A stretch of 64,000 nucleotides of DNA from an uncultured Ardenticatenia bacterium. Lineage in GTDB: Bacteria > Chloroflexota > Anaerolineae > 4572-78 > NAK82. Where the stretch lies: contig CAKZLO010000033.1 of the NCBI GenBank assembly GCA_937127125.1, positions 69,217 through 133,216 of the forward strand. Direction: 5' to 3'. Every line of letters starts with the position of its first letter. Within the stretch, counting starts at the first letter, position 1. Both the position numbers and the translations under genes were made by a program. Shown in pieces: positions 1 to 64,000 of the stretch. A model generated the notes under the pieces. It was not told the DNA's origin and searched no databases. It saw only the letters and a program-made list of their open reading frames with translations.

Positions 1-56
1 AGATCGCTTCCCCTGCCAGGCTTTGGGTAATCCTTTGGGCTTCGCTCGAAAGGGGC

Positions 57-85
57 TTGTATTACACGTTAAAGTCAATTATAAT
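57..85 (+). promoter_or_regulatory. Putative sigma70-type promoter upstream of rex
   Basis: TTGTAT (57-62), 17-nt spacer, TATAAT (80-85); about 95 nt upstream of the rex ATG. Confidence 0.45.
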
Positions 86-96
86 GGATACAGAGT

Positions 97-114
97 ATGT
101 GACTGCTTTCACAA
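97..114. promoter_or_regulatory. Rex-operator-like inverted repeat (autoregulatory site candidate)
   Basis: ATGTGAC-TGCT-TTCACAA has a TGTGA-N6-TCACA core. The right half equals the Rex half-site TTCACAA; the left half matches 5/7. It sits just downstream of the putative -10. Confidence 0.55.
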
Positions 115-178
115 GGTGACCTTCTGTTTGGCTTCCTTGTCGGCCAGATGTCAGGATGGGGGAGGGAGAGCAAAGCAT

Positions 179-796
179 ATGCCGATGGGTAAAGTGCCCG
201 ATATTGTGGTAGGTCGCCTGCCCCTCTATCTTCGCACCCTCAATTACCTGATAGAGGAGGGGCATGAGGTAGTTTCCTCGCAAGAATTAGGTCGTCGTCT
301 GGGCATCAGCCCGGCTCAAATCCGCAAGGACCTCTCCCATTTCGGAGAGTTCGGCAAGCAGGGCGCAGGCTACGATGTCAACTATCTGCGCAAGCAATTG
401 ACGCATATTTTACACGTAGAAAGAGTATGGCCAGTGGCGTTGGTGGGATGCGGGGCGCTGGGCCATGCGCTCGCGAATTACAACGGATTTCTCACTAAAG
501 GGTTCGAGATCACTCTCATTTTCGACAACGATCCTGCCAAGATCGGTCAGATGGTTGCCGGCAAAGTGATCCATGATGTAGCCGATATGCCCAGACTGCT
601 TTGCGAGCACGGCATCCGCATTGCCATCGTGGCTGTTCCTTCGTCTGCGGCACAGGCGACAGTGGATATTCTGGTGAAGTGTCGGGTGCGCGCGATTCTC
701 AACTATGCCCCCATCAACATCTCGGTGCCGCCCGGTGTGCAGGTTCAGAACATCGACCCGGCGGTGCACCTGCAACGTATGACCTATTACCTCTGA
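179..796 (+). CDS. rex: Redox-sensing transcriptional repressor Rex
   Basis: ORF 23..796 (TTG start) trimmed to ATG 179, preceded by GGGGGAGGGAGAG. The N-terminal winged helix reads VGRLPLYLRTL...ISPAQIRKDLSHFGEFGKQGAGYDV. It is followed by the Rossmann motif VALVGCGALGHALANY. Confidence 0.9.
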   Translation: MPMGKVPDIVVGRLPLYLRTLNYLIEEGHEVVSSQELGRRLGISPAQIRKDLSHFGEFGKQGAGYDVNYLRKQLTHILHVERVWPVALVGCGALGHALANYNGFLTKGFEITLIFDNDPAKIGQMVAGKVIHDVADMPRLLCEHGIRIAIVAVPSSAAQATVDILVKCRVRAILNYAPINISVPPGVQVQNIDPAVHLQRMTYYL

Positions 797-878
797 GCGC
801 TCTGAGTGCGCTGGCGCAGCGGGCGGCGATACCGTCGGAATGGTCGAAATGAAGCTCTGAACGTATCCCCTTGCCGTG

Positions 879-926
879 AAGAAGGGGTGTACATTTTGGT
901 GACGGATGCACACCCCTTCTTGTTTT
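879..926 (+). terminator. Hairpin plus short T-run after rex
   Basis: AAGAAGGGGTGT (879-890) pairs with ACACCCCTTCTT (910-921) and is followed by GTTTT. The loop is long (19 nt), so this is only a moderate call. Confidence 0.4.
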
Positions 927-982
927 CAGTACGCCTTGGCGAGGCCAGATAGGAGATGCTCAACCGTGACGATGCACCCCGC

Positions 983-2092
983 TCAATCCGACAGGGTAAA
1001 CTCTGGCAAGTACATCCTCTCGCCGCCGCGCATTGCCGACTCGTGTGCCAGGATGCCTGTGCATGTCCAGTTGGCTGCCTGGCGCGCGTTGGGGAAGGGC
1101 TCACGATCTTCCACGATGCTCATGATAAACTCATGGGCAAGGTGGGGATGAGAGCCTCCGTGTCCGGCACCTTGAATAAAGGAGAGATGCTGTTGCTCCT
1201 CGCCGTACACCCCCTTGGTGGTGAAGCGCTGGATCGGCTCGGGCAGCAGGTGGGCATAATCGAGCACGTCCACCTGATGCGGCACCTCACCGATGTGCAC
1301 GACAGGCGGTGTGTGCTCAATGAGTGGCCACTCAAATGACATTTTGCTGCCGTAGACATCGAAGCTCTCACGATACTGCCGCGCTGTGTTAAACAGGGAG
1401 CGCATTACCTCGGCAACCAGATCAGAGTTGTGCAACTTGATGTGTGCCGTCTCAATGGCGAACGGCGAGTTATACTTGGGTATGAGGTGTTCTTGGATGC
1501 GTCCTGAGCCAAGGCACACTACCCACTCAGCGTCCTTTCCTGCCAGCGCCAGGCATGGGCTCACCACGTGTGTGGCATAGAGCATTGGTGGAAAGCCTTC
1601 CCAGTAACCTGGCCAACCCAGCATCTCCTGCTGGTGTGTGGCACGCAGAAACTGGATGCGCCCCATCTTACCCGAGGTGTAGAGTTCCTTCACATAGAGG
1701 AACTCACGCGAATAGATGGTTGTTTCCATCATCATGTATTTCTTGCCTGAAGCTTTTTGAGCTTCCACAATCTGGCGACACTCCTCGACTGTGGTGGCCA
1801 TCGGCACGGTGGAAGCTACATGCTTGCCTGCCTTCAGCGCTGCCAAGCTCATGGGCGCGTGGTCTGCGATGGGTGTGTTGATGTGCACAGCGTCTACGTT
1901 GGGATCTTTGAGCAATTCGTTGAAGTCAGTGTAGCGCACCGCCACGCCGAACGCGTCTCCAATCTGGTCCAGGCGACTTTTCGTGCGCTGGCAGATGGCG
2001 TACATATTGGCATGAGGGTGCTTTTGGTAGATGGGGATAAACTCGGCGCCAAATCCTAATCCCACAATGGCAACGTTGACCTTTTTGTCCAT
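983..2092 (-). CDS. Gfo/Idh/MocA family NAD(P)-dependent oxidoreductase
   Basis: ORF trimmed to ATG 2092 with SD AAGGAGGTGA. N-terminus MDKKVNVAIVGLGFGAEFIPIYQKHPHANMYAICQRT is the typical Rossmann start of this family. Confidence 0.85.
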   Translation of the reverse strand: MDKKVNVAIVGLGFGAEFIPIYQKHPHANMYAICQRTKSRLDQIGDAFGVAVRYTDFNELLKDPNVDAVHINTPIADHAPMSLAALKAGKHVASTVPMATTVEECRQIVEAQKASGKKYMMMETTIYSREFLYVKELYTSGKMGRIQFLRATHQQEMLGWPGYWEGFPPMLYATHVVSPCLALAGKDAEWVVCLGSGRIQEHLIPKYNSPFAIETAHIKLHNSDLVAEVMRSLFNTARQYRESFDVYGSKMSFEWPLIEHTPPVVHIGEVPHQVDVLDYAHLLPEPIQRFTTKGVYGEEQQHLSFIQGAGHGGSHPHLAHEFIMSIVEDREPFPNARQAANWTCTGILAHESAMRGGERMYLPEFTLSD

Positions 2093-2274
2093 ACCTTCAC
2101 CTCCTTGAGAAGTCAATATGAAAGGGGATTACCCTTAAAGACATCCCGTGGATATGACAGCGTGCAGGCGTTGCCTAATATACTGCAAAAAATGGTCTCG
2201 GTCAACTGACGGACACAACAGAATGGGGCTCGCCAGCCCACAAGTTGAGTTTGTCGCTGGGCAGCCCATCCCAC

Positions 2275-2817
2275 TCAAGCCAGTGCCTCGTCACACACTG
2301 TGCGATAACCGCATACTAGGCAGCGGCGCGTTTCATTGTGGTCACGGTGTACCTCTATTTGGCTCACCAAATCGGCGCGCATCGCCTCCAAGGTGCTCAG
2401 CAACATGTCACGCAGCTTATCGGAGTACTCTATCTGGAATGTCTGCTCGGGATACTTGATGAAGCCATAAGGGGGAGGCTGGCCCTCTGCTTCCTCCACT
2501 AAGAAACAATAGGCAGTCAGCTGTAAGATGTGGGACAAATAGGGCTGCGGTGGTGTCCTGCTTGACTTCACCTCCACCGGGATGAGGCCATCGCGTGTGG
2601 TGAGTAGGTAGTCAGGCTTGCCTGCCAGCTGGCACCTCGCCGAGAAGAGAAGCCTCTCCGGCACACGCAGTCCCTTCACATCAGCGGAGACGATTCGCCC
2701 TGCTGGTAAGCAGGCGGTACGTGTGCGGCGCGCATATGCCAACACCAATCCGCCGCTGACCAGCAAAGTGAGCACCATTACTCCCCCCAGCAGCTGCCAC
2801 CAAGCAATGTCGCTCAT
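2275..2817 (-). CDS. Membrane-anchored PD-(D/E)XK nuclease, Cas4/Dna2-type domain
   Basis: N-terminal TM helix WWQLLGGVMVLTLLVSGGLVLAY. Nuclease motifs are GKPDYLL...IPVEVKSS (D..EXK) and QLTAY. The C-terminal Cys triad is CLVCGYRTVC (C-x2-C-x5-C). Confidence 0.7.
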   Translation of the reverse strand: MSDIAWWQLLGGVMVLTLLVSGGLVLAYARRTRTACLPAGRIVSADVKGLRVPERLLFSARCQLAGKPDYLLTTRDGLIPVEVKSSRTPPQPYLSHILQLTAYCFLVEEAEGQPPPYGFIKYPEQTFQIEYSDKLRDMLLSTLEAMRADLVSQIEVHRDHNETRRCLVCGYRTVCDEALA

Positions 2818-2834
2818 AGCTCAGCCCAGTGTGA

Positions 2835-3665
2835 TCAGTTCTGCGGCGCCTCGCTGGCTGGCTTGATCACCCCATGGTAAGGGGTGATCTCGATGGGCAC
2901 TCCTACCGGATTCCACGCAGCCAGCCACTGCGCATCCTCTGGCGCAATGCGCACACATCCTTTGGAAGCTGGTTCTACCCCCAACGCCTCGGGTCGGTCA
3001 TAGATTTTTTCATCACCGTTGGGTACATAGGGTACACTGTGGATCAAAATGGAGCCCGCGGGACCCGGAAACAGGTACCATATGTAGTCGGCCCATAAGT
3101 CGCTGTTGCGGAAGCGTGCCTTGCCCCAGAAAGGCCCCACCACACCCCGCCAGGCTGGGGTAAAGGAATTCTCATAGGGTGCACCGGTGCTCACCGGGAT
3201 CAGGCGGATGACACGACCGTGCTCGTACACAATCATCACCTGCTTGTCCTGATCCACCACCAAGTAGCGACCTTCCGGCGGCGGAGTCAGGGTCAGAGCT
3301 CTCCATGCAAGTGGTGTTGGTGGTACGGGATCTCGTCCCGAAAGAACATCGACCGCTTGCGCCGACGGAGTCGGGGTCAGAGTGGCGGTGGCGGTCGGTC
3401 GTCGAGTGGCGGTTGCCATCGGAGACGGCGTAGGAGATGGGAACACACGAGCTGCTGATGTCTTCGTCACAGGCATATGGGGATTGCTAGGCGCTGTCAT
3501 TTCATCGGCTGGGACAGGTGGCGTATCAACCACCCCTGCACGTGTTAACAGACCCCACAGTAATCCGCTGCGAATGCTGAATCCCCACAGGCTGAATGTC
3601 ACCAGGGCCAGACAGGCAACAACGAGACAACGTTTCCACTTCACATTCATAGCGTTATGTTCCAC
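2835..3665 (-). CDS. L,D-transpeptidase (YkuD domain), membrane anchored with Pro/Thr-rich linker
   Basis: SILIHSVPY and GCVRIAPEDAQWL form a YkuD His/Cys catalytic pattern. N-terminal TM helix and PT-rich linker are present. Start is GTG 3665 or ATG 3650. Confidence 0.8.
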   Translation of the reverse strand: MEHNAMNVKWKRCLVVACLALVTFSLWGFSIRSGLLWGLLTRAGVVDTPPVPADEMTAPSNPHMPVTKTSAARVFPSPTPSPMATATRRPTATATLTPTPSAQAVDVLSGRDPVPPTPLAWRALTLTPPPEGRYLVVDQDKQVMIVYEHGRVIRLIPVSTGAPYENSFTPAWRGVVGPFWGKARFRNSDLWADYIWYLFPGPAGSILIHSVPYVPNGDEKIYDRPEALGVEPASKGCVRIAPEDAQWLAAWNPVGVPIEITPYHGVIKPASEAPQN

Positions 3666-3966
3666 ATGAGCTCAAGAGCAGCAGAATACCTGTGACTAAG
3701 CCCAACCCCAGTAGACTGTAGGCAATACTTTGCCAGCGCTGTGCTGTACCCAGTGTATGACCTAGCTGCTCGTGAAATTGTATCCCGGTGGCCATCGCAG
3801 CTTGGTTGTCAGGGCGGTAACCGAGCACTCGAGCAAACCACCATGCCCGCCGGCAGAAAGCATAGTAGCCCACCTCACTTGCTCGCAACACGAGGTCACC
3901 ATGGGAAACCGGCGTTGCGTCACCTGTTTCATCGTGGAGATCAGAGAGTCGGGAAAAGTAGCTCAC
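3655..3966 (-). CDS. Small membrane-anchored protein with a Cas4-N-terminus-like motif
   Basis: 103 aa, GTG start 3 nt after the translin stop. SEVGYYAFCRRAWWF...GIQFHEQLG resembles the N-terminal Cys-helix and following His motif of Cas4 nucleases. C-terminal TM helix IAYSLLGLGLVTGILLLL. Confidence 0.5.
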   Translation of the reverse strand: MSYFSRLSDLHDETGDATPVSHGDLVLRASEVGYYAFCRRAWWFARVLGYRPDNQAAMATGIQFHEQLGHTLGTAQRWQSIAYSLLGLGLVTGILLLLSSCGT

Positions 3967-3969
3967 ACC

Positions 3970-4659
3970 TCACAAAGTCTCCGGTTCCCGGGTTTCGGAA
4001 AAGTTATCGGCGAGCGTAGGAGGAGCGCCCAATCCGCTGCGTGTGCTGAACTCGCGCAAGGCTGCTTTCATTTCCTCTTGGCGCACCGCTGTTGTGAGAT
4101 CGCCGCGAGTGCGTTCCAGAACGGCGCGCACCGCATCTGTGCTGCGTCGCAGCCCACCGGTGATGGCCTCCGAGAAATCCATCGTGATCAGCAACGTATA
4201 GACCTCGTCCATGATGTCGAGCAGGCGCTCTCCGGTGGCCACGTCGTCATGGCGCAGTCGGTCGAGCACATAGCGGCGCAGCTCACCCATTGCCTCAGCG
4301 AGACCGTTCAGATAAGGAGCTGCCTGTACTCCGAGCGTCTGGGGCGTGGGCACTTCTCGGTTGGTGATCAGCGCATACGTCAGATGGGCTTCGCTCAGCT
4401 CTTTCAGGGCATCTTGTGTGTAGCCGGCGTAATACAGATCGGGGTGATCGGCGATTTCTCCCGTCATATCGGCAGCCGCCGCTCGTGCCTCCTCGAGCAG
4501 CTGCTCTGCTTCAGGCCACTCGCCCCGATGGATAGCGCGGATGGCATGGGCACAGTAGCGCGTCAGCTGGCGCGCGCGCCGCAGTGTTTCGTCACGCAAC
4601 TGCTCCTTGAGCTCGAGCTCGTGGCGAATGGAATCAACGATGGCGTGCAGCTGGCTCAT
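3970..4659 (-). CDS. Translin/TRAX family protein
   Basis: 229-aa all-helical protein. YYAGYTQDALKELSEAHL...APYLNGLAEAMGELRRYVLD...LLDIMDEVYTLL matches the translin-family pattern as I recall it. SD GAGG overlaps the ssb stop. Confidence 0.7.
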   Translation of the reverse strand: MSQLHAIVDSIRHELELKEQLRDETLRRARQLTRYCAHAIRAIHRGEWPEAEQLLEEARAAAADMTGEIADHPDLYYAGYTQDALKELSEAHLTYALITNREVPTPQTLGVQAAPYLNGLAEAMGELRRYVLDRLRHDDVATGERLLDIMDEVYTLLITMDFSEAITGGLRRSTDAVRAVLERTRGDLTTAVRQEEMKAALREFSTRSGLGAPPTLADNFSETREPETL

Positions 4660-4665
4660 CTTGCC

Positions 4666-5085
4666 TCAGAACGCGAGATCGTCTACATCGGTGGCTGCTA
4701 TGGACTCGGCGGCATCAATGGGTGGCTCAACCGTTTCGCCCCTGCTTCCCAAGAACTTGGCGGTTTCGACCGTGATTTCGTAGCTGGCACGGGCCTGTCC
4801 ATCCGCCCCAACCCACACGCGAGGACCACCAGTGTTCCTGTCTGGGGTCAACCTTCCCTCGATATACACTTGTCGACCCTTAGAGAGATACTGATTGATT
4901 GTCTCGGCCAGTTTGCGCCAGGCTGTGCAGCGGAACCATACCGTCTCCTCGCCTGCCGAGCCATCTTGATTGGTCCAGCGTCGGTTGGTAGCGACGCTGA
5001 ACGTGACAACCGGGTCGCCGGTCGGTGTGTAGCGCAATTCTGGATCGTTGCCCAGATTACCAATGATGATCACCTTGTGGTACAT
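4666..5085 (-). CDS. ssb: Single-stranded DNA-binding protein
   Basis: OB-fold N-terminus MYHKVIIIGNLGNDPELRYTPTGDPVVTFSVATNRRW, and an acidic C-terminal tip DVDDLAF (canonical DDDIPF-like). Confidence 0.9.
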   Translation of the reverse strand: MYHKVIIIGNLGNDPELRYTPTGDPVVTFSVATNRRWTNQDGSAGEETVWFRCTAWRKLAETINQYLSKGRQVYIEGRLTPDRNTGGPRVWVGADGQARASYEITVETAKFLGSRGETVEPPIDAAESIAATDVDDLAF

Positions 5086-5139
5086 AAGAGCTGAGCCCTC
5101 CTTTCAGGCGGCAAATACCACTATTATTCTTAAGAAGGC

Positions 5140-5169
5140 ATATTATCCCCATCCGCCGTAATGTGTCAA
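5140..5169 (-). promoter_or_regulatory. Possible promoter of the ssb-translin-... operon
   Basis: On the minus strand: TTGACA (5169-5164), 18-nt spacer, TAATAT (5145-5140). The -10 is weak. Confidence 0.3.
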
Positions 5170-5263
5170 TCTGTGTCCAATCGAGATGATACTTGACATA
5201 TTCTCTATGCGTGTGTTACGATGAAGCAGGGTAGTCTGGCCGCGATCACAAGGAGAGAACGAA

Positions 5264-5830
5264 ATGAGCGCATCTGACTTGGAAGCTCTGTTCAAGCAAG
5301 CGATGGCGGCAGTGAACGCCGGCGATTTGGTCAGGGGGCGTGCCCTGCTCGAACAGATCCTGGAGAAGGACCCTCAAAATGACTGGGCTTGGGTCTGGTT
5401 GAGCGGCTGCGTTGAGGATCCGCTCCAACGGCGCATCTGTCTGCAGCAAGCTCTTAAGGTGAACCCAAACAACCCCGCAGCGTTGGACGGAATGAAAGTG
5501 CTCGACGGCGAGCTGGTACAGGTGTCGAGCACTACCCCATCCCTGCTGGAAAGCCGTCTCGCCGCGATCGGGGTTGGCGAGTCGGCGGCTCCGGTGCCAT
5601 CCGCTTCTTCTGCCGAACCCGTGTCGGCAGTGGTATCCGCCGAGGCAATGGGACCCGCCACGCCTGCGATGGAGCCAGCCTCGGAAGGCGTGCCAGCAGC
5701 GCCAACCAGACCGCGCCGCCGATGGTGGCTCTGGCTGATTTTGGGGATCTTCTTGCTGGCTGTCTTGGTGTGTGGTCTGGTGGTCTGGCAGGTGGTCTTG
5801 CCGCTGGTCGAAGTGTTCCAGATTATGTAA
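5264..5830 (+). CDS. TPR-like N-terminal domain protein with C-terminal transmembrane anchor
   Basis: SD AAGGAGAG. AGDLVRGRALLEQILEKDPQNDWAWVWLSGCV...QQALKVNPNNPAAL is TPR-like. C-terminal TM helix WWLWLILGIFLLAVLVCGLVVW. Confidence 0.6.
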   Translation: MSASDLEALFKQAMAAVNAGDLVRGRALLEQILEKDPQNDWAWVWLSGCVEDPLQRRICLQQALKVNPNNPAALDGMKVLDGELVQVSSTTPSLLESRLAAIGVGESAAPVPSASSAEPVSAVVSAEAMGPATPAMEPASEGVPAAPTRPRRRWWLWLILGIFLLAVLVCGLVVWQVVLPLVEVFQIM

Positions 5831-5865
5831 TACGCGCGACACCGGCGATGTCGCGGGGAAAGGTC

Positions 5866-6846
5866 TCAGCCCCCTATTCCTGCCATGGGACGGGAAGTGG
5901 GAAAGATGCCCTGCGCCAGCATGCTGCCGTACGGCTTGCATTGGATAGCACGTGAGAACAGATCGGCCAGAGCGTCTACTGGGTCGTCCGCGCGAAGTCT
6001 CGGACGTAAGTCCCACTCTTCATCTTGCAGAAGGCACAATCGGATGCGTCCGTCTGCCGTCACACGGATGTGATTGCAACGATGGCAGTATGCGTGACTT
6101 ATCGGGCTGATGAACTCCAGGCTCCCCTTACCCCCAGCTAACCGGTATCGGTACGTGTCTCTATCAGTCCCTGCTTCCTGTTCTGCCACCAATGGCCCCC
6201 ATGCCCTTTCGATGCGTGCCCGTGTTTCTTGGTTTGCAACGTAGTGCTCCAGCGCGAACTGTGCCGGCTTGCCCAGTGGCATGAGCTCAATAAACCGGAC
6301 ATGCCACGGGCGCTGCAACGTGAGCTGGGCCATCTCGACCACGTCCGTCTCGTTGTAACCATGGACCACCACGACGTTCAGTTTGATAGGGGACAAACCA
6401 ACCTGCTCAGCGGCAAGAATGCCCTCCCACACGCGCTCTAGACAATCGCTCCCGCTCAGCGCCTTTATGTGGGCGCCGTTCAAACTGTCCAGATGGATGT
6501 TCACACGGCGCAGGCCGGCCTCCCGCAGCGGCGCAGCCAGCTTTGCCAGACGCACCCCGTTGGTCGTCATCACCAGCTCTTCAATGCCTGGGATGTTGCT
6601 CAGGCGGCGGACGATCTCGAGGAGATCGGGGCGCAGCGTGGGCTCGCCCCCTGTCAAACGCAGCTTGCAAATCCCTACCCGCACGGCGGCGAGGGCCACC
6701 TGTTCGATTTCGTCTGCAGTGAGCAGGCGGGCATGCGCTAACTTCCCGGCTCCCCCATCCGGCATGCAGTAGCGACAGCGCAGATTGCAACGGTTTGTGA
6801 CAGAAAGACGGAGATAAGTGATGGAGCGGCCGAAGTAGTCCTGCAT
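5866..6846 (-). CDS. moaA: GTP 3',8-cyclase MoaA (radical SAM, molybdenum cofactor biosynthesis)
   Basis: SVTNRCNLRCRYCMP (CxxxCxxC), overall MoaA layout, C-terminal Cys motif YCHRCNHIRVTADG. Confidence 0.9.
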   Translation of the reverse strand: MQDYFGRSITYLRLSVTNRCNLRCRYCMPDGGAGKLAHARLLTADEIEQVALAAVRVGICKLRLTGGEPTLRPDLLEIVRRLSNIPGIEELVMTTNGVRLAKLAAPLREAGLRRVNIHLDSLNGAHIKALSGSDCLERVWEGILAAEQVGLSPIKLNVVVVHGYNETDVVEMAQLTLQRPWHVRFIELMPLGKPAQFALEHYVANQETRARIERAWGPLVAEQEAGTDRDTYRYRLAGGKGSLEFISPISHAYCHRCNHIRVTADGRIRLCLLQDEEWDLRPRLRADDPVDALADLFSRAIQCKPYGSMLAQGIFPTSRPMAGIGG

Positions 6847-6881
6847 AGCTCAGTTCCCGGAAAGTCTCGTTAGCATCCTTT

Positions 6882-6910
6882 TTGCCCGCCGCTTCTGCAA
6901 ATGGTACAAT
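6882..6910 (+). promoter_or_regulatory. Putative extended -10 promoter upstream of nuoBCD
   Basis: TTGCCC (6882-6887), 17-nt spacer, TGgTACAAT (6902-6910). This implies a ~200-nt leader. Confidence 0.4.
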
Positions 6911-7021
6911 TATTGTGATGAGCGTGGTGCATAAACAAACTACATTTACATTACGCTATGTCAGTGTAGCATATCGCCTGGAATCCTGTCAACTGGTTTT
7001 AGATCTTAAGGTAGGGTTGGA

Positions 7022-7096
7022 ATGAGTGAGAGCGGTGCATGGTTTAGTGGCGTCCCTGGCGCGATTGGAGGAGTAATCACCCTTGCCCTTTGGTAG
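7022..7096 (+). CDS. Candidate 24-aa hydrophobic micro-ORF in the nuoBCD leader
   Basis: The ATG is preceded by AAGGTAGGGTTGGA. It encodes MSESGAWFSGVPGAIGGVITLALW and stops 18 nt before the nuoBCD ATG. No homology evidence. Confidence 0.2.
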   Translation: MSESGAWFSGVPGAIGGVITLALW

Positions 7097-7114
7097 CCTT
7101 CTGAGGAGCACGGT

Positions 7115-9577
7115 ATGACCCCATCATCAGAGCAACGACTGCAGAATGTGACTTTGCCCGATGACTGGCGCAATTTGCTAGCGACGCCGGTTAACCTTGT
7201 TTACAACTGGGGACGCATGTATTCGCTCTGGCCCCTGGCATTTGGATTGGCGTGCTGTGCCATTGAAATGATGGCCACGTTTGCCGCCCGCTTTGACTTG
7301 GGGCGCTTCGGTGCCGAGTTAATGCGTCCCTCTCCGCGTCAGGCCGATTTGTTGATCGTCTCAGGTACCGTCACCAAGAAGATGGTGCCCCAGATTGTGC
7401 GCCTGTACAATCAGATGCCGGAGCCCAAATATGTGATTGCGATGGGTGCCTGTGCGACTGCAGGTGGTCCTTTTAAAGAGGGCTACAACGTCGTCTCCGG
7501 CATCGACAAGTTTCTGCCTGTGGACGTGTATATACCGGGCTGTCCCCCAACGCCCCAGGCTTTCCTGGAGGGCTTCCTGCGCTTGCAGGAAAAGATCAAG
7601 CGCCAGTCGATTTTCGAGGTACCTTGGTATCGCAAGGATGCGCGCAGTGAGGAAATCCCTGTTCCGCTATATGGCCCTGACTTGATCGATCCACGCCGCA
7701 TTCCCTTAATCAAAGAAACCCTGACGAAACAACGGGCTACCCGGATGCAGCCAACCCCTGCCGCCGAGCAGGTGGAAGCTGCGCCATGTGAAAAGGCTCT
7801 CAAGCTGCCTGTGTGGGATATCACGCCATTGCCAGCTGCCGAGGCACTCGCGCAACGCCTCAATCAGGCGATAGGTGACAGCTGTGTGACGCCGGAAAAG
7901 GATGTGCTGGTCGTCCAGCCGGCTCGTCTGGTTGAGGTAGCGACCTACCTGCGCGACACTCCCGAGCTTCACTATGACCTGCTCTCAAACGTGACCGGGG
8001 TGGACTATCTGGGTCGCGACCCTCGCTTTGAGGTAGTGTATCATCTGTACTCGACCAGCCGTGGGGGAGGCCCATTGGTGCTCAAGGCACGTGTGCCGGA
8101 GCAAAATCCCGAGCTGCCCTCGCTTGTCCCGGTGTGGCCCAGCGCGAATTTTCAGGAACGTGAGGTCTGGGATCTCTTTGGGATCCGCTTCACCGGTCAT
8201 CCCAATCTGAAACGCATATTGCTCTGGGAAGGCTTCCACGGTCATCCCTTGCGCAAGGATTGGCGGGAGCCCTACTATGAGGAGCCGGTGAAGCCTTTTA
8301 GCAGCCGTTGGCCGGCCGGCCACTATCAGGCGGCGGAAGCGCGCAATCCTTACCACGACAATGTCTCCTACCCCTCGCAATATCCACCTGGAGTGGAGTG
8401 GGACCCGGAAGTGTGGAGCCCTCTGGAAGAGGAATTGCCCATTGTGGACTATCGCGAGTTGCCCCACCTGCGCATCTCGACCGATAAGATTGTGGTGAAT
8501 GTGGGGCCACAGCATCCCAGTACCCACGGGGTCTTTCGTATGGTGCTCACATTAGATGGCGAGACCGTTTTGCACGCCGAGCCTGTGGTGGGCTATCTCC
8601 ATCGCAACCATGAGAAAATCGGCGAGCGCAACAGCTGGCTGATGAATATGCCCTATACCGACCGCCTGGATTACCTCAATGCGATGGGAAACAATCTGGG
8701 GTACGCCATCGCAGTGGAGCGTCTGATGGGCATTGAAGTGCCTGAGCGCGCCGAGTATCTGCGCGTCATCATGGCCGAGCTGAACCGTGTTTTCAGCCAC
8801 ATGTCATTTGCTGGCTTTCTCACCAACGAATTAGGATCTGCGTTTACACCTTTCCTGTATGCATTCAAGGAACGCGAGCTAATCCTGGACCTGTTTGAGG
8901 AGGCGAGCGGCTCGCGCATGATGTGCAATTATCTGCGCTTTGGCGGTGTGGCCAACGATGTGGATGACGACTGGTTGGAGCGTGCTCGCTATTTGGCGCA
9001 TGAACGCCTGCCACGCAAGCTCGACGAATTTGAGCAGCTGCTGAATGAGAACGAGATTCTTGTCTCTCGCCTTAAGGGGGTGAGCATCCTCACCCCTGAG
9101 AAGGCGGTGGCTTATGGGATCACAGGGCCTATTTTGCGTTCGACCGGCTTGCCTTACGATATCCGACGCGTGGAGCCCTATTCGATTTACCACCGCTTTG
9201 ACTTCAGGATTCCCTTGTTGCACAATGGCGACCTGTATGATCGGTATCTAATCCGCATTCTGGAAGCGCGCGAGGCGGTGAAGATCCTGAACCAAGCTTT
9301 GGATCAGATACCAAAGGGGCCAATTCAAGCGGGAAAGAAGGCATGGCAGACGCGTGTCCCGGCAGGGGAGGTCTATGCGCGCATCGAACATCCTAAGGGC
9401 GAATTGGGATACTATCTAGTGAGCAACGGCACCGGCAATCCGTGGCGGTATCGCGTCCGCTCGCCTTCTTTCATCAACCTCACCGCTCTGAGTGAGATGT
9501 GCCGAGGGCTTAAAGTCGCCGATGTGATCGTGGCCTTGGGTGCGCTCGATATTGTGCTGGGGGAGGTGGACCGCTGA
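7115..9577 (+). CDS. Fused NADH-quinone oxidoreductase subunits B/C/D
   Basis: SD GAGGAG. NuoB part has [20 protein letters not shown] and IPGCPP (four N2-cluster Cys). The middle is NuoC-like ([23 protein letters not shown]). The C-terminal NuoD part has [15 protein letters not shown]...DIVLGEVDR. Confidence 0.9.
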
Positions 9578-10170
9578 TGTTCGGGATTGGCATTGCGAAG
9601 GGTCTGGCAGTAACGTTCAAACATTTCATCGAAACCTACTTGGACGACCTCAAGTACTTTCCTCGCCGCTACAGCGAGGTAGCTCTGGAATCGAGACAGA
9701 GCGTGCGCGGACGCGGCTTGTTCACAGTCCAGTATCCTGAGCAGGAACGTCCGGTGCCGGAGGCATTTCGCTTCTTGCCCTTCCTGGTCTACGACATTCA
9801 CGTGGAGGGAGACACAACGCGACAGGTTGTCCGATGCACCGCCTGCGGCATATGCGCCCGGGTGTGCCCTCCCCAGTGCATCTGGATCGTGCGTGCTCAG
9901 GACGAGAAGGGCAAGCCTCTCACTGCACCAGCAGAGTTCTGCATCGACATCGATGTTTGTATGAACTGTGGCTTCTGCGCTGAGTTCTGTCCCTTCGACT
10001 CGATCGTGATGGACCACGAATACAAGCTGGCGGATTATGAACGCCATGTTGGCCATATCTACAACCTTCAGAAGCTGCTACGACCTGCCGGTTACTACGC
10101 GCGCATCCGTCCCAACCAATATGCCGCCCGTCAGGCAGCGAAAAAGGAGAGCGCAGCGAAAGAGGAATAA
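9577..10170 (+). CDS. nuoI: NADH-quinone oxidoreductase subunit I (2x[4Fe-4S] ferredoxin-type)
   Basis: The ATG overlaps the nuoBCD stop (TGATG), with SD GGGGAGGTGGA. Cluster motifs are CTACGICARVCP and CMNCGFCAEFCP. Confidence 0.85.
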   Translation: MFGIGIAKGLAVTFKHFIETYLDDLKYFPRRYSEVALESRQSVRGRGLFTVQYPEQERPVPEAFRFLPFLVYDIHVEGDTTRQVVRCTACGICARVCPPQCIWIVRAQDEKGKPLTAPAEFCIDIDVCMNCGFCAEFCPFDSIVMDHEYKLADYERHVGHIYNLQKLLRPAGYYARIRPNQYAARQAAKKESAAKEE

Positions 10171-13100
10171 TGTTCAAAAACGTCCTCGCGACTATTCTGG
10201 GTGACCCAAGTCAAAAAGCGATCAGGCGCCTGATCCCGTTGGTGGACGAAGTCAACGCGCTTGAGCCGGAAATGCGCCGCAAGAGCAATGCGGAATTGCG
10301 GGATATGATGGTGCGCTTTCGCGCCGACATAGCCGAGCAAACGCGGGCGCTGCGCGAAGAGCTTCAGGCGCGCATCACCGAGCGCGATGTGTCCATCGGC
10401 GACACGCGCCGTCAGCTCGAGGTTGAGGTGCAGCGACTGCGGCGCGAACTTTTCAAACTGGAAGAAGAGCTCTTGCAGGCCATTATGCCCCAGGTGTTCG
10501 CCGCGGTGCGTGAGGCAAGCGTGCGCACAACTGGCCTGCGCCACTACGACGTTCAGATTATTGGTGGTGCCGTTCTTCATCAAGGCAACGTGATGGAGAT
10601 GCGTACAGGTGAGGGCAAAACCTTGGTCGCCACCTTGCCAGTTGCTCTCAACGCACTGACCGGACACGGGATGCATGTAGTCACCGTCAACGATTACCTG
10701 GCCAAGCGCGATGCCCAGTGGATGGGGCCAATCTACCACTTGCTGGGGTTGACGGTGGGGGTCATTCAATCTGCTGGTGGAGGACACCCCGACGAAGCTT
10801 CATTTGAGTTCGATCCGGATTACCAGGCAGTGGATGATCGCTACTTGTACCTGCGACCTACCACGCGCCGTGGTGCTTATCATTGCGATATCACCTATGG
10901 TACGAACAACGAGTTCGGCTTCGATTACCTGCGTGATAACATGGTGTTCGACCTGAGCCAGTTGTGCCAGCGCGAGCTGCACTATGCCATCGTCGACGAG
11001 GTGGACAACATTCTGATCGACGAGGCGCGCACACCTTTGATCATCTCTGGGCCCTCGGAGGAGAGCAGCAGCCTTTACAACGAATTTGCCGCGATTGTGC
11101 GACAACTGAAGCCCAGCAGCCCGGCGAGCGTGGAGGCAAAGCAGCCGGACGGGGACTACGTTGTAGACGAAAAAGCGCGCGTTGTCACTCTCACTGAAGC
11201 AGGGTTGGAGAAGGTCGAACGCCTGCTAGGTATCGAGAATCTATACGGACCGGGGCACTGGCAGAAGGTGCCCTATCTGGACAACGCGCTGCGTGCCTAT
11301 GTGTTGTACCAGCGGGACCGAGATTATATCGTCCGCGACGGCGAAGTTATCATTGTGGACGAGTTCACTGGGCGCCTTATGATCGGCCGACGCTACAGTG
11401 AGGGTCTGCACCAGGCGATCGAAGCGAAAGAAGGGGTGACTGTGCAGCGCGAGAGCTTGACGCTCGCCACTATCACCTTCCAGAACTATTTCCGTATGTA
11501 CCAAAAGCTGGCGGGCATGACAGGTACAGCGGCCACCGAAAAAGAGGAATTCGCCAAAATTTACGACCTCGACGTTGTGGTGTTGCCTACTAATATCGAA
11601 TATCGAGCTATGCGCGGAGAGCTGCAGACGATCACCCGTCGTCAGAATGGCGTCGAGATAGTCACCTACGAGAATCCTCAAACCAACGAACGCTACTGGA
11701 AGCGCATCGATTATCCCGATCAGGTCTACAAGAACCAGCAGGCCAAATTTAGAGCGGTTGTCAACGAGATCGCCGAGAACTATCAAAAGGGTCGTCCGGT
11801 TTTGGTGGGTACGGTCGCAATTGAGACGTCAGAGTATCTCTCCAACTTGCTCAAGCGGCGTGGTATCCCGCACCAGGTGCTTAATGCGAAACATCACGAG
11901 CGGGAGGCACTCATCATCAGCCAGGCGGGAGTGCCCGGCTCTGTGACCATCGCCACCAATATGGCAGGCCGCGGCGTTGACATCCTGCTGGGTGGCAACC
12001 CGGAAGGCATGGCCCGCGAGCAACTGCGCAAGGAGGGGGAAGACCTGACCCAAATCCGCAGCAAGGAATGGAATGAGGCAATTGAGATGCTGCGTCACGG
12101 CCAGGACCCCACGACGCGTTATCCGACGCGTTGGGCTCAAGTGCTGGCGGAGAAATTTGCCTTGTGTGAGCAAAATCGCCTCAAGGTTTTGCAACTGGGT
12201 GGCCTGCATGTGATCGGCACGGAGCGCCATGAAGCGAGGCGCATCGACAATCAGCTGCGCGGCCGTGCGGGCCGTCAGGGCGACCCGGGCTCGAGCCGCT
12301 TCTACCTCTCGCTGCAGGACGACCTCATGCGCCGCTTCGGTGGCCAGACAGTGGCCAACCTGATGAACACCTTGGGCGTTGACGATGATATGCCCATTGA
12401 AGCTGGTCTGGTGAGCAAGTCCATCGAGAGCGCGCAAGTGCGGGTTGAGGGGTACAACTTCGACATTCGCAAACACCTGCTTGAATATGACGATGTGGTC
12501 AATCAGCAGCGCGAGGTTATCTACGGACAGCGTCGCCGCATTCTCTCCAGCCCCAATCTGCGCGAGATCATCCTGGACATGGTGTTTGAGACGATCCGAG
12601 ATGCCGTCGCAACGGCTACCGCCTCGGAGGATCCAGCTGAGTGGGACTTGGCGTCGCTGCACGGCGCGATGCGTGCCATTATGCCTTTGCCTGCCACAAT
12701 GACGTCCACTCGCTGGCAGGGTATGAGCCCTCAGCAAATCGAGGAAGAGCTCCTCGATCTGGCAGAGAGGCTCTACGATGAGAAGACCAAAGCGCTGGGA
12801 CCGGAGCTGATGCATCAGCTGGAACGGGCGGTGATGTTGCGCGTGGTGGACAATCTCTGGGTACGCCACCTGACCGATTTGGACGCTCTGCGTGAAGGTA
12901 TCGGCTTGCGTGCTTTTGGACAGCAGGATCCGCTGGTGGCCTTTAAGCGCGAAGCATATGAGATGTACAGCCGTTTGCTTGAATCCATCAAGCACGATAT
13001 CGTCCATGCGATTTACCACGCCCAGCTGGTTGCTATGCCGCAGCCGCGTCCGATGCAGGCAGTCCATCCGGGCAGCACGCCCGAGCGCCTCGCCCGTCCG

Positions 13101-13307
13101 GTGCGCACCCGACGCGAGATTGGTCGCAACGATCCATGCTGGTGTGGCAGTGGCAAGAAGTATAAGCACTGCCATCTAGCCCAGGATATGGCTGGTGGCA
13201 CGACGGCGCCTGCCCCTGTGCCAATGCCGCAGGGTCAAGGTGCCCATGCCGCTGTCGCAACTCCTCAGAAAGCTGCTGTAGCGACCAAACATCGTCGTCG
13301 CAGGTGA
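10170..13307 (+). CDS. secA: Preprotein translocase ATPase SecA
   Basis: The ATG overlaps the nuoI stop (TAATG). MRTGEGKTLVATLP (Walker A), DEVDNILIDEARTPLIISG, C-terminal zinc motif CWCGSGKKYKHCH followed by a ~40-aa tail. Confidence 0.95.
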   Translation: MFKNVLATILGDPSQKAIRRLIPLVDEVNALEPEMRRKSNAELRDMMVRFRADIAEQTRALREELQARITERDVSIGDTRRQLEVEVQRLRRELFKLEEELLQAIMPQVFAAVREASVRTTGLRHYDVQIIGGAVLHQGNVMEMRTGEGKTLVATLPVALNALTGHGMHVVTVNDYLAKRDAQWMGPIYHLLGLTVGVIQSAGGGHPDEASFEFDPDYQAVDDRYLYLRPTTRRGAYHCDITYGTNNEFGFDYLRDNMVFDLSQLCQRELHYAIVDEVDNILIDEARTPLIISGPSEESSSLYNEFAAIVRQLKPSSPASVEAKQPDGDYVVDEKARVVTLTEAGLEKVERLLGIENLYGPGHWQKVPYLDNALRAYVLYQRDRDYIVRDGEVIIVDEFTGRLMIGRRYSEGLHQAIEAKEGVTVQRESLTLATITFQNYFRMYQKLAGMTGTAATEKEEFAKIYDLDVVVLPTNIEYRAMRGELQTITRRQNGVEIVTYENPQTNERYWKRIDYPDQVYKNQQAKFRAVVNEIAENYQKGRPVLVGTVAIETSEYLSNLLKRRGIPHQVLNAKHHEREALIISQAGVPGSVTIATNMAGRGVDILLGGNPEGMAREQLRKEGEDLTQIRSKEWNEAIEMLRHGQDPTTRYPTRWAQVLAEKFALCEQNRLKVLQLGGLHVIGTERHEARRIDNQLRGRAGRQGDPGSSRFYLSLQDDLMRRFGGQTVANLMNTLGVDDDMPIEAGLVSKSIESAQVRVEGYNFDIRKHLLEYDDVVNQQREVIYGQRRRILSSPNLREIILDMVFETIRDAVATATASEDPAEWDLASLHGAMRAIMPLPATMTSTRWQGMSPQQIEEELLDLAERLYDEKTKALGPELMHQLERAVMLRVVDNLWVRHLTDLDALREGIGLRAFGQQDPLVAFKREAYEMYSRLLESIKHDIVHAIYHAQLVAMPQPRPMQAVHPGSTPERLARPVRTRREIGRNDPCWCGSGKKYKHCHLAQDMAGGTTAPAPVPMPQGQGAHAAVATPQKAAVATKHRRRR

Positions 13308-13379
13308 CGGAATAAAAATAGATCGTCCGTTCTAGTTCCTCGTGGTTCAAAACCGTTCAGAAACGGAGCAGACTACTTA

Positions 13380-14429
13380 ATGGTATTCGAGGCCGGCCAT
13401 TCTTTGCGATCTAAGCTCTCTGCACTGCCCAAAGTCGAGCTCCATCGCCACCTGGAGGGCAGCTTGCGATTGGAGACCTTGGTCGAGATCGCACGCACGC
13501 ATCATCTCGATTTGCCCAGCTATGATCTCGAGACGTTGCGGCCACTTGTGCAAGTGGTGGGGGGTGATTCGCCAGACTTTTCCACCTATCTAGAGAAATT
13601 CAAGCTGTTGCGCCGTTTCTACGCCACTCCGGAGCTGATTGCGCGGATGGTGCATGAGTGCATCGCCGATGCGGCGGCAGACAATATCAAGTACCTAGAA
13701 TTGCGTTTCAATCCGGTGGCGCTTTCCAAGTTTCGTGGATTTGAATTGGAGCAAGCTATGCTTTGGGTGACCGAGGCCGCCGAGCAAGCACAACGTGACC
13801 ACCACGTCACCGTGCGGCTTATCGTCCAGATCGGTCGGGATGAGAGCGTATTCACAGCGCGTCGCATTGCCGAGGCCGCGGTGGCAGCACGACATCGTGG
13901 AGTGGTGGGACTTGACTTGGCAGGGGATGAGACAGCTTATCCGGCCACGCCGTTTATCGAAGTCTTTCGGTGGGCGAAGGAGCAAGGCCTTCATATCACC
14001 ATTCATGCCGGTGAGGTCGGCCCATCTGCCAACATTCGCCAAGCAGTCGAGCACATGGGAGCAGAACGCATTGGCCATGGCGTGCGCGCCGGCGAAGATC
14101 CTAAGCTGGTACAGTGGTTAGCAGAGCAAGGGGTTACCCTGGAAATGTGCCCGACCAGTAATTTGCACACTGGTGCTGTTGCAGGGCCCTCCGAACATCC
14201 CCTGCGTCGTTATCTGGAACGAGGCGTGCGCGTTACCATCAATACGGACGACCCTGGAATCTCTAGTACCACCTTGACGGATGAATATCTCCTCGCTGTT
14301 CAGCACATGGGTATGGATCTCCCCGCGATTCAGCAAACGATCCTGTATGCTGCGGCAGCAGCTTTTCTACCCAAGGATGAACGGGGTGCCTTGGTGACCT
14401 GGTTTGAGCAGGTGTTTGCCCCTCTTTGA
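13380..14429 (+). CDS. add: Adenosine deaminase family protein
   Basis: LPKVELHRHLEGS and HAGE...SANI...RIGHG...TINTDDP are metal-ligand motifs of the adenosine/AMP deaminase family. Confidence 0.85.
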   Translation: MVFEAGHSLRSKLSALPKVELHRHLEGSLRLETLVEIARTHHLDLPSYDLETLRPLVQVVGGDSPDFSTYLEKFKLLRRFYATPELIARMVHECIADAAADNIKYLELRFNPVALSKFRGFELEQAMLWVTEAAEQAQRDHHVTVRLIVQIGRDESVFTARRIAEAAVAARHRGVVGLDLAGDETAYPATPFIEVFRWAKEQGLHITIHAGEVGPSANIRQAVEHMGAERIGHGVRAGEDPKLVQWLAEQGVTLEMCPTSNLHTGAVAGPSEHPLRRYLERGVRVTINTDDPGISSTTLTDEYLLAVQHMGMDLPAIQQTILYAAAAAFLPKDERGALVTWFEQVFAPL

Positions 14430-14468
14430 GGAACGAGGACGAGAAGGATTTTCATGAGGTAGACAAAT

Positions 14469-14510
14469 CCGGAGCGCAACGACTCTGTATGCTCCGGTTA
14501 TTTCCTTGTT
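14469..14510 (+). terminator. Hairpin plus T-rich tract after add
   Basis: CCGGAGC (14469-14475) pairs with GCTCCGG (14491-14497), followed by TTATTTCCTTGTT. Confidence 0.4.
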
Positions 14511-14514
14511 CGTT

Positions 14515-15684
14515 TTACCACTCCGTAATCGCTGCTTCGATGATCTTTCTCAGCTCGGGATCGGGGACTTCATCAGGACGGTCGTAAAATTTGGTGCCCA
14601 CCCGAATACGTACGCCTCCATCCGGGCGCGCTACAAACTGGGCATCCAGATGGGCGAGCGGCGATGCTTCTAGCTTGCGCTGGAAGATGCGGTCAATCTC
14701 CTCCACCAGGTTGAAGGCTGGAACGTCCTGCGCTTTTGTTGGGGTGGGGTGGGTAGATTTACCCGCCCGCCGCGCCAGGGGTCGCTCGGGACCCGTGGAC
14801 TCGCGCATCAGCTGCTCGAAGAATTGTTCGCTTCTATCGCGCGTCGGCTCCGACGTAGAAACTTGTGGCGTTCCTGCCGCAACAGATAGAGCTCGTGCTA
14901 CGGGCGCTGCTGGTTTAGCTGATAGCTGAGGTATTGGCACAGAGCGGACACCATCGTTGGCCATCAGCCGGCCATAGCTGAATTGCAGCAAGTAGCTGAT
15001 GGCCTCGAGAATGCGACGGGCCACCTCTGCATCTGGCACGTCGGTCAGGCGGGCATAGCTGCGCCCGGCTGCCTGAATCCAAAACTCGTTCCGTTGCGTG
15101 TCGGCCAGCAGCCGCGCGATCTCGCCGGGCTCGTCTTCATCTGCCAGGCCAGGAAACGGCTCCGGCACCCGCACGGCATCACATTGAGGAAGCTCCAACG
15201 TTTTAACCCCATCGTTCTCCGCTACTTTGCCCCCGCTGAAGCGCAATGCCCACGTGATCGCTGCCAGGATGCGCTTGCCCACTGCCCGGTCGCGCACATC
15301 TCCCAGACGGGTGTAACGTGTCCCGCCTATGCGCACCACCACCTGACCACTCGATGCATCCCACACAATGCGCAAGACTTCTGGCGCGCAACGTGCCGGG
15401 CGCACCCGGCTCACGTCCACGTCCTCGGTCTCCCAGCCGGCGCGGCCGACGTTTATCAACCTCGCTGCTACGTCGGGAGCGGCTGGCTGGGCAAGGGTTT
15501 CGTTCACTCCAATTGTTCCTGTGTATCTATCTATCTGCTCTGCAGCACCACTGCGCGCGTGCCGCATCCTTCTGGCAAGCACGATGTACACGGCGGTGAC
15601 GACGATCATCACAAACGCACAGCTTATCACGCCCAGCAGCAGCTGAAGCAGCTTTTCGGGATCCATGGTTCCGAGCTGTTCCAT
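14515..15684 (-). CDS. Single-pass membrane protein with three copies of an unassigned ~50-aa repeat
   Basis: Start moved to ATG 15684 (SD GGAGAGGTG). TM helix LLLGVISCAFVMIVVTAVYIVL. Repeats are VVVRIGGTRYTRLGDVRDRAVGKRILAAITWAL, FWIQAAGRSYARLTDVPDAEVARRILEAISYLL and VRIRVGTKFYDRPDEVPDPELRKIIEAAITEW. Confidence 0.55.
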   Translation of the reverse strand: MEQLGTMDPEKLLQLLLGVISCAFVMIVVTAVYIVLARRMRHARSGAAEQIDRYTGTIGVNETLAQPAAPDVAARLINVGRAGWETEDVDVSRVRPARCAPEVLRIVWDASSGQVVVRIGGTRYTRLGDVRDRAVGKRILAAITWALRFSGGKVAENDGVKTLELPQCDAVRVPEPFPGLADEDEPGEIARLLADTQRNEFWIQAAGRSYARLTDVPDAEVARRILEAISYLLQFSYGRLMANDGVRSVPIPQLSAKPAAPVARALSVAAGTPQVSTSEPTRDRSEQFFEQLMRESTGPERPLARRAGKSTHPTPTKAQDVPAFNLVEEIDRIFQRKLEASPLAHLDAQFVARPDGGVRIRVGTKFYDRPDEVPDPELRKIIEAAITEW

Positions 15685-15711
15685 AGTACACCTCTCCTGC
15701 TCCTCCACCTG

Positions 15712-16512
15712 TTACGTCTGGCACGTGGGACAGAAATACGATGAACGCTGCCCAATCTTGATACGCTCTATAGGGCTGCCACAGGTGGGGCAAGGTTGCC
15801 CTTCACGACTGTAGACACAGAAGTCATTCTGGAAACTGCCACCCTGGTACATCCCATCCGCCAAGGTGGCTCCGTTGAGCTCAATAGAGCGGATCAGAAC
15901 GCGCTGGATCGCGCGATATAATGCACGTTTCTCCTCCTCCGAAAGCGTCTCTGCGCGGCGACGTGGGCGAATGCGCGCCTGGAATAGAGCTTCATCGGCA
16001 TAGATGTTGCCGACCCCGGCCAGGAAGCTCTGATCCATCAATAACGGTTTGATCATCCCCCGACGACCATTGATGCGCACCAGAAACATTTCCTCGGTGA
16101 AATGTTCATCGAGAGGCTCAGGGCCTAGATGTCCCAATACGCGGGAAGCATCCGGAGCCAGATAAACCCGCCCGAACTTGCGTGGATCCCTGAAACGCAT
16201 TTCCCGGCCATCTTCCAGCCCGAACGTAACCCGAACATAGGGATCGGGTGGAGCATCCGCAGCACATACATACACGCGGCCACTCATCTTGAGGTGGATC
16301 AGCAGCACGGCTCCTGTGGACAATGAGAAGACAATGTACTTGCCACGCCGATGAACCTCTTGAATACGCTGACCGGGCAGTTCTGTAAGCACATTCAGTG
16401 GGGAGCGCTGCACCATCGGCGGCCATTCCACCACTACCCGCACAATGCGTTGACCGATCACTGTCTTTTGCAGTGAGCGCACGATAGTTTCAACCTCAGG
16501 CAACTCGGGCAT
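15712..16512 (-). CDS. mutM: Formamidopyrimidine-DNA glycosylase (Fpg/MutM)
   Basis: Trimmed to ATG 16512, giving the obligatory N-terminus MPELPEVETI. C-terminal zinc finger CPTCGSPIERIKIGQRSSYFCPTCQ. Confidence 0.9.
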   Translation of the reverse strand: MPELPEVETIVRSLQKTVIGQRIVRVVVEWPPMVQRSPLNVLTELPGQRIQEVHRRGKYIVFSLSTGAVLLIHLKMSGRVYVCAADAPPDPYVRVTFGLEDGREMRFRDPRKFGRVYLAPDASRVLGHLGPEPLDEHFTEEMFLVRINGRRGMIKPLLMDQSFLAGVGNIYADEALFQARIRPRRRAETLSEEEKRALYRAIQRVLIRSIELNGATLADGMYQGGSFQNDFCVYSREGQPCPTCGSPIERIKIGQRSSYFCPTCQT

Positions 16513-16772
16513 GTCACTTCCTTGCTTCCATGAGGCTTTGCAAGAAATCATACACCTTTTGGTCATTTTTGGATAGCGAACACATATCCATCCGATCTTC
16601 TCGGTGTGAGAGCTATGGCGAGCTGGTGTAGCGCGTTCATCTGTGGTATGATATTATTTAACGAGTCGGCGTAGTATTTATGGCAATGCCACGGCGCGAA
16701 GCACCTTCGCGGTCACGCGGTGGAACGCATGTGCTGGGGCCCAAGAATGTGGTAGGTGTAAAGGAGAACACT

Positions 16773-17057
16773 GTGGAAAAGTTTGCTAAAGCGTTGTATA
16801 TGGAGCTGGTTGAGTCCAGAGGTCTTGACCTGACGGAAGAGGACGTGCTGGACGCTTTGCGCGAAGCAGATCAGCGCACCTCCCCCAGTCCGTTTGCCAG
16901 CTTGGAGGCGGCCCATACATTGCTCGATCAGGTGGGTGTTCCCAAGCTCTTCTCGGATGGCACTGAGGCGCCGTTGGATGCTCGTCTGGTGGCCTTCATT
17001 CGCCATGTGCAGGGACGTCTGGCGGCGGCAGAGGGTTGCAGCGGCTGCGCGCGCTGA
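16773..17057 (+). CDS. Hypothetical protein (94 aa)
   Basis: ORF 16680..17057 trimmed to GTG 16773, preceded by AAGGAGAA. No recognisable domain. Confidence 0.4.
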   Translation: MEKFAKALYMELVESRGLDLTEEDVLDALREADQRTSPSPFASLEAAHTLLDQVGVPKLFSDGTEAPLDARLVAFIRHVQGRLAAAEGCSGCAR

Positions 17058-17138
17058 GATCCGAAAAGACAAGGAGATAGTCGCTGCCGAATCTACCGCA
17101 GGGCAGCTGTTCTGAAAGACTGAACCGACCTGTCAGGT

Positions 17139-18128
17139 ATGCCGGCCAATCTCCCTCCAGAATATTTTGAGGTCGAAAGGCGCTATCGTGAGGCAGAGTC
17201 GCCGCGCGAGAAGATTGCCCTGCTAGAGGAACTGATCAGCACGGTTCCCAAGCACAAGGGCACCGATCATCTGCGCGCCGACCTGCGTCGCCAGCTTGCC
17301 AAGCTGAAAGCTGCTGCGCAGAGCAAGAAGAAACCTTCCCGCCAAGCATCCGCTTTTCACATAACGCGCGAAGGCGCCGGACAAGCTGTGGTCGTCGGCC
17401 CGGCCAACGTGGGCAAATCCGCTCTTGTGGCAGTGCTCACCAACGCTGATCCCGAGGTGGCAAATTACCCTTACACGACCTGGGTTCCCACACCCGGGAT
17501 GATGCCGTTCGAGAATGTTCAGATTCAGCTGGTGGACACGCCTCCACTCGATCTCGAGTTTAACGGGGGCGAACTCTTTGATTTAATCCGGCGGGCCGAC
17601 CTCATCCTGTTAGTGATCGATCTGCAAGCTGATCCACTCGGCCAGATGGAAGACGCTTTGACCATCTTGGAGTCTCACCGCATCGTCCCTCGGCGGCGCA
17701 GCACACCGCCCACGGATCAGGAAGGGCAACCGCCGGCCAAGCCAATGATCGTGGTGGTCAACAAGTGCGACGACGAGGACTTTGATGCTGATTACCAGGC
17801 TCTGCGTGAATTGTTGGGTGATGATCTCCCGTTGTTGGCTGTTTCAGCAATCACTGGACGCAACCTGGAGCAACTCAAGCATCTGGTGTTTGAGCACCTG
17901 GGAGTGATCCGTGTGTACTCCAAGCCTCCCGGCAAGGAACCCGATCTGACGGCGCCATTCGTGCTGAAAAAGGGTACCACTGTGGAAGAGCTGGCTGGCA
18001 AGGTACACAAGGACTTCTTAGAGAAGCTCAAGACGGCGCGCATATGGGGAAGTGGCGCATTCGACGGTCAGCCGGTGGGGCGCGACTATGTGCTCCAGGA
18101 TGGGGACATTGTCGAATTGCGCATCTGA
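17139..18128 (+). CDS. OBG/DRG-type GTPase with C-terminal TGS domain
   Basis: G1 GPANVGKSALV, G3 LVDTPP, G4 NKCD. C-terminal TGS-like region IRVYSKPPGKEPD...GDIVELRI. Confidence 0.8.
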   Translation: MPANLPPEYFEVERRYREAESPREKIALLEELISTVPKHKGTDHLRADLRRQLAKLKAAAQSKKKPSRQASAFHITREGAGQAVVVGPANVGKSALVAVLTNADPEVANYPYTTWVPTPGMMPFENVQIQLVDTPPLDLEFNGGELFDLIRRADLILLVIDLQADPLGQMEDALTILESHRIVPRRRSTPPTDQEGQPPAKPMIVVVNKCDDEDFDADYQALRELLGDDLPLLAVSAITGRNLEQLKHLVFEHLGVIRVYSKPPGKEPDLTAPFVLKKGTTVEELAGKVHKDFLEKLKTARIWGSGAFDGQPVGRDYVLQDGDIVELRI

Positions 18129-18244
18129 TATCCTATGAGGGTAGCTCGCTTACCCGATGCTGCGTGCCCCTCGGGTTGTGTATCAGAGCTGTTTTTGATT
18201 TGCTCGTGAACGCTTTCGACAGGGCATAGTGCCTGTCGTTGCCC

Positions 18245-19639
18245 TTAAGTGGCCATCCCCAGTAGCCGGCGCAGTTTGCGCCGATATCGCTGTGGGTCGG
18301 TGTACTTGTTCCACAGCCGGCGCGCTATGCGTTTCCATTGATTGATCGGTTTGCGACGCTGGCTCTCGGCCAACGCCCACTGCATGAACTTCCAATCGTG
18401 CCCCTTGATCTTCAGCTCGGTGGGATTGCGACGGTAAGAGTCGTAGTCCTCAATCAACGAAAGCCCATGCTCCATAGTGTAATCATAGAGATCGGTGCCG
18501 GGATGGGGAGTGTAAAAGGCTGGGCTATAATAATCGGGGTCAATTTCCTTGAGCATAGAAACTGTCTCGAGCACTTCTTCCTGGGTCTCGGTGGGCATGC
18601 CGAGCATGTAGTTTGCCCAGATGGTCAGGCCATATTTGCGGCAGATCTTCGCCGCTTCCAGGTTGATGCGCCGGGTCGTGCCCTTGCGCAGAAACTTCAG
18701 CACGCGATCCGACCCCGATTCGAAGCCGATGAATAACCCTTTCAACCCGTTCGCCGCCATCAAGGCCACTGTTTCTTCATGGCGCACCATCAGGTCAGCG
18801 CGCGCCTGACAGAAATAGGGTTGCCAGAAGCCTTCCGCCCGGTATGCCTCCACGAACTCTTTGCACCACTGATAGTCCTCCAGGAGGCAATCATCATGGA
18901 ACATAAAGCTGTTGAAATGGTAACGCTCGCGCAACTCCTTGAGCTCGCCGATGATGTTAGGCACCGAGCGGCGACGTGTGCCCTTGCCAAACAGGAAGTC
19001 CTCGGCCGGCTTGCAGAAGCTGCAATTATACATACAACCACGGCCAGCGATGATGGTGACAAAGGGTGGTGGCAGCTCCTCTACAAATGGCACCTCAGGC
19101 GACTCCAGGTCGTAACCGAACTTGCGCCATTCGTCGAGAAATAGGTCGCGGTCGGCATACGGCAACCGGTCAAGATTGGGATGAATGCCGATCAACAAGC
19201 GATCTTCGGGCGGCCGTTTCTCCGCGACAGCACGCAACAGGTTGGTGAAAGTGATCTCACCCTCTGCGACGACTACATAATCCACGCGCGGATTGTCGAG
19301 CACGCTTTGCGGCTCAAACGAGGGATGTGGTCCTCCCACCACGGTGATCGTATCCGGCTTCGCTTCCTTGATAACCTCCACTGCCTTCATCACCGGGTTG
19401 AAATCCACGCTCATCATCGTGAGGCCTACTACGTCTGGCTGGCGTGCCAGAAACTCCTGGCGGAAATGATCCCATCCGCTCAACGCGCGCAGATCGATCA
19501 GGTCAACCGCGAAGCCGTGGGCGCGCGCATAAGCGGACAAGCTCGCCAAACCATGGCTGATCCAGCCCGAATCCATACCTTGTTTCAAGCTGTTGAAGCC
19601 CTTGCCAGCGATGCCGGCATAAACGAGAGTGGTTCTCAT
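18245..19639 (-). CDS. B12-binding domain-containing radical SAM protein
   Basis: N-terminal cobalamin-binding-like Rossmann region (DVVGLTMMSVDF...ITVVGGPHPS), then GRGCMYNCSFC (CxxxCxxC). Confidence 0.85.
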   Translation of the reverse strand: MRTTLVYAGIAGKGFNSLKQGMDSGWISHGLASLSAYARAHGFAVDLIDLRALSGWDHFRQEFLARQPDVVGLTMMSVDFNPVMKAVEVIKEAKPDTITVVGGPHPSFEPQSVLDNPRVDYVVVAEGEITFTNLLRAVAEKRPPEDRLLIGIHPNLDRLPYADRDLFLDEWRKFGYDLESPEVPFVEELPPPFVTIIAGRGCMYNCSFCKPAEDFLFGKGTRRRSVPNIIGELKELRERYHFNSFMFHDDCLLEDYQWCKEFVEAYRAEGFWQPYFCQARADLMVRHEETVALMAANGLKGLFIGFESGSDRVLKFLRKGTTRRINLEAAKICRKYGLTIWANYMLGMPTETQEEVLETVSMLKEIDPDYYSPAFYTPHPGTDLYDYTMEHGLSLIEDYDSYRRNPTELKIKGHDWKFMQWALAESQRRKPINQWKRIARRLWNKYTDPQRYRRKLRRLLGMAT

Positions 19640-19651
19640 AGCAGCATTACC

Positions 19652-20497
19652 TCACTGCACGGCCGGAGGTGTGATCTTGACCGGGCGGTCAAAGGCGGAT
19701 AACGTCAACAGCCACGAGGTCGTCCCCTTGCTCTTAGCATCGTGCTCGCTGACCTTTGCCTGATAGAGCAAAAACGTTTGCATCCCTATCCACACCTCGA
19801 TTGTGGCTTTGCTTTCGCCACCAAACCCGGTCACGTTGACACCTGGCACGTCATCTGCCTTCAAATGGTAGGCGAGCTCGCCTTGCATAGCGTCGAAGCC
19901 GACCATCTGGAATTCCAACATAGGCAACCAAGCGAGCAATCCTTGATCAGGATTGAACAACAGAGAAGGTGAGAAAGATTGACTGGCTTCCCGAGGCAGC
20001 TTCTCCCACTTGCCGGTGAGAGGATTGCTGAGATATACATCGCCTTGATAACGTATCAAATCCAGATGCGCCGAGACACCTAAGATGGTCACCTTGATGC
20101 GGGCGCGCAGCTGATCGGGTTGCACAATGTCACCTTCAATCCCAGTAAGTAGAACGGGCATCGGCAAGTTAATCAACGAACCGATGTTGACCTCGTTGCC
20201 GCTTGGCTGAACTGAGAAGTGAAAAGATTGCACCTCCGCCATGCGCATCGCAGCTTGCCTGGACACGTCGCCTGCAGTCAGCTCTGCTGCCGGGGTTGTG
20301 CTTGAGCTGTCCGGCGTGATGGGGGGAATAGGGGGGAGGGGGGGAGGTGTCGGAGTGGGAAATGGTGTCGGCGTGGCAACCCAGGTGATCGGTAAGCTAA
20401 CGTTACACGCCAGAACAGGCACAGTCAGCGCGGCGGCAATCGCCACGCGCCAAAACACTCGCGTGTTCAGCTTGGTTCTCCTGATCAGTGTGTACAT
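19652..20497 (-). CDS. Lipoprotein, LprG/LppX/LolA-like fold candidate
   Basis: Signal peptide with lipobox VPVLAC, Pro/Thr-rich linker, then a ~200-aa beta-rich domain (FHFSVQPSG...IRYQGDVYLSNPLTGKWEKLP) reminiscent of the LppX_LprAFG family. The family call is by eye. Confidence 0.55.
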   Translation of the reverse strand: MYTLIRRTKLNTRVFWRVAIAAALTVPVLACNVSLPITWVATPTPFPTPTPPPLPPIPPITPDSSSTTPAAELTAGDVSRQAAMRMAEVQSFHFSVQPSGNEVNIGSLINLPMPVLLTGIEGDIVQPDQLRARIKVTILGVSAHLDLIRYQGDVYLSNPLTGKWEKLPREASQSFSPSLLFNPDQGLLAWLPMLEFQMVGFDAMQGELAYHLKADDVPGVNVTGFGGESKATIEVWIGMQTFLLYQAKVSEHDAKSKGTTSWLLTLSAFDRPVKITPPAVQ

Positions 20498-20510
20498 ATT
20501 GGTGTCCTTT

Positions 20511-21992
20511 TCATACGGACTCTATTGCCTTTCTTAGGTCCTCCCTCTCCCGGCGCGGGAAAAGGGTGCGATAGGCCAGCCGAAATGTGCGTCGCCAGTT
20601 AATCCAAAAGTCCTTGCGCAACAGGGTGCGCAGAATGCGGTGCGGACGCAGGTAGAAACGGCGATATGCCTCGCGCCATTTTCGCTCGACCAGCTCAGCG
20701 GTCAAAGCGCCCATTTCATAGCGCGCTCTTCCCTCGAAGAAGACGTACTCATCCCAGTCTTTCACCAGCATGCGACCGTGTTGCTGGACGATCTCGTAGA
20801 CTTTTGTGCCCGGGTACGGGGTCATCATGGAAAAGTTCGCAATCAGGGGATCGAGCTCACAGGCAAAGCGGATGGTGCGCTCCATCGTTTCTTCTGTCTC
20901 GCCGGGCAGGCCGATGATGAAGAAACCAATCGTCTCTAGACCCACCTCTTTGGCATTTTTGAACGCTCGCCGGATGGTGTCCATGTCGATGCGTTTGTTG
21001 ATCGAGCGCAGAATTTCCGGGTCGCCTGACTCGACTCCGAACGCGGTACGTTTCAATCCGGCCTGTTTCATTCGCGCCAGCAGCTCCTTGGAAGCCAGAT
21101 CGGCGCGGATGCCGTTCACGAAGATCCACGGCACATGGTTCAGGTGGTGTTCAATGAGCAAGTCGGAAAGGCGCATCAGCCGATCCACTCGGATGTTCGC
21201 ACTATCGTCCAGCACCCCGATTTCCTGGGCGCCCAGCTCTTCAACCAGATGGCGCCACTCTTGGAGGATGTTTTCCGGGCTACGCGCGCGCCACTTTTGC
21301 GGCATGATACTCTGTGAGCAATAGGTACACCGATAAGGACAGCCGCGTGAGGTAAGAATGCTGAAGCTGCGGGCGCCATCCACTGCATCGATGGCCGGCT
21401 GCAAGTTGGTGTAGCGCTCCATCTTGAAATAATGATAGGCTGGCCATGGGAGACTGTCCAGGTCGGCGATGGGAGGCCGTGCAGGGTTATGATGCACATT
21501 GCCGTCCGCCGTCTGAAAGCTAATGCCCAGAACCTCGTCCAGGAGATGTGCCTGCGGGTCGAGCAGCTCCCTGGCGGTGAGCTGCGGTGCCGTCTGGCGC
21601 GCGCTCTCTAGCGTAGCGCTCAGCTCTAGCCAGGTTTCCTCACCCTCACCGCGCACCACGATATCCACCTCGGGGCGGCTGGCACTCTCTTCGGCCAGCA
21701 CGGATGGGTGGGGTCCACCCAGCACGATCGGAACGTCCAGCACGCTCTTGATCGCCTGTGCTGTGCGCCATGCCTGTTTGACCTGCGGCGTGTTGGCTGT
21801 GATGCCAACTAGATGGGGCTCGAAACGGCGTACCACGTCTACGATGCTCTCGTCTTCCACGTCAGCGTCAAAGACCATCACCTCGTCGCCGCGTCGTTCA
21901 GACACGGCGGCTAAATAGGCCAGCCCTAGATGTGGGGTGGTGCGGGTGTCAATCGGAAGGCGGAATCGGGGATTGACCAGCAAAACTCGCAC
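20511..21992 (-). CDS. B12-binding domain-containing radical SAM protein (second copy)
   Basis: ORF 20511..22127 trimmed to GTG 21992 (AGGAGA upstream), so the protein starts VRVLLVNPRF. B12-like region HLVGITANTP...IVLGGPHPS, and SRGCPYRCTYC. Confidence 0.8.
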   Translation of the reverse strand: MRVLLVNPRFRLPIDTRTTPHLGLAYLAAVSERRGDEVMVFDADVEDESIVDVVRRFEPHLVGITANTPQVKQAWRTAQAIKSVLDVPIVLGGPHPSVLAEESASRPEVDIVVRGEGEETWLELSATLESARQTAPQLTARELLDPQAHLLDEVLGISFQTADGNVHHNPARPPIADLDSLPWPAYHYFKMERYTNLQPAIDAVDGARSFSILTSRGCPYRCTYCSQSIMPQKWRARSPENILQEWRHLVEELGAQEIGVLDDSANIRVDRLMRLSDLLIEHHLNHVPWIFVNGIRADLASKELLARMKQAGLKRTAFGVESGDPEILRSINKRIDMDTIRRAFKNAKEVGLETIGFFIIGLPGETEETMERTIRFACELDPLIANFSMMTPYPGTKVYEIVQQHGRMLVKDWDEYVFFEGRARYEMGALTAELVERKWREAYRRFYLRPHRILRTLLRKDFWINWRRTFRLAYRTLFPRREREDLRKAIESV

Positions 21993-22271
21993 GACAGGTC
22001 TTCTCCTACGAGAGGTGTGAGGGTGAAAGCCGTGAGCGCTCAGCCAAAAGCACCGACGGCGACGTCGGCTCTGCAGCAAATGGAGGGACAGGCAATCGCA
22101 CAAGCAGCGTCTGGGCTGTGCCTGCAATTATCGAGAAGGTTTCCATTCTGATTGAGATCCACCAAGCCTTTCCGTTCTCTCTTGCCTCGTGATTTCTATT
22201 GACCAACTCAGTCTCATTTTACCTGAATGTTTCGAACAGCGTCAAGAGCCATAGTGCGCTATCGCTGCGGA

Positions 22272-22781
22272 TCAATCGCTCGAAAATCGCTCCATATTGA
22301 GGATGGCATACAACACAGACGCTGCAGGGACAAGTCCGGCACAGACCGCGCCCAAATAGTTCGGCTGGGGCACCAAAAGCCCTATCAAGGGTGCGATCAA
22401 CGTGAGCAGCAGGCCAAACAACAAGCTCCCATATAGGCCACTGATGTGCCTTGCGAATACCAACAAGGCCAGTGCTGAGCTGATCACGCTACAGGCAAAC
22501 AGGAATACAGCAGCTCCCAACCAGGCCATCTGATGCGCCGCCAGCATCTGCCAGTCCAAGTTCACCCCCACAAGAATCTCCGCAAAGTGAATCGCACTCA
22601 ACACGCTGCTGATGGCAAAAAAAAGCGCCATGCCTACCCAGAATGCCACCATCGGCCACAGGTGAGGGTAATGCACAGCCGAGCGATGACGTAAAGGTGG
22701 GCGGAGACTTGGAATGGGCTGAGTATCGCGATCTGTTGAGGTGTGCATTGGCGCGATAATCATATCATCGGCTAGTAACAC
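22272..22781 (-). CDS. Polytopic membrane protein, unknown function
   Basis: Four or more hydrophobic helices (LWPMVAFWVGMALFFAISSVL, AWLGAAVFLFACSVISSALALLVF, ...). Start is uncertain: GTG 22781, ATG 22763 or ATG 22748. Confidence 0.5.
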   Translation of the reverse strand: MLLADDMIIAPMHTSTDRDTQPIPSLRPPLRHRSAVHYPHLWPMVAFWVGMALFFAISSVLSAIHFAEILVGVNLDWQMLAAHQMAWLGAAVFLFACSVISSALALLVFARHISGLYGSLLFGLLLTLIAPLIGLLVPQPNYLGAVCAGLVPAASVLYAILNMERFSSD

Positions 22782-22916
22782 TGAAAAATCCTTGGTCTGT
22801 GACTCAGGTCGGTCGAAGTCGGGTGCATCAGCGAGCGGCGAGATGGCCGTTCCACAGCAATCGCCTCGGATGGCGTGAGCGAGGGAGGATATGTCGCCGT
22901 TGCGGAGGCCGAGGCA

Positions 22917-23867
22917 CTAAGGCAGTCGGCTGCCCAAGAATCCATGCGCACCACGCACAAACTCTGTTGCTGTCATAGGGCGTCGTCCTGCCTGCTGGAC
23001 TTCCAGCAATTGCACCATGCCGTCGCCGGCAACCACGCATATCCCTTCAGCCGTTGCCACCACGGTGCCGGGTGGGAATGTCGAGGCGTCGGACGCTTCG
23101 GGTGATGTTGGTAGTGCGCGCACCCTAAGAATTTTGAGCGGTGTGCCACGCCACTCTGTGAAGGTGCCCGGCCATGGATGAAAGGCGCGCACCTGACGTG
23201 CGATGTACTCCGCAGATTCTTCCCAGCGGATACGTCCCTGTTCCTTTTTGAGCGGTGGCGCCCACGTGACCCGCGTTTCATCTTGCGGTTGGGGGATGAT
23301 GCGTCCGGCCAGCCAGTCGGGCAAAGTCTCACCCAGCAGAGCGGCACCCAGCTGGCTGAGTTTACGGATCAGCGTCTCCTGTGTGTCATCGGGCGCGATG
23401 GGCAGCTCTTTCTGGCGGATGATTGGCCCGCTGTCCAGGCCGGCATCCATCTGCATCAAGGTGACTCCTGTATGCTCGTCACCTGCTAAGATAGCTGCGG
23501 CGACTGGTGCGGCGCCACGCCAGCGTGGCAATAGCGAGGCGTGCACATTGATACAGCCTCGCGGCGGCAGCTCCAACACGGTGGGAGGCAGCAGCATCCC
23601 AAACGCAGCTACCACGATCACCTCTGCCTGCCAGGCGCGCAGCTGCTCCACGACATCATCTTGGCGCAACGACGGGGGGGTGATCACCGGTAGATGATGC
23701 TGCAGTGCCAATGCGTGCACCGGCGAAGGGCGTGGCTGAAGACCTCTCCCGCTGGGACGCTCCATCTGGGTCACCACACCGACTACGTGACACGTGTCCA
23801 GCAGCACCTGCAAGCTGGGCAGAGCGAAATCGGGTGTTCCCATAAAAATGACACGTGGACGTGCCAT
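22917..23867 (-). CDS. fmt: Methionyl-tRNA formyltransferase
   Basis: ORF 22917..24092 trimmed to ATG 23867, which overlaps the murI stop (TAATG). MARPRVIFMGTPDFALPSL, INVHASLLPRWRGAAP. Confidence 0.9.
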   Translation of the reverse strand: MARPRVIFMGTPDFALPSLQVLLDTCHVVGVVTQMERPSGRGLQPRPSPVHALALQHHLPVITPPSLRQDDVVEQLRAWQAEVIVVAAFGMLLPPTVLELPPRGCINVHASLLPRWRGAAPVAAAILAGDEHTGVTLMQMDAGLDSGPIIRQKELPIAPDDTQETLIRKLSQLGAALLGETLPDWLAGRIIPQPQDETRVTWAPPLKKEQGRIRWEESAEYIARQVRAFHPWPGTFTEWRGTPLKILRVRALPTSPEASDASTFPPGTVVATAEGICVVAGDGMVQLLEVQQAGRRPMTATEFVRGAHGFLGSRLP

Positions 23868-24751
23868 TAGGCGCACTCCCTGTTCGAGGGCTCTCTCCGA
23901 GCCGGATACCCGGTGGCAGCAATGAGCTGATGCGCGTGCCAGGTGAGGCGCTCGACCGGCCACTCCTGGCCTGTAGAACGCACCAGCAGCGATTGCAGCA
24001 CATTTGGCGCTCCGGTGACAAAAAAGCGATGTTCTGGTGGATCTCCAGTAGGGCTCGCCCGGCTGCCTGTTCCGCCAAGTGCCTGCACACAACGCTCAAC
24101 CTGACGTGCTACCGCTTCCGCTGGGTCAATCACTGTCACGTCGGGCGGCAGGATGCGTCGCATAATCGGCAACAGGAAGGGATAGTGCGTGCATCCCAAG
24201 ACCAGCTGATCGATGCCGGCGCGCACCATTGGTTCTAGGTAATCGTGTAATAGCTGTTCGGTCTCCGGCGCGTCGATCTGGCCGTGTTCCACATACCGTG
24301 CCAGGCGATCATCCATCTGGATGTGCAACGTCACCCCACAGGCATAGCGCACAGCTGTGGTGCGGAACAGATCCCCTTTCAGCGTACCCTGCGTTGCCAG
24401 CACACCGACGTGGCCGCTGCGCGTCTGTTGTGCCGCTGGTTTCACCGCTGGTTCCAGCCCCACAAAGGGCACAGGGAAATGGGCACGCAGCCATTGCAGC
24501 GCTGCTGCTGAAGCTGTATTGCACGCTACCACGATCAATGTGGCGCCTTGTGCCAGCAGAAAGCGTGTGATCGCCGCCGAAAAATGGCGCACTTCACGTG
24601 GTGACCGTGGGCCATATGGGCAGTGGGCATTATCTGCCACATAGAGGGTAGGGCAATCTGGCAGACGCCGCTGCACCGCTTGCCAGATAGAAAGTCCTCC
24701 CACCCCTGAGTCAAACAGTCCGATGGTGACGGCAGCGTTGGCGTCGCTCAT
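23867..24751 (-). CDS. murI: Glutamate racemase
   Basis: IGLFDSGVGGLSIW, VVACNTASA, LGCTHYPFL (the two catalytic Cys motifs). Confidence 0.9.
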   Translation of the reverse strand: MSDANAAVTIGLFDSGVGGLSIWQAVQRRLPDCPTLYVADNAHCPYGPRSPREVRHFSAAITRFLLAQGATLIVVACNTASAAALQWLRAHFPVPFVGLEPAVKPAAQQTRSGHVGVLATQGTLKGDLFRTTAVRYACGVTLHIQMDDRLARYVEHGQIDAPETEQLLHDYLEPMVRAGIDQLVLGCTHYPFLLPIMRRILPPDVTVIDPAEAVARQVERCVQALGGTGSRASPTGDPPEHRFFVTGAPNVLQSLLVRSTGQEWPVERLTWHAHQLIAATGYPARREPSNRECA

Positions 24752-24754
24752 AAC

Positions 24755-25435
24755 TCATATGCTCGATTCGGCTTGGCACTTTTCCTTGCCGCCGTACACA
24801 CCGCGCAGATCCTCGCGCACCAGAGCAGCAATGCGCTGCATCACCATGTCGCTGAGTTCTTGCAGCTGCTCGCTCTTACGTGGCCCTTGCACCTGTGGCA
24901 ACATAAAGGGTTCTCCCACACGCACTACAATGTGTGGTCGTCGGAAGCGCTTCCATTCAGCGGTCACCTTCTCTTGACCGGAAATGCCCACTGGCACAAT
25001 TGGCACATTTGCCTTGGTGGCCAGATATGCGATGCCGGGCTTGGCGCGCTGCATCACCCCAGTGCGACTACGCGTGCCCTCGGGCGCGATCCCTAGCACC
25101 CCGCCGTTCTGCAACACAGCTAGACAACGCCGCAGTGCCTCGCGATCCACCTCACCGCGGCGCACATAGATGCCGCCGTCCATCTTCACCAACCAACTCA
25201 CCGGCCACGAGGTAGCCCATTTCTCCCCAATGAGCACTGCCACGTGGCGTAGCGGGAGCGCCAGCATCACCAGAGGCGGATCGACATAGTGCAGATGATT
25301 GACTGCGACAATCAACGGCCCCTTGGTCGGCAGGTTAGGTGGACGGTGAAACTCGCAGCGCGTCAACAGCTTGGCCAATACCCAGAAAATTGCGCGCAAC
25401 AGCTGATATAAGACGACGTTATACCAACGTGGCAT
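24755..25435 (-). CDS. 1-acyl-sn-glycerol-3-phosphate acyltransferase family (PlsC-like)
   Basis: HxxxxD motif VAVNHLHYVDPP and GIAPEGTRS. The stop lies 3 nt before the murI start. Confidence 0.8.
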   Translation of the reverse strand: MPRWYNVVLYQLLRAIFWVLAKLLTRCEFHRPPNLPTKGPLIVAVNHLHYVDPPLVMLALPLRHVAVLIGEKWATSWPVSWLVKMDGGIYVRRGEVDREALRRCLAVLQNGGVLGIAPEGTRSRTGVMQRAKPGIAYLATKANVPIVPVGISGQEKVTAEWKRFRRPHIVVRVGEPFMLPQVQGPRKSEQLQELSDMVMQRIAALVREDLRGVYGGKEKCQAESSI

Positions 25436-25484
25436 AGATCTCCTTTATCATCTCCTTGTGATATACTTTGTCTCCATATGTTGC

Positions 25485-26459
25485 TCAGGGCAGCGTCTGT
25501 CCCTGAGCGTGAACCGAGTACGTCACCACCGGACTGCCCACCATCGTCAGATCCACCTGAAAAGGGGTGATCGCAGCGGCGCGCAAGATCTCAACATCCA
25601 GTGGTGCCTGACGCACAGCCGCTACCCGGCCCTGTTCGTCGTAACCGGTCACCAGCACGCGCACATATGTCGCGTCGCTCTCGCCCGCGTTGTGCAGCTG
25701 GCCCCTCACCCGATAGGTTGTTGCACTAAGCACCTCGCCGCGCACGTCGCTGACAGGCAGGTCGAGATGATAGCCCATCGCTGGAGAGTAGGGGATGCCG
25801 CTCAACGCCAAAGCTTGATATTGAGCGAACTGGGACGGTGGCGCAGTGAGACGGATGGCGAAAGCGACCGCCTGACGCGGTGGCACCACGTCCAGCTGCA
25901 GATATCCCCTCTCAGCCGCTAGTTGCTCCCCTTTTCCATCCAGGAGTGTTACCTGTACCAACACATTGGTCACCGCTATCGTGCCTGGGTTGTAGACCTC
26001 GCCCAGCGCCCACAATCCCTCGGCTGGCGTGCGTTGGAAGTTCACCTTCTGCACCTCCAACGGAAGAGGTGTAGGGGTAGGAGAAGGCAACGAGGCCGCC
26101 TCATCTTGTGGCGCTGGAATGATCAGCACCTGTCCCAATTGCAGGCGACGCGGATCGACAATGCCATTCGCCTCCTGAATCGATTGTACCGAGACACCGA
26201 ACTGAGCGGCAATGGCCAGCAGGGTATCGCCTGGTTTTACCGTGTACAAAGTCGGTGTGGGGGTCAGTGTCGGAGTAAGGGTCGGCGCAGGTGTGATGGC
26301 TGCCAAGGTGAAAGTGGCCCGCGGTGTAAAGGTCGGGGTCGTTGTAGGACTTGGCGACGTAACCGTCGGAGTGCCCGTTGGTATCGGCGTGATGATCTGA
26401 CCACAGCTGACCGCTAGTAGAGCGAGTGCAATCACAGAGATACTGGATAGCCTCTTCAT
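25485..26459 (-). CDS. LysM domain lipoprotein
   Basis: Lipobox LAVSCG, PT-rich linker, and LysM domain YTVKPGDTLLAIAAQFGVSVQSIQEANGI...LQLGQVLIIP. Confidence 0.75.
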   Translation of the reverse strand: MKRLSSISVIALALLAVSCGQIITPIPTGTPTVTSPSPTTTPTFTPRATFTLAAITPAPTLTPTLTPTPTLYTVKPGDTLLAIAAQFGVSVQSIQEANGIVDPRRLQLGQVLIIPAPQDEAASLPSPTPTPLPLEVQKVNFQRTPAEGLWALGEVYNPGTIAVTNVLVQVTLLDGKGEQLAAERGYLQLDVVPPRQAVAFAIRLTAPPSQFAQYQALALSGIPYSPAMGYHLDLPVSDVRGEVLSATTYRVRGQLHNAGESDATYVRVLVTGYDEQGRVAAVRQAPLDVEILRAAAITPFQVDLTMVGSPVVTYSVHAQGQTLP

Positions 26460-26502
26460 ATGCTGTCTCCATTATATACCTACTGGAGTGATATAGAAAA
26501 TC

Positions 26503-26531
26503 TTGACATAGAACACATGTTCGTGTAAAAT
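26503..26531 (+). promoter_or_regulatory. lexA promoter
   Basis: TTGACA (26503-26508), 17-nt spacer, TAAAAT (26526-26531). Confidence 0.6.
26511..26522. promoter_or_regulatory. LexA (SOS/Cheo-type) box GAACACATGTTC
   Basis: Perfect GAAC-N4-GTTC palindrome (context AGAACACATGTTCG) inside the spacer of the lexA promoter. Confidence 0.65.
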
Positions 26532-26589
26532 AAAGGTTAGATAACACAGATAAGCGACACTGGAGGCAGCAGAGGGAAGGAGATGAGCT

Positions 26590-27228
26590 ATGGCTCTTTC
26601 TGAACGACAGCAACGCATTCTGGAATACATCCAGCAGTTTACTCAGCGCAATGGGTATCCCCCTACCATCCGCCAGATCGGGGAAAAAGTGGGCATCTCT
26701 TCGACTTCGGTGGTGAATTACAATTTGAACGTCCTGCAGCGGGAGGGATACATCACCCGAGATCGTACGGTGTCGCGGGGCATCAAGCTGGTTGCGAACG
26801 CTTCGGCCGCGAGCCTTTGGAATGATCTGGTTGCAGTGCCGTTGCTGGGGGTTATCGTTGCGGGTGAGCCCCTTCCGGTGCCGGGGGAGAGCGTCTCTGG
26901 TGAGACGATCGAGGTGCCACGCAGCTTGCTGCCCGCCTCTCCTCTTGTCAAGGTATACGCACTGCGCGTGCGCGGCGACTCGATGATCGACGCCCTGATC
27001 GATGAGGACGATGTGGTGCTGATGCAGTACCAGGAGACAGCTGAAAACGGCGATATGGTGGCTGCGTGGTTGATCAATGAAAAAGCTACCACGCTTAAAC
27101 GCTTCTACCACGAGGGAGATCGTATCCGACTGCAACCCGAAAATCGTCAAATGGCGCCCATCTATGTGGATCCATCCAACCTGTTGATCCAAGGGAAAGT
27201 AGTCGCGGTGGTGCGCAAGATAATATGA
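26590..27228 (+). CDS. lexA: LexA repressor
   Basis: SD GGAAGGAG. N-terminal wHTH LSERQQRILEYIQQFTQRNGYPPTIRQIG. C-terminal S24 peptidase with RVRGDSM (Ser) and TTLKRF (Lys). Confidence 0.9.
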   Translation: MALSERQQRILEYIQQFTQRNGYPPTIRQIGEKVGISSTSVVNYNLNVLQREGYITRDRTVSRGIKLVANASAASLWNDLVAVPLLGVIVAGEPLPVPGESVSGETIEVPRSLLPASPLVKVYALRVRGDSMIDALIDEDDVVLMQYQETAENGDMVAAWLINEKATTLKRFYHEGDRIRLQPENRQMAPIYVDPSNLLIQGKVVAVVRKII

Positions 27229-27595
27229 GGTCCTATCCTCTGCTTCTGCCGGCAATCTTGTGCACCTGTGGAGGCTTAGCCTCGAGACGACGGTAGTCCG
27301 CGCAGGGATGTGGTTTGCCCTGCTCCGCGGTTAGTCGAAGTGGAAGGGCCATTGCCCCAGCTTCTCTCGAAATTGACCTCGGCTCGATTCGCTTGTCTGG
27401 TTCATTGATCGTTGCAGGCCTTCCCTGAGAAGTGTCAAGTCAGTTTATCCACGTTGTGAAATGGTGTGCGGGACCTAATACGTCCGACGGGTTAGTATCG
27501 CGTTCTGGGTTGACGTGGGCCATCTTTCGCCTGTCGGGCTTCCTCCCATTTTTCCCTCGGTAAGAACTTCTTAGAAATTTGCTTTCAGATAGCCA

Positions 27596-27623
27596 TTGAC
27601 AAAGCACACGAAAGTGGTATAAT
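27596..27623 (+). promoter_or_regulatory. trp operon promoter (extended -10)
   Basis: TTGACA (27596-27601), 16-nt spacer, TGgTATAAT (27615-27623). Confidence 0.6.
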
Positions 27624-27639
27624 GTAACCAAATCGCATA

Positions 27640-28009
27640 ACGCAAAAGACTGCGAACGGGAAGAGTACCCAACGGGAAGCTGTTCAGAGAGCTGGCGGAA
27701 GGTGTGAGGCCGGTACAGATAGCGTTGGGGAATGGGCCCGGGAGTTGCGCTCCGAACATGACTTTGGTCATTAGTAGGCGGCGCCGGGGACTCCGCCGTT
27801 AGCTGGGAGCCGGGTATTGACGTCATCTTTCAGAGCTGGAGATGGCAGCGTACCTGTGAGTGAGGCCAGCCAGATGACCAGTCTGATTTTGGCCTTCTTC
27901 GCGCAAGCAGACTGAAAGCGTTGGCCTAAGCGGGGTGGCACCGCGGGAGAGGTTGAGAAAAGCCCTCTCGTCCCTGAGTTTTTACAGGACGAGTGGGCTT
28001 TTTTGTTTT
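27640..28009 (+). promoter_or_regulatory. T-box riboswitch leader with Trp (UGG) specifier
   Basis: The specifier loop has AGTA (27664-27667) opposite GAA-TGG-G (27730-27736). It is flanked by helices CCCAAC/GTTGGG and CGGG/CCCG. AG bulge AGAGAG; distal loop GGTGTGA. T-box core GGGTGGCACCGCGGGA (27933-27948). A terminator follows. Confidence 0.8.
27961..28009 (+). terminator. Intrinsic terminator of the T-box leader
   Basis: ~14-bp stem (AGCCC/GGGCT, CTCGTCC/GGACGAG, TG/CA), 8-nt loop, then TTTTTTGTTTT. The 5' arm can alternatively pair with GGAGAGG of the T-box (antiterminator). Confidence 0.75.
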
Positions 28010-28044
28010 CAGTAACGGGAATGGCGAGCAATGGGAGGTGTGTG

Positions 28045-29595
28045 ATGTATCAACCTACACTGGCACGGGTGGAACGACTGTCAGATCAAGGCAATCTTGT
28101 GCCTATCTTCTTGGAATTGCCAGCCGATATGGAGACGCCAGTGAGCGTCTATCTCAAGTTGCAGGATGAAGGTCCCAGTTTCCTGCTGGAGTCCATCACA
28201 GGTGGCGAGCAGGTTGCACGTTACTCCTTCATTGGTGTGCGTCCACGCGCGTTGTTGAGTGTGCGGGGTGATCGGGTGTTGATGCGCGAGAACGGCCACG
28301 AACGCATCAATGCCTTGGGTGAACACGATGCCTTGAGCGCGCTCAAGGCCGCGATGGCCGATGTAGATTTCGTGCCTCTGCCGGGATTGCCGCGTTTTAG
28401 TGGTGGAGCGGTGGGTTTTCTCGCTTACGATGCCGTGCGAGGTTTTGAGCGACTGCCCAACACAGCGATTGATGATCTGGGTTTACCTGAAGCCGCTTTC
28501 ATGCTGGCTGATACCCTGATTGCTTTCGACCATGCGCGTCAGCGTCTGCTGGTTATTTCGTTGGCGCGCCTGGACGGCGACACACGGGCTGCATACCAGA
28601 GAGCTACCGCACGCATTGACGAGGTCGTAGCGCGTCTCAATGCGCCCATTCCTGTGAGAAGCTTCTCATCGCCCTCAGCGGCCGCGATTTCATCAGATAG
28701 CCAGTTGGTGTCCAATCGTTCGCAATCTGAGTTCGAGGCGATGGTGCTTCGGGCTAAGGAGTACATTGCTGCCGGAGACATCTTCCAGGTCGTTCTTTCC
28801 CAGCGGCTTGCTGTGCGCAGCGAGGTCCATCCTTTCACCATCTACCGGGTGTTACGCCGCCTCAATCCATCCCCTTATATGGTGTTTATGCGCTTCCCGG
28901 GTGGGTTGGCGACGCCACCGTTGCACATCATCGCTGCCAGTCCTGAGATGCATGTTCGTCTTGAGGGACGCGTCGCCGAGTTGCGACCCATTGCAGGTAC
29001 ACGTCCACGTGGGCTGACCGATCAGGAGGACGCCGAGATAGCCGCGGAGTTGCTGGCCGACGAGAAGGAACGCGCTGAACACGTCATGTTGGTGGACCTG
29101 GCGCGTAACGATCTGGGCCGTGTGTGCGAGTACGGCAGCGTGCACGTCGAGGAGATGATGACCATCGAGCGCTACTCGCATGTGATGCACATCGTTTCTG
29201 ATGTGCGCGGTCAACTGCGAGAGGGAAAGGATGCGTTTGATCTGTTGCGGGCCACCTTCCCCGCTGGTACGGTCAGTGGCGCGCCCAAAGTGCGCGCGAT
29301 GGAGATTATCGAGGAGCTGGAGCAGGTGCGGCGTGGAATCTATGCCGGTGTGATCGGCTACATCGGCTATGACGGGCGGATGGATTCCTGCATCGCTATC
29401 CGCACCATCGTTATGCAGGGTGACACTGCCTATATCCAGGCGGGCGCCGGCATTGTAGCCGACAGCGAGCCGGCGCGTGAGTATCAGGAGACGCTCAACA
29501 AGGCGCGCGCGCTGGCCGAGGCGATCCATATCGCTTCATCGGGTGGATCTATTGAGCCTAAGTTCGAGGTATGGAAGCAACAGCTGAGTATCTGA
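28045..29595 (+). CDS. trpE: Anthranilate synthase component I
   Basis: Trimmed to ATG 28045 (SD GGGAGGTG), downstream of the leader terminator. LESITGGEQVARYSFIG, and GTVSGAPKVRAMEII...RGIYAGVIGY. Confidence 0.9.
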   Translation: MYQPTLARVERLSDQGNLVPIFLELPADMETPVSVYLKLQDEGPSFLLESITGGEQVARYSFIGVRPRALLSVRGDRVLMRENGHERINALGEHDALSALKAAMADVDFVPLPGLPRFSGGAVGFLAYDAVRGFERLPNTAIDDLGLPEAAFMLADTLIAFDHARQRLLVISLARLDGDTRAAYQRATARIDEVVARLNAPIPVRSFSSPSAAAISSDSQLVSNRSQSEFEAMVLRAKEYIAAGDIFQVVLSQRLAVRSEVHPFTIYRVLRRLNPSPYMVFMRFPGGLATPPLHIIAASPEMHVRLEGRVAELRPIAGTRPRGLTDQEDAEIAAELLADEKERAEHVMLVDLARNDLGRVCEYGSVHVEEMMTIERYSHVMHIVSDVRGQLREGKDAFDLLRATFPAGTVSGAPKVRAMEIIEELEQVRRGIYAGVIGYIGYDGRMDSCIAIRTIVMQGDTAYIQAGAGIVADSEPAREYQETLNKARALAEAIHIASSGGSIEPKFEVWKQQLSI

Positions 29596-29667
29596 AAGAA
29601 TTCGTGCGACGGATAGCGCAAATAGGATTATGGGAATCTTCGATTACTGAGGCAAGAGGAGGACGAA

Positions 29668-31305
29668 ATGATCCTGGTTATTGACAACTACGATAGCTTT
29701 ACCTACAACTTGGCCCAGTACTTGGGTGAACTGGGTGCCTCTGTGCATGTAGCGCGCAACGATGCTATCACTCTGGAAGACATCGCTGCGCTGAGACCCA
29801 GTCATATTGTTATCTCGCCTGGGCCGGGCACTCCGGAGCAAGCAGGTATCTCAGTGGATGTCATCAAACGGTTTGCCGCTGAGATCCCGATATTGGGTGT
29901 TTGTCTCGGTCACCAGGCAATCGGTTTCGCCTTTGGTGGGCAGGTGGTGCGTGCGGAACGGCTGATGCATGGCAAGGTATCCCTTATCCACCACGATGGC
30001 AAGGGCATCTTTGCTGGGCTGCCTTCCCCCTTCAGTGCGACACGTTATCACTCGCTCATACTGAGCGAGCCGCTGCCGGATTGCCTGGAGGTGTGTGCAC
30101 GTACTGCCGAGGGAGAGATTATGGCTGTGCGTCATCGTTCTTATCCTGTTGTGGGAGTGCAGTTTCACCCTGAATCGATTCTGACCGAGCATGGGCATTA
30201 TCTGCTACGCAGCTTCCTGGAAATCAGCTCGGCGGAGCGGGCGGCGCCGAGCAGTACCCTTGTGCAACCCCTTACGCAGGCGACCACCATTCGGGAAGCC
30301 ATCGCGGCGTTGCTGGATGGACGCTCTCTGAGCGAGGAAGAGGCTCAGTCGGTTATGACCCAGATTATGCAGGGGCAGGCTACCCCGGCTCAGATTGGTG
30401 CCTTCCTGACCGCTATGCGTATCAAAGGCGAAACGGTGGCTGAGCTAACAGGTTGTGCGCGTGCCATGCGCTACAGTGCTATTCATGTGCGTCCACGGCG
30501 TCAGGACATCCTGGTTGACACGTGTGGCACGGGTGGCGATGGATCGGGCACGTTCAACATCAGCACTGCCGCTGCATTCGTGGTAGCTGGAGCCGGTCAG
30601 CCGGTGGCCAAGCATGGCAACCGCTCCATTTCCAGTCGCAGTGGGTCGGCTGATGTTATGGAAGCACTGGGAGTGCAATTGGACCTCACCGCGGAGCAGC
30701 TTGCTGCGTGCATTGACGAGGTGGGCATCGGCTTCCTGTTTGCTCCTTTGCTCCATCCGGCGATGAAGCATGCGATTGGCCCGCGTCGCGAGCTGGGTGT
30801 GCGCACTATTTTCAACGTGCTCGGACCCTTGACAAACCCGGCAGGTGCCGCCGTCCAGGTGCTGGGTGTGTATACAGCAGCTCTCACCGAGATGTTGGCC
30901 CAGGTTTTGGCCTCGCTGGGTTGTCGTGCTGCCTTTGTTGTGCATGGGGCAAGTGGAATGGACGAGTTGACCACCTGTGGACCCAATCGCGTCAGTGCAT
31001 TGCGGGATGGACACATTGAGACCTACACGCTCGACCCAACAGAGCTGGGTTTTGCAGTGGCTTCCCCTGACGATCTGCGTGGGGGAGACGCCCAGGAAAA
31101 CGCTGCCATCATACGGGGTATTCTCTCTGGTACACTGCATGGCCCGCCACGAGACGTAGTGCTGCTCAACGCAGCCGCAGCATTGGTTGCCGCAGGACGG
31201 GTCACCAACTTTGATGAAGGCATCCGGCTGGCCCGGCACAGCATTGACAGTGGCGCTGCCCAGCGTGTGCTGGCGCAGCTGATTGAGTTCACGCACATGG
31301 TCTGA
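29668..31305 (+). CDS. trpGD: Fused anthranilate synthase component II (glutamine amidotransferase) / anthranilate phosphoribosyltransferase
   Basis: SD AGAGGAGGA. N-terminus [15 protein letters not shown]...GVCLGHQ...FHPES (class I GATase). C-terminal part [22 protein letters not shown]...[16 protein letters not shown] (TrpD). Confidence 0.9.
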
Positions 31306-31321
31306 CACAGGGTGGAGGACG

Positions 31322-32215
31322 ATGAGCTCGATATTGGATCAGATCGCCCAGTACAAACGCACCTGTGAGTTGCCAGAGCGTATGCGTCAGGTGCCGCTCT
31401 CGGTCGTTCAGGCGAGGGCAGCGATGGCACCTCTGCCACGTGATCTGACGGCTGCGATACGTAGCCGCTCGCCTGGAGCCTTAATTGCGGAAATCAAACG
31501 CGCTTCCCCCAGTCGTGGTCTGCTGAATCCAAACTTTGATCCTGTGCAACTGGCTGCCCTTTACGCAGCGAATGGGGCGGCTGCTATTAGTGTAGTAACC
31601 GACGCGCGTTTCTTTCAGGGTGATCTGGCATATCTATCTGCGATCCGTGCCCACTTCGACTCTGGGGCACATGGGGAGCTGGACAGAGGCGATCTCTCTT
31701 CAGACGAGACGGACACATCGACGCCACAGGGCGCCCAACACCAATCGGGATCGGCGCAGCCAGTGCCTCTGCTGCGTAAGGATTTTCTCATTCATCCCTA
31801 TCAGGTGTACGAGTCGCGTGCCGCCGGGGCAGATGCCGTGCTGCTCATCGCTGCTCTCCTGGACGATCAGGCACTGGAGGAGATGTTGGCGCTCACCCTG
31901 GAGCTGGGCATGGCCGCTCTGGTCGAAGTACACACAGCTGCTGAGCTAGCCCGTGTGCTCCCCTTGCGGCCACCATTGATCGGGGTCAACAATCGCAACC
32001 TGCACACTTTTAAGGTGAGCCTGGAGACATGCCTGCGTCTGCGGCCGCTGGTTCCGCCCGATATCTGCTACGTGGCCGAAAGCGGCATCCACACTTCGGC
32101 CGATGTTGTTCGTCTGCGTGAAGCCGGCGTGGACGCTATGCTGATTGGCGAAGCGTTAGTTACCGCTTCGGACGTTGCTGCCAAGGTGCAGGAGTTCTGC
32201 CATGCTGCACGTTAA
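31322..32215 (+). CDS. trpC: Indole-3-glycerol phosphate synthase
   Basis: Trimmed to ATG 31322 (SD GGAGGA). LIAEIKRASPSRG, LLRKDFLIHPYQVYESRAAGADAVLLI, IGVNNRNLHTF. Carries a ~35-aa low-complexity insertion. Confidence 0.85.
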   Translation: MSSILDQIAQYKRTCELPERMRQVPLSVVQARAAMAPLPRDLTAAIRSRSPGALIAEIKRASPSRGLLNPNFDPVQLAALYAANGAAAISVVTDARFFQGDLAYLSAIRAHFDSGAHGELDRGDLSSDETDTSTPQGAQHQSGSAQPVPLLRKDFLIHPYQVYESRAAGADAVLLIAALLDDQALEEMLALTLELGMAALVEVHTAAELARVLPLRPPLIGVNNRNLHTFKVSLETCLRLRPLVPPDICYVAESGIHTSADVVRLREAGVDAMLIGEALVTASDVAAKVQEFCHAAR

Positions 32216-32909
32216 GATTTGTGGATTGACAAACTTGCGCGATGCGCTGGCAGCAGCGGAGGCGGGTGCAGATATGCTAGGATTCATTTTCTATCCAGGC
32301 AGCCCTCGATATATCACACCTGCACAAGCGCGCCAGATTGTAACAGCGTTGCATGAGCAGTATCCTGCCGTGCTGACAGTAGGTGTGTTTGTGAACGAGG
32401 CACTCGCAACAGTTTATCAGATACTCGAGCAATGTGACATTCATCTGGCCCAGCTGCACGGCGAAGAGCCTGCGGAGTGGCTTAAGGAAGGTTCTGCACT
32501 TCTTGGGCGCGCGTATAAAGCATTGCGGCCTTGCTCTATGGGAGAAGCAAATCGTCTGGCAGCTGAATATGCCTTGCCCCCTTCGTTAGCAGAGCGAATG
32601 GGCAGTCCCTCCCTGCTGCTGGATGCATATCACGTCACGGCGCGCGGCGGCAGCGGCCGGGTTGCTGATTGGGAGATTGCAGCACAGCTCGCCCGACAGC
32701 ATCGTCTGCTGCTCGCAGGGGGACTCACTCCCACCAATGTGGCGCAGGCCATCGAGCGAGTGCGCCCGTGGGGCGTTGATGTAGCAAGTGGAGTTGAGTC
32801 TGCACCGGGTCGCAAGGACTATGCTGCTATGCGTGCATTCGTCCAAGCGGTCAGGAGCGTTGACCTCCTTGATCCAGATGTTGGCAGTTCTTCTTTGGCA
32901 CCGGGTTAG
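32202..32909 (+). CDS. trpF: Phosphoribosylanthranilate isomerase
   Basis: Trimmed to ATG 32202, which overlaps the trpC 3' end. MLHVKICGLTNLRDALAAAEAGADMLGFIF, and LLAGGLTPTNV. Confidence 0.85.
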   Translation: MLHVKICGLTNLRDALAAAEAGADMLGFIFYPGSPRYITPAQARQIVTALHEQYPAVLTVGVFVNEALATVYQILEQCDIHLAQLHGEEPAEWLKEGSALLGRAYKALRPCSMGEANRLAAEYALPPSLAERMGSPSLLLDAYHVTARGGSGRVADWEIAAQLARQHRLLLAGGLTPTNVAQAIERVRPWGVDVASGVESAPGRKDYAAMRAFVQAVRSVDLLDPDVGSSSLAPG

Positions 32910-33004
32910 CTCGGATCCCGGTCGCATAGTGTTCGGCACAATGGGACGCCCGTCTGTTTTGCTGGGTGACAAGCTCGCAATGCGAACATCGAATGAGGTA
33001 TGGT

Positions 33005-34237
33005 ATGACTACATCAGCTATCTTTGTTAGCGAAACATCCCGGGGACGCTTTGGTCCTTATGGTGGTCAATTTGTCCCCGAGACCTTGATGGCCCCTTTG
33101 CGAGAGCTTGAGCGCGCTTATCTCGATGCTCGTGCTGACCCTGTCTTTGAACGGGAGCTTCAGCACCTTCTGAGCACATATGTGGGGAGGCCCACACCTT
33201 TAAGCCTTGCAGCAAGGTTGACCGCCCACCTGGGTGGTGCGCGCATTTATCTCAAGCGCGAGGACCTGGCTCACTCCGGTGCACACAAGATCAACAACAC
33301 GATTGGTCAAGCCCTGCTTGCCCGGCGTATGGGCAAACAGCGCGTGGTCGCCGAGACCGGCGCAGGCCAGCATGGCGTCGCCACTGCGACGGCGTGTGCC
33401 TTACTGGGCTTACAGTGTCTGGTCTACATGGGGAGCGTCGATATGGAGCGTCAGTGTCCCAATGTCTATCGTATGCAGCTGCTTGGAGCAGAGGTGCGCG
33501 CTGTGAACAGTGGCAGCTGCACATTGAAAGATGCCATCAATGAGGCGATTCGCGATTGGGTGACTAATGTCGGGGATACCTACTATTTGCTCGGCTCAGC
33601 GCTTGGTCCGCATCCTTACCCCACCATTGTGCGCGATTTTCAATGCGTTATTGGGCGGGAGACGCGTGCGCAGATCCTTTCAGCTGAAGGTCGATTGCCC
33701 GACTTGCTCATTGCCTGTGTCGGTGGTGGATCGAATGCTATCGGCCTGTTCCATCCGTTTCTCGAAGACCCCGGCGTGCATATGGTGGGGGTCGAGGCGG
33801 GAGGGGAAGGCATTGCAAGTGGCCGGCACGCAGCGCGTTTCGCCGATCCCCAGCGTGGTCGTACTGGTGTGTTGCATGGGACATACTCTTTTGTGTTGCA
33901 AACGCCCGACGGCCAGATTATGGAGACTCACTCCATCAGTGCCGGTCTGGATTACCCGGCGGTGGGGCCGGAGCATGCGCTGTTGCGCCAGCAGGGACGG
34001 GTCGAGTACACCTATGCGACGGACGAGGAGGCATTGGCTGCCTTTCACCTGCTGGCACAGCTGGAAGGGATTATCCCAGCTCTCGAATCGGCGCATGCAG
34101 TGGCCGAGGCGGTCAAGCGCGCACCGTTGTTGGGACGCGATGCGTTGATCGTGGTCAACCTGTCTGGCCGCGGCGACAAGGATCTCGACACAGTAATGAA
34201 GAGAACCTGTTCTCAACAGGTTGAAATGGAGAGGTGA
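33005..34237 (+). CDS. trpB: Tryptophan synthase beta chain
   Basis: Trimmed to ATG 33005. [29 protein letters not shown] (PLP Lys), [10 protein letters not shown]. Confidence 0.92.
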
Positions 34238-34241
34238 TCCA

Positions 34242-35036
34242 ATGGGACTGGCTCATATCGCGGCTGTCTTTCGCAATGGTCGTACCGCTTTTATGCCCTA
34301 CGTTATGACAGGATATCCTGATCTGGCAACCTTCCGAAGGGTGATTGAGCATCTGGTGATCAGTGGAGCTGATCTGATTGAGATGGGCGTTCCGTTTTCG
34401 GATCCACTAGCTGACGGTCCGGTAATCCAGGCAGCTGCCCAGCGCGCGTTAGAGAATGGCATCACCCTGGCTGACTGCATTACAAGCGTGGCAGATCTGC
34501 GTGCCAGAGGACTGCACACGCCTATTGCATTGATGAGCTATGTCAACCCGATTCTGGCGTACGGCGTGGCTCGCTTCGTGGAGGACAGCGCTGCGGCGGG
34601 CGTGGATGGTTTTATTGTACCTGACCTACCTCCTGAGGAAGCGGACGAACTGGAAGCAGCCTGTCGGCAACATGATCTGGCAATGGTGTATCTTCTGGCA
34701 CCCAATAGTCCACCCGAACGCATCGCCCTGATTACGGCGCGTTCGCGAGGATTTGTTTATTTGGTATCCCTGACTGGTGTGACTGGAGCACGTGACGCGC
34801 TTCCGCCGCAGCTGCCGCAATTTGTAGCGCGGGTGCGTGCCGCAACGCGCAAACCGCTGGCAGTGGGTTTCGGTGTCAAATCAGGTGAACAGGCCCGTGC
34901 GGTAGCTTCCCTGGCCGACGGGGTCATCGTGGGCAGCGCTTTGGTCGAGCTAGCCGGGCGCTCGCTGGAGCAGATGACACAGCTGGCCCGTGAGATCAGC
35001 GCTGCGGTGCACGCTGGAGAATCGCCGTTGCCATAA
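34242..35036 (+). CDS. trpA: Tryptophan synthase alpha chain
   Basis: Trimmed to ATG 34242 (SD GGAGAGG). [40 protein letters not shown]. Confidence 0.9.
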
Positions 35037-35217
35037 ACATCCCAAACAGTGGGAACCGGGCCCCAGTGGTATCCTCGCAATCGTAGTTGTCAGGCCCCAT
35101 TGTCAAAAATCTCTTGCATGTATTCCTCTGCATCCCTTGCCTGGCCGCCCCCCGACTTTCCTGTTATCCGTGTGAGGACTAGAATCGCCATGATTGAACT
35201 TGTGACGGAAAAGTGCA

Positions 35218-35919
35218 ATGAGCAAACATATTTTGCTAGTTGATGATGACGTGCTCTTGCGTCGCAGCCTGGCTTTTAATCTGTCCCAAACCGATTATCG
35301 TGTGAGCACGGCTGCCACAGCTGAAGAGGCGATAGAGATTGCCCGTCACAGCCGGCCTGATCTGGTGTTGCTTGACATCGCTCTGCCAGGTATGGACGGT
35401 CTGGAGGCATTGCGACGCTTCCGCGAAGAGTGGCATGTGCCAGTGATATTGCTTACTGCGCGCAGGCGTGAGCTCGACCAGGTGGTCGGGCTAGAACTAG
35501 GCGCGGATGATTACGTCACCAAACCATTTCACTTAGACGTGTTGCTGGCGCGCATAAAGGCAGTGTTGCGCCGCTCGGTTGTGCCGGCACCCTCACCGAC
35601 AAAACTTACGCCTTTGACGGTCGGCGACCTCGTTATTGATCCACCAGCACATATTGTCTCAGTGGCTGGTAAAAAGGTGGACCTTTCTCCACGTGAGTTT
35701 GATCTGTTGTACACATTGGCCTTAGACGCTGGACGTGTCATTTCGACTGAGGATCTGTTGGAGCGCGTCTGGGGCGCCGAATATGTCGGCGAGCCACAGG
35801 TGCTGTATGTTCATATCCGCTGGCTCCGTGAGAAGATCGAGGCAAATCCTGATCAGCCCAGCCGTATTCTCACCGTACGGGGCATTGGCTACAAGTTAGA
35901 GCCACATAGGGCTGGATGA
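35218..35919 (+). CDS. OmpR-family response regulator
   Basis: Receiver ILLVDDD...DLVLLDIALPGMDG...VTKPF. C-terminal winged helix LSPREFDLLYTLA...RGIGYKL. Confidence 0.88.
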   Translation: MSKHILLVDDDVLLRRSLAFNLSQTDYRVSTAATAEEAIEIARHSRPDLVLLDIALPGMDGLEALRRFREEWHVPVILLTARRRELDQVVGLELGADDYVTKPFHLDVLLARIKAVLRRSVVPAPSPTKLTPLTVGDLVIDPPAHIVSVAGKKVDLSPREFDLLYTLALDAGRVISTEDLLERVWGAEYVGEPQVLYVHIRWLREKIEANPDQPSRILTVRGIGYKLEPHRAG

Positions 35920-37388
35920 TGCGCAGTCTGTATACCCGGCTTATCGTCAGCCATGTACTGCCAGTAATGGTCGTTGTGCCCATTATGGCTGCCGTGCTGG
36001 TCTATGTGTTGGAGACCCAGGTTGTGCTGACCAGCATTGCCGACGAGCTATCCATGCAGGCGGAATTGCTAGCGCATCTGGCAGCGAGCCAACCTGATAT
36101 ATGGAACGATCAGGCCGAAGCGAACGCGTTTGTGACACGATTTGGCTCGCTAGTGCAGGCACGCATTGCCATTCTGGATGCAAATGGCTATCTAATTGTC
36201 TCAAATGCTACAGACGAGCAAGCGCAGGTTGGATCGGCACAAGATATCATTGGACTGGCCCAGGTACTTGACGGTGGGATATACACTCGTATCAGTACAG
36301 AAAGCTACCTCTATGCCGAGTATGTGCACTATCAGGAATCGGCAGAGGTAGCTGAAGTAATGGCCCCCGTGTGGGGAGCAAACCAGCGCGTTGTGGGGAT
36401 CATTCGTCTGACCAGTCAAATCGGCCATGTTCACGAACGTTTCAAGGGGCTGCGCTTACTGATTGTTGGCACGTTGCTGATTGCACTCGTGCTGAGTGTA
36501 TCATTGGGGTGGGTTCTGGCGCGTGATCTGGCGCGCCAGTTGCACCAGGCGACGCAGATGGTCGAGCTGCTGACGAGTGGTGTTCGGTTGCCTGCGCTTC
36601 CCAAAGGAGGGCTGCATGAAATTCGGCGGCTACTACTCTCCGTCGACGCGTTAAGCGCACGGCTAAACGCTGTCGAAGAGGCGCGACGTCAGCTGCTTGC
36701 CAACTTGGTGCACGAGCTCGGCCGGCCGTTAGGTGCATTGCGTTCGGCTATCCAGGCCTTGCGTGGTGGTGCGCATAAAGATCCAGTTCTTGGGCAGGAG
36801 CTATTGCTTGGCATGGATGAAGAAATCGGCCGCCTGGAACGGTTGCTGGACGATCTGGCGCACCTATATGATCAAGCAGTTGGCAAGGCGGAGCTCAATT
36901 ATCAACAGATCCCGCTGGCGGAATGGTTGGTTAATCTGCTCGTTCCGTGGCGTGAGGCAGCTCAGGCGCGTGGCCTGCGGTGGCAGACTGAAATCCCTCA
37001 AGAACTCCCTATGTTTGTCGCCGATCCAGACCGGCTTGCGCAGGCGCTTGGTAACTTGTTAAGCAATGCGACCAAATATACTCCCTCTGGCGGCAGTATC
37101 ACGGTTTCAGCAGGCACGGATAACGGTAAAGTGTGGATCGAGGTTCGCGACACTGGCATCGGTATAGACCCCGACGAACTGGAGGCTATATTTGAGCCAT
37201 TCTATCGAGGACAGCGTACACACCACTTGCCGCGTGGAATGGGCCTCGGCCTGACCATCGCGCGTGACCTGGTCACCGCCCACGGTGGCACGCTGGAAGT
37301 TCACAGCACACCTGGCCATGGGAGCAGATTCGTCATTCGCCTCCCTCTCCAAAAATCGCAGCAACTTATTCCCCATCTTTCTGCTTAA
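35916..37388 (+). CDS. Sensor histidine kinase (TM-sensor-HAMP-HisKA-HATPase)
   Basis: ATGA overlap with the response regulator. H-box LVHELGRPLGAL, N-box LSNATKYTP, DTGIGI, GMGLGL. Confidence 0.88.
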   Translation: MMRSLYTRLIVSHVLPVMVVVPIMAAVLVYVLETQVVLTSIADELSMQAELLAHLAASQPDIWNDQAEANAFVTRFGSLVQARIAILDANGYLIVSNATDEQAQVGSAQDIIGLAQVLDGGIYTRISTESYLYAEYVHYQESAEVAEVMAPVWGANQRVVGIIRLTSQIGHVHERFKGLRLLIVGTLLIALVLSVSLGWVLARDLARQLHQATQMVELLTSGVRLPALPKGGLHEIRRLLLSVDALSARLNAVEEARRQLLANLVHELGRPLGALRSAIQALRGGAHKDPVLGQELLLGMDEEIGRLERLLDDLAHLYDQAVGKAELNYQQIPLAEWLVNLLVPWREAAQARGLRWQTEIPQELPMFVADPDRLAQALGNLLSNATKYTPSGGSITVSAGTDNGKVWIEVRDTGIGIDPDELEAIFEPFYRGQRTHHLPRGMGLGLTIARDLVTAHGGTLEVHSTPGHGSRFVIRLPLQKSQQLIPHLSA

Positions 37389-37440
37389 GCATATCTTAAG
37401 CTTTTCTTGGGATTCCCTTAAGGACTGGTAGCATCAATGG

Positions 37441-37449
37441 TGGTATAAT
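37441..37449 (+). promoter_or_regulatory. Extended -10 element upstream of htrA
   Basis: TGgTATAAT lies 75 nt upstream of the htrA ATG. No good -35. Confidence 0.35.
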
Positions 37450-37523
37450 ATTGGGTGATAAAGATGCCCAGACGATGGGCGTCTGTTTGAACAGTAAAGA
37501 AGGGAATTGGAGGTTAGCACGTT

Positions 37524-39146
37524 ATGGCAGAGAAAACGATACGTTTGCTGAAACGATCGGGATGGATTTTCATTTTAGTGCTGGTGAGCTTGCTGGTACT
37601 GTCCAGCGCAGGTATGTATGGGACATGGGCGCAGTCGGCCTCCCCGCCTGCCACGACCCCGGTGCCTGTGCCCGGCTTGGGAGAAATTGCTGCCTTCCAA
37701 GCAGCGATGGAAGCTATTTACGAGCAGGTTAATCCCTCGGTGGTCAGCATCCAAGTGGTGCAGAAGGAGACAATATCTCCACAGGATTTTCCTGATCTGT
37801 TCCCCTTCTTTGGGATGCCTGACATGCCCCGCGAGTTCTACAGTCGTGGTGCCGGCTCCGGATTCGTGTGGGATACGCAGGGACATATCGTCACCAACAA
37901 TCATGTGGTGCAGGGCGCTGACAAGATCACTGTCACCTTCTGGGATGGTACCACCCTCTCGGCCCAGATTGTAGGCACCGACCCGGACAGCGATCTGGCT
38001 GTGATCAAAGTGGAGAATGTTCCTGCTGGGCTGCTCAAGCCTGTCACGCTGGCCGATTCAACACAGCTCAAGGTGGGACAGCTGGCAGTCGCCATCGGCA
38101 ATCCATTCGGTTTGCAGGGAACAATGACAGTGGGGTTCATCAGCTCGCTGGGCCGTCTGCTGCCCACTGGCTCCGACAGCCCCCAAGGAGCAGGCTATAG
38201 CATCCCCGACGTGATCCAGACCGATGCGCCCATCAATCCGGGTAACTCGGGTGGCGCGCTGGTGGATTACCAAGGTCGCGTGATCGGTGTGACCACGGCG
38301 ATCATTTCGCCAGTGCGCGCTTCGGCCAGCATCGGCTTCGCAGTGCCCTCAGTGATTGTGCAGAAGGTGGTGCCGGTGCTGATTACCCAGGGCAAATATG
38401 AGCATCCATGGCTGGGCATCAGTGGCACCTCGCTCAATCCCGACCTTGCCCAGGCAATGGGCCTGGAACCCAATCAACGTGGTGCGTTGGTCGTGGACGT
38501 GGTGCCCGGCGGCCCGGCGGACAAAGCTGGCCTCAGAGGGAGTGATCGTGAGGTGGAGATTGATGGCGAAACTGCCCGCATCGGAGGTGACGTGATCATT
38601 GCTATCAACGGTCAACCGGTGAAGGCGTTCGATGATGTGGTCACCTATCTGGCGCGCTTTACCGAGGTGGGGCAGAGCCTGAATCTGACCGTGTTGCGCG
38701 GCGGTGCCCAGCAGACGTTGCAGGTCACCCTCGTCGCACGTCCCACTGAGCGGACTGAGGAGGGCAGAGCACAACGCCCGCCCAGCGGTGCACGCGGCGG
38801 CGCCTGGTTGGGCATCACAGGTCAGACGATGACGCCCGATCTGGCAGAAGCAATGAATCTGCCCTCTAACCAGACCGGAGTACTGGTGGTGCGCCTTCAG
38901 GCGAATGGTCCGGCGGACCGAGCTGGGCTGCGTGGGAGTTACAAGCCGGTTATCATCAACGGCCAACGAGCTTTGGTGGGTGGCGATGTAATCACCGCTT
39001 TCGATGATAAACCGGTTACCAGTATGGAGGATTTACTAGGCTACCTGAATCAGGCGCAGCCGGGTGATCGGGTTGAGCTCACAATCCTCCGGAATGGGGA
39101 GCAAATGCGATTGACCGTGACACTGGGAGAGCGCCCTGTTCCTTGA
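37524..39146 (+). CDS. HtrA/DegP-family serine protease with two PDZ domains
   Basis: Signal/TM anchor, catalytic triad context HIVTNNHVV...DSDLAVIK...GNSGGALV, and two PDZ-like segments. Confidence 0.9.
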   Translation: MAEKTIRLLKRSGWIFILVLVSLLVLSSAGMYGTWAQSASPPATTPVPVPGLGEIAAFQAAMEAIYEQVNPSVVSIQVVQKETISPQDFPDLFPFFGMPDMPREFYSRGAGSGFVWDTQGHIVTNNHVVQGADKITVTFWDGTTLSAQIVGTDPDSDLAVIKVENVPAGLLKPVTLADSTQLKVGQLAVAIGNPFGLQGTMTVGFISSLGRLLPTGSDSPQGAGYSIPDVIQTDAPINPGNSGGALVDYQGRVIGVTTAIISPVRASASIGFAVPSVIVQKVVPVLITQGKYEHPWLGISGTSLNPDLAQAMGLEPNQRGALVVDVVPGGPADKAGLRGSDREVEIDGETARIGGDVIIAINGQPVKAFDDVVTYLARFTEVGQSLNLTVLRGGAQQTLQVTLVARPTERTEEGRAQRPPSGARGGAWLGITGQTMTPDLAEAMNLPSNQTGVLVVRLQANGPADRAGLRGSYKPVIINGQRALVGGDVITAFDDKPVTSMEDLLGYLNQAQPGDRVELTILRNGEQMRLTVTLGERPVP

Positions 39147-39177
39147 TCCCTTGAGCGGTTGAGCTCTTGAGGCTGCT

Positions 39178-39229
39178 TTGTCCCCTCGTCCTCTATCGCT
39201 TAGCAAAAGGGCGAGGGGACAAGCTTTTT
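39178..39229. terminator. Bidirectional terminator between htrA and nnr
   Basis: TTGTCCCCTCG (39178-39188) pairs with CGAGGGGACAA (39212-39222), followed by GCTTTTT. The upstream side is A/T-poor, so it works best for the + strand. Confidence 0.6.
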
Positions 39230-40907
39230 ACTCGAGGAATCCTCTCAGGCGCTTGATCGCCAGAGGAAGGAAGTTCGGTAGATCGGCAGCGCCTACGCCC
39301 ACTTCGTACATCATCTCGCGGGCGAGCTCGCCAGCTAACCCGTGGAGATAGCCTCCCACCACGGCGGCTTCAAATGGTGGCAATCCTTGCGCACGCATTG
39401 CAACCACTGCGCCTGCCAGCACATCTCCGCTGCCGGCTGTGGCCAGCGCCGGATTCGCAAATGGTAAGACTACCATACGCCCTCCTGGTTCTGCTACCAG
39501 GCTGTATGCTCCCTTTAGGAGCACCACGTGACCCCAATGTGCTGTCATCTCAGTAACATATCCGATGCGGTCCGCCACCACTTCCTGGGTCTCACAACCG
39601 ATCAGGCGCGCCATCTCGCCCGGGTGGGGAGTGAGAATGCTCATGGGTGGCAGGAGACGCCACCACTGATCCATCTTGGCCAATAGATTTAGGCCGTCAG
39701 CATCCACCACAAGAGGTGGCAATGAGCTGCCTGGCTCGTTGCTTTCGTTCTCTTCCCTGTGCAAGAACCCGACCCGACGCCTGCTCGCTGCCTGAGCACC
39801 CCCTAGTAGATCACCCAAGAATTCTGCAGTGGGCTTCTCCTGGGTCAGCCCTGGCCCGATCAACAATGCGTCGTACCCGCTCATCTTCTCTGTGAGCACA
39901 CGCACTGCGTCTGGAGCGATCACCCCCATATCGTGGGATAGTAGTATGTAGGTGGCCTCTACGAGGTGGGCAGCCACAGTCGAGTGAATAGCCTCCGGGA
40001 GAGCCAGCGTTACCAACCCGGTGCCGGCGCGTACTGCTGCATAGGCTGCCAGCTGGGGAGCACCAGTGTAATTCACCGAGCCGGCGACGATCAGTGCCTT
40101 GCCAAAGGTGCCCTTGTTGGCATCGGCAGGACGCTCTGGCAGCAGGGAAGCTACCAGCGCAGGGGTGGCCATCTCCATCCTGATATGGTCGCTGAGCGCG
40201 GCAGGGATGCCGATGTCGGCGACGATCAGCTTTCCAATTGCCCTCACCCCTGGCGAAAGGATATGACCGCGCTTGACGGCTGCCATAGTCACAGTCAGGT
40301 CAGCATAGAGAGTTGCAGGATCAATTGCTCCTGTGTCGCTGTTCAGCCCAGTGGGCACGTCCACTGCTACTACCACAGGCGCAGAGATCTCAGGTGCTCC
40401 TTCCGATGGGGCACACAAGGCGGCATCGCGCGGCCGGCGACGTTCGTCCAGTGCCTCACGCACTGCTCGCAACATGCGTTCCAGCTCACCTTTGATCGGA
40501 CGTACGTTGCCGGTGCCCAAAAGGGCATCCACAATGACGTCGCTTCGGGCTACCAATTGGCGTAAGGTCGTCAGCTCCTGATCATCGGAGAGCCATGTCA
40601 CCGGGAGGTTTTTCTGGCGAGCTAGCTCCCAGTTCTTGTCATCTCTTGTTTCGCGTTTCCAGACATATAGATGGACTGCGGCGCCCATATCTGCCAGGTA
40701 ACGCGCCGCGACCAATCCATCGCCACCGTTGTTGCCGGGTCCTACTAGCACCAGGATGCTGGCATCCTTTGCCCCTATCCACTCCTCGATCGCCTGGGCA
40801 ACAGCACGGCCAGCGTTTTCCATCATCTGGTCAAATGTGACTCCGCTGGCGTCTGCTGTGGTCTCGATCTGACGCATCTCTTCCGTTGTGACGACCTTGA
40901 TGCTCAT
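39228..40907 (-). CDS. nnr: Bifunctional NAD(P)H-hydrate repair enzyme (epimerase/ADP-dependent dehydratase)
   Basis: Start moved to ATG 40907 (SD AGAGGG). N-terminal YjeF_N LVLVGPGNNGGDGLV. C-terminal kinase-like GKALIVAGS...GSGDVLAG. Confidence 0.85.
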   Translation of the reverse strand: MSIKVVTTEEMRQIETTADASGVTFDQMMENAGRAVAQAIEEWIGAKDASILVLVGPGNNGGDGLVAARYLADMGAAVHLYVWKRETRDDKNWELARQKNLPVTWLSDDQELTTLRQLVARSDVIVDALLGTGNVRPIKGELERMLRAVREALDERRRPRDAALCAPSEGAPEISAPVVVAVDVPTGLNSDTGAIDPATLYADLTVTMAAVKRGHILSPGVRAIGKLIVADIGIPAALSDHIRMEMATPALVASLLPERPADANKGTFGKALIVAGSVNYTGAPQLAAYAAVRAGTGLVTLALPEAIHSTVAAHLVEATYILLSHDMGVIAPDAVRVLTEKMSGYDALLIGPGLTQEKPTAEFLGDLLGGAQAASRRRVGFLHREENESNEPGSSLPPLVVDADGLNLLAKMDQWWRLLPPMSILTPHPGEMARLIGCETQEVVADRIGYVTEMTAHWGHVVLLKGAYSLVAEPGGRMVVLPFANPALATAGSGDVLAGAVVAMRAQGLPPFEAAVVGGYLHGLAGELAREMMYEVGVGAADLPNFLPLAIKRLRGFLE

Positions 40908-41280
40908 TTTGCCCTCTGTTGTCGCAGTACTCTGTCCAACCACGTTTTGCATTGCTGTGAAGTATCAGGAGGTTGAGCAACATCACTGCTAGCGCGAGTA
41001 TAGCACGTGCCCTTACCCGGTGCAAAGGATGCAGGGAATCGCTCTTTCTGACCTGTCGTTTAGGAGAGGGAGGTGAATCTCCTTTTTATGCCTGTGAGCG
41101 CGTGCAAGAAAACCAGGCGCTGTCAGGGAGACGCAATGGACCATCCGGCAAGCCCGGTGCATGACGAACTTTTACACATTTCTAATACAACACTTGTGTG
41201 ATTCTAACGGCTTCGTAGTATGGTCAAAAGTGAACAATGAAGTGATAACAAGCAGCGAATAAGAAAGGAGGTGTCTGGCT

Positions 41281-41736
41281 ATGGCAGACCTGGTACGGTG
41301 GGATCCCTTCCGCGAGATGATTTCGTTGCGCGAGGCGATGAACCGGCTGTTTGAGGAGAGCTTCGTCTCACCCTTGGGCACCCAGTTGTGGCGCCGCGAG
41401 GGGGTCGAGCCGCTCGCGATGGACATCTACGAGACTGACAACGACCTGGTGGTCGAGACTTCGTTGCCCGGCGTCAAACCCGAAGAGGTGGACATCTCCG
41501 TGGTGGGCAACACGCTGACCATCAAGGCGGAGAGCAAGAAGGAAGAGGAAAAAGAAGAGAAGGGCAAGTATTACTGCCGCGAGCGTCGCTATGGCCTCTT
41601 CCAGCGCAGCGTCTCGCTGCCGGTAGAGGTTGATCCGAACAGGGCCGAGGCTGTGTTCGAGAATGGGGTGCTCAAGCTGACGCTGCCGAAGACCGAAGCT
41701 CAGAAGCCGCGCAAGATCGCCATCAAGAAGTCGTAA
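41281..41736 (+). CDS. Hsp20/alpha-crystallin small heat-shock protein
   Basis: SD AAAGGAGGTG. DIYETDNDLVVETSLPGVKPEEVDISV...FENGVLKLTLPK. Confidence 0.92.
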   Translation: MADLVRWDPFREMISLREAMNRLFEESFVSPLGTQLWRREGVEPLAMDIYETDNDLVVETSLPGVKPEEVDISVVGNTLTIKAESKKEEEKEEKGKYYCRERRYGLFQRSVSLPVEVDPNRAEAVFENGVLKLTLPKTEAQKPRKIAIKKS

Positions 41737-41761
41737 TCGCTCCGTTGCCGCTCAAGTTGGC

Positions 41762-41796
41762 GGGGAGACCACCAGCGTGGTCTCCCCGTTTTTTTG
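41762..41796 (+). terminator. Intrinsic terminator after hsp20
   Basis: GGGGAGACCAC (41762-41772) pairs with GTGGTCTCCCC (41777-41787), followed by GTTTTTTT. Confidence 0.85.
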
Positions 41797-41854
41797 TGTG
41801 TCGCGTTGTCAGCGCGGACTCATGATGAATTTGAGGGTGGATCCTCAGATGGGA

Positions 41855-43480
41855 CTATTCCCTCGTCTCGAAAGAAGATTCACCGCCTAAGAGATGGCGC
41901 AGGATAAGCGCATGGATCACCTGCTCCACCGGCGCCAGATCATCAGTGAAGGGCGCCAGACACCCTTCCACCGGCACAGTGGTTGCATTGGCGCTGGCGG
42001 GCAACCATGTTACCCCGTTAGCACACCGCACTTCCCATATTGGTGCTGCCAGGGAACGTGCAGCTACCTCGCGCAGCAAAGGGTTGTCCATCAGGGCAAC
42101 ATTGTGGCCCAAATTGGTGGCGTGCGCTGGCTGTACGGTTGCTATTACCAGGCTATTGCCCGTGAAACACCCGAAGCCGGGTTCGTCCAATACAAACACG
42201 CTGGGAAAGACTGTCTTCATTGTGCTCGCGAGAGCATTGACCAGAGCATAGTCTGTCTCCGACCGTGCTGCATTCACGGCCACTACTCCATCTGGCGTCA
42301 AATGGTCGCGCGCCAGCTGGAAGAACTCCACCGTGGTCAGATGAAACGGGATGTAAGGCGGCCGGTAGGCGTCCACTGCGATCACTGTATAACGCTTTTC
42401 GCTCTTGCTCAGGTAGTAGCGCCCATCAGCAGCAATGGCGTTCAGGTTAGGCTGGTTCATCGCGAACCAGCGGCGGCCCACGGCGATGATTGCGGGGTCG
42501 ATCTCGACACCGTCTATTGGGATGTCCCCGTATACCGCTGTGTACTGCGTCGAGACAGTGCCTGCTGCCAGCCCGATCAGGAGCAGGCTATGCATGCGAT
42601 CAGCCGAATAAGGGGGTGGATTGAAGTAAGGCGCTATCAGGAAGTAATCCCAGATGCCTCCTGACAGCGCTGCATTGGGGTTGTACACCGAATGGATGCC
42701 AAGGCCCTCGTTCAACTGCAGCCAATAACTGTCGCCGCTGCGGGTCACCCGGATGTAGTTGTACATTGACTCGGTCTCAAAAACGGTGTCTTCTTCTGCC
42801 CGGATCGGCTGCGCGTTCCAGAAAAGCGCCAGCAGAATGACCAGCACTGGCATCCAGAGATATCGCAGTGTCAATCGACGCGAACGACGCCATAGGCCAG
42901 TTAAACTGATCGCCAGCAGAAGCAGGGAGAAGAAAAGGAATGTGCGTCGTGTGCCCAGGTTAGGAATAAGCACCAACACTGGCAGGAAAGTACCCAGAAT
43001 ACTGCCCACCGTGCTCAGCGCATAAATGCTGCCCGCCACGTTTCCACTGTGTTGCACGTCGCGCACCGCCAGGCGGATAGCAAAAGGGGACACGCATCCT
43101 AACAGAGTCACGGGCACGCTGAACAGAACAAGCACCCCCACAAAGGAGCCAAGTAGCACACCTATGTCGAGATAGATCAGACCCTGCGCGCTCCAACGCA
43201 GAATGGGCCCTGCTGCCAGGGGGATGATCCCCACCCCGAAGGCTGCCCAGGCACAGATCTGATACAGAGTGGTCTCGCGCGGATCGCGGTCGGCCCAACG
43301 CCCCCCAATCCAGTAACCGAGTGAAAAATAGATGAGCACCAACCCTATCAGGTTGGCCCATACCACGATCGAGTTGCCAAAAAACGGATCGAGAAGGCGA
43401 GCCGCGGCCAGCTCGACACCCAGTCCGGTCATCCCAGCGGTGAAAACGGTCAACAGCAAGCTACCATTACGTCGCAGCAA
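41855..43480 (-). CDS. Fused polytopic membrane domain / spermidine synthase-like methyltransferase-fold protein
   Basis: TTG start. ~7 N-terminal TM helices, then LLLIGLAAGTVSTQY...VEIDPAII...VIAVDAY (aminopropyltransferase/SAM-MTase-fold pattern). Confidence 0.75.
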   Translation of the reverse strand: MLRRNGSLLLTVFTAGMTGLGVELAAARLLDPFFGNSIVVWANLIGLVLIYFSLGYWIGGRWADRDPRETTLYQICAWAAFGVGIIPLAAGPILRWSAQGLIYLDIGVLLGSFVGVLVLFSVPVTLLGCVSPFAIRLAVRDVQHSGNVAGSIYALSTVGSILGTFLPVLVLIPNLGTRRTFLFFSLLLLAISLTGLWRRSRRLTLRYLWMPVLVILLALFWNAQPIRAEEDTVFETESMYNYIRVTRSGDSYWLQLNEGLGIHSVYNPNAALSGGIWDYFLIAPYFNPPPYSADRMHSLLLIGLAAGTVSTQYTAVYGDIPIDGVEIDPAIIAVGRRWFAMNQPNLNAIAADGRYYLSKSEKRYTVIAVDAYRPPYIPFHLTTVEFFQLARDHLTPDGVVAVNAARSETDYALVNALASTMKTVFPSVFVLDEPGFGCFTGNSLVIATVQPAHATNLGHNVALMDNPLLREVAARSLAAPIWEVRCANGVTWLPASANATTVPVEGCLAPFTDDLAPVEQVIHALILRHLLGGESSFETRE

Positions 43481-43595
43481 GAAGCCACCTCATTCGTGGG
43501 CGGGATCAGGTATCAGGGAAGGGGTGAGCACAATAGATTTCTCATGGTCCTTGGACAATTGGTAATGCTCACGGGACACGCGCCACGCCAAGTAT

Positions 43596-44288
43596 CTATG
43601 TTATGGAAAAACGGTAGCCAATACCCCGTTCGGTGAGAATAAAACGTGGTCTGTGTGGATCTTGTTCGATTTTGCAGCGCAATCTCCAGACATACCATTT
43701 GACGTTGTCATCGTTGGCCTTTGACTCATAAGACCAGACATTGTCAAAGACTGTCTGGGTGGGCAGAACGCGTCCGGCGTTCTCCGCCATGAAGAGCAAC
43801 ATACGGTATTCAGTGGGGGTAAGCTTCACGGGCTTGCCGTAGGCGATCACACGACGCCCTGTTGTGTCGATGATGAGGTCGCCTCCACCGAAGCGCATTT
43901 GTGCATCTTGGTACACCGGTGCCCGTTGGGAGCGACGCAACACAGCACGGATGCGTGCCAGAAGCTCTGCGGCCTGGAAAGGCTTGACCACGTAGTCATC
44001 CGCCCCGGCATTAAGTCCTCGCACAACGTCCGCCTTGTCTCCTAAGCCGGTCAGCATAATGATCGGTACGTTAGAGACCTTTCTGAGATAACGACATATT
44101 TCCCAGCCTGAAACACCTGGCATTCTCAGGTCGAGAATTACAAGGTGAGGTTGCACGCGATGAAATTCCTGTTGGGCAGCTGCGCTGTCATCCACTAAGT
44201 ATGTCTGGAAGCCTTCTGGCTCAAGCACCCGCCGAATGTGCTCGAGGGTCAGAAGGTCATCATCAATCACCATAATCCTTTCCGGCAT
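43596..44288 (-). CDS. OmpR-family response regulator (no adjacent kinase)
   Basis: Trimmed to ATG 44288 (SD AGGAGG). IMVIDDD...HLVILDLRMPGVSG...VVKPF. wHTH LTPTEYRMLLFMA...RGIGYRF. Confidence 0.88.
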   Translation of the reverse strand: MPERIMVIDDDLLTLEHIRRVLEPEGFQTYLVDDSAAAQQEFHRVQPHLVILDLRMPGVSGWEICRYLRKVSNVPIIMLTGLGDKADVVRGLNAGADDYVVKPFQAAELLARIRAVLRRSQRAPVYQDAQMRFGGGDLIIDTTGRRVIAYGKPVKLTPTEYRMLLFMAENAGRVLPTQTVFDNVWSYESKANDDNVKWYVWRLRCKIEQDPHRPRFILTERGIGYRFSIT

Positions 44289-44339
44289 CAAAAATCCTCC
44301 TACAATGCCGGACAACTTACCACCGTCTCCCTATAATGG

Positions 44340-44367
44340 ATTGTATAACTGCCGTTATAGGTGTCAA
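44340..44367 (-). promoter_or_regulatory. Promoter of the orphan response regulator
   Basis: On the minus strand: TTGACA (44367-44362), 16-nt spacer, TACAAT (44345-44340). Confidence 0.5.
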
Positions 44368-44679
44368 GTGCAATGTGCTGTCGGTCGCGTTTCGCCTGGA
44401 TTGATGCTCCTTGCCCCTGCACAAAAGTGCTGGGCTGAAGCTCGCGTGCTGTACGGGCCGGGATCCGACAATCCGGGGTAAATGTGCGGTTGCTGACAGG
44501 TGGAACAAGCACCATGTGCCAGCACCCACAAAGGGTGGACACAGGCACCATCGAGGCCAATGCGTGAGGCTACCAGGCTTCTGGACAGCAGAAATTGGTT
44601 GCCCAGGCTCACCCTCTATCTGTGAGAAGATCTCGAGGTATGCAAAGGGTCTCTGTGCGGTGGAAAGCGCGTCACCGAT

Positions 44680-45336
44680 CTATGGCAGGCCGGTGACTTT
44701 GATCCCGGCCCCATCCGCATTGTAGCGCTTGTTGATGCCGATCAGAATAGCAGTCAGCCCCTCGACCACCACCGCATTCTGCAGTGGCCCGGCGTCGAGG
44801 CCTCGCATGCCGGCCGCCTCTGCCAGTGCGATCGCCTCGGCCTTGGCGTCCTTGTCATCGCCGCACACCAACACGTCGCACTCCACTGGATCATCCAGAT
44901 TACTCAGATGGGTGGCGCTGACATTCTGGAAGGCGCACACGACGCGCACCGCATCGCCTAACAGCGCCTGCGCCTCGGCTGTGGCGCTGCCGCCGGGTGG
45001 AATGTGTACCCGGCTGACCTTGGGTGGCTGCAATGGCACGGTAACATCTACCAGGACCTTGCCCGCCAGTTGCGTTCGAATGCTCTCCAGCGTTGCGGAG
45101 TGGGCGTTGTAGGGCACCGTGAGCACGACGATGTCAGCTGTTGCCGCCGCCTCCGCGTTGAGCATACCTTCCACCAGAGGCGCTCCCAGACGCGCATTGA
45201 GGGATTCGGCGACGGCGTGTGCCTTGGCTGCCTCACGCGAACCAATGATGACTCGATAACGACCCGATTTCGCCCAGCGCAGAGCGAGACCAGGGCCTTG
45301 GTGGCCTGTTCCGCCAATGATTGCAACAGTCTTCAT
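44680..45336 (-). CDS. NADPH-dependent F420 reductase (NpdG/FNO-like)
   Basis: MKTVAIIGGTGHQGPGLALRWAKSGRYRVIIGSREAAKA and overall ~218-aa length fit the F420:NADP oxidoreductase family. Confidence 0.75.
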   Translation of the reverse strand: MKTVAIIGGTGHQGPGLALRWAKSGRYRVIIGSREAAKAHAVAESLNARLGAPLVEGMLNAEAAATADIVVLTVPYNAHSATLESIRTQLAGKVLVDVTVPLQPPKVSRVHIPPGGSATAEAQALLGDAVRVVCAFQNVSATHLSNLDDPVECDVLVCGDDKDAKAEAIALAEAAGMRGLDAGPLQNAVVVEGLTAILIGINKRYNADGAGIKVTGLP

Positions 45337-45424
45337 TGTTCTTCTCCCAGAATGGTTTGATCGGCAAAGCGATGATGATCAGCCGCCTGGCAGCCCCTGT
45401 AACAGTTCATCGCGCCCATGCCCC

Positions 45425-46297
45425 TTAGTGTTCTTGACGCAGAAGGAACAATCCACCCAGGCCGTCGGCCACGTAAACGAGATCGTTCGCCACGGCCACA
45501 GCCCAGGCAGTGCCCGGGGTGTTAATAGCTTCAGTCTCGACCGGCAGCGTCGGGTTGGCTGCGTTGATGACACACAGGCCGTCAGAACCTGTAGCTATGT
45601 AGATGGTGTTGTCCACAGCTACTATGTCCTCGATCCCTGCACCGCCGGTCGGGTCAACCATGCCCACCTCACGAGGTGTAGTCGGGTCACTTACGTCCAC
45701 CACCAGCAAACCGGCATAGCACGTCCCATCGCGGCACACGTTCTGGGCAACGTATGCATGATCTCCGTACACTTTCACCTTTTGGGCAGAGCCGGGGACC
45801 TCCATAACGCCAGCCAGAGAGGCATACTCTGGCTGGGCAATGTCGACAATTTGCAGCCTGGTGTCGCCAGCGGTATAGGCATAGTGCCCGGCGATGGCAA
45901 CACCCAGAGCCGGGGTTTCCAGGAATGTTACGGCACGAGGAGATGTTGGCTGTCTCAAGTCAACCAACCAGAAACCGGCCGATTGAGCTGCTACGCCGGC
46001 GTAGGGGCCGTCGGGCGTCAGCGCGATGTCTTGCACCATGTCATGAAACACGATGTAACCAACTCGCATATCTGAGTTCGCGGTGGCCGGATCCAACACT
46101 GCAAGTTCGGGGCCACTCCCGAGGTAGAGGTAGCCCGCGTGTGCTACGAGCACGTTTGGGGTGCCCCCCAGATGGCCCGCCACACCGAAACTCTCTGCAA
46201 AAGCGACACCAGTCGATATTTGGGCGAGGACGGCGAGTCCCATGACACCGCTAACCAGCAACCTGAGTGCATAAGGAAAGATACGAGATCGCATCAT
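45425..46297 (-). CDS. Secreted LVIVD-repeat beta-propeller protein
   Basis: Signal peptide plus repeated motifs GFWLVDLRQPTSP, RLQIVDIAQPE, GLLVVDVSDPTTP, GLCVINAANPTLP. Confidence 0.75.
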   Translation of the reverse strand: MMRSRIFPYALRLLVSGVMGLAVLAQISTGVAFAESFGVAGHLGGTPNVLVAHAGYLYLGSGPELAVLDPATANSDMRVGYIVFHDMVQDIALTPDGPYAGVAAQSAGFWLVDLRQPTSPRAVTFLETPALGVAIAGHYAYTAGDTRLQIVDIAQPEYASLAGVMEVPGSAQKVKVYGDHAYVAQNVCRDGTCYAGLLVVDVSDPTTPREVGMVDPTGGAGIEDIVAVDNTIYIATGSDGLCVINAANPTLPVETEAINTPGTAWAVAVANDLVYVADGLGGLFLLRQEH

Positions 46298-46331
46298 TTT
46301 TGTACCGCTCTCTTCCCGTAATCAGCGACGA

Positions 46332-47669
46332 CTATATCTCCATCACGCGTCGCCACACCCCCTTGGCCAGCTCACGGGCGCGTGCCGTGATGGCGGCTTC
46401 GTCCAATGTGAGCAGCTGGCGATCACGCATCAGCAGCTGACCACCACAGATGGTGTGCGTCACCTGGCTGCCGTCCATGCCGAACACGATGTGCCAAGAG
46501 AAGTTGCCATCGGTCAGCGGTGTAAAGGGGTAGTAGTCCAGCAGGATGATGTCAGCCAGCGCACCTGGCTCGAGCGCGCCCAAAGGCTTGTCCCAGAAGA
46601 GGCGCGCCAGTTGTGCGTTGTTGGCAAAAGCCATGCGCATTACCTGGTCGGCCGGCATGGCGCGTGGATCCCGCGCGTGCAACTTGTGCACCAAGTAGGC
46701 GACGTGCATTTCGCTAAACATATTGTTGGAGAAACCATCATTGCCGAGTGCCACATTGATGCCGCGATGCAGCATGTCGGTCACATCAGCAACTCCGACC
46801 GCATTGTTCATATTACTGCGCGGCTGGTGGGTGACGTGCGTGCGGGTAGCGCGCAGCGTTTCCCGTTCGTAGCCGTCCACGTGGACGCAATGCACTGCAA
46901 TGGTCTGTGGCCCCAGCACCCCGAATTTCTCCAGGCGTTCCACAACGCGCATGTTGTGTTTCTTCAAGCAGTCGCGCTGGTCGGCCATGTCCTCCGCCAC
47001 GTGGAGATGCAGCCCCACGCCCAGCGCACGCGCTTCAGCCACACAGGTGGCCAACGTCTCGTCCGACAGGGTCATGCTGGCGTGCATTCCGAACGAAGCA
47101 CCCAGACGTGGGTGGGGGTTCTGGCGCAGTTGGCGAACGAAGCGCACGTTTTCAGTGATGCCGGCACGCGCGCCAGCAACACCATGGCGGTCGGTTACTT
47201 CATAGCACAGACTGGCCCGCACACCGGCCTGTTCGACGGCCTCGGCGATGGCATCCAGTGAGCCTTCGATCGCGTTGGGGCTGGCGTGGTGATCGATCAG
47301 TGTGGTGGTGCCATGGCGAATGGCATCGACCAGACACACCAGGGCGCTATAGGTGCAATCCTCAAGTGTCAGCACCCGGTCGATCTTCCACCACAGTTTC
47401 TCAAGAATCTCTGGGAAATTGGAGGGAGCCTCGCCCGGGATCGCCATTCCACGCGCGAAGGCGCCGTAGAAGTGGGTATGCCCACAGATCAAGCTGGGCA
47501 TCACAATTTTGCCTGCAGCGTCCAGCTTTTCGGCATGGGGATAGCGCAAGATCAGTTCAGCGGTGGAGCCGACGTCCAGGATCGTGTCGCCTTCATAGTA
47601 AACTGCACCGCTGTGTATGACACGTGGCGTCGTACCAAAGGTGATAAGCGTACCATTGGTGATCAGCAT
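46332..47669 (-). CDS. Amidohydrolase-superfamily aminohydrolase (SsnA/chlorohydrolase-like)
   Basis: Start moved to ATG 47669 (SD GGAGGGAA). MLITNGTLITF...MPSLICGHTHFYGAF (HxH metal motif), HVAE, and GNDGFS. Confidence 0.8.
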   Translation of the reverse strand: MLITNGTLITFGTTPRVIHSGAVYYEGDTILDVGSTAELILRYPHAEKLDAAGKIVMPSLICGHTHFYGAFARGMAIPGEAPSNFPEILEKLWWKIDRVLTLEDCTYSALVCLVDAIRHGTTTLIDHHASPNAIEGSLDAIAEAVEQAGVRASLCYEVTDRHGVAGARAGITENVRFVRQLRQNPHPRLGASFGMHASMTLSDETLATCVAEARALGVGLHLHVAEDMADQRDCLKKHNMRVVERLEKFGVLGPQTIAVHCVHVDGYERETLRATRTHVTHQPRSNMNNAVGVADVTDMLHRGINVALGNDGFSNNMFSEMHVAYLVHKLHARDPRAMPADQVMRMAFANNAQLARLFWDKPLGALEPGALADIILLDYYPFTPLTDGNFSWHIVFGMDGSQVTHTICGGQLLMRDRQLLTLDEAAITARARELAKGVWRRVMEI

Positions 47670-47714
47670 TTGAGGCTTTCCCTCCAAAGTGGTGGGTGTT
47701 ATTGACAAGTTATA

Positions 47715-47736
47715 CCTGCGAAAACACCTCGATCAT
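47715..47736. repeat. 22-bp direct repeat, copy A (vestigial 3' end of the LLM gene)
   Basis: CCTGCGAAAACACCTCGATCAT is identical to 48657-48678. On the minus strand it reads ATGATCGAGGTGTTTTCGCAGG + TATAA, encoding MIEVFSQV-stop. Confidence 0.9.
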
Positions 47737-47775
47737 TATGCACAGATTGCTCAGCCCCACATTACTGCCCTGCCG

Positions 47776-48381
47776 CTATTCCGAGACCTCTTCGTTGTTG
47801 CCGGGCAAGGTCTCTATCAGTTGCTCAAGGAGGTTACGAATTCCCAATCTGTCGGCAAGGTCGCGCACAGCAGCCACGTTCAACGCCTCCCCCTGTATGA
47901 GCAATATTCCTCTCGCATCGCGCAGATGTTTGTCCGATCCAGTCTCACGATAGGCTATGAGTTTGGCAATGACAATATCCTCGGGGGCAATGACATATGC
48001 AGAGCGCCCGCTCTCGTCCAGTTCAAGCCGTTGGCGACGCTGGAATGCCAACCTTGTAAACAGGTCATCTGGCAATGGGATTAGATCGACCTTGGCCCCT
48101 GTAGATGGCTGAATAACATTAAAGGGGTATCGCCGCTGCAATGAATCGCGTATCGCTTCTTCACTGGCATAGTAATCAGGAATAGGGAAGCGTTCCACAA
48201 ATGGCGACACATCTGCTGGTTTCATATCTACAACGATATCTATGTCAATCGTTAGCCGCGGCTCGCCGTAAAGTATCGCAGCGAATCCTCCTACGACCAT
48301 ATAGGGAATCCCCAGATGCTCGAGTGTCTCTATCACATACATGAAGAAAGATCGCAGCTCGTTCTCGGTTGCCCGTTGCAT
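47776..48381 (-). CDS. Minimal nucleotidyltransferase-fold protein (toxin-antitoxin-like NTase)
   Basis: LGIPYMVVGGFAAILYGEPRLTIDIDIVVD matches the pol-beta NTase signature (GG ... DxD). 201 aa. Confidence 0.6.
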   Translation of the reverse strand: MQRATENELRSFFMYVIETLEHLGIPYMVVGGFAAILYGEPRLTIDIDIVVDMKPADVSPFVERFPIPDYYASEEAIRDSLQRRYPFNVIQPSTGAKVDLIPLPDDLFTRLAFQRRQRLELDESGRSAYVIAPEDIVIAKLIAYRETGSDKHLRDARGILLIQGEALNVAAVRDLADRLGIRNLLEQLIETLPGNNEEVSE

Positions 48382-48385
48382 GGTG

Positions 48386-48655
48386 TCATCTGCCTATGTT
48401 GGGGTTCCCCTGTATTCGTCGTGTCACCAGCCAGGCAAGCTCCTCATCGGATAGGTCGGGATGCCGTCGCCGTTCGCTTGCGCGTATCATGTCTAACACT
48501 ATCTGATAAATCTGGCAGGCGATGTCAAACCGGCGTGCTGCGCTCATCGCCCGCCAGATGGAAATTTGCTGCGGGCTGGTCTCCCCCAATTGGCGACGCA
48601 ATCCACCCACGCGGTTATTACCGACGGGTGAATAAAGCGTTTCAACCGTACTCAT
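48386..48655 (-). CDS. Small helical protein, partner of the NTase (89 aa)
   Basis: The ATG overlaps the LLM stop (ATGA) and it ends 4 nt before the NTase gene. No recognisable motif. Confidence 0.5.
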
Positions 48656-49650
48656 GCCTGCGAAAACACCTCGATCATCAGGTATGGATCGCCCAACGGA
48701 TAGAGCACGGGGCAGGTGCAGCCATGGGCGATGTACTCATTCACTTTGGCCTTGACCTCCTTGGGTGTGCCACTGGCAGTGATGCGCTGCACCAGCTCAT
48801 CCGGCACGAACCGCATAGCCTCCTTTATCTGTTCCTTTGTCGCTGGCCAGCCCAAGATGTTCTGGATTTGCTTGACCACCTCTTCACTGACGCCACTCGC
48901 CTGTGCGATGTGCGGCTGCTGCGCCAGATATTGGGTGAGCAGTGCCCGTGCGCCATCCAACGCCACTGCCTTATTGGTATGCACAGAGCAGACGATCAGC
49001 TGGGGTCGATCAATCTCGTCGAACTTGCGACCTGCGCGCTCGGCACCTATCCGCAGGTGTTCCAAGGCTGGATCGTTGTATTCCACCGGCACGCAATAGT
49101 TGAGCAGCACCCCATCTGCGATCTCGCCGGCCAGCTCCATCATCTTCATCCCTGTTGCGCCGATCATCAGCGGCACATTCCGCGGCTCGCGTCGCCCGTG
49201 CACTACATCCAACTCGATCCCGGTGACATGGATGAATTCGCCGTGGAAGGTGACGTTCTCCATGCGCAGCAGGCGACGCACCACCTCGATCGTTTCGCGC
49301 ATGGCCACCAACGGTTTCTTGCGCTCGATGCCCACGTTCTTCGCCAGCGGATCCCACCATGCGCCGATGCCGCAAATGATGCGGTTGGGGGCCAGATCGT
49401 CCAGTGTCAGCAGCGTGGCAGCTAGCAGGCCCACATTGCGCGTCCAGTTGTTGATCACTCCTGATGCCACCTTAATGCGTTCTGTGACCGCGGCATAGGC
49501 GGCCATGGGCACAATCGCGTCGCGCACCAGCCGACTCTCCGCCTGCCAGACAGCTTCGAAGCCGTGTTTCTCAGCAAACTGTGCCAGCTTCATCCCCTCG
49601 CGAATGGGGTGAGCGTCTTGCAAATAAAGTGCTACCCGTTGCTTGGCCAT
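48652..49650 (-). CDS. Luciferase-like monooxygenase (LLM) class, probably F420-dependent oxidoreductase
   Basis: [45 protein letters not shown] and the TIM-barrel LLM layout. The cofactor is inferred from family and the nearby FNO gene. Confidence 0.75.
48657..48678. repeat. 22-bp direct repeat, copy B (functional 3' end of the LLM gene)
   Basis: CCTGCGAAAACACCTCGATCAT. On the minus strand it encodes MIEVFSQ(A), the last residues of the LLM oxidoreductase. Confidence 0.9.
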
Positions 49651-49683
49651 GCTTGTCTCCTGAAAGTCTCTAAGCCTAGCGTG

Positions 49684-51042
49684 TCATCCGCCTTTGGCCA
49701 TTTGAATCGCCAGCTCATTGTGACGCGCGATAATGCGCTCTACATCGAAGTTGGGGATCTGGCCATTCTCGACGACCACACGCCCGTTGATCACCGACAA
49801 GTCCACATTGGGGGGTGCGCACAACACCAGAGTGCCAACCGGATCATGGCAGGCAGCGCCAGCGAAAGACAGACGGTTGAGATTGATGCCGATGAAATCG
49901 GCTGCCTTGCCCGGCGCCAGCATACCGATGTCATCACGCCCCAACACACGCGCACCACCCAGCGTGGCCATTTCCAAAGCCTCGTCCACAGTGAGTGCAT
50001 CCGCACCCTTGAGAACGCGTTGCAACAACAGCGCCATGCGCACTTCGGCCAGCATGTGAGATGAATCGTTGGAAGCGCTGCCATCCACCGCCAAGCTCAC
50101 CTTTACGCCGGCATCCAACATTGCACGGATGGGTGCAATGCCAGAGCCCAGCCGCATGTTGGAACTGGGACAGTGTGCCACACCGGTGCCTGTCTCGGCC
50201 AGCAGACGAATCTCGTCCGCGTTGAGGTGGACAGCATGCGCATACCACACATCCGGTCCCACCCAGTCCACTCGTCGCATGTACTCCACCGGCCGGCAAC
50301 CGAATTTCTCCAGGCAAAAGCGCTCCTCGTCCTGTGTTTCGGCCACATGGGTGTGCAGCGTCAGGCAGTGTGCGCGTGCCCAGGCAGCTGCGTGTTTCAT
50401 CGTCTCAGCAGTGACCGAGAAAGGCGAACAGGGCGCCACTACGATGCGCAGCATTGAGTAGGGATTGGGATCGTGGAACATAGTGACCAGACGCTCACAG
50501 TCGGCCAAGATCTGCTCTTCCGTTTCCACAATCTCGTCAGGTGGCAAGCCACCCTGGGAACGGCCCAGCGACATGCCACCGCGGCAGGGATGAAAACGCA
50601 CTCCCAATTCGCGCGCCGCACGAATCTCATCTGCATGGTCGGCGTCGTTGGGCACCAGGTAGAGGTGATCACTTACTGTGGTGCACCCCGAGAGGAGCAG
50701 TTCTGCCAAACCCACCAGGGCGCTGTAATAGACTGCCTCGGCGTTCAGACGTGCCCAGATGGGGTAGAGATACACGAGCCAGTCGAACAATTTCGCGTTT
50801 TGTACCGCGGGCATGGCGCGTGTCAATGTCTGGTACAGATGATGATGCGTGTTGATCAGACCAGGCAGCACCACCATATCCGAAGCATCGAGGATGCGGT
50901 CTGCCTGTGTGGGAAGTTCTGCGGTTGGCCCGACGGCTTCGATGACATTATCCCGCACAAAGATTCCACCATTCGGGATCTTGCGGCGCGCATCATCCAT
51001 CGTCACCAGCAAGCGGGCGTTTTTCAGGAGCAGAGTACTCAT
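49684..51042 (-). CDS. Amidohydrolase-superfamily deaminase (8-oxoguanine/guanine deaminase-like)
   Basis: Trimmed to ATG 51042. MSTLLLKNARLLVTMDD...LPGLINTHHHLYQTL (HxH), HVAE, and DGSASND. Confidence 0.8.
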   Translation of the reverse strand: MSTLLLKNARLLVTMDDARRKIPNGGIFVRDNVIEAVGPTAELPTQADRILDASDMVVLPGLINTHHHLYQTLTRAMPAVQNAKLFDWLVYLYPIWARLNAEAVYYSALVGLAELLLSGCTTVSDHLYLVPNDADHADEIRAARELGVRFHPCRGGMSLGRSQGGLPPDEIVETEEQILADCERLVTMFHDPNPYSMLRIVVAPCSPFSVTAETMKHAAAWARAHCLTLHTHVAETQDEERFCLEKFGCRPVEYMRRVDWVGPDVWYAHAVHLNADEIRLLAETGTGVAHCPSSNMRLGSGIAPIRAMLDAGVKVSLAVDGSASNDSSHMLAEVRMALLLQRVLKGADALTVDEALEMATLGGARVLGRDDIGMLAPGKAADFIGINLNRLSFAGAACHDPVGTLVLCAPPNVDLSVINGRVVVENGQIPNFDVERIIARHNELAIQMAKGG

Positions 51043-51151
51043 TGCAGCAGTCCATCCATTTGACGGCAGCACATAGCAACAGCCAACGCAGAAAGTATCT
51101 CGTAAGCAGCTGAGAAGATTATACACGTATGAAAGTGATCTGCCAATGAGC

Positions 51152-51180
51152 TTGTGTCATGGCCTGATGCGTGGTATAAT
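51152..51180 (+). promoter_or_regulatory. Extended -10 promoter upstream of the bifunctional-nuclease gene
   Basis: TTGTGT (51152-51157), 17-nt spacer, TGgTATAAT (51172-51180). This implies a ~155-nt leader. Confidence 0.5.
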
Positions 51181-51343
51181 TACTATTGTGTTGCAAAACA
51201 CAGCGGATTAGCGGGGCAGCGGCAAAAGATGCCTTGAGCAAAACTGGTTGCTAAGACAGGCATGTAAGCTCCATCTGTAAGATGGTAGCTGCTAGCGTAC
51301 AGCCCCCCGTATTACCGAGGGCTTGAGTTGGTAGGAGGGGAAC

Positions 51344-51850
51344 ATGATCGAGGTTGTGATCGAGAGCGTGCGGGTTAGTTTAATGTCGCAGGATCGGATG
51401 GTTGTGCTCAAGGAAGTTGATCGCAACCGTTATCTACCTATTTGGATCGGTCCCTTCGAAGCTGACGCGATCACCATTCATTTGCAAGGCGTGCAGGTAG
51501 CGCGTCCCCTGACCCACGATCTTCTGAAGAATTTCATCGGGGCGCTGGGGGCAAAGGTATCTCATATTGTGGTGAACGATCTGCGCAACAATACCTTCTT
51601 CGCGGAGATCACAGTGGACAATCACGGCAAGGAGCTCAAAATTGATGCGCGACCCAGTGACGCCATTGCCCTGGCGGTGCGTGTAGGCGCTCCGATCTTT
51701 GTGTCCGAGAAAGTGATGGAACAGGCCGGTATCACCCCCGAGGAGGAGATCAGCGAGAGCGAACAGGCCCCCACTGCCGAGGAAAAGGAAGACCTGGAAG
51801 TCTTTCGTGACTTTGTCGAATCCCTCGATTTAGACGACCTAGACGAGTGA
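51344..51850 (+). CDS. Bifunctional nuclease (BFN/DUF151) family protein
   Basis: [24 protein letters not shown]...ARPLTHDLL...[14 protein letters not shown], plus an acidic tail. Confidence 0.8.
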
Positions 51851-51920
51851 GAGCACTTGCTCTGTTCTTTTTGATCCCCTTTCTCAGTGCACGCTATACA
51901 GATGGGCGGATGGTTGAGCG

Positions 51921-53294
51921 ATGAGCGAGCCACCGCGAAGCGGACATGAGAGGCAGCCACCAGCTAATGTGGAGGCGGAAGAGGCAGTGCTGGGAGCACT
52001 GCTGATTGACCCGGATGCCATCCTACGCGTGGCAACTTTCCTCCAACCACCTGATTTCTATGTACCGCGCCACCGGGCAATCTTCCAGGCAATCCTCGAT
52101 CTGTATGAGCGCCGTGAGCCAGCTGACCTGGTGACATTGACCGACGAACTCGAGCGACGCGGACAACTGGCATCGGTCGGTGGAGTTGCATATCTCACTG
52201 GTTTGATCAACGCCACACCCACCAGTATCCACGTGGAGTACTATGCTCGCATCGTGGAGCGCACTGCTGTGTTGCGCCGACTGATTCACGCGGCCACTGA
52301 GATAGCCAAGCTCGCATACCAGGATACTGAAGATGTAGACAGCGTTGTGGATCGGGCGGAAAGTCTTATTTTCTCTGTTTCGGAGAAGCGCATCGCGCGC
52401 GATCTGGTGCCCATCCGCCAGGTGCTCGATCAATATTATGACCGCATCGAATACTTGATGCAGCATCAGGGGGAGATGGCAGGCATCCCTACAGGCCTGG
52501 TTGACCTGGACAAATTATTGGGAGGCTTGCAGCGTTCTGATCTGATCATCATTGCCGGACGGCCTGGCATGGGCAAGACCAGCTTGGCCCTTTCCATCGC
52601 ATTACAGGCAGCGCGTCGCTGGCGGAAGCGCATTGCGATTTTCAGCCTGGAGATGAGCAGTGAGCAGGTGGTGCAGCGCCTTATCAGCGCCGAGACAGGC
52701 ATTGATGCCCAGCGTCTGCGTCTGGGGCAGATTCACGAGGATGAGTTCAACGTCTTCGTGGAAGCGACAGGCATACTCTCAGACATCCCGATCTTCATCG
52801 ATGACACGCCAGCCCTCTCGGCGATGGAAATGCGCGCCAAAGCGCGCCGCCTGCACGCCGAACATGGCCTGGACCTGATCATCGTGGATTACTTGCAACT
52901 GATGCGCGGTGAGCTGGGCAGCGATGGGAATCGCGTTCAGGAGATCAGCTTTATCTCGCGTGCTCTCAAGTCACTGGCGCGCGAGCTCAACGTGCCCGTG
53001 GTGGCGCTTAGCCAGCTGTCCCGCGCGGTCGAGTCGCGCCAGGACAAACGTCCCGTGCTCTCCGATCTGCGCGAGAGTGGGAGCATCGAGCAGGACGCCG
53101 ACGTAGTCATCTTTGTCTATCGTGATGTGGAGCACAACCCTGATACGAAGTTCCCCAACTTGGCTGAGATACGCGTGGCCAAACATCGCAGCGGGCCAAC
53201 GGGCATCGTGTCTGCCTATTTCAAGAAGGAGCTGGCGAAGTTCGAGAACGCCGAGGTGCACCGCGAGGTGTTGGGGCAGATGGTGGAAGGATAG
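51921..53294 (+). CDS. dnaB: Replicative DNA helicase DnaB
   Basis: [18 protein letters not shown], Walker [19 protein letters not shown], and SQLSRAVE. No intein. Confidence 0.93.
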
Positions 53295-53302
53295 TCAGGC
53301 GT

Positions 53303-54007
53303 ATGAGCATGCGGTTTGAGGGATTTCCTGCGGGAGAGTTGCAGTACATCACGGTGCCCGATCTGTTTTTCACGGGTTTGGTGCCACTGGTGGATGATCT
53401 GGGCGAATTGAAAGTGATCTTGCATATGATCTGGCTGCGGCAGCGCCGGGGCAAGCAGGTGGTCACAGAAGAGGAACTGAGTACGGATGAAACTCTCATG
53501 GCCGGTCTCAGCGCCCTGGAAGGTGATCCTGCGGAACATCTTCGCGATGCGCTGAGGCGCGCCGTGCAGCGTGGCGCCCTGCTGTGTGAAGTTCTGGAGA
53601 CACCAGATGGGCAGCACAATGTGTACGCCCTGAACAGTGCCGGTGGACGAGATGCGATGGAACGGGTACGCCAAGGGAAGCTGGGCGTGGAGCGAGTCGT
53701 GCTTACGGAGCGTCCTGTAACACGACCGCGCCCCAACATCTTTGAGCTCTACGAAGACAATATCGGTCTCATCTCACCGCTCCTGGCCGATGAGCTGCGT
53801 GAGGCGGAGGCAACGTATCCGGCTGACTGGATCGAGGAGGCATTTCGCATCGCGGTTGAAAACAACGTCCGTAAATGGCGTTATATTCAGGCGATCTTGG
53901 AGGGCTGGGCGACCCGAGGCAAGGATGATCGTTCGGCAGCGCGCCGTGCCGAATCGGAGAAGCGTTGGTATACGGATGAAGAGTTCGAACGGTTCTTCAA
54001 ACATTGA
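53303..54007 (+). CDS. DnaD-domain replication/primosome protein
   Basis: C-terminal region NIFELYEDNIGLISPLLADELREAE...WIEEAFRIAVENNVRKWRYIQAILEGW is a DnaD/DnaB_2 (PF07261)-type pattern. Confidence 0.7.
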   Translation: MSMRFEGFPAGELQYITVPDLFFTGLVPLVDDLGELKVILHMIWLRQRRGKQVVTEEELSTDETLMAGLSALEGDPAEHLRDALRRAVQRGALLCEVLETPDGQHNVYALNSAGGRDAMERVRQGKLGVERVVLTERPVTRPRPNIFELYEDNIGLISPLLADELREAEATYPADWIEEAFRIAVENNVRKWRYIQAILEGWATRGKDDRSAARRAESEKRWYTDEEFERFFKH

Positions 54008-55349
54008 GCGCGAGGTAAAACTTTCGGTGGTCACCAGACACCACCAGACTTGTCCCATTTGCGGAGGAGCAGGGTTCCTGCGCAAGGACGTGCCGGTGGG
54101 GCATCCCGAGTTTGGCAAGGTGGTTGCCTGTGAGTGCCAACGGCCACGCCTGGAAGCAGCGCGACTGAACGATCTGCGCGCGATGAGCAATTTGGAGGCA
54201 ATGAGCCGTTTTACTTTCGAGACCTTCAAGCCTGAGGGTGTCGGGCTCACGGAAGAAAAGCGACATAACCTGCGCAGTGCTTATGAGGCAGCTCGTGCTT
54301 TCGCGGCAAACCCCCAAGGGTGGCTGGTGTTGCTCGGAGGGTATGGCTGTGGGAAAACACACCTGGCAGCTGCGATTGCCAATGAGCAGCTGATTTTGGG
54401 GAGGCCGGTGTTGTTTGTCGTGGTGCCGGATTTGTTGGATCATTTGCGCGCTACTTTCAGCCCTCATAGTACTATCACCTACGATCGACGTTTCGAGAAC
54501 GTGCGTAATGTGACCGTGTTGGTCCTGGACGATCTGGGCACCCAGAGCAGCACTGAGTGGGCGCGGGAGAAGCTCTTCCAGATATTCAACCATCGTTACA
54601 ATCTGCGTCTTCCCACCGTGGTCACCTCCAACTGCAAGCTGGAAAGCATCGACGTCCGCATTCGTTCGCGCCTGATGGATCCTGACCTGGTACGCATTTG
54701 TCATATTACGGCGCCCGATTACCGGAGCAGCGGGAGTGAGATGCTTGGCTATGAGCTCTCGAGCCTGGAGCTGCACAGCGATCAGACATTCGACACGTTC
54801 AGCTTGCGAGAACGTGAGCTCACCCGTGAGCAGGTTGAAAACCTGGAGCAGGTGTTAACCTTCGCGCGGAACTATGCAGCTAACCCCGAGGAATGGCTGG
54901 TGTTGACGGGGGGCTATGGCAGCGGCAAGACCCACTTGGCGGCTGCCATTGCCAACGCGCGCCGTGCGATGGGAGATCACAATGTGCTGTTTGTAGTGGT
55001 CCCGGACTTGTTAGACCATTTGCGCGCCACATATGCGCCGGACAGTCATGTCTCCTACGATACGCGCCTGGAACAGGTACGCAATGCTCCCTTGCTCGTC
55101 TTGGACGACTTGGGCACGCACAGCGCCACGCCGTGGGCGCAAGAGAAGCTCTATCAAATCTTCAACTATCGCTATAATGCTCGTTTGCCCACTGTTATCA
55201 CCATTGCGGACGGGGTCAACGTGGACGAACGGCTCAAAGCGCGCTTGTTTGACGTGCGACATTGCACTATTTTGCGCTTGAACGTGCCCAGCTACCATGG
55301 CCAGACAGCACCCCCAACTGTGTTGCCGCCTCGTCGCAAGCGACGCTAG
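53976..55349 (+). CDS. Helicase-loader-like protein with N-terminal zinc ribbon and two tandem DnaC/DnaI/IstB-type AAA+ modules
   Basis: CPICGGAGF...CECQ, then module 1 (GGYGCGKTH 54336-54359, LVLDDLG, VVTSN). Module 2 lies 573 nt later (GGYGSGKTH 54909-54932, LVLDDLG, VITIA). Start is uncertain (ATG 53976 or GTG 54027). The 5' part of track ORF 53742.. overlaps the DnaD-like gene. Confidence 0.75.
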   Translation: MKSSNGSSNIEREVKLSVVTRHHQTCPICGGAGFLRKDVPVGHPEFGKVVACECQRPRLEAARLNDLRAMSNLEAMSRFTFETFKPEGVGLTEEKRHNLRSAYEAARAFAANPQGWLVLLGGYGCGKTHLAAAIANEQLILGRPVLFVVVPDLLDHLRATFSPHSTITYDRRFENVRNVTVLVLDDLGTQSSTEWAREKLFQIFNHRYNLRLPTVVTSNCKLESIDVRIRSRLMDPDLVRICHITAPDYRSSGSEMLGYELSSLELHSDQTFDTFSLRERELTREQVENLEQVLTFARNYAANPEEWLVLTGGYGSGKTHLAAAIANARRAMGDHNVLFVVVPDLLDHLRATYAPDSHVSYDTRLEQVRNAPLLVLDDLGTHSATPWAQEKLYQIFNYRYNARLPTVITIADGVNVDERLKARLFDVRHCTILRLNVPSYHGQTAPPTVLPPRRKRR

Positions 55350-55491
55350 GCACTTTCTCTGCACCTGAGTGTACGATTCCAGCTATGCCCACGAACATGA
55401 AGGCATCTTGAGTCCGCAATGGTAGAAGCGCATTTCGTCTTGCAGGATGGTCAAATCTGAGCAGAGGCGACACTTCAGCATCTGCGAGGAA

Positions 55492-57234
55492 TTATATCTC
55501 CACTTCAAACAGGAGATCTACCAGCTCGTCTACCAGTCTCGCAAGCAGCTCCCGGTCACCGTCACGGCGTGCTTGCTCAATTTCATCGATCTTGGACTGG
55601 ATTTGATCGGCACGGTCGATCTCCAGGCGGCCATTCTGGAGCAGCCGGCGTGCCCGGTTGAGCATTACCTCTACCTCCCCGGTATCAAACGCGTCCGAAT
55701 CTGACCCTGTCCCCTGTGCAGCCAACAGGGCTGCCATCTGTGCCGTAGCGCGGTTGATCTCCTCCGCGCTCAGGCGTTCTTTAGCAGCCATCACGGTGAT
55801 CGTCTTGCGCTGACCGCTCTTGCGGTCGGTCGCTTGCACTCGTAATTGTCCGTTGACGTCCATGTCGAAGCGCACCGTCACGCGTGCCGGCTCACCTGGC
55901 GTCTCTGGTTGTAGTCCCTCGATGCGAAAGCGACCCAACAGGCGATTGCGCGAAGCGACAGGGTGCTCTCCCTGATACACCACGATCTCGACGGTGTCTT
56001 GGCCGGGATAGACGGTGCGAAAGACCTCTTCGTGAGTGCACGGGATCACTGTGTTGCGCCGAATAATAGGACGGTAGATGTCGGGCACAATGGTGTCACC
56101 CATCTGGGTGGCGATCTCAATGCCCAACGAAAACGGCGTGACATCCACCAACACAGTGCCGATCGGCTGCCCGGCAATGATTGCTGCTTGAACGGCTGCG
56201 CCCAGTGCCACCGCTTCTTCCGGATGGATGGCCATCTGAGGCTCGATGCCGGTGTGCTCGGTCAACATCTGCCACACCAGAGGGATGCGCGTTGAACCGC
56301 CTACCAACAGAATCCGGTCGAGATCGCGCGGCGACAGACCAGCATCCTGGAGCACCCGATCCACCGAGTCCAAAGTTCGCTGCAGCAGATCGCGAATGAG
56401 TGCCTCGAACTCGCGACGTGAGACCTCATACTCCAGGTGCAGTGGCCGCCCGCCACTCTCGGTCAGGAACTCTTCGCGTATCCATGCGAAGGGATGCTCA
56501 GAGAGCTCGATCTTGGCGCGTTCTGCGGCGCGTGTTAGGCGTGCCATGGCGCGGTGGTCACGTCTGAGATCAACGCTGTACCTCTCGGCAAATATGCGTG
56601 CCACGTGCTCTGCCAGGCGCAGGTCGAAGTCATCGCCACCCAGCCAGGTATCCCCATGGCTGGCGCGCACTTCCACCACTCCGGCGACCAGTTCTACTAG
56701 TGAACAGTCGAAAGTGCCACCTCCGAGATCATATACCAGCACCAGCTGATCTTCCGCGCGATTCAGGCCATAGGCCAACGCAGCGGCAGTCGGCTCATTG
56801 ATGATGCGCACCACTTCCAGGCCAGCGATCTCGCCGGCATCCCGTGTCGCCTGACGTTGTGCATCCGAGAAATATGCCGGCACCGTGATCACGGCACGGC
56901 GCACGGTGCATCTCAGGCTCGCTTCGGCAACGGCCTTGATCTCATGCAGGATAAAGGCAGAAATCTGCTGGGGAGTGAATGTATAGCGGCCTATTGTGAT
57001 ACGTTCCGCCGAGCCCATCATCCGCTTGATGGATCGCACCGTGTTCTCCGGCGCAAACACAAACTGATTGCGCGCGGGCATTCCTACCAACCACTTACCC
57101 TGCGGGGACAGTCCTACCACGGAGGGCAGCAGACGCTCTCCACCGCGCGTTAGGAGACGTGGCTGACCATCCTGCACTACGGCAACTGCGGTATATGTGG
57201 TGCCCAGGTCAATACCAACGATCGGGTCATCCAT
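55492..57234 (-). CDS. Short non-canonical Hsp70 family ATPase (580 aa)
   Basis: IVGIDLGTTYT, DLGGGTFD, LLVGGSTRIP, VLVDVTPFSLGIEI. The C-terminus ends LLFEVEI. Confidence 0.9.
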   Translation of the reverse strand: MDDPIVGIDLGTTYTAVAVVQDGQPRLLTRGGERLLPSVVGLSPQGKWLVGMPARNQFVFAPENTVRSIKRMMGSAERITIGRYTFTPQQISAFILHEIKAVAEASLRCTVRRAVITVPAYFSDAQRQATRDAGEIAGLEVVRIINEPTAAALAYGLNRAEDQLVLVYDLGGGTFDCSLVELVAGVVEVRASHGDTWLGGDDFDLRLAEHVARIFAERYSVDLRRDHRAMARLTRAAERAKIELSEHPFAWIREEFLTESGGRPLHLEYEVSRREFEALIRDLLQRTLDSVDRVLQDAGLSPRDLDRILLVGGSTRIPLVWQMLTEHTGIEPQMAIHPEEAVALGAAVQAAIIAGQPIGTVLVDVTPFSLGIEIATQMGDTIVPDIYRPIIRRNTVIPCTHEEVFRTVYPGQDTVEIVVYQGEHPVASRNRLLGRFRIEGLQPETPGEPARVTVRFDMDVNGQLRVQATDRKSGQRKTITVMAAKERLSAEEINRATAQMAALLAAQGTGSDSDAFDTGEVEVMLNRARRLLQNGRLEIDRADQIQSKIDEIEQARRDGDRELLARLVDELVDLLFEVEI

Positions 57235-57263
57235 ACGTCAGTGCTCCTATCCCTTTTGTCACG

Positions 57264-57962
57264 CTATGCTCCTGCTGTGGTGCCGGCTGGCCTTCGCACC
57301 TCCTCAGCCGGTGCCGCAGGCTGTGACTGAAGCGAGGGGACGCGGCGCGAGACAATCACCTCTGAGTAGCGCAGGATGCTATTGCGCGTGCGATAGCCAC
57401 AGCGTTCCTCTGCTACCACGATGCCCTCTGGAGCGCGGCCGCTGCTGTCCACTCCAACCGCAACGTGCAGGTGAGGGTCAAAGGGCTGACCTACTGCCGG
57501 GATAGGCACAACATCTGCCTGGGCCAGTACGTCCATCAGACGCTGGTAAACCAGCCAGAGGCCATCCACCCACGCAGAAAGCATTCGGTGCGCCTCGCCC
57601 TCCTCGGCGAGGCGGTTCAGCTGCTGCTTGGCGCTATTGAGTGTGGCTCCCAGTCCATCAATTACTGGCAGAATCGCCAGTATCAGGTCATGTCGCGCCA
57701 ACTCGATCTCTTTGTGATGGTTACGTTGCAGGAAGGCAATGGTCTCTTCCTGGCGGGTGACAGTTGCGCGCAGGATGTTGATCGCCTCTCGTTGTTGCTC
57801 CAATGTCGACTCTTGCAAGGCATTCGCTTTGAATTGCACCCGAGCCAGGCGGCTTAAATGTTCAACCACCTGAGCAACTTCCGGCATCGCTGCGGCGCCG
57901 CTATTAGTCAGCTGCGCTGCCAGCTGGCTTATCTCTTCCCAGATGAGGCGTTTGTGGCTCAT
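57264..57962 (-). CDS. GrpE-family nucleotide exchange factor
   Basis: Trimmed to ATG 57962 (SD GAGGTGGA, ATGA overlap with the upstream stop). Long coiled coil, then GQPFDPHLHVAVGV...GIVVAEERCGYRTRNSILRYSEVIV. Confidence 0.8.
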   Translation of the reverse strand: MSHKRLIWEEISQLAAQLTNSGAAAMPEVAQVVEHLSRLARVQFKANALQESTLEQQREAINILRATVTRQEETIAFLQRNHHKEIELARHDLILAILPVIDGLGATLNSAKQQLNRLAEEGEAHRMLSAWVDGLWLVYQRLMDVLAQADVVPIPAVGQPFDPHLHVAVGVDSSGRAPEGIVVAEERCGYRTRNSILRYSEVIVSRRVPSLQSQPAAPAEEVRRPAGTTAGA

Positions 57963-58294
57963 AGGTCCACCTCGCAAAAATCTTCACTGAAGTCTTCGCG
58001 CGCCAGATCACTCCACGCACGCAGTACAGCAATAACGTCCTCGGGGTGGAATCTTGTATCCACCCCCGCCTTCATCTTAATGCGTCTGTACGGCCACTCT
58101 TCCGGCTGGCACAGCTGAAACAAGCTGTCCTGCGCTTCTGTGGAAGTCAGCTGTTCATAAGCCGCACGGATCGCTTTGAACGCCTCAGGATCGAGTTCTG
58201 GTGGGTGAGCACGCACCTGCTCGAAGTAAGCTCGCCGCACCTCTTCTGGGGATGCGCCGGGTTGGAGCCCTAACACCCGATAGGGATCGCTCAT
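57959..58294 (-). CDS. J-domain-like protein (111 aa) with HPP in place of HPD
   Basis: DPYRVLGLQPGASPEEVRRAYFEQVRAHPPELDPEAFKAIRAAYEQL. The ATG overlaps the TPR-gene stop (ATGA). The C-terminus ends FCEVDL. Confidence 0.75.
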   Translation of the reverse strand: MSDPYRVLGLQPGASPEEVRRAYFEQVRAHPPELDPEAFKAIRAAYEQLTSTEAQDSLFQLCQPEEWPYRRIKMKAGVDTRFHPEDVIAVLRAWSDLAREDFSEDFCEVDL

Positions 58295-60498
58295 TCTATT
58301 TCCCCCATCCGCAATGCCTCAAGCGCTACCCGCGCCTGTGCCATTGTGGCCGTGTCTCGTTTCTGACGAGCCAGGCGTTCCGCCTGTAGCAAGTGCTTTC
58401 TAGCCCTTTGTCCGGCCTTCGGATCAGACAAGAGGTGAATGCCCAGTAACAGGTGTGCTTCTGCTATGTCGGGCGCCAGTGAGAGTGCCTGTTCCAGACA
58501 CTTCACTGCCGGTCCGAATTGCTTCATCGCGTAGAACGCGCGTGCCAAATCTACCAGCCCTCGCGCATCTGTGGCAGCACGTTGTCGTGCTATCTCCAAC
58601 AGCTGGCTTGCCCACTGGTGATGCCCTGTTTTGGCGCACCATTTCCCCAATTGTAGGTAAAAGCTAAGCGGTGGAGGAGGGTGCACCATTTCGGCGCGCC
58701 GCAGATATTCCCGGGCGGACTCTTCCTTGCCTAAGCTCAGCCATGTGAGAATGAGCCAGTAATACGCTTCCAGGTCCTCCGGATGTTCGGCGAGCACGCG
58801 TTCTGCTTCTTCTTGAGCTCTTATCGTGTCACCCAACAGTCCATAGCAGCGAGCCAAGGAAGCGCGCAGGCGTGTATCCCCAGGCATTTGTTCCAGCCCG
58901 TCGCGATATGCAAGGAGAGCGCGACGCAGATTGCCTTTTTCAAGGTGATAGTCGCCTATCTGGCAGTCCAAACGGGCGATATGCTGGCGCGCCGTGGGAT
59001 GTTCCGGATGGACGGCCAGCACGCGCTGCCACGAATGCAGCGCAGCGTACGGATAGCCCATCTGATCCAGAATCTGAGCTTGCCACGCCAGTGCCTCTTC
59101 ATGCTCGGGATGCTCCATCAGGATTTTCATCACGGCGGAATGGGCAGCACTGTAACGTCCATCCTTGACCATAGCTGCCACCCATTCTAGTTGCAACGTC
59201 ACATCTCCGGGAGCGTATCGGAGGGCATTCCGATACGCACGCACGGCGTCCTCGTAGTTGCCAGCACGGCTGAAACATTGCGCTGCCCGCTGCCACAAAC
59301 GTGCTACCTGCTCATCGGACAGAACGTCGTGTGCCCTAGAAGGAGCTTTGCGAGGTCGAGAACGCACAATTTGTTGCCACAGCTCTGCTGCATGGGCAAA
59401 ATGGCCCAACGCTTCCGCTGCGAGGGCTGCGTTGGTCATCAATGTTCTGCCTCTTTGGCCTGCCTGATAGGCAGCCCAAAGATACTTCCACGCCTTGTCC
59501 CAATCACCTTCCAGCGCGGCACGATAGCCCAAATGCTGTCGCACATGATTCGCGATAAGGTTCAGCTCCTCGATGTCCGGTGCATAGCGCAGTCCCTGCT
59601 CTGCCAATTGCAATGCTTCAGATAGCCCTGAAGCTTTATCCTGGGTTTCCAGAGGGAGGGCTTCATTCGAGTTGAGCAGCGTAATGGCAGACTGCGCACA
59701 CGCCCATGCCAGATTGCGGGTCAGCCATGGGGTTTGCATCCCAACGCCCGTTGCAGCTTGCCAGTGTTCTAGCGCTTCTGTGTAGCGGCCGCGCTTCCAC
59801 GCCAGCACGCCTATGTAGTAGTGCGCTGTGCCGATCGCACAGAGTGGCAAAGTGGCATCTTGCAGAGCGGCAGTTAGAAATGTTTTTGCTTCCGGTCTCT
59901 TAGAGCGTACGGCTGCCAGCCCAGCCCATAACGCATCAGCTCCCTGATGGGAGGCAGGATGCACATTCACCCTCCTTCTTCCACGTAGGAGTGCAAAAGC
60001 TTCCGAGAGGTAACCCTGTTCTTCGGGTGACAGAAATTGCCATACCATGTCCTCCTGTGGGCGGCAGCCTGTCTCCACCAGTGCAACTGCCAGCGGGAAC
60101 GCGGCACGCGCATAAGGAGGCGTCCGTTCCAGCAAAGCTCGGTATAGGGGTATGGCAGATTGCCAGACATTTCGCCGATGGTATGCCAGTGCTAGATGAT
60201 ACTGGTAGCGTGGGTCGTCCGGGGCAAGGCGAAGTGCTTCTACGAGATCATATATCGAGTCTTGGGCAGCGCTGAGCGCACGGCGAAAAAATGCTTCCCC
60301 TGTTGCTCTCTCCAGCCGGTGCCGCAACGCATCATCGTGTGGCAACATCGCGGATGCCCGACGCCAGGCTCGGATTGCTGCAGTGTAATCCCCTTGCGCG
60401 AAAGATGTTTTGCCTTGTTCGATCAGAACTTCAGGCGGCAACGGTTGGACGCTCAGGTATTCATCCATGCACCCGGCGCGCCTTGGGCGTGCATTCAT
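58291..60498 (-). CDS. Large all-TPR repeat protein (735 aa)
   Basis: Repeated 34-aa A/Y/L-rich TPR-like units throughout (for example GDYTAAIRAWRRA, YEDAVRAYRNALRYAPGD, PAVKCLEQALSLAPD). No enzymatic motif seen. Start may be ATG 60498 or ATG 60468. Confidence 0.8.
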   Translation of the reverse strand: MNARPRRAGCMDEYLSVQPLPPEVLIEQGKTSFAQGDYTAAIRAWRRASAMLPHDDALRHRLERATGEAFFRRALSAAQDSIYDLVEALRLAPDDPRYQYHLALAYHRRNVWQSAIPLYRALLERTPPYARAAFPLAVALVETGCRPQEDMVWQFLSPEEQGYLSEAFALLRGRRRVNVHPASHQGADALWAGLAAVRSKRPEAKTFLTAALQDATLPLCAIGTAHYYIGVLAWKRGRYTEALEHWQAATGVGMQTPWLTRNLAWACAQSAITLLNSNEALPLETQDKASGLSEALQLAEQGLRYAPDIEELNLIANHVRQHLGYRAALEGDWDKAWKYLWAAYQAGQRGRTLMTNAALAAEALGHFAHAAELWQQIVRSRPRKAPSRAHDVLSDEQVARLWQRAAQCFSRAGNYEDAVRAYRNALRYAPGDVTLQLEWVAAMVKDGRYSAAHSAVMKILMEHPEHEEALAWQAQILDQMGYPYAALHSWQRVLAVHPEHPTARQHIARLDCQIGDYHLEKGNLRRALLAYRDGLEQMPGDTRLRASLARCYGLLGDTIRAQEEAERVLAEHPEDLEAYYWLILTWLSLGKEESAREYLRRAEMVHPPPPLSFYLQLGKWCAKTGHHQWASQLLEIARQRAATDARGLVDLARAFYAMKQFGPAVKCLEQALSLAPDIAEAHLLLGIHLLSDPKAGQRARKHLLQAERLARQKRDTATMAQARVALEALRMGEIE

Positions 60499-60536
60499 TA
60501 GGAGTGGCTCAACCTCCTGAAAATACCCAGCTTCGC

Positions 60537-61955
60537 TCAGCTGGTCTTTTGGTTATTCTCGGACGTTTGTGCAACGAGCTCGTCTGTTGCTCTTGGCAAT
60601 GCAAAGCTGAACTTGCTGCCCTTGCCCAGCTCCGATTCGGCCCATACGCGACCGCCATAACTTTCTACGGTCCGTTTCACGATCGCCAGGCCCACCCCTG
60701 TGCCGCGTTGTACCATCGCCTTCGCTTGCTCGCCGCGGAAGAATTCCTCGAACAAACGCGGCATGTCTTCGCGCGCGATGCCGATGCCGGTGTCCTCCAC
60801 CGAACCTACCACCTGATCGCCATCGTGGGTCAGGGAGATCGCGATGCGTCCACCTGGCCGATTGTACTTAATAGCATTGCTGATCAGGTTGGTCCAGACA
60901 GAACGCAACTGGTCTTCTGTGGCGAGCACGGGCGGTAGATCGGGAGCAACTTTCACCTCTATAGATAAACCTTTGCTCTCTGCTTCTACCCGTAGTAGCC
61001 CCAATACACTTTCCAACACTTTTTCTGCCCGCACTGGCACACCCTGAGCGGGGCCTTCGATGCGACGTGCTCGTACCAGTTCCAAGAGGTCGCGTATGAG
61101 GTCCAGCAGCTCATACGCACGTGTCTGAGCGCGTTCCAACACCTCGCGTTGCTTTTCCGGCGGGGCGTAGCCGCCCAGGACGAGATTCAGCGCACTGATG
61201 ATAGCACCCATCGGTGCCCGCAGCTCATGCGCGACCATCACGATGAACTGTGTACGGGCAGCATCCAGCTGGCGTAGGCGCTCGTTCATCTCGGTGAGCT
61301 CGCTGCGGTTGATCTCGCATATCTGGCTGGCTTGCAGCAGCTCCTGAGTGCGCCGTCGCAACCGCTCGGCAACCGATGAGGCCATAGCGGCGGCCAGTAG
61401 CAGCGTTAGGGTGACAGCTGTGACGTGTGCAGCTGTATAAACTGGGTTCGCGTAGTGCAAAGGGTCGGCCAGCTGGGGCAAATGGACATGGGGCAACCAG
61501 CCGCTCATTTCAGAAAGAGCCATGCCCGCATACAAGCTCGATGCCAGCAGCGCCACGCCGAAACTGGCCAAACGCGAGAGCAGAATACTGGCTATTATTA
61601 CGTGAAAGAGCAAGAAAACCCCAAAGGGGTTTTCGATTCCTCCGCTAAAGTGCAGCAGAGCTGTCAGAGCGAGCAGATCGAACACAATCTGCACCGCCGC
61701 AAAAATCGGAGAGCGGCGGCGTCGGATGCCTGTACCACGTCGTCGCCACAGATAACGGGCATAGAGCAGAAATAGGAGGTTGTAGAGAGCGATAACCGCT
61801 GTCACGGTTACCAGCGGCAATACGGGCAAGGCTGGCTCCACCAGACGCGCAATGGCAATCCCGGCCAGGGTGCTTACCACTGCTACCCAACGCAGTCGGA
61901 TCAGCCAGCCAATACGCTCTACAAGCTCCAGTTTCAGCGGGTGCAGATCGATCAA
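60537..61955 (-). CDS. Polytopic sensor histidine kinase (6 TM - HisKA - HATPase)
   Basis: The TTG start overlaps the RR stop. H-box MVAHELRAPMGAI, N-box ISNAIKYNRPGG, DTGIGI, GTGVGL. Confidence 0.88.
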   Translation of the reverse strand: MIDLHPLKLELVERIGWLIRLRWVAVVSTLAGIAIARLVEPALPVLPLVTVTAVIALYNLLFLLYARYLWRRRGTGIRRRRSPIFAAVQIVFDLLALTALLHFSGGIENPFGVFLLFHVIIASILLSRLASFGVALLASSLYAGMALSEMSGWLPHVHLPQLADPLHYANPVYTAAHVTAVTLTLLLAAAMASSVAERLRRRTQELLQASQICEINRSELTEMNERLRQLDAARTQFIVMVAHELRAPMGAIISALNLVLGGYAPPEKQREVLERAQTRAYELLDLIRDLLELVRARRIEGPAQGVPVRAEKVLESVLGLLRVEAESKGLSIEVKVAPDLPPVLATEDQLRSVWTNLISNAIKYNRPGGRIAISLTHDGDQVVGSVEDTGIGIAREDMPRLFEEFFRGEQAKAMVQRGTGVGLAIVKRTVESYGGRVWAESELGKGSKFSFALPRATDELVAQTSENNQKTS

Positions 61956-62344
61956 CTCTTCGTGCCGACAATCTCATTGGCAATGCGCAATACCTCTGCC
62001 ATTGGTACCGGTTTGGTCAGAAATTGATCAACTGACAGAGGCTTATCGGTTGGAAAATGTCCAATGTACTCGGTGTCCATGATAGAAGTGAGCATGATGA
62101 TCGGGATATCCCACAACTCGGGATCTTCCTTAATTGTCGCTGTCACGTCAACACCCTCGGTGGGGTGTGCCATTACCACGTCTAAAAAGACCAGGTCAGG
62201 CTTCTCGCGTCGCATGGTCTCCAAACCGAGCCTGCCGCTGGCAGCGGTCAGCACCTCAAAGCCATCACTCTCCAGCCCGATCCGCATAAACTCACAAAAG
62301 TCGGGATCATCATCAATAATCAGCACTTTGCCCTTGGATGCCAT
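61952..62344 (-). CDS. Single-domain (CheY-like) response regulator
   Basis: Trimmed to ATG 62344 (SD AAGGAGGA). VLIIDDD...DLVFLDVVM...LTKP. No output domain. Confidence 0.88.
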   Translation of the reverse strand: MASKGKVLIIDDDPDFCEFMRIGLESDGFEVLTAASGRLGLETMRREKPDLVFLDVVMAHPTEGVDVTATIKEDPELWDIPIIMLTSIMDTEYIGHFPTDKPLSVDQFLTKPVPMAEVLRIANEIVGTKS

Positions 62345-62397
62345 CGGGGGTCCTCCTTGCATTGTAGCCTGCTGAAATGTACATCAGACCTATGTCA

Positions 62398-62425
62398 ATT
62401 ATAACGTGCCCGATGGGGGTGTCAA
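62398..62425 (-). promoter_or_regulatory. Consensus sigma70 promoter of the RR-HK-TPR-J-GrpE-Hsp70 operon
   Basis: On the minus strand: TTGACA (62425-62420), 16-nt spacer, TATAAT (62403-62398). It lies ~55 nt upstream of the RR ATG. Confidence 0.65.
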
Positions 62426-62542
62426 ATGCATTTCAGAAGAGCACGTTCTCTCCCGCTCTCATGGTCGCGTAATCGCATTCCCCTTCGGGCATCTGATCGT
62501 ATGAGAACGTCGCACAATGGAGATCTCAGCCGTTCAATACTC

Positions 62543-63535
62543 TTATGCGCCTTCGAGTGCAGGCAACACGCGCATGGGCCACTTGCCCTGCTTACTGCGC
62601 AGATAAGCCGCCCGCCGCGCGCCATAGGTGGGATCAATTTGGGACAGCGGCAACAATTGACCGTCCCGCAGTACATGAGGATCCACAGTGCGCAGCTTGG
62701 TGCTCACGTGGAAGGTAGGATGATCATCGTCCCATATGAAGCGCGTTTTGGGGGAGATCAGCGCCAGCAATTCCTGCAAATGGGCATCCGGACAGAGGTG
62801 CAGCTTGTGCCAGACCTGTGCATCCGTGCTCCACAGATCACTCTGGCTGATGGCACCCAGTTCCAGTCCGCGTCGGATTGCCTGTGCGCACAGTTCATAA
62901 AGCCCCACCTCACGAAAGCTCGACCAGCTGGCATGGTCAGCAGCTATATAGGTATCGGCAATCCAACGCGCTGTCGCTTCATCGGCAACGGCAATGTATC
63001 CCTTGCAGACCACCAATCCCTCCAGGACACGCTGGATGTCTTCCTGACGGGCCAGGCCCAGATCGAGGCTGTCACGCAGGAAGTAGTCCAGACGGTCAGC
63101 GCATAGGGCGGGCGCCGGTTGTTCCAGCAAGGAGAATTGGTCCTCGTCCAGTAGCTCTCGCCAATCGTATCCATAGCGTGCCAGCAGAGCCGGCAGGTCG
63201 CTGTGCTCTACATATTTCTCCTTCATCGTTTCGTGGTAACACTGGCTGTCGTGCCCGCCGTAAACATAGTCGATTACATGGCTGAAGGCAGTATGGCTGA
63301 CGTCGTGCAACAGGGCAGCCAGCTGTTCCTGCAGTGAAGCGCCCAGACGACGCACCAGCAGCATGACCCCCACGCTATGTTCGAAGCGCGTTGTCGCACG
63401 GGTTATCCCTACCAGGCCACTGATGCCGTGTTGCAACACACCGTGTAACCTTTGCACTGCACGCGTGTGCAGCACATCCAGCAACACGGGCTCGTCGATC
63501 TCAACATGTCCGTAGATGCGATCGTGGTAGTGCAA
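62543..63535 (-). CDS. HD-domain metal-dependent phosphohydrolase (COG1078/SAMHD1-type HD pattern)
   Basis: FEHSVGVMLLV...AALLHDVSHTAFSHVIDYV...CADRLDYFLRD. Confidence 0.8.
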   Translation of the reverse strand: MHYHDRIYGHVEIDEPVLLDVLHTRAVQRLHGVLQHGISGLVGITRATTRFEHSVGVMLLVRRLGASLQEQLAALLHDVSHTAFSHVIDYVYGGHDSQCYHETMKEKYVEHSDLPALLARYGYDWRELLDEDQFSLLEQPAPALCADRLDYFLRDSLDLGLARQEDIQRVLEGLVVCKGYIAVADEATARWIADTYIAADHASWSSFREVGLYELCAQAIRRGLELGAISQSDLWSTDAQVWHKLHLCPDAHLQELLALISPKTRFIWDDDHPTFHVSTKLRTVDPHVLRDGQLLPLSQIDPTYGARRAAYLRSKQGKWPMRVLPALEGA

Positions 63536-63749
63536 TGTTGTCCCTTACCCTTTGAGCTCTTTGGCTTTGTCTGCGAATACTGGGGTGGAATCGCAGGCGT
63601 CATAGCTGTGCAGCGCGTATCCATTATGGAGGCTGCGCAGTACACGTCAAGTTCGAGCTTCGATACACCATCGTGATCGCTTCCTTTTCTCGGCCTTGAT
63701 TTCTTAATGCTCTCGTTGCGGATGGGTCGGAAGCAGCAGGGCGAGCCAC

Positions 63750-63803
63750 TTGCTCCTGTAGGTTCACCAAGCCTATAATGAGTATACTCCTATTGAGTAT
63801 ACT
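63750..63803 (+). promoter_or_regulatory. Promoter plus duplicated palindromic operator upstream of an MFS transporter gene
   Basis: TTGCTC (63750-63755), 18-nt spacer, TATAAT (63774-63779). TGAGTATACT then occurs twice (63779-63788 and 63794-63803). Each copy contains the 8-bp palindrome AGTATACT. Confidence 0.45.
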
Positions 63804-63829
63804 ATTGATCCTCACCCTGGAAAGATACT

Positions 63830-64000
63830 ATGCGTCTGCTCCGCAACCGTTCTCTCATCATCCTTTCGTTGGGCCACCTGTTTTTGGACTTTTTCAGCAG
63901 TGTGATACCGGTGCTGCTTGCCTTCTTCAGTGTCCCCATGGGGCTGAGCAATGCCCAGCTGGCCACGGCAGCCAGCCTGTATAATTTTGCTTCTTCACTG
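63830..64000 (+). CDS. MFS transporter, 5' partial (runs off the window)
   Basis: This frame is absent from the ORF track because no stop is reached. MRLLRNRSLIILSLGHLFLDFFSSVIPVLLAFFSVPMGLSNAQLATAASLYNFASSL is a typical MFS TM1-TM2 start. Confidence 0.6.
   Translation, partial: MRLLRNRSLIILSLGHLFLDFFSSVIPVLLAFFSVPMGLSNAQLATAASLYNFASSL

Follow-up and report, generated by a model that had tools for sequence, protein, structure and literature searches.

A predicted MenAT1-like toxin–antitoxin cassette, probably integrated at the stop codon of an LLM oxidoreductase gene

In the 64-kb stretch of Chloroflexota DNA analysed here (the window), the gene of a luciferase-like (LLM), probably F420-dependent oxidoreductase is separated from that of an SsnA-type aminohydrolase, which directly follows it in relatives, by two short genes coding for an 89-aa protein and a 201-aa minimal nucleotidyltransferase (NTase). 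The two genes are bounded by exact copies of the 22-mer CCTGCGAAAACACCTCGATCAT, spaced by 942 bp, and their neighbours are metabolic genes, with no integrase in or adjoining the insert (Table 1). Matches of the LLM protein to the NCBIfam F420 LLM families stay below the cut-offs.

Table 1. Coordinates of the insert, its bounding repeats and the flanking operon genes in the window
Feature	Position	Strand	Description
SsnA-type aminohydrolase, downstream operon gene	46332..47669	-	NCBIfam NF005540, 557 bits vs cut-off 444
Ancestral LLM stop (GTA TAA) and 40-nt spacer with GGAGGG ribosome-binding site of ssnA	47670..47714	-	
Repeat copy A	47715..47736	-	former LLM 3' end, now non-coding; exact match
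Insert tail	47737..47775	-	39 nt, non-coding, from NTase stop to copy A
Inserted segment	47737..48656	-	920 bp; 942 bp counting one repeat copy
201-aa minimal nucleotidyltransferase, putative MenT1-like toxin	47776..48381	-	PF19502, DUF6036
89-aa MenA1-like antitoxin gene (predicted)	48386..48655	-	PF18993, Rv0078B-related antitoxin
Repeat copy B	48657..48678	-	last 22 nt of LLM CDS before final codon, M-I-E-V-F-S-Q plus G
LLM oxidoreductase (luciferase-like, probably F420-dependent), target gene	48652..49650	-	332 aa; PF00296, E 1e-65

The repeat has a chance expectation of 0.00 in 100 dinucleotide shuffles, and no further copy is found in the window when up to 3 mismatches are tolerated. Among 183 fetched loci, it is present only at the cassette-free junction of the relatives L163/L164, and the dispersed repeat that the first-pass annotation had considered as a counter-explanation is thus not what is observed. 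On the minus strand, copy B reads ...MIEVFSQ followed by GCA TGA. Its upstream side is the ancestral context and aligns with the LLM 3' ends of relatives, while the final residue and the stop codon of the LLM protein now come from the insert, with a V to A change at the rebuilt C-terminus. Copy A, together with the next 5 nt, reads ...Q-V-TAA, and the L163 junction ends identically. The old LLM end, its stop codon and a ribosome-binding site are therefore all retained before ssnA, and this stop and spacer align with the short LLM–ssnA spacers of relatives. These reading frames, the exact repeats, the 920-bp insert and its gene content are as the first-pass annotation had described them, except that the TAA of copy A lies 40 nt, and not 38 nt, before the ssnA ATG (47669).

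The 920 bp are made up, in order, of 1 nt, a 270-nt gene, 4 nt, a 606-nt gene and the 39-nt tail, and the antitoxin ATG overlaps the LLM TGA as ATGA. The insert holds no gene besides the 89-aa and 201-aa open reading frames and no recombinase, in agreement with the earlier suggestion that it lacks one of its own. It contains neither terminal inverted repeats nor a terminator-like site, and no promoter-like site is present upstream of the antitoxin gene; the sole sigma-70-like match falls within the NTase gene, at no more than shuffle level. The tail is devoid of a terminator and of a stable fold (z = 0.74), and neither the LLM 3' region nor the LLM–ssnA spacers of relatives are significantly similar to it. 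Likewise, a 42-nt extension of weaker similarity beyond the 22-bp repeat, where attP-like arms would lie, is not significant (P = 0.13–0.34). Compared with upstream regions for a possible circular permutation, the tail shows no significant similarity to that of the antitoxin gene of another relative, L182 (P 0.4), and one marginal 13/14 match to that of L084 (P 0.033). A likeness to dif/Xer sites, and at the right junction a CATAAT of -10 type, were noted by eye only and set aside, no test supporting them.

The 89-aa protein matches PF18993 above its cut-off (E 3.1e-7, 30.8 bits, cut-off 27.1) and no other Pfam family; it gives no PADLOC match, and its match to the MenA1 chain 8an5_C in a PDB profile search is weak (E 0.42). 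The NTase scores above the cut-off of PF19502, DUF6036 (27.7 bits, cut-off 23.6), and below that of PF08843, AbiEii/DUF1814 (20.1 bits, cut-off 22.5), its AbiEii match being weak in both Pfam (E 7e-4) and PADLOC (E 1.6e-3). The protein is thus filed as MenAT1-like and not as a DUF1814 member. PDB profile searches with the NTase return 5uvd (E 5e-6) and MenT1 8an4 (E 1.7e-4). Its AF2 model (pLDDT 82, pTM 0.80) is matched by Foldseek to MenT1 in the MenAT1 complex (8an5_A, E 1.4e-5; 8an5_A/8an4 range E 1.4e-5 to 1.9e-4) with probability 1.0, TM 0.46–0.52 and 20–21% identity over ~205 columns. Only one structure, the fungal NTase-like 5uvd, is marginally above MenT1, which is the best bacterial match.

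Residues T44, D46, D48, K140 and D155 are invariant across 25 aligned members of the toxin family. In the HMM alignment to 8an4, RLTIDIDIVV of the toxin pairs with RFTRDVDIVV, and in each protein K and D are spaced by 15 residues. The catalytic residues of MenT1 are T39, D41, K137 and D152 (PMC10435456), of which T44, D46, K140 and D155 are the likely equivalents, the C-terminal pair being assigned from spacing alone. The small gene precedes the NTase gene, with a 4–8 nt gap or an overlap, in nearly all related loci: the two are adjacent in nearly every one of ~80 homologous metagenome loci with an upstream flank, and L081/L082, L172–L181 and L184 share this order and tight spacing. The contexts of these loci are varied, some adjoining ParE/Phd. 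The DUF6036 branch comprises 883 detected proteins, with roughly 50–70% identity among those examined; it is common in Chloroflexota and in sediment metagenomes, and no toxin relatives were found on viral contigs.

On the basis of these profile and model comparisons, the gene pair is a predicted MenAT1-like toxin–antitoxin (TA) module. As in MenAT1 of Mycobacterium tuberculosis (Rv0078B–Rv0078A), a PF18993 antitoxin lies directly upstream of a ~200-aa minimal NTase, whose predicted fold resembles MenT1 more than any other bacterial structure and whose catalytic equivalents are conserved. The two systems nevertheless differ: the toxin of the window belongs to DUF6036 and not, at curated thresholds, to DUF1814/AbiEii, and shares ~21% identity with MenT1; the antitoxin, of 89 aa instead of 68 aa, is extended by an N-terminal segment; and the neighbouring Rv0078 reportedly represses MenAT1, whereas the cassette has no promoter of its own and rides the host operon. 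The first-pass annotation had proposed a TA-like architecture of AbiE-like or MNT–HEPN-like type. Its general part is supported, its two assignments are not. AbiE (AbiEi–AbiEii, a type IV TA or abortive infection system) shares the NTase superfamily, but no AbiEi-type winged-helix partner (COG5340) accompanies the toxin, as the 89-aa protein matches PF18993 only, and the toxin is shorter than AbiEii. Unlike in MNT–HEPN, neither insert protein matches a HEPN domain.

The LLM–ssnA site was once empty. Relatives with an LLM protein 95–97% identical to that of the window have the order amidohydrolase, LLM, ssnA-type amidohydrolase, F420 oxidoreductase without a cassette, which is absent from all the relatives L163–L171. 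In L163/L164, a single exact 22-mer is followed by TGTAA, 24 nt and the ssnA ATG, and this is the empty site for which the first-pass annotation had called; in L168–170, the spacers are of 24–25 nt and synteny is otherwise identical. In other relatives the 22-mer shows 2–5 synonymous differences, while the two copies of the window are identical to each other, indicating that the duplication is more recent than those splits. These close relatives all come from a protein search; exact look-ups of the proteins of the window gave no contig. Species-representative genomes gave 80 LLM loci of at most 86% identity, in which synteny is not conserved and no cassette is found, and which are useless as empty sites. 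An LLM protein ending in FSQV or in FSQA was tried as a marker of empty or filled sites and dropped, since empty sites show both.

The insert, which had looked AT-rich by eye, has indeed a GC content of 52.9% vs 57.4% for the window (1.4th percentile of 920-bp windows), and the GC3 of the NTase gene is 0.54 vs 0.72–0.74 in the two flanking genes. A more distant relative, L184, carries a cassette with the same GC3 deficit against its own flanks, of ~15–20 points in both cases, which makes the low GC weaker evidence of a recent foreign origin. It was therefore not kept as proof of recent transfer, and may belong to the cassette genes themselves instead of marking a recent arrival. Taken together, empty sites, composition and gene identity support the earlier view of a TA-like cassette inserted inside an operon.

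Two relatives with an LLM protein of 90–91% identity also have modules at the LLM–ssnA junction: L184 contains a complete, divergent cassette and L182 an orphan antitoxin gene. The junction is thus a recurrent site for the family, and the insert of the window is not a one-off random capture. The architecture of the junction differs between the window and L184, whose cassettes share 64% identity for the toxin and 51% for the antitoxin, and neither L184 nor L182 has a repeat of the 22-bp type or a spacer like that of the window. BLOSUM neighbour-joining groups the toxins of the window and L184 with a bootstrap of 37%, this grouping is gone with Kimura distances, and the rare states that they share are tied with those shared with unrelated loci. 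A genuine NTP_transf_2 and HEPN pair is also present in L182 (783–1524).

At none of ~90 other cassette loci does LLM or ssnA lie beside the cassette. Flanking repeats are no general trait of the family: of 57 testable loci, only three have repeats above the null, namely L104, L081/L082 and the window. The repeat of L081/L082, a 27-mer, was dropped as an insertion scar, as it is dispersed, being present in a third copy, and resembles a palindromic operator with a -35 box. Repeats of 17 nt (1 mismatch) enclose a homologous cassette in L104, the first of them being the 3' end of tRNA-Leu(GAG). L104 is thus, judging from its sequence, a probable second repeat-bounded insertion, for which the expected empty site would be tRNA-Leu(GAG) directly followed by GAACAGGGCAGAGCTTGACTCTGCCCC. 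Adjacency to a tRNA gene is seen in 1 of 60 cassette loci.

We propose that a promoterless, recombinase-less, MenAT1-like TA cassette integrated at the LLM stop codon in a formerly tight operon, and give this reading a probability of roughly 0.7. Before insertion, the host operon would have been amidohydrolase, LLM, ssnA and F420 reductase. A circular 942-bp cassette would then have recombined with the chromosome by a Campbell-type single crossover within the 22-bp sequence, the predicted circular junction (tail, 22-mer, C-ATG) being ...CTGTGCATA-[22-mer]-CATGAGT. The agent of the crossover could be either (i) a site-specific recombinase acting in trans or (ii) host short-homology recombination, in which case the circle may have come from a relative already having the cassette at its LLM–ssnA junction; the enzyme would not be cassette-encoded in either case. 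No circular form, recombinase or donor for this route is seen in the 64 kb covered. The presence of the L184 and L182 modules at the same junction favours the Campbell reading over random transposition. Once inserted, the cassette, having no signals of its own, would be transcribed with the operon, and its antitoxin would be translationally coupled to LLM.

MenAT1 acts by extension of tRNA 3'-CCA ends and is neutralised by antitoxin binding (PMC10435456, PMC11375011). By homology, the toxin of the window would extend the 3'-CCA ends of tRNAs by added nucleotides and thus block aminoacylation, while binding of the antitoxin would keep the toxin inactive, possibly by inducing auto-phosphorylation of the Thr44 equivalent; loss of the module would then lead to cell arrest.

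An alternative that is less probable than the Campbell reading, and to be taken more seriously than any other, is that a linear cassette was captured in a 22-nt staggered break, by a transposase in trans or by break repair, and that fill-in duplicated the target. Restriction–modification (RM) genes have reportedly been found inserted with a long target duplication (Nobusato, 2000). Such an 'insertion with long target duplication' of RM genes, in which the duplication is >30 bp by definition and typically 40–100+ bp, was described by Furuta, Abe and Kobayashi in 2010 (PMC2853133). In both cases an addiction module without a mobility gene lies between direct repeats that were duplicated from the target and may overlap a gene 3' end, a relative has an empty site, and the GC content is below that of the flanks. 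Following the definition of Furuta et al., the window has a complete module, an insert of <20 kb, no other mobile-element gene and a one-copy empty site, but its exact repeat of 22 bp is below the >30 bp required, yet above usual transposon duplications. The cargo is here a TA pair, and the junction is reused among relatives. Both repeat copies are the lineage-specific version of the target, identical to the L163 empty site at 22 of 22 positions, and the non-significant homology beyond the repeat and the lack of a recombinase inside the insert would also suit a target duplication. Against it, the exact ATGA stop/start overlap would need luck in a random insertion, as would a landing at the very junction of the L184 and L182 modules, and terminal inverted repeats are absent.

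Somewhat less likely again is that the cassette is old at the junction, from an ancestor shared with L184 and L182, and that the empty sites are secondary, precise deletions, which a 22-bp direct repeat would permit. The complete module of L184, the antitoxin of L182, the BLOSUM pairing of the toxins and the GC3 deficit shared by the window and L184 relative to their own hosts would all fit. However, the repeat copies are identical although 2–5 of 22 positions have changed among relatives, L184 and L182 are without the repeat and have other spacers, and the toxin pairing is unstable (see above). Furthermore, at least four lineages closer than L184 are without the cassette, so that an addiction module would have to have been lost several times independently.

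We consider it improbable that the pair is not a TA module, but a small regulator with a housekeeping or small-molecule-modifying NTase of the ANT(2'')/Lnu type. There is a weak match to Pfam Aminoglyc_resit (E 0.04), Foldseek also returns ANT(2'')-Ia and LnuA (E 3e-3 to 2e-2), and a literature search for DUF6036 found no experimental data, including on toxicity. On the other hand, the top bacterial structure match is MenT1 in complex with its antitoxin, the partner is above the curated cut-off for the MenA1 antitoxin family, and the gene order and tight spacing are kept in nearly all loci across varied contexts, ParE/Phd included. Finally, an assembly artefact, in which a join via the 22-mer is chimeric or results from the collapse of a population variant, is very hard to sustain, even if the window is probably from a metagenome-type assembly and its proteins are recorded only in entries from NCBI/JGI/Logan/ENA. 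Such a loop could form only if the 22-mer flanked the insert at either end in real DNA, and the final k-mers that assemblers usually work with are longer than a 22-bp repeat. The LLM protein ending in the junction-encoded Ala is recorded on 2 contigs from several sources, as is each of the two cassette proteins, and L184 independently carries a cassette at this junction.

Beside RM insertions, the cassette integrated at the LLM stop codon resembles the elements that integrate at gene 3' ends, i.e., tRNA islands and cis-mobilisable, integrase-less elements: the repeats equal the target 3' end, which is regenerated, the site is recurrent, and the L104 cassette is bounded by the duplicated 3' end of tRNA-Leu. 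It differs from them by being <1 kb, with a TA pair only and no integrase, and by a target that is a protein-coding gene with a narrow distribution. It is tempting, if doubtful, to view this lineage of MenAT1-like cassettes as a minimal recombinase-less integrative module targeting gene 3' ends (LLM in the clade of the window, tRNA-Leu in L104), regenerating the target end, using the transcription and translation of the host operon, and mobilised in trans or by a ~0.94-kb circle.

The event is of a known kind and no new kind of system is involved. The locus is nevertheless an unusually clean record of the entry of a TA module, with filled, exact empty and decayed sites that can be aligned base by base, and its cassette, without expression or mobility signals, is yet wired into the host operon via the stop/start overlap. 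It extends the pairing of a MenA1-type antitoxin with an NTase toxin to the large, uncharacterised DUF6036 branch. If the junction preference is real targeting, it would offer a testable model for the movement of addiction modules without a recombinase of their own; and if the lineage is indeed an integrative module, a site-specific mobile unit would have a TA pair as its entire cargo.

The 22-mer CCTGCGAAAACACCTCGATCAT occurs, as the first-pass annotation had claimed, exactly twice in the 64-kb window, and no third copy is found there with up to three mismatches, nor any in shuffles. The stop codon of the LLM (luciferase-like) oxidoreductase gene, which ends with copy B, overlaps the start of the 89-aa gene as ATGA. 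Copy A is followed by 40 nt, including GGAGGG, and then by the ATG of the SsnA-type amidohydrolase gene (ssnA); its position just ahead of the SD and start of this gene is as first described, but the distance, given as 38 nt, has to be corrected. All of the 920 bp separating the copies are accounted for (1 + 270 + 4 + 606 + 39 nt), in agreement with the earlier view that two genes fill the segment. Neither a recombinase, terminal inverted repeats, a terminator, nor a promoter upstream of the antitoxin gene was found in it. A repeat search stretches the 22-bp repeat over 42 nt with 81% identity, an extension that is non-significant in an anchored alignment test (P = 0.13-0.34). Elsewhere in the window, two 85-nt direct repeats (75% identity, 573 nt apart), downstream of a DnaB-like gene, suggest that a coding sequence was duplicated internally or in tandem.

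Features of the window and of fetched contigs
Feature	Contig	Position	Strand	Remark
LLM oxidoreductase gene, 332 aa	window	3' end = copy B	minus	reads ...M-I-E-V-F-S-Q then GCA TGA
22-mer copy B	window	48657-48678		
89-aa gene	window	directly after LLM	minus	ATGA overlap
201-aa gene	window	starts 4 nt past stop of 89-aa gene	minus	
22-mer copy A	window	47715-47736; 39 nt past 201-aa gene stop	minus	reads M-I-E-V-F-S-Q-V-TAA
ssnA start codon	window	47669	minus	
Part of cassette tail, downstream of toxin gene	window	47749-47762		AATGTGGGGCTGAG
LVIVD-repeat gene	window	45336-46344 (ORF 45425-46297)	minus	290 aa
85-nt direct repeat	window	54303-54387; 54876-54960		
LLM-ssnA spacer	L171	5000-5112		113 nt
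LLM-ssnA spacer	L165-L167	5000-5340		341 nt, no gene called
Antitoxin-NTase cassette	L184	1299-2303		between LLM and ssnA
LLM-ssnA junction and region upstream of LLM	L182	1-6916		
27-nt motif	L081 (same in L082)	3675-3701; 4607-4633; 6375-6401		
Repeat-bounded cassette	L104	365-1454		
Motif upstream of antitoxin gene	L084	396-409		AATGTGGGGTTGAG

In Pfam, the 89-aa protein scores over the curated cut-off for PF18993 ('Rv0078B-related antitoxin'), and the 201-aa protein does so for PF19502 (DUF6036), a nucleotidyltransferase (NTase) family without assigned function, with AbiEii just under cut-off. PADLOC gives only a weak AbiEii match, NCBIfam none, and our literature search found no mention of DUF6036. 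A profile built from 25 NTase homologues retrieves the fungal NTase-like 5uvd (E 5e-6) and Mycobacterium tuberculosis MenT1 (8an4, E 1.7e-4). With the AlphaFold model (pLDDT 82), MenT1 and the MenAT1 complex are the top bacterial Foldseek matches (E ~1e-5, probability 1.0, TM ~0.5), with ANT(2'') and CCA-adding enzymes ranking lower. As a toxin-antitoxin system, MenAT1 has been established by experiment: MenT1 extends the acceptor ends of tRNAs with nucleotides, preferably cytidines, and the 68-aa MenA1 spans two MenT1 protomers and induces T39 auto-phosphorylation (PMC10435456, PMC11375011). The MenT1 residues targeted by mutagenesis, T39, D41, K137 and D152 (PMC10435456), have their equivalents in T44, D46, K140 and D155, which are invariant across the family. 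The NTase gene is immediately preceded by a PF18993-type gene in two JGI contigs, in 10 further contigs, and in nearly all of the ~80 metagenome loci having an upstream flank; besides the window's own, the closest NTase homologue is ~66-69% identical over its full length (up to 73% in partial alignments). Because of the PF18993 match, the MenT1-like fold and profile, the kept catalytic residues and the conserved gene pairing, we regard the two genes as a MenAT1-like module. Its antitoxin is of the same family as MenA1, although longer, whereas its toxin, with a predicted MenT1-like fold, belongs to the uncharacterised DUF6036 branch. The initial toxin-antitoxin reading is thus retained, its AbiE/MNT-HEPN-like label being replaced; by homology, a MenAT1-type mechanism may be suggested.

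Representative genomes, with LLM identities of at most 86% and no conserved synteny, are too distant to show an empty site. Closer relatives were obtained through a protein search that gave LLM homologues at 90-97% identity, whose contigs were fetched. In L163/L164 and L168-L170 (LLM 97% identical), L171 and L165-L167 (both 96%), the order is amidohydrolase, LLM, SsnA-type amidohydrolase, F420 oxidoreductase, as in the window except that the cassette is absent. The LLM stop directly followed by ssnA, which it had been proposed to look for, is present in L163/L164, where a single exact 22-mer precedes TGTAA (TATAA after copy A), a 24-nt spacer and the ssnA ATG. Alignment assigns copy A and its downstream flank to the end, stop codon and ribosome-binding region of the ancestral LLM gene, and copy B and its upstream flank to the ancestral LLM body. 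A formerly empty site now carries 920 bp and a duplicated 22-bp piece of target; this, with only two genes in the segment, supports the insertion of a toxin-antitoxin-like cassette into the operon without its own recombinase. DNA identity between the window and the cassette-free relatives is no more than 79-83%, and the window's own cassette is found in no relative. As the window copies are identical, whereas the 22-mer shows 2-5 synonymous differences in L165, L171, L168, L182, L183 and L184, the duplication is young on the scale of those splits. The same operon holds a second lineage-specific insertion, an LVIVD-repeat protein gene that separates ssnA from the F420 oxidoreductase gene, two genes only ~40-50 nt apart in all close relatives; the insertion has typical GC and no flanking direct repeat.

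The AT-richness first judged by eye is borne out by computation: the segment has 52.9% GC (1.4th percentile among 920-bp windows), and GC3 is 0.54 in the NTase gene versus 0.74 in LLM and 0.72 in the downstream amidohydrolase gene. However, the window and L184 cassettes are both ~15-20 GC3 points under their own flanks, in hosts themselves ~19 points apart, so that low GC is no strong argument for a recent foreign origin.

Beyond the first-pass annotation, our results reveal that the LLM-ssnA junction is hypervariable in the clade and is a recurrent site for this cassette family. The spacer is 24-25 nt in L163 and L168-L170; the longer, non-coding ones of L165-L167 and L171 have only their last ~35 nt in common, and neither repeats nor called genes were detected in them. 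In L183, the gap comprises an unrelated gene and no fewer than 442 nt besides. In L182 (LLM 90%), it reaches 2.9 kb and encodes a 784-aa beta-helix-like secreted protein, then an orphan PF18993-type (MenA1-like) antitoxin, 61-65% identical to the window's and sharing its rare Cys47 and Val53, then a perfect 26-bp hairpin, with no NTase gene. Upstream of LLM in this contig, GmrSD, an NTP_transf_2 + HEPN pair, a DDE transposase and DUF2283 replace the usual amidohydrolase. L184 (LLM 91%) has a complete, divergent cassette (antitoxin 51%, NTase 64% identity), with a 129-nt spacer before the antitoxin gene in which CTGGATT/AATCCAG forms the basis of three nested hairpins, just 8 nt between NTase stop and ssnA, and no direct repeat. 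Neither an LLM nor an amidohydrolase gene adjoins any of ~90 other cassette loci, so that, within the clade, the family is bound to this single junction. A BLOSUM neighbour-joining tree joins the window and L184 cassettes as sisters, but a Kimura-distance tree does not (bootstrap 37%), and the rare states they share are tied with unrelated loci.

Flanking repeats are not general among the 57 homologous cassettes tested with both flanks. L104 is a probable second repeat-bounded insertion: CCAGTCCGGGGCAACGA and CCAGTCCAGGGCAACGA (17 nt, one mismatch, spaced 1003 bp) bound a cassette resembling an islet that consists solely of a toxin-antitoxin pair at a tRNA gene; the first copy coincides with the tRNA-Leu(GAG) 3' end, and a distinct hairpin follows each copy. 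In L081/L082, the 27-nt repeat was rejected as an insertion scar: it consists of the perfectly palindromic TGTTTCACGTGAAACA and then a TTGACA-like (-35) box, its three copies each lie upstream of a different transcription unit (cassette, DUF4268, DUF302-ECF sigma unit), and it is probably a shared operator/promoter. The L084 motif matches the window tail at 13/14 positions, which is marginal (P 0.033 over 66 loci). The cassette variant P0092 (L172-L181) occurs in 24 contigs from many samples in one context, next to a NosD/beta-helix protein gene and an alpha-2-macroglobulin-like gene, with a different right flank in L176.

The observed structure would be left by a single crossover inside the 22-mer between a 942-bp circle and the chromosome. 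This could be performed by a site-specific recombinase acting in trans, or by host recombination on short homology, with a circle from a relative already carrying the cassette at the junction. Alternatively, a staggered-break insertion could have duplicated the target. As in the insertions known for restriction-modification genes, we find an addiction module without mobility gene, target-derived direct repeats, an empty site and lower GC, and there too repeats sometimes lie over a gene 3' end; that class is, however, defined by repeats of >30 bp (PMC2853133, PMC3874152), against 22 bp here. The circle crossover is more attractive than random cut-and-paste with duplication of the target because the upstream junction is 'mature' (LLM C-terminus rebuilt, antitoxin start coupled to the LLM stop) and because related modules stand at the same junction in L184 and L182.

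Having no signals of its own, the cassette should be co-transcribed with the operon; antitoxin translation would be coupled to LLM, with the toxin 4 nt behind, and ssnA retains its own ribosome-binding site. By analogy with MenAT1, the module would serve an addiction or stress role via tRNA 3'-end modification. Two known kinds are joined here, an NTase toxin-antitoxin system and an addiction-module insertion bounded by target-derived repeats. The case is neat and instructive more than surprising, and its interest lies in whether a genuine targeting mechanism is behind the preference for this junction.

Follow-up and report, generated by a model that had tools for sequence, protein, structure and literature searches.

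The Hsp70 HscC is recognised by a length of 550–580 amino acids, an insertion in loop L1,2 and a negatively charged/aliphatic tail (Kluck et al. 2002; Mayer 2021, PMC8215388). HPE has been reported as the sole tolerated variant of the HPD motif, and is found in the partners of HscC. The eukaryotic proteins DNAJC3 and DNAJC7 are class-C DnaJ-TPR proteins. This combination, ‘DnaJ-TPR’, is an architecture class of class-C J-domain proteins (Malinverni et al. 2023, PMC10410713). In cyanobacteria, DnaK1 works at the motor of type IV pili together with the TPR-J protein DnaJ3 and GrpE (McDonald et al. 2022, PMC9239167).

The window analysed here is a stretch of 64,000 nucleotides from an uncultured Ardenticatenia bacterium (Chloroflexota), in which a preliminary description had reported six minus-strand genes with almost no intergenic space. 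An ORF check on the window confirmed all coordinates, and the genes are tightly packed on one strand with gaps of no more than 38 nt. The first encodes a receiver-only response regulator of 130 aa (61952..62344; Pfam Response_reg, 4.5e-19), whose ATG start has AAGGAGGA in front of it. The second starts in a TTGA overlap with the regulator stop and encodes a sensor histidine kinase of 472 aa (60537..61955), comprising a PilS-like 6-TM domain (Pfam 6TM_PilS, 4.8e-10), HisKA (8e-12) and HATPase_c (2e-29). After a gap of 38 nt follow the genes for a 735-aa TPR protein (58291..60498), a 111-aa J-protein (57959..58294), a GrpE-type nucleotide exchange factor (57264..57962; 232 aa when started at the ATG at 57962) and, 29 nt further on, a 580-aa Hsp70 (55492..57234). 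The TPR/J and J/GrpE junctions are both ATGA overlaps in the window, and GAGGTGGA lies upstream of the GrpE start. The single good promoter described upstream of the regulator gene also stood up to scrutiny: this sigma-70-type TTGACA-16-TATAAT (62398..62425, minus strand, thus read from 62425 to 62398) is the sole 12/12 match within 55000..63000. A terminator-like hairpin with a 6-bp stem and a weak T-run is located at the kinase/TPR junction (60527..60544, minus strand), but neither stem nor T-run is kept in the four closest relatives (L001, L007, L008 and L010), and it is probably not functional. Because the hairpin is weak and not conserved, read-through into the TPR gene is likely, and in the window’s clade the four downstream genes are probably co-transcribed with the regulator and the PilS-like kinase from one strong promoter.

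Conservation was counted over 82 non-redundant related loci, and the order TPR, J, GrpE, Hsp70 is identical, on the same strand, wherever the contig permits. The J gene is present in 82/82 loci, GrpE and TPR each in 80/82 and Hsp70 in 76/82, with no fifth conserved gene, as no further family is common to the 82 loci. The J and GrpE genes share the 4-nt overlap in 57/80 loci, and the TPR and J genes overlap or lie no more than 20 nt apart in 43/62. This cassette is spread across many lineages of Chloroflexota, with a few cases in other phyla, and relatives of the J-protein turn up in no more than 364 species genomes out of 185,579. Flanking genes across the loci gave no consistent hint at clients. 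We consider it reasonably probable that the four-gene cassette is the functional unit, running a self-contained Hsp70 cycle, probably beside a housekeeping DnaK system.

[quoted passage not shown] It retains the GrpE-signature loop and the conserved J-site and allostery residues R167, N170, T173, E206, E217, V218, D326, Q378, D393, N415 and P419, with K414 replaced by Arg; judged from its sequence, a working Hsp70 cycle is plausible. Alignments to G. kaustophilus DnaK, E. coli DnaK and HscC place an 8-residue insertion, an HscC hallmark, in SBD-beta loop L1,2 (…GIEIATQMGDTIVPDIYRPII…; 56080..56112, minus strand), and we see this insertion in every family member and in each Hsp70 that is linked to an HPPE J domain. 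Neighbour-joining (NJ) trees group the protein with E. coli HscC (93/100, and 60/60 with more relatives), on a few references (E. coli DnaK, HscA and HscC plus one Gram-positive DnaK) that leave out canonical Chloroflexota DnaK, and this grouping may be due to long-branch attraction. By its hallmark features and tree placement, the protein is an HscC-type Hsp70 (HscC superfamily) and not a DnaK variant. The preliminary description had called the protein short and its C-terminus atypical; 580 aa is a normal length for the HscC type, and the acidic/aliphatic end is conserved. This end reads LLFEVEI (55495..55515, minus strand), against a family consensus of LLDLL[FY][DE]LE[ED] found in 64/70 loci; in the window’s clade the tail departs from that consensus and ends in a hydrophobic residue. 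The Hsp70 scores under all NCBIfam DnaK equivalog cut-offs (575<648, 568<822), and its orthologues carry the NCBI name ‘Hsp70 family protein’. The GrpE (Pfam GrpE, 2.7e-22) is far under every NCBIfam GrpE equivalog cut-off, and together these scores support the earlier proposal of a dedicated, non-housekeeping machine.

The J-protein (Pfam DnaJ, 3e-08, 33.9 bits, cut-off 27.8) consists of a J domain at residues 1–57, modelled by AF2 at a pLDDT of about 90, and a C-terminal half that is conserved, predicted to be poorly ordered (50–70) and ends in [VI]xL-COOH in 61/82 loci. It lacks a G/F region, zinc finger and C-terminal domains; a full-length DnaJ is absent from the operon, as is HPD. Family and profile alignments show HPPE (His30-Pro31-Pro32-Glu33; 58196..58207, minus strand) in place of this tripeptide, so the original label ‘J-like’ was accurate. 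Among the 18 J sequences of alignment A1, HPPE is found in 16, YPPE in one and FTPE in one (Gemmataceae); P32 and E33 never vary, and P31 hardly does. In the profile alignment P-P-E falls on the H-P-D positions of solved J domains, and the domain aligns without gaps to E. coli DjlC and DjlB. By sequence it is an HPPE variant of the DjlB/DjlC-type (HPE) J domain. HscC and DjlC had initially been named as loose precedent only, which missed the closer kinship of the Hsp70, as indicated by hallmarks and tree, and of the J domain. Given the displaced canonical His and a Glu where Asp would be expected, stimulation of ATPase activity by this domain is only putative, and the protein could serve to regulate the Hsp70 and not to activate it.

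Of the ten long proteins whose J domains are nearest to this one, eight are J-TPR fusions, four of these with exact HPPE. In metagenomes such fusions adjoin an HscC-like Hsp70, and a GrpE-like gene is also present at at least six fusion loci, one of which (L109) is arranged GrpE-Hsp70-(J-TPR). The TPR-to-TPR profile match between the cassette protein and the fusions, at 97%, is not specific. The fusion of HPPE J domains to TPRs beside HscC-like Hsp70s argues that the TPR and J proteins act as a split TPR-J co-chaperone. Inclusion of the TPR protein in the chaperone machine, as first suggested, is supported by these fusions and by the position of its gene upstream of J in 80/82 loci.

The TPR protein, product of the first cassette gene, is an all-helical solenoid matching many TPR Pfam families and modelled by AF2 with 38 helices at a pLDDT of 91.5. 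Its full-length orthologues form a clean family of 49 clusters (720–800 aa), beyond which there is a sharp fall to generic TPR matches. We propose that it is a scaffold or adaptor arm. Another reading is that it is no J-anchored adaptor, and instead either clamps the acidic C-terminal end of the Hsp70 in the manner of Hop or CHIP, or is itself the main client, needing the Hsp70 for assembly. The conservation of the Hsp70 tail suits a clamp, as does a conserved basic loop, RxRPRK, on the TPR protein. An acidic/aromatic tail of composition similar to that of the Hsp70 ends 42/64 TPR orthologues and could compete for one groove; the TPR protein of the window’s clade lacks it, so that both tails depart from consensus there. 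However, the J-TPR fusions indicate a partnership with J, and a fold search returned generic long TPR scaffolds (Ctr9, TTC7B, OGT and Ski3, at TM 0.2–0.3), with Hop and CHIP absent among the 50 matches listed. The acidic/hydrophobic motif is also found on canonical DnaK tails, and the Hsp70 tail is therefore no special evidence for TPR binding. We regard the clamp or client role as unlikely.

The preliminary description had treated all six genes as one signal-controlled system, in which the chaperone machine would be governed by the PilS-like kinase and receiver-only regulator in response to a membrane signal. In the window, the shared strand, short gaps, single perfect promoter and likely read-through all fit such a system, and the arrangement is retained in L001/L002, L007, L008, L010 and L148. 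A single-domain regulator must work via protein contacts, for which the TPR scaffold may be a target. But these loci are the closest clade only; their regulators and kinases are about 87–92% identical, and the unrelated flanking dnaC/dnaD/dnaB genes are syntenic there as well. In relatives whose J-protein is 40–55% identical, the four chaperone genes alone are kept while the surroundings vary, and an adjacent regulator and kinase are absent from about 75 more distant loci. A gene-neighbourhood comparison thus upheld the four-gene block, over 82 loci, and not the six-gene one. Signal control is likewise not supported: the regulator has no DNA-binding output domain, and so cannot act directly on operon transcription. 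A six-gene system is doubtful in our view, and gene neighbourhoods indicate that the regulator and kinase are lineage-specific neighbours, a local arrangement outside the conserved system.

Chloroflexota are filamentous gliders, and the cassette might be their counterpart of the chaperone systems for motility or polysaccharide, namely cyanobacterial DnaK1, DnaJ3 and GrpE or Myxococcus SglK and GrpS. Those published systems pair a DnaK paralogue with GrpE and a TPR-J protein, or form a grpS-sglK bicistron; the PilS-like 6-TM domain of the neighbouring kinase and, in one subclade, rmlD-like and GT2 genes some 3.5 kb downstream point the same way. Yet pil genes and conserved polysaccharide genes were not found flanking the 82 loci, the kinase is lineage-specific, the cyanobacterial GrpE is the single housekeeping one with dnaJ3 unlinked, and orthology to DnaK1/DnaJ3 or SglK would be putative at most. 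This kinship seems quite improbable.

That a divergent phylum merely has its plain housekeeping grpE-dnaK-dnaJ set here is very hard to believe. In favour are a complete Hsp70 that finds its best NCBIfam and PDB matches in DnaK, and the lack of a second Hsp70 within the window; against this stand the sub-cut-off scores of Hsp70 and GrpE, the 111-aa J-protein without HPD, the HscC hallmarks and tree grouping, and the rarity of J relatives. No CIRCE or HAIR operator was found upstream in 71 loci, and the rate of dnaK paralogues is highest in Chloroflexi, where several copies are common. An Hsp70-based anti-phage or conflict system, akin to GTPase-, McrBC- or STAND-linked modules, is scarcely credible: in Actinobacteria and Firmicutes, GAP1-N2 GTPase conflict systems include Hsp70, GrpE and DnaJ- or TPR-fused proteins, and CoCoNuT systems contain Hsp70-like domains, but PADLOC gave no meaningful match, the cassette contains neither a GTPase, nuclease, protease or other effector nor a variable effector slot, its ATPase and allostery residues are intact where CnuD Hsp70s are degenerate, and it occurs in many Chloroflexota lineages.

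In the dedicated four-gene machine that we favour, the TPR solenoid and J-protein would form a split ‘J-TPR’ class-C co-chaperone. The TPR scaffold would bind clients, or the site of action, and the J-protein may dock on it via its conserved C-terminal half, poorly ordered alone. The HPPE J domain would trigger ATP hydrolysis in the cognate Hsp70 only; the wider L1,2 loop of this Hsp70 and its bulkier arch may alter peptide preference, and the private GrpE would reset the cycle. The non-canonical J motif, divergent GrpE and HscC-type NBD could together keep this machine separate from DnaK/DnaJ/GrpE.

Like cyanobacterial DnaK1/DnaJ3/GrpE, which serves a specific task and not general folding, the cassette combines a specialised DnaK paralogue, a TPR-containing J component and GrpE. 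The cyanobacterial system uses the sole cellular GrpE and an unlinked dnaJ3, and its locus often lies beside pilBTC (PMC9239167), whereas the cassette parts are all private and in one cluster with no pil genes nearby; the two are compared by description. The same holds for M. xanthus GrpS-SglK (MXAN_6672-MXAN_6671, MxDnaK2), where a second GrpE is directly upstream of, and co-transcribed with, a non-essential Hsp70 paralogue, but neither M. xanthus dnaK adjoins a J-protein, and the paper describing them mentions no TPR partner alongside.

With the class-C DnaJ-TPR proteins the cassette shares the teaming of a J domain with a TPR array, and its nearest long J relatives are J-TPR fusions with HPPE or HxPE, encoded beside HscC-like Hsp70s. 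It differs in that J and TPR are on separate polypeptides with the TPR gene first, whereas the J domain is N-terminal in the fusions; its TPR protein is far longer (about 19 hairpins), and it has neither the C-terminal membrane anchor nor the SEC-C motif found on many fusions.

The likeness to E. coli HscC and DjlB/DjlC extends over the length of the Hsp70, the L1,2 insertion, the loss of an NBD lobe-I segment (DnaK 76–101), the acidic/aliphatic tail, the bulkier arch residues, and the J domain with Glu for the HPD Asp and a short ‘PE.DP..FK..R.AYE’ loop. TPR-like Sel1-repeat genes, ybeQ and ybeT, also lie beside djlB/djlC/hscC. [quoted passage not shown] In HscC the GrpE-signature loop is missing and no GrpE gene is linked, and the protein is probably GrpE-independent, whereas the cassette Hsp70 keeps this loop and the private GrpE is translationally coupled. 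Unlike E. coli HscC, then, the cassette, as read from sequence, couples an HscC-type Hsp70 to its own GrpE gene.

All six minus-strand reading frames of the preliminary description were confirmed at their coordinates, and each assignment is backed by Pfam. The series opens with a receiver-only response regulator gene (RR, 61952..62344; Response_reg), whose ATG is preceded by AAGGAGGA, followed by a histidine kinase gene (HK, 60537..61955; 6TM_PilS, HisKA and HATPase_c) with a TTG start and a TTGA overlap with the RR stop. A 38-nt gap leads to the TPR protein gene (58291..60498; many TPR families), after which come the genes for a J-like protein (57959..58294; DnaJ at 3e-08, over the cut-off) and for GrpE (57264..57962; GrpE at 3e-22, with GAGGTGGA upstream), each entered through an ATGA overlap. 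The Hsp70 gene (55492..57234; HSP70 at 5e-162) follows after a further 29 nt. The single good promoter reported upstream of RR was also borne out, as TTGACA-16-TATAAT at 62425..62398 is the sole perfect match in the 8 kb scanned. Features expected of a two-component system are present: Pfam finds HisKA and HATPase_c in the kinase and a separate receiver domain, and the H-box His of HK and the receiver Asp of RR are legible in the translations. RR has no output domain.

An HD-domain gene lies upstream of the six genes, and a dnaB, dnaD-like and dnaC-like set lies downstream, convergent with the Hsp70 gene. This set comprises dnaB (51921..53294), a DnaB_2/DnaD-like gene (53303..54007) and a DnaC/IstB-like helicase-loader gene (53742..55349, plus strand). 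The last encodes two tandem AAA+ modules with two GKTHLAAAIAN Walker-A sites and two IstB_IS21 stretches, and the same double IstB_IS21 match is seen in its 439-aa orthologue at the compared genome locus L001. There is no Rfam match in 55000..63000 and no convincing terminator 3' of the Hsp70 gene, where the fold is no better than that of shuffled sequence. A weak hairpin at the HK/TPR junction was considered as an attenuator and rejected, as close relatives do not keep it.

The four genes TPR-J-GrpE-Hsp70 (55492..60498, minus strand; hereafter the cassette) were traced through other genomes using the J-like protein, their most specific marker. A protein search gave 18 relatives, mostly from Anaerolineae MAGs, and a scan in which each species was represented by a single genome gave 364 stretches encoding a J relative, a figure that is an upper bound as the search patterns also pick up related J types. 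The best 80 of these 364 loci are almost all from Chloroflexota (Anaerolineae, Thermoflexales, Caldilineaceae, Chloroflexales/Chloroflexaceae and Viridilinea), the exceptions being two Chthonomonadales, one Latescibacterota MAG and one ‘uncultured bacterium’ record. The six window proteins were then compared with all loci by tblastn, and every flanking ORF was clustered. Among 82 non-redundant loci, J is found in 82, GrpE and TPR in 80 each, and Hsp70 in 76. The order and strand of the four genes are constant across these loci wherever the contig permits. In 57 of 80 loci the J and GrpE genes overlap by 4 nt, and the TPR/J junction is overlapping or no longer than 20 nt in 43 of 62. Clustering of all flanking ORFs in the 82 loci revealed neither a fifth conserved gene nor a nearby client gene.

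RR and HK adjoin the cassette solely in L001/L002, L007, L008 and L010, plus the metagenomic locus L148. Identity of the J protein is 65-73% at these loci, where synteny also extends to the unrelated dnaC/dnaD/dnaB genes. Relatives whose J is 40-55% identical retain the four chaperone genes alone, in varied surroundings. Because RR and HK are confined to a close clade while the four-gene order is kept beyond it, the conserved unit is one of four genes; RR and HK adjoin it locally, and in the window's clade they are probably part of the same transcript. The original observation is therefore confirmed and its interpretation supported in part: TPR-J-GrpE-Hsp70 is a cassette conserved in order, but the proposed six-gene system is not supported as a unit, RR and HK being adjacent in the closest clade only.

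Other flanking genes, namely rmlD-like, GT2 and ABC-transporter genes, recur within subclades only. In one subclade (L012, L018, L039, L056, L057, L070, L071, L073, L076 and L083), a gene for an rmlD-like dTDP-4-dehydrorhamnose reductase recurs at 10 loci and one for a GT2 glycosyltransferase at 6, about 3.4-3.9 kb downstream of J; the names were assigned by reading the sequences, without a domain search. This recurrence could reflect synteny alone or point weakly to envelope polysaccharide synthesis. A second GrpE-like gene (35% identity over 195 aa) is present in the Chloroflexaceae locus L082, where it immediately precedes the TPR gene in the same orientation, about 3.4 kb upstream of J. 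A divergent module is seen in L090, a 2387-bp stretch of a Gemmataceae MAG (Planctomycetota), with a TPR protein and then a 97-aa J reading FTPE; the ORF overlapping J has no GrpE match, and the contig is truncated.

To place the Hsp70, we used the hallmarks of HscC set out by Mayer 2021 (PMC8215388), after Kluck 2002: a length of 550-580 aa (DnaK about 640), a 4-8-residue insertion in loop L1,2 of SBD-beta, deletion of the segment corresponding to DnaK residues 76-101, a missing GrpE-signature loop, with GrpE contacts not conserved and GrpE unused, a helix-B deletion of about nine residues, an acidic/aliphatic tail, and exclusive work with DjlC/DjlB. The window Hsp70, at 580 aa, falls within this length range, and its orthologues, labelled ‘Hsp70 family protein’ by NCBI, are mostly 565-601 aa; the nearest solved structure is that of G. 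kaustophilus DnaK. Aligned with the DnaKs of E. coli and G. kaustophilus, it has an L1,2 insertion of eight residues, which is found in every family member and is shorter, at the identical place, in E. coli HscC. Lobe I of the NBD has a 24-residue gap at the site of DnaK 76-101, as in HscC; as a special feature this deletion was rejected, since Gram-positive-type DnaK also lacks the segment. In a family-wide alignment with E. coli DnaK, HscA and HscC as references, the length, L1,2 insertion, lobe-I deletion and tail are all HscC-like, and the tail is conserved in 64 of 70 loci. In the window's clade, where RR and HK are adjacent, the last residue of the Hsp70 is hydrophobic, not acidic.

The same alignment shows arch residue changes (M404 to V/I, A429 to L/I/V/M) and Arg at K414, alongside conserved J-binding and allosteric residues (R167, N170, T173, E206, E217, V218, D326, Q378, D393, N415 and P419). 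R56 is always Asn and E264 mostly Arg, and therefore the lower salt bridge is lost; E267 is retained. The helix-B gap is 2-5 residues as against 10-11 in E. coli HscC, in a lid region that is poorly aligned. The family departs from the HscC description over GrpE: the signature loop, deleted in both E. coli HscC and HscA, is kept in the window protein and the family members shown, and the cassette has a GrpE gene. The cognate J is of DjlB/DjlC type. A neighbour-joining tree of 455 columns pairs the family with E. coli HscC as its sister (93 of 100 replicates), and one of 409 columns with metagenomic relatives recovers an HscC-inclusive clade without DnaKs in 60 of 60, both trees having few reference sequences. 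By sequence, then, the Hsp70 belongs to the HscC superfamily, as these alignments and trees show.

The J-like protein points the same way. Its motif HPPE replaces HPD in 16 of the 18 relatives, with one YPPE and, in the Gemmataceae protein, one FTPE; in a profile alignment P-P-E falls on the H-P-D positions of solved J domains. The literature gives HPE as the sole tolerated HPD variant and the mark of the HscC partners DjlB and DjlC. No gap is needed to align our protein with E. coli DjlC (E 4e-8) or DjlB (hhalign 95%), whereas its alignment to DnaJ is gapped and weaker. When it is set against DjlC and DjlB, Glu occupies the Asp position and the His sits one residue off, hence HPPE, and all three proteins have the pattern ‘PE.DP..FK..R.AYE’ in common. 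Only the J domain matches: the C-terminal half has no likeness to DjlB/DjlC or any solved structure. In the AF2 model the J domain has a pLDDT of about 90 and this conserved C-terminal half 50-70, a low value that would be expected of a region folding on a partner. The C-terminus reads [VI]xL-COOH in 61 of 82 loci. Among the profile-search proteins, P0192 (679 aa) has six tandem J domains (Pfam DnaJ, 6 stretches, 397 bits).

Full-length orthologues of the TPR protein form a clean family of 49 clusters (720-800 aa), below which there is a sharp fall to generic TPR matches. The AF2 model is a confident 38-helix solenoid. A specific fold was rejected, as Foldseek against the PDB gave only generic long TPR scaffolds with low TM, and the protein has no similarity to the non-J part of DjlC (hhalign probability 0.3). 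Class-C DnaJ-TPR proteins combine both parts in one polypeptide, but here J and TPR are separate genes in the window and all 80 genome loci, and none of the TPR orthologues carries PF00226. Searching 1.84 billion representative proteins with the J-family profile gave 941 matches at E<=1e-10. The same J-domain type is fused to TPR repeats in eight of the ten long matches examined, with an exact HPPE in four of these eight and a C-terminal membrane anchor or SEC-C motif on several. Because such J-TPR gene fusions exist, this ‘Rosetta-stone’ evidence argues that TPR and J work together. The fusion TPRs also match residues 414-608 of the window TPR protein (97% in a profile comparison), a non-specific similarity that agrees with a TPR-J partnership without being specific to it. 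The HPPE/HxPE fusions end variously in a SEC-C zinc motif (P0297, P0266), a PT-HINT/intein-like domain (P0328) or a hydrophobic tail-anchor (P0274, P0277, P0292), endings that may point to functions connected with the membrane or with secretion in those branches.

When metagenomes were scanned with the J-TPR fusions as seeds, three layouts emerged. Type A is that of the window's cassette. In type B, an HscC-like Hsp70 is followed by a J-TPR fusion, and in at least six such loci (L103, L105, L106, L109, L114 and L138) a GrpE-like gene lies directly upstream, giving in L109 the order GrpE - Hsp70 - (J-TPR). As read from the sequence, these type-B GrpE-like genes are at odds with the generalisation that HscCs work without GrpE. 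The Hsp70 of L105 lacks the GrpE-signature loop, yet a GrpE-like gene is directly upstream. Type C (L158, 5475..10852) opens with an 833-aa protein that matches no Pfam family and is weakly similar to TPR proteins; an HPPE J of 103 aa comes next, followed by GrpE and Hsp70. This sister cassette is also seen in L120, L159, L164, L167, L169 and L172. In L158, an M16/PreP-like peptidase gene lies just upstream. Every Hsp70 linked to an HPPE-type J domain has the L1,2 insertion, and in the tree E. coli HscC is nested in type B, with types A and C forming their own clade.

Overall, these data show that the locus encodes the predicted components of a complete private Hsp70 cycle of the HscC superfamily (Hsp70, J and GrpE), in a gene set joined to a TPR scaffold gene. 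In our proposed mechanism, the TPR protein and the mini-J would act as a split J-TPR co-chaperone, the J C-terminal half docking on the TPR scaffold, which would pick clients or the site of action. The HPPE J domain would fire only its cognate Hsp70, the private GrpE would reset the cycle, and divergent interfaces would hold it apart from DnaK. In an alternative, Hop-like model, the TPR protein may instead bind the Hsp70 tail. The conservation of that tail would suit this model, as would an acidic/aromatic tail on the TPR orthologues in 42 of 64 (e.g. DDDDDEYW, DEEDFFR; loci L003-L086), although the latter is absent (58291..58330) in the window's clade, the one with adjacent RR and HK. Returning to the split co-chaperone, we hold it possible, if rather doubtful in its entirety, that the cassette is a separate second bacterial Hsp70 cycle, in which an HPPE J drives an HscC-type Hsp70, its own GrpE resets it, contrary to the current view of HscCs, and a scaffold of about 19 repeats directs the cycle and binds the mini-J tail, as a prokaryotic counterpart of eukaryotic TPR-Hsp70 networks, coupled in one clade to RR and to a membrane sensor of PilS type.

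A reading of the locus as a housekeeping chaperone set fits the sequences poorly. The Hsp70 scores under every NCBIfam DnaK cut-off (575.1 vs 648 for NF001413; 568.4 vs 822.55 for TIGR02350), and the GrpE far under every NCBIfam GrpE cut-off (best 70.9 vs 184), its Pfam GrpE domain being clearly there. The J-like protein is no class-A DnaJ, having 111 aa and a J domain only, without HPD, G/F region, zinc finger or C-terminal domains (TIGR02349 21 bits vs a cut-off of 377), and an E. coli DnaJ query matches nothing else in the window. According to the literature, dnaK paralogues occur at their highest rate in Chloroflexi. CIRCE is absent from the window and from the regions upstream of the TPR genes in 71 cassettes (0/71), which likewise hold no convincing HAIR and no common 8-mer; heat-shock regulation was rejected for want of an operator in either place, a CIRCE/HAIR operator not being universal among housekeeping sets. 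A defence role was rejected, as PADLOC was uninformative, with marginal or generic-domain matches only (the best one pairs the kinase ATPase domain with PDC-M43B), and published Hsp70 conflict systems have other cores.

[quoted passage not shown] Found in at least 80 species-level genomes, the cassette, with only four closely coupled genes, is a compact experimental system. As a branch of the HscC superfamily with putative GrpE dependence kept, it would allow a test of how general the rule is that HscC does not use GrpE. It is also a natural experiment on the J-domain catalytic motif (HPPE vs HPD or HPE) and on the separation of two Hsp70 cycles in one cell, and the split and fused J/TPR pairs predict a specific, testable protein-protein interaction.

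Our literature search found no published description of a TPR-J-GrpE-Hsp70 cassette. Hsp70-containing conflict systems are unrelated to it in make-up. Myxococcus GrpS-SglK may be regarded as a functional analogue, as may the cyanobacterial DnaK1, DnaJ3 (TPR-J) and GrpE at the pilus motor (PMC9239167); pil genes are not a recurrent feature around the 82 loci. The closest relative is E. coli HscC-DjlB/DjlC. The E. coli hscC locus likewise pairs TPR-like Sel1 genes with djlB, djlC and hscC, a parallel of which we found no discussion in the reviews consulted; the gene order in K-12 (L088, 676000..688000) is ybeQ(Sel1)-ybeR(DUF1266)-djlB-ybeT(Sel1)-ybeU(DUF1266)-djlC-hscC. The two systems differ in that E. 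coli HscC has its GrpE-signature loop deleted, whereas the cassette Hsp70 keeps the loop and is linked to a GrpE gene.

Follow-up and report, generated by a model that had tools for sequence, protein, structure and literature searches.

The question raised by this locus is whether a bacterium may possess a counterpart of the mechanism by which the C-terminal end of an Hsp70 docks on TPR proteins. Hsp70 tails that dock on TPR proteins are considered a feature of eukaryotes, and a true bacterial EEVD analogue would be notable; the data presented here give no support to an analogue of the EEVD kind. The question concerns four genes lying on the minus strand of the window (the whole stretch of 64,000 nucleotides analyzed in this work). 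As stated in an earlier note on this DNA, and as can be read directly on the minus strand, an Hsp70 ends in ..LLFEVEI and a J-like protein in ..DFCEVDL, and the adjacent gene (ORF 58291-60498) encodes a 735-aa protein with TPR families and little else. The note proposed that both tails are EEVD-like and that their free carboxylates dock in TPR carboxylate clamps, recruiting the Hsp70 and the J-like protein. The features of the locus are the following:

55492..57234, minus strand: Hsp70 paralog, 580 aa (Pfam HSP70, NCBIfam, PDB and DnaK alignments, AF2)
55495..55530, minus strand: end of the last lid helix of the Hsp70, D-E-L-V-D-L-L-F-E-V-E-I (conservation, AF2, DnaK alignment)
57264..57962, minus strand: GrpE-like nucleotide exchange factor, 232 aa (Pfam GrpE)
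57959..57962, minus strand: ATGA overlap of the J-like stop and the GrpE-like start, translational coupling (sequence, ortholog junctions)
57959..58294, minus strand: J-like protein, 111 aa (Pfam DnaJ, AF2, family alignment)
57962..57991, minus strand: C-terminal motif of the J-like protein, F-S-E-D-F-C-E-V-D-L-COOH (counts over 81 sequences, alignments, AF2)
57968..57973, minus strand: GAGGTG, Shine-Dalgarno-like hexamer of the GrpE-like gene, identical with the E-V codons of the J-like tail (read from the sequence)
58291..58294, minus strand: ATGA overlap of the TPR stop and the J-like start (read from the sequence)
58291..60498, minus strand: TPR protein, 735 aa (ORF, Pfam TPR families only, 72 orthologs, repeat register)

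The operon order is TPR, J-like, GrpE-like, Hsp70, and this order is kept, as far as the contig extends, in all the 80 loci that we fetched from 260 species-level genome matches, nearly all of them belonging to Chloroflexota. No other gene family flanking the module is common to more than 10 of the 80 loci; a conserved neighbour naming a client was sought in the same loci and none was found, a histidine kinase occurring in only about 10 of them. The PADLOC anti-phage defence models gave nothing relevant, and no description of the four-gene operon was found in the searchable literature. The locus thus appears to encode a self-contained, dedicated Hsp70 system, conserved across Chloroflexota and apparently undescribed.

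The Hsp70 encoded in the window is a DnaK paralog. It matches the Pfam HSP70 family with 540 bits (E=5e-162) and lies under the NCBIfam DnaK equivalog cutoffs (NF001413, 575.1 vs 648 bits; TIGR02350, 568.4 vs 822.55). It comprises an NBD, a linker (VLVDVTPFSLG, aligned to that of DnaK), an SBD-beta and a helical lid, all of which are present in the AF2 model (mean pLDDT 85.6), and its SBD-beta carries a family-specific insertion of 8 aa in loop L1,2, at the substrate arch. In the alignment with DnaK, residues 85-572 correspond to DnaK 109-592 and the terminal LFEVEI to DnaK 596-601 (LMEIAQ); the subsequent 37 residues of DnaK are missing, and with them the disordered C-terminal tail of the canonical protein. 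The premise of the earlier note, that canonical DnaK is not known to use such a tail, must be modified in this respect: the disordered C-terminus of canonical DnaK does contain an acidic motif, DDVVDAEFEEVKD, that is conserved (residues 625-637 in P. putida; PMC7918210, citing Smock et al. 2011), whereas the paralog studied here lacks the whole tail. The two motifs are alike in being acidic-hydrophobic with a central aromatic residue (ΦΦDxxFE in the DnaK motif of PMC7918210, LLDLLFDLE in the window family), and they differ in that the motif of the window protein lies, according to the alignment and the AF2 model, in the lid helix, at the position of DnaK 596-601, in a protein devoid of the disordered tail. 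The homology of LLDLLFDLE with the DnaK tail motif DVVDAEFEEV was considered and rejected in favour of the lid helix on the basis of HMM coordinates, the MAFFT alignment and the AF2 helix.

The codons for F-E-V-E-I (55495-55509, minus strand) are followed by the stop codon TAA (55492-55494). The family consensus is E-E-L-L-D-L-L-[FY]-[DE]-Φ-[DE], with L571 invariant and L575 and E579 conserved in at least 90% of the sequences, and in the orthologs it is followed by 0-22 variable, mostly acidic residues, which implies that the motif is not anchored at a free carboxylate. In the AF2 model a helix spans residues 561-578, leaving just two non-helical residues, and no flexible linker precedes the terminal motif; this, together with the alignment of the motif to the last lid helix of DnaK, indicates that it is not a flexible, carboxylate-anchored tail. 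The LLFEVEI of the Hsp70 closes a lid helix of conserved acidic-hydrophobic character and does not form the EEVD-type tail that had been supposed. The same helix is modelled with lower confidence (pLDDT 76 then 64); its hydrophobicity and its conservation are unusual, and it could represent a partner-binding element.

The conservation of EV[DE][IL] in the orthologs, on which the EEVD idea depends, did not hold when the window and the 80 syntenic loci were compared, the endings being variable. Indeed, E[VI][DE][LI]-COOH is found in 8 of the 81 J-like proteins and E[VI][DE][LIV]-COOH in a single Hsp70 out of 70, that of the window itself; the window locus is the only one in which both tails fit the pattern. 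The endings EVEI and EVDL of the window do agree with the idea, and so do those of the nearest relatives, with FEIEV in the Hsp70s (88-89% identity) and REVDL in the J-like proteins. Against it, the Hsp70 motif lies inside a predicted helix, has no linker and is separated from the C-terminus by a varying number of residues, and the acidic character assumed for the J-like tail is not that of the family, whose last six residues bear a mean net side-chain charge of +0.7 (81 sequences), the tail being net basic in most members. The shared E-V-[DE]-[IL] endings are a local coincidence of two unrelated motifs in the lineage of the window.

The second requirement of an EEVD-like docking is a carboxylate clamp. 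The TPR protein consists of about 17-18 TPR-like motifs with no other domain (Pfam TPR families only). Two blocks are the most conserved among the 72 orthologs, the first at residues 29-120 (E68, R72, R73, Y100, H101, H107) and the second at residues 330-385 (W333, N356, E362, W374, R379, R381, P382, R383). The constant presence of the TPR gene in the module, the abundance of Arg in its product (69 R) and the conservation of R72, R73, R379, R381 and R383 speak for the docking idea. However, the clamp residues sought in this protein are absent from it: the strict K/N/N/K/R clamp, searched as a regular expression, is missing from all 73 TPR proteins (that of the window and its 72 orthologs), and a looser form occurs in 7 of the 73, at differing, non-homologous positions, the window protein being without it. 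The segment 396-516, similar to HOP TPR1 by BLASTP, has W402, A406, E438, E468 and W472 at the five clamp positions, and a repeat-register scan of the window protein revealed no TPR triple with clamp residues. HOP TPR1, used as the positive control, was found by the same scans (the HOP and E. coli DnaK sequences used had the expected lengths and known residues: K8 detected; DnaK 638 aa). On these grounds, we consider very unlikely that the two tails recruit the Hsp70 and the J-like protein through carboxylate clamps.

The data leave us with an Hsp70 module of four genes, spread through the phylum and present in 260 species-level genomes, with several testable features. One is an Hsp70 whose substrate arch is remodelled and which has no C-terminal tail. 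Another is the J domain, in which a PPE with invariant P-E stands for HPD and which is still linked to its own Hsp70 and GrpE. The J-like protein matches Pfam DnaJ (PF00226, 33.9 bits vs a cutoff of 27.8) and its J-domain fold is predicted at residues 1-52 (AF2, pLDDT ~90), with helices at 16-29 and 36-51; in the window protein H-P-P-E replaces the invariant H-P-D between helices II and III. Over the 81 sequences the region reads [H56/Y21]-[P66/S11]-P81-E81, the P-E following [HY][PS] being invariant in 81 of 81. The remaining half of the protein (residues 53-111) has a low confidence (pLDDT 50-66), and no client-binding domain is present. A third feature, the conserved linear motif at the C-terminus, could explain the targeting of such a domain-less J protein.

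The codons for C-E-V-D-L lie at 57962-57976 (minus strand) and are followed by the stop codon TGA (57959-57961). The consensus of the family is [FW]-x-x-D-[YF]-[RK]-x-[VI]-x-L-COOH. The sequences ending in [VI]xL-COOH are 61 out of 81, and 68 out of 81 end in Φ-x-Φ-COOH; positions -4 (R/K), -5 (Y/F), -6 (D) and -9 (F/W) are conserved, position -3 is P, E or K (28, 24 and 11 sequences, respectively) and position -1 is basic in 36 sequences and acidic in 16. The tail is predicted as a coil with low pLDDT (AF2). About one quarter of the orthologs do not have the exact [VI]xL-COOH, some of them having 1-4 additional residues, and in one relative (P0298) the J-like protein is fused to GrpE and the motif is internal, which suggests that a free carboxylate is preferred but not obligatory.

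A conserved C-terminus might be nothing more than the trace of an overlapping gene, without any function of the peptide, and the downstream gene gives some ground for this idea. Its product matches Pfam GrpE (PF01025, 79.7 bits vs a cutoff of 25.8) and lies under every NCBIfam GrpE equivalog cutoff. Its ATG, at 57962, where the orthologs also begin (MSHKR), shares bases with the final Leu codon and with the stop of the J-like gene (CTATGA), and the hexamer GAGGTG, corresponding to the E-V codons of the tail, is located 5 nt upstream. Across the 80 loci, the J-like/GrpE-like junction is an ATGA in 43 cases, a GTGA in 19 and a TTGA in 2, that is, an overlap in 64 loci and none in 16, and CTA, a codon otherwise rare, is the one most used for this Leu (30/61). 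The upstream TPR/J-like junction varies among the orthologs, where the two genes may lie from 0 to about 100 nt apart. Nevertheless, the overlap leaves all but the third base of the final codon free, and the terminal Leu is kept through five codons (CTA, CTG, TTA, TTG, CTT) and is retained likewise in the 16 non-overlapping loci; position -2 alternates between Val and Ile with seven codons, including ATT and ATC, that are not Shine-Dalgarno-like, and the conserved residues reach nine positions upstream (F/W, D, Y/F, R/K), past any ribosome-binding site. On this codon diversity we rejected the overlap as the only explanation, and a by-product without peptide function appears quite improbable. 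Judging from the aligned genes, the motif is conserved at the protein level.

Hydrophobic C-termini, that of the ssrA tag for example, are targets of bacterial proteases, and the hydrophobic end of the J-like protein, with Φ-x-Φ-COOH in most of the family, might similarly act as a degradation signal setting the level of the co-chaperone. We find this scarcely credible, since the conserved motif reaches far upstream of the final three residues and has charged positions among them, and the 80 loci show no protease gene in linkage with the module.

Based on these data, we suggest that the module probably represents a dedicated Hsp70 system with a split co-chaperone, made up of a J protein and a TPR protein, in which the J-like tail tethers the protein to a partner. 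We infer both the split co-chaperone and the identity of this partner. The J-like and TPR proteins would act jointly, as a split version of the known architecture combining a J domain with TPR repeats; the TPR protein would supply the binding of clients or adaptors, and the C-terminal motif would be a flexible short linear motif. The most likely partner would be the TPR protein, the alternatives being the substrate-binding domain of the Hsp70 and GrpE, and it is plausible that the tail would dock on the TPR protein. A test of tail type against the conservation of the partners, per block and ignoring kinship, pointed as strongly to the SBD-beta of the Hsp70 (p=0.0005) as to TPR residues 29-120 (p=0.008); column by column in the TPR protein, the best matches cluster in residues 38-91, none of them passing the Bonferroni correction.

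A different possibility is that the tail serves as a pseudo-substrate or regulatory peptide for the Hsp70 substrate-binding domain, or that it contacts the GrpE-like protein. DnaK prefers peptides with a basic residue beside hydrophobic ones, and [YF][RK]x[VI]xL, having the same arrangement, resembles Hsp70 client peptides. The family-specific insertion of 8 aa at the substrate arch and the J-like/GrpE fusion P0298 are also in agreement with this idea, as is the lower conservation of SBD-beta in the loci with deviant tails (0.828 vs 0.878, p=0.0005, per block and ignoring kinship). However, no single SBD column is significantly tied to the tail type (smallest p=0.02), and the block-level signal may merely mirror lineage divergence. 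Moreover, the DnaK cleft forms backbone hydrogen bonds with the peptide on both sides, and a Leu at the very end of the chain is ill suited to its central site; the fusion is one example, possibly an assembly or frameshift artefact. A role of this kind is possible, but we hold it to be rather unlikely.

Returning to the split co-chaperone, one might go further and consider the module as a convergent bacterial counterpart of the TPR-mediated docking of Hsp70 co-chaperones, built on a TPR scaffold and on a chemistry other than that of EEVD. In such a case, [YF][RK]x[VI]xL-COOH would plug into a non-canonical N-terminal TPR groove (R72/R73, Y100, H101, H107), thereby assembling the split J-TPR co-chaperone, the acidic-hydrophobic terminal helix of the Hsp70 would contact the Arg-rich TPR block (N356, R379, R381, R383) and the TPR protein would scaffold the whole cycle for specific clients. 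This extended proposal, drawn from conserved residues, seems to us doubtful. The resemblance to the eukaryotic (I/M)EEVD docking (Hop, CHIP, PP5) lies in an Hsp70 machine genetically tied to a TPR protein and in a flexible, conserved motif with which the J-like protein ends. The differences are that the motifs are not acidic EEVD-like ones, that the Hsp70 end is helical, unanchored and without a linker, that no K/N/N/K/R clamp exists in the TPR proteins of the family and that the partner bearing the tail would be the J protein instead of the Hsp70. Thus, of the TPR docking analogue originally proposed, the TPR gene as constant partner, the conserved and flexible J-like tail and the recurrence of J-TPR fusions stand, but the analogy with EEVD does not. 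A possible analogy is offered by PEX5, whose TPR domain binds the PTS1 tripeptide S-K-L-COOH; there too a TPR domain reads a peptide ending in Leu-COOH with a basic residue at -1, and many J-like tails end in V-[KRQ]-L-COOH, but the J-like position -2 is V/I and not S/A/C, and the likeness remains an analogy only.

Further DnaK paralog systems are HscA/HscB and HscC/DjlC of E. coli. DnaK paralogs are most frequent in Chloroflexi (PMC11019930), and the MxDnaK2 of Myxococcus xanthus also lacks the C-terminal tail and is encoded in a grpE-dnaK2 operon (PMC11019930). The window Hsp70 resembles MxDnaK2 in having no disordered C-terminal tail and its own grpE ahead. In all these systems (MxDnaK2, HscA/HscB, HscC/DjlC), as in the window module, a single operon encodes an additional Hsp70 together with the co-chaperones dedicated to it; unlike the window module, none was described with a TPR or an HPD-less J-like protein in the literature searched.

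The combination of a J domain with TPR repeats is itself widespread, the class C DnaJ-TPR proteins (e.g., DNAJC7/TPR2 and DNAJC3/p58IPK) being among the commonest J-protein architectures (bioRxiv 10.1101/2022.02.28.482344). The module is similar to the DNAJC7/DNAJC3 type in that a J domain and TPR repeats serve an Hsp70, and relatives of its J-like domain are fused to TPRs; it differs in having the J and TPR parts on separate polypeptides, with the TPR gene first, and [HY]PPE in place of HPD. No true TPR-J fusion of the module exists in the 80 loci, the two genes being separate in the window and in all of them, and the fused forms occur only in relatives of the J-like domain that stand further away. 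A profile search with the J-like family gave 558 matches at E<=1e-10; among the long matches listed, 33 out of 34 also hit the TPR profile (E<4e-6), the matched part being its generic repeat region, and in 7 of the 10 long matches scanned with Pfam the TPR repeats directly follow a [HY]PPE-type J domain. Since the TPR parts of these fused proteins match the generic repeat region only, they are not true orthologous fusions. Lastly, the survey mentioned above discarded every sequence without a full HPD (bioRxiv 10.1101/2022.02.28.482344) and would therefore exclude the [HY]PPE family described here, which any large J-protein survey dropping non-HPD sequences would miss.

The module lies on the minus strand of the window and consists of four closely spaced genes:

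60498..58291, minus strand: TPR protein, 735 aa (ORF; Pfam matches to TPR families only)
58294..57959, minus strand: J-like protein, 111 aa (Pfam DnaJ, 33.9 bits, cutoff 27.8)
57962..57264, minus strand: GrpE-like protein, 232 aa (Pfam GrpE)
57234..55492, minus strand: Hsp70, 580 aa (Pfam HSP70, E=5e-162)

Start/stop overlaps link three of the four genes, with an ATGA overlap at both the TPR/J and the J/GrpE junctions. The Hsp70 scores 575 bits against the NCBIfam cutoff of 648 for true DnaK and, since it falls below the cutoffs for that family, it is a paralog.

A profile built from 16 J-like homologs matched 260 species-level genomes, and the best 80 of these 260 loci formed the synteny set. 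Nearly all of them are labelled Chloroflexota (Anaerolineae, Chloroflexales, Thermoflexales, Caldilineaceae, Ardenticatenaceae), and a few carry Chthonomonadales, Latescibacterota or Pseudomonadota MAG labels. The order TPR, J-like, GrpE-like, Hsp70 is kept in 80/80 loci, as far as the contigs extend, and no further neighbour family is common to more than 10 of the 80; thus, the module is a self-contained four-gene unit. Anti-phage defence models gave no match to it. Among the known specialised Hsp70 systems, it seems to be a variant not described before.

The two C-termini, ..LVDLLFEVEI-stop in the Hsp70 and ..EDFCEVDL-stop in the J-like protein, read and map exactly as in the earlier note, which had regarded both as acidic, EEVD-like tails. 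The sequences stand, but neither the EEVD nature of the Hsp70 end nor the acidity of the tails does. Indeed, the terminal E-V-[DE]-[IL] is not kept in the orthologs: E[VI][DE][LI] occurs in only 8/81 J-like sequences, and E[VI][DE][LIV]-COOH in 1/70 Hsp70s, the one being that of the window; moreover, the last six residues of the J-like family have a mean side-chain charge of +0.7. The likeness of the two tails is real but lineage-specific: among the window and the 80 loci both fit the pattern at the window locus only, and the nearest relatives are still close to it (FEIEV in the Hsp70, REVDL in the J-like protein).

The C-terminal consensus of the Hsp70 family is E-E-L-L-D-L-L-[FY]-[DE]-Φ-[DE], with L571 invariant and L575 and E579 conserved in at least 90% of the family alignment. 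Beyond this motif there are no residues in 4 sequences, one in 24, two in 23 and at most 22, mostly acidic, and the final residue varies among orthologs (E, D, A, G, I or M, among others). Long poly-acidic extensions, e.g. ..LMYDLEGDDEDDEDEGEN, follow the helix motif in the Hsp70s of seven syntenic loci (L013, L021, L029, L040, L045, L069, L072). An acidic appendix is thus tolerated or favoured, its sequence not being fixed.

For an EEVD-type contact, the peptide has to be extended and carried by a flexible linker. Such an arrangement is absent from the window Hsp70, whose end, on four concurring lines of evidence, is a lid helix. The match of the DnaK models to residues 5-572/574 stops a dozen residues short of the model ends; phmmer pairs residues 85-572 with E. 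coli DnaK 109-592; when E. coli DnaK (638 aa) is added to the family alignment, LFEVEI falls on residues 596-601 (LMEIAQ) and the 37-residue disordered DnaK tail finds no counterpart; and AlphaFold2 (54 sequences, mean pLDDT 85.6) predicts a helix at 561-578 with two terminal residues beyond it, the confidence dropping over the last 20 residues (pLDDT 76, then 64). The background statement that canonical bacterial DnaK is not known to use such a tail needs qualifying, in that the disordered tail of canonical DnaK contains a conserved acidic motif, DDVVDAEFEEVKD (PMC7918210). The window paralog has lost that tail. In this respect it resembles Myxococcus DnaK2, which also lacks the C-terminal tail and is placed behind its own grpE gene (PMC11019930). 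The Hsp70 also bears a family-conserved 8-residue insertion in loop L1,2 of SBD-beta (aa ~375-384), at the substrate arch residue M404 of DnaK, and, inside the lid (aa 506-518), another insertion of low confidence (pLDDT <50); the two insertions suggest an altered client handling.

In the J-like protein (57959-58294, minus strand), AlphaFold2 models a J domain at aa 1-52 (pLDDT ~90), the remainder, tail included, being low-confidence coil and one short helix. Residues 30-33 read [H/Y]-[P/S]-P-E in place of HPD, the P and the E being invariant in 81/81 family members, and the loop between helices II and III is shortened. Counting back from the last residue (position 0), the tail consensus is F/W(-9), D(-6), Y/F(-5), R/K(-4), P/E/K(-3), V/I(-2), variable(-1) and L(0); [VI]xL-COOH is present in 61/81 sequences, and at position -1 a basic residue is found in 36 of the 81 and an acidic one in 16.

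One might ask whether this conservation is a pure artefact of translation signals. The NTGA overlap with the GrpE-like start occurs at 64/80 junctions, CTA is the commonest codon of the terminal Leu and, in the window, GAGGTG serves both as the E-V codons of the tail and as a Shine-Dalgarno-like site of the GrpE-like gene. The overlap accounts for codon choice but not for the amino acids, because the terminal Leu is kept via five codons, also in 16 loci without overlap, V/I at -2 is encoded by seven codons and conservation reaches nine residues upstream. We therefore consider the artefact very unlikely; the tail is a genuine peptide motif. A role as degron is, in our view, extremely unlikely. 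The free carboxylate of the tail is usual but not obligatory, since some wider relatives carry a few extra residues after the core D[FY]Rx[VI], and in one the core is followed by a fused GrpE domain. That protein (P0298, 536 aa, from the J-like profile search) joins a full-length J-like region to a GrpE domain, the tail motif being internal as EDLTPID; it may have arisen by natural fusion or, as an artefact, from a frameshift in the overlapping genes.

Concerning the receiving side, the K/N/N/K/R carboxylate clamp is absent from the TPR protein. A regular expression (K-x3-N ... N ... K-x3-R) that detects the control, HOP TPR1, found no match in the window protein and, in its strict form, none in a set of 73 TPR proteins made up of the window protein and 72 orthologs; a looser match is present in 7 of the 73, at non-homologous positions. 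The segment closest to HOP TPR1 (aa 396-516, also matched as 7kw7_E) has W, A, E, E and W at the clamp positions, and a HOP-calibrated repeat-register scan revealed no repeat triple with clamp residues, the N-terminal triple reading I,K | G | R,H. The docking of both tails in carboxylate-clamp TPR units is highly improbable. Conservation within the family is strongest at aa 29-120 and aa 330-385, two blocks with groove-facing R73, Y100, H101 and H107 and a cluster N356...R379/R381/R383; on the basis of these residues, a non-canonical binding groove is possible.

Of the two tails, only that of the J-like protein is still a candidate for a C-terminal peptide linking the system to the TPR protein, with a chemistry unlike that of EEVD. 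Loci whose J-like tails deviate from [VI]xL-COOH (n=18-19) are less conserved, kinship of loci being ignored, both in TPR aa 29-120 (0.765 vs 0.851, p=0.008) and in Hsp70 SBD-beta (0.828 vs 0.878, p=0.0005). They show no lower conservation in GrpE, the NBD or the C-terminal TPR half, and no single alignment column remains associated with tail type after multiple-test correction. This association, a weak hint, fails to separate the TPR protein from the SBD as candidate partner; an action of the tail on the Hsp70 SBD or on GrpE is, in our view, rather unlikely. Beyond the gene content, synteny, motifs and structural features, which are shown, we infer a dedicated Hsp70 cycle. The tail-less Hsp70, with its 8 inserted residues at the substrate arch, would be served by its own exchange factor, a minimal J-like protein and a large TPR adaptor would share the J function between them, and the J-like tail would act as a tether whose most likely partner is the TPR protein.

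The J-like profile gave 558 matches at E<=1e-10 among 1.84 billion representatives. Within the best 150 of these, 33/34 long proteins reach E<4e-6 with the TPR profile, and in 7/10 long proteins scanned with Pfam, TPR repeats directly follow the same type of J domain, a SEC-C motif terminating three of the seven. Their TPR parts align only with the generic repeat region of the window TPR family. J domain and TPR are thus recurrent partners, and these proteins are not orthologous fusions. Among class C J proteins the DnaJ-TPR architecture is known, with both parts in one chain, whereas the window has separate J-like and TPR genes; the large survey that lists it discarded all HPD-less sequences (bioRxiv 10.1101/2022.02.28.482344). 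In the literature examined we found no description of the J-like domain + TPR + SEC-C architecture, which is exhibited by P0255, P0273 and P0302 with a terminal zinc motif CPCGSGKKYKxCC.

As for the surroundings, a 535-aa protein (53742-55349, plus strand), whose gene is convergent with the Hsp70 gene, contains a tandem pair of IstB/DnaC-like AAA+ modules and an N-terminal CxxC..C motif; a DnaB helicase gene (51921-53294) and a DnaD-like gene (53303-54007) lie upstream of it. On the other side, a perfect (12/12) sigma-70-like promoter (62425 to 62398, minus strand) stands ahead of a receiver-only response regulator gene (62362..61952, minus strand), followed by a PilS-like six-TM histidine kinase gene (61955..60537, minus strand) that ends 38 nt upstream of the TPR gene; a histidine kinase accompanies the module in only ~10/80 loci.
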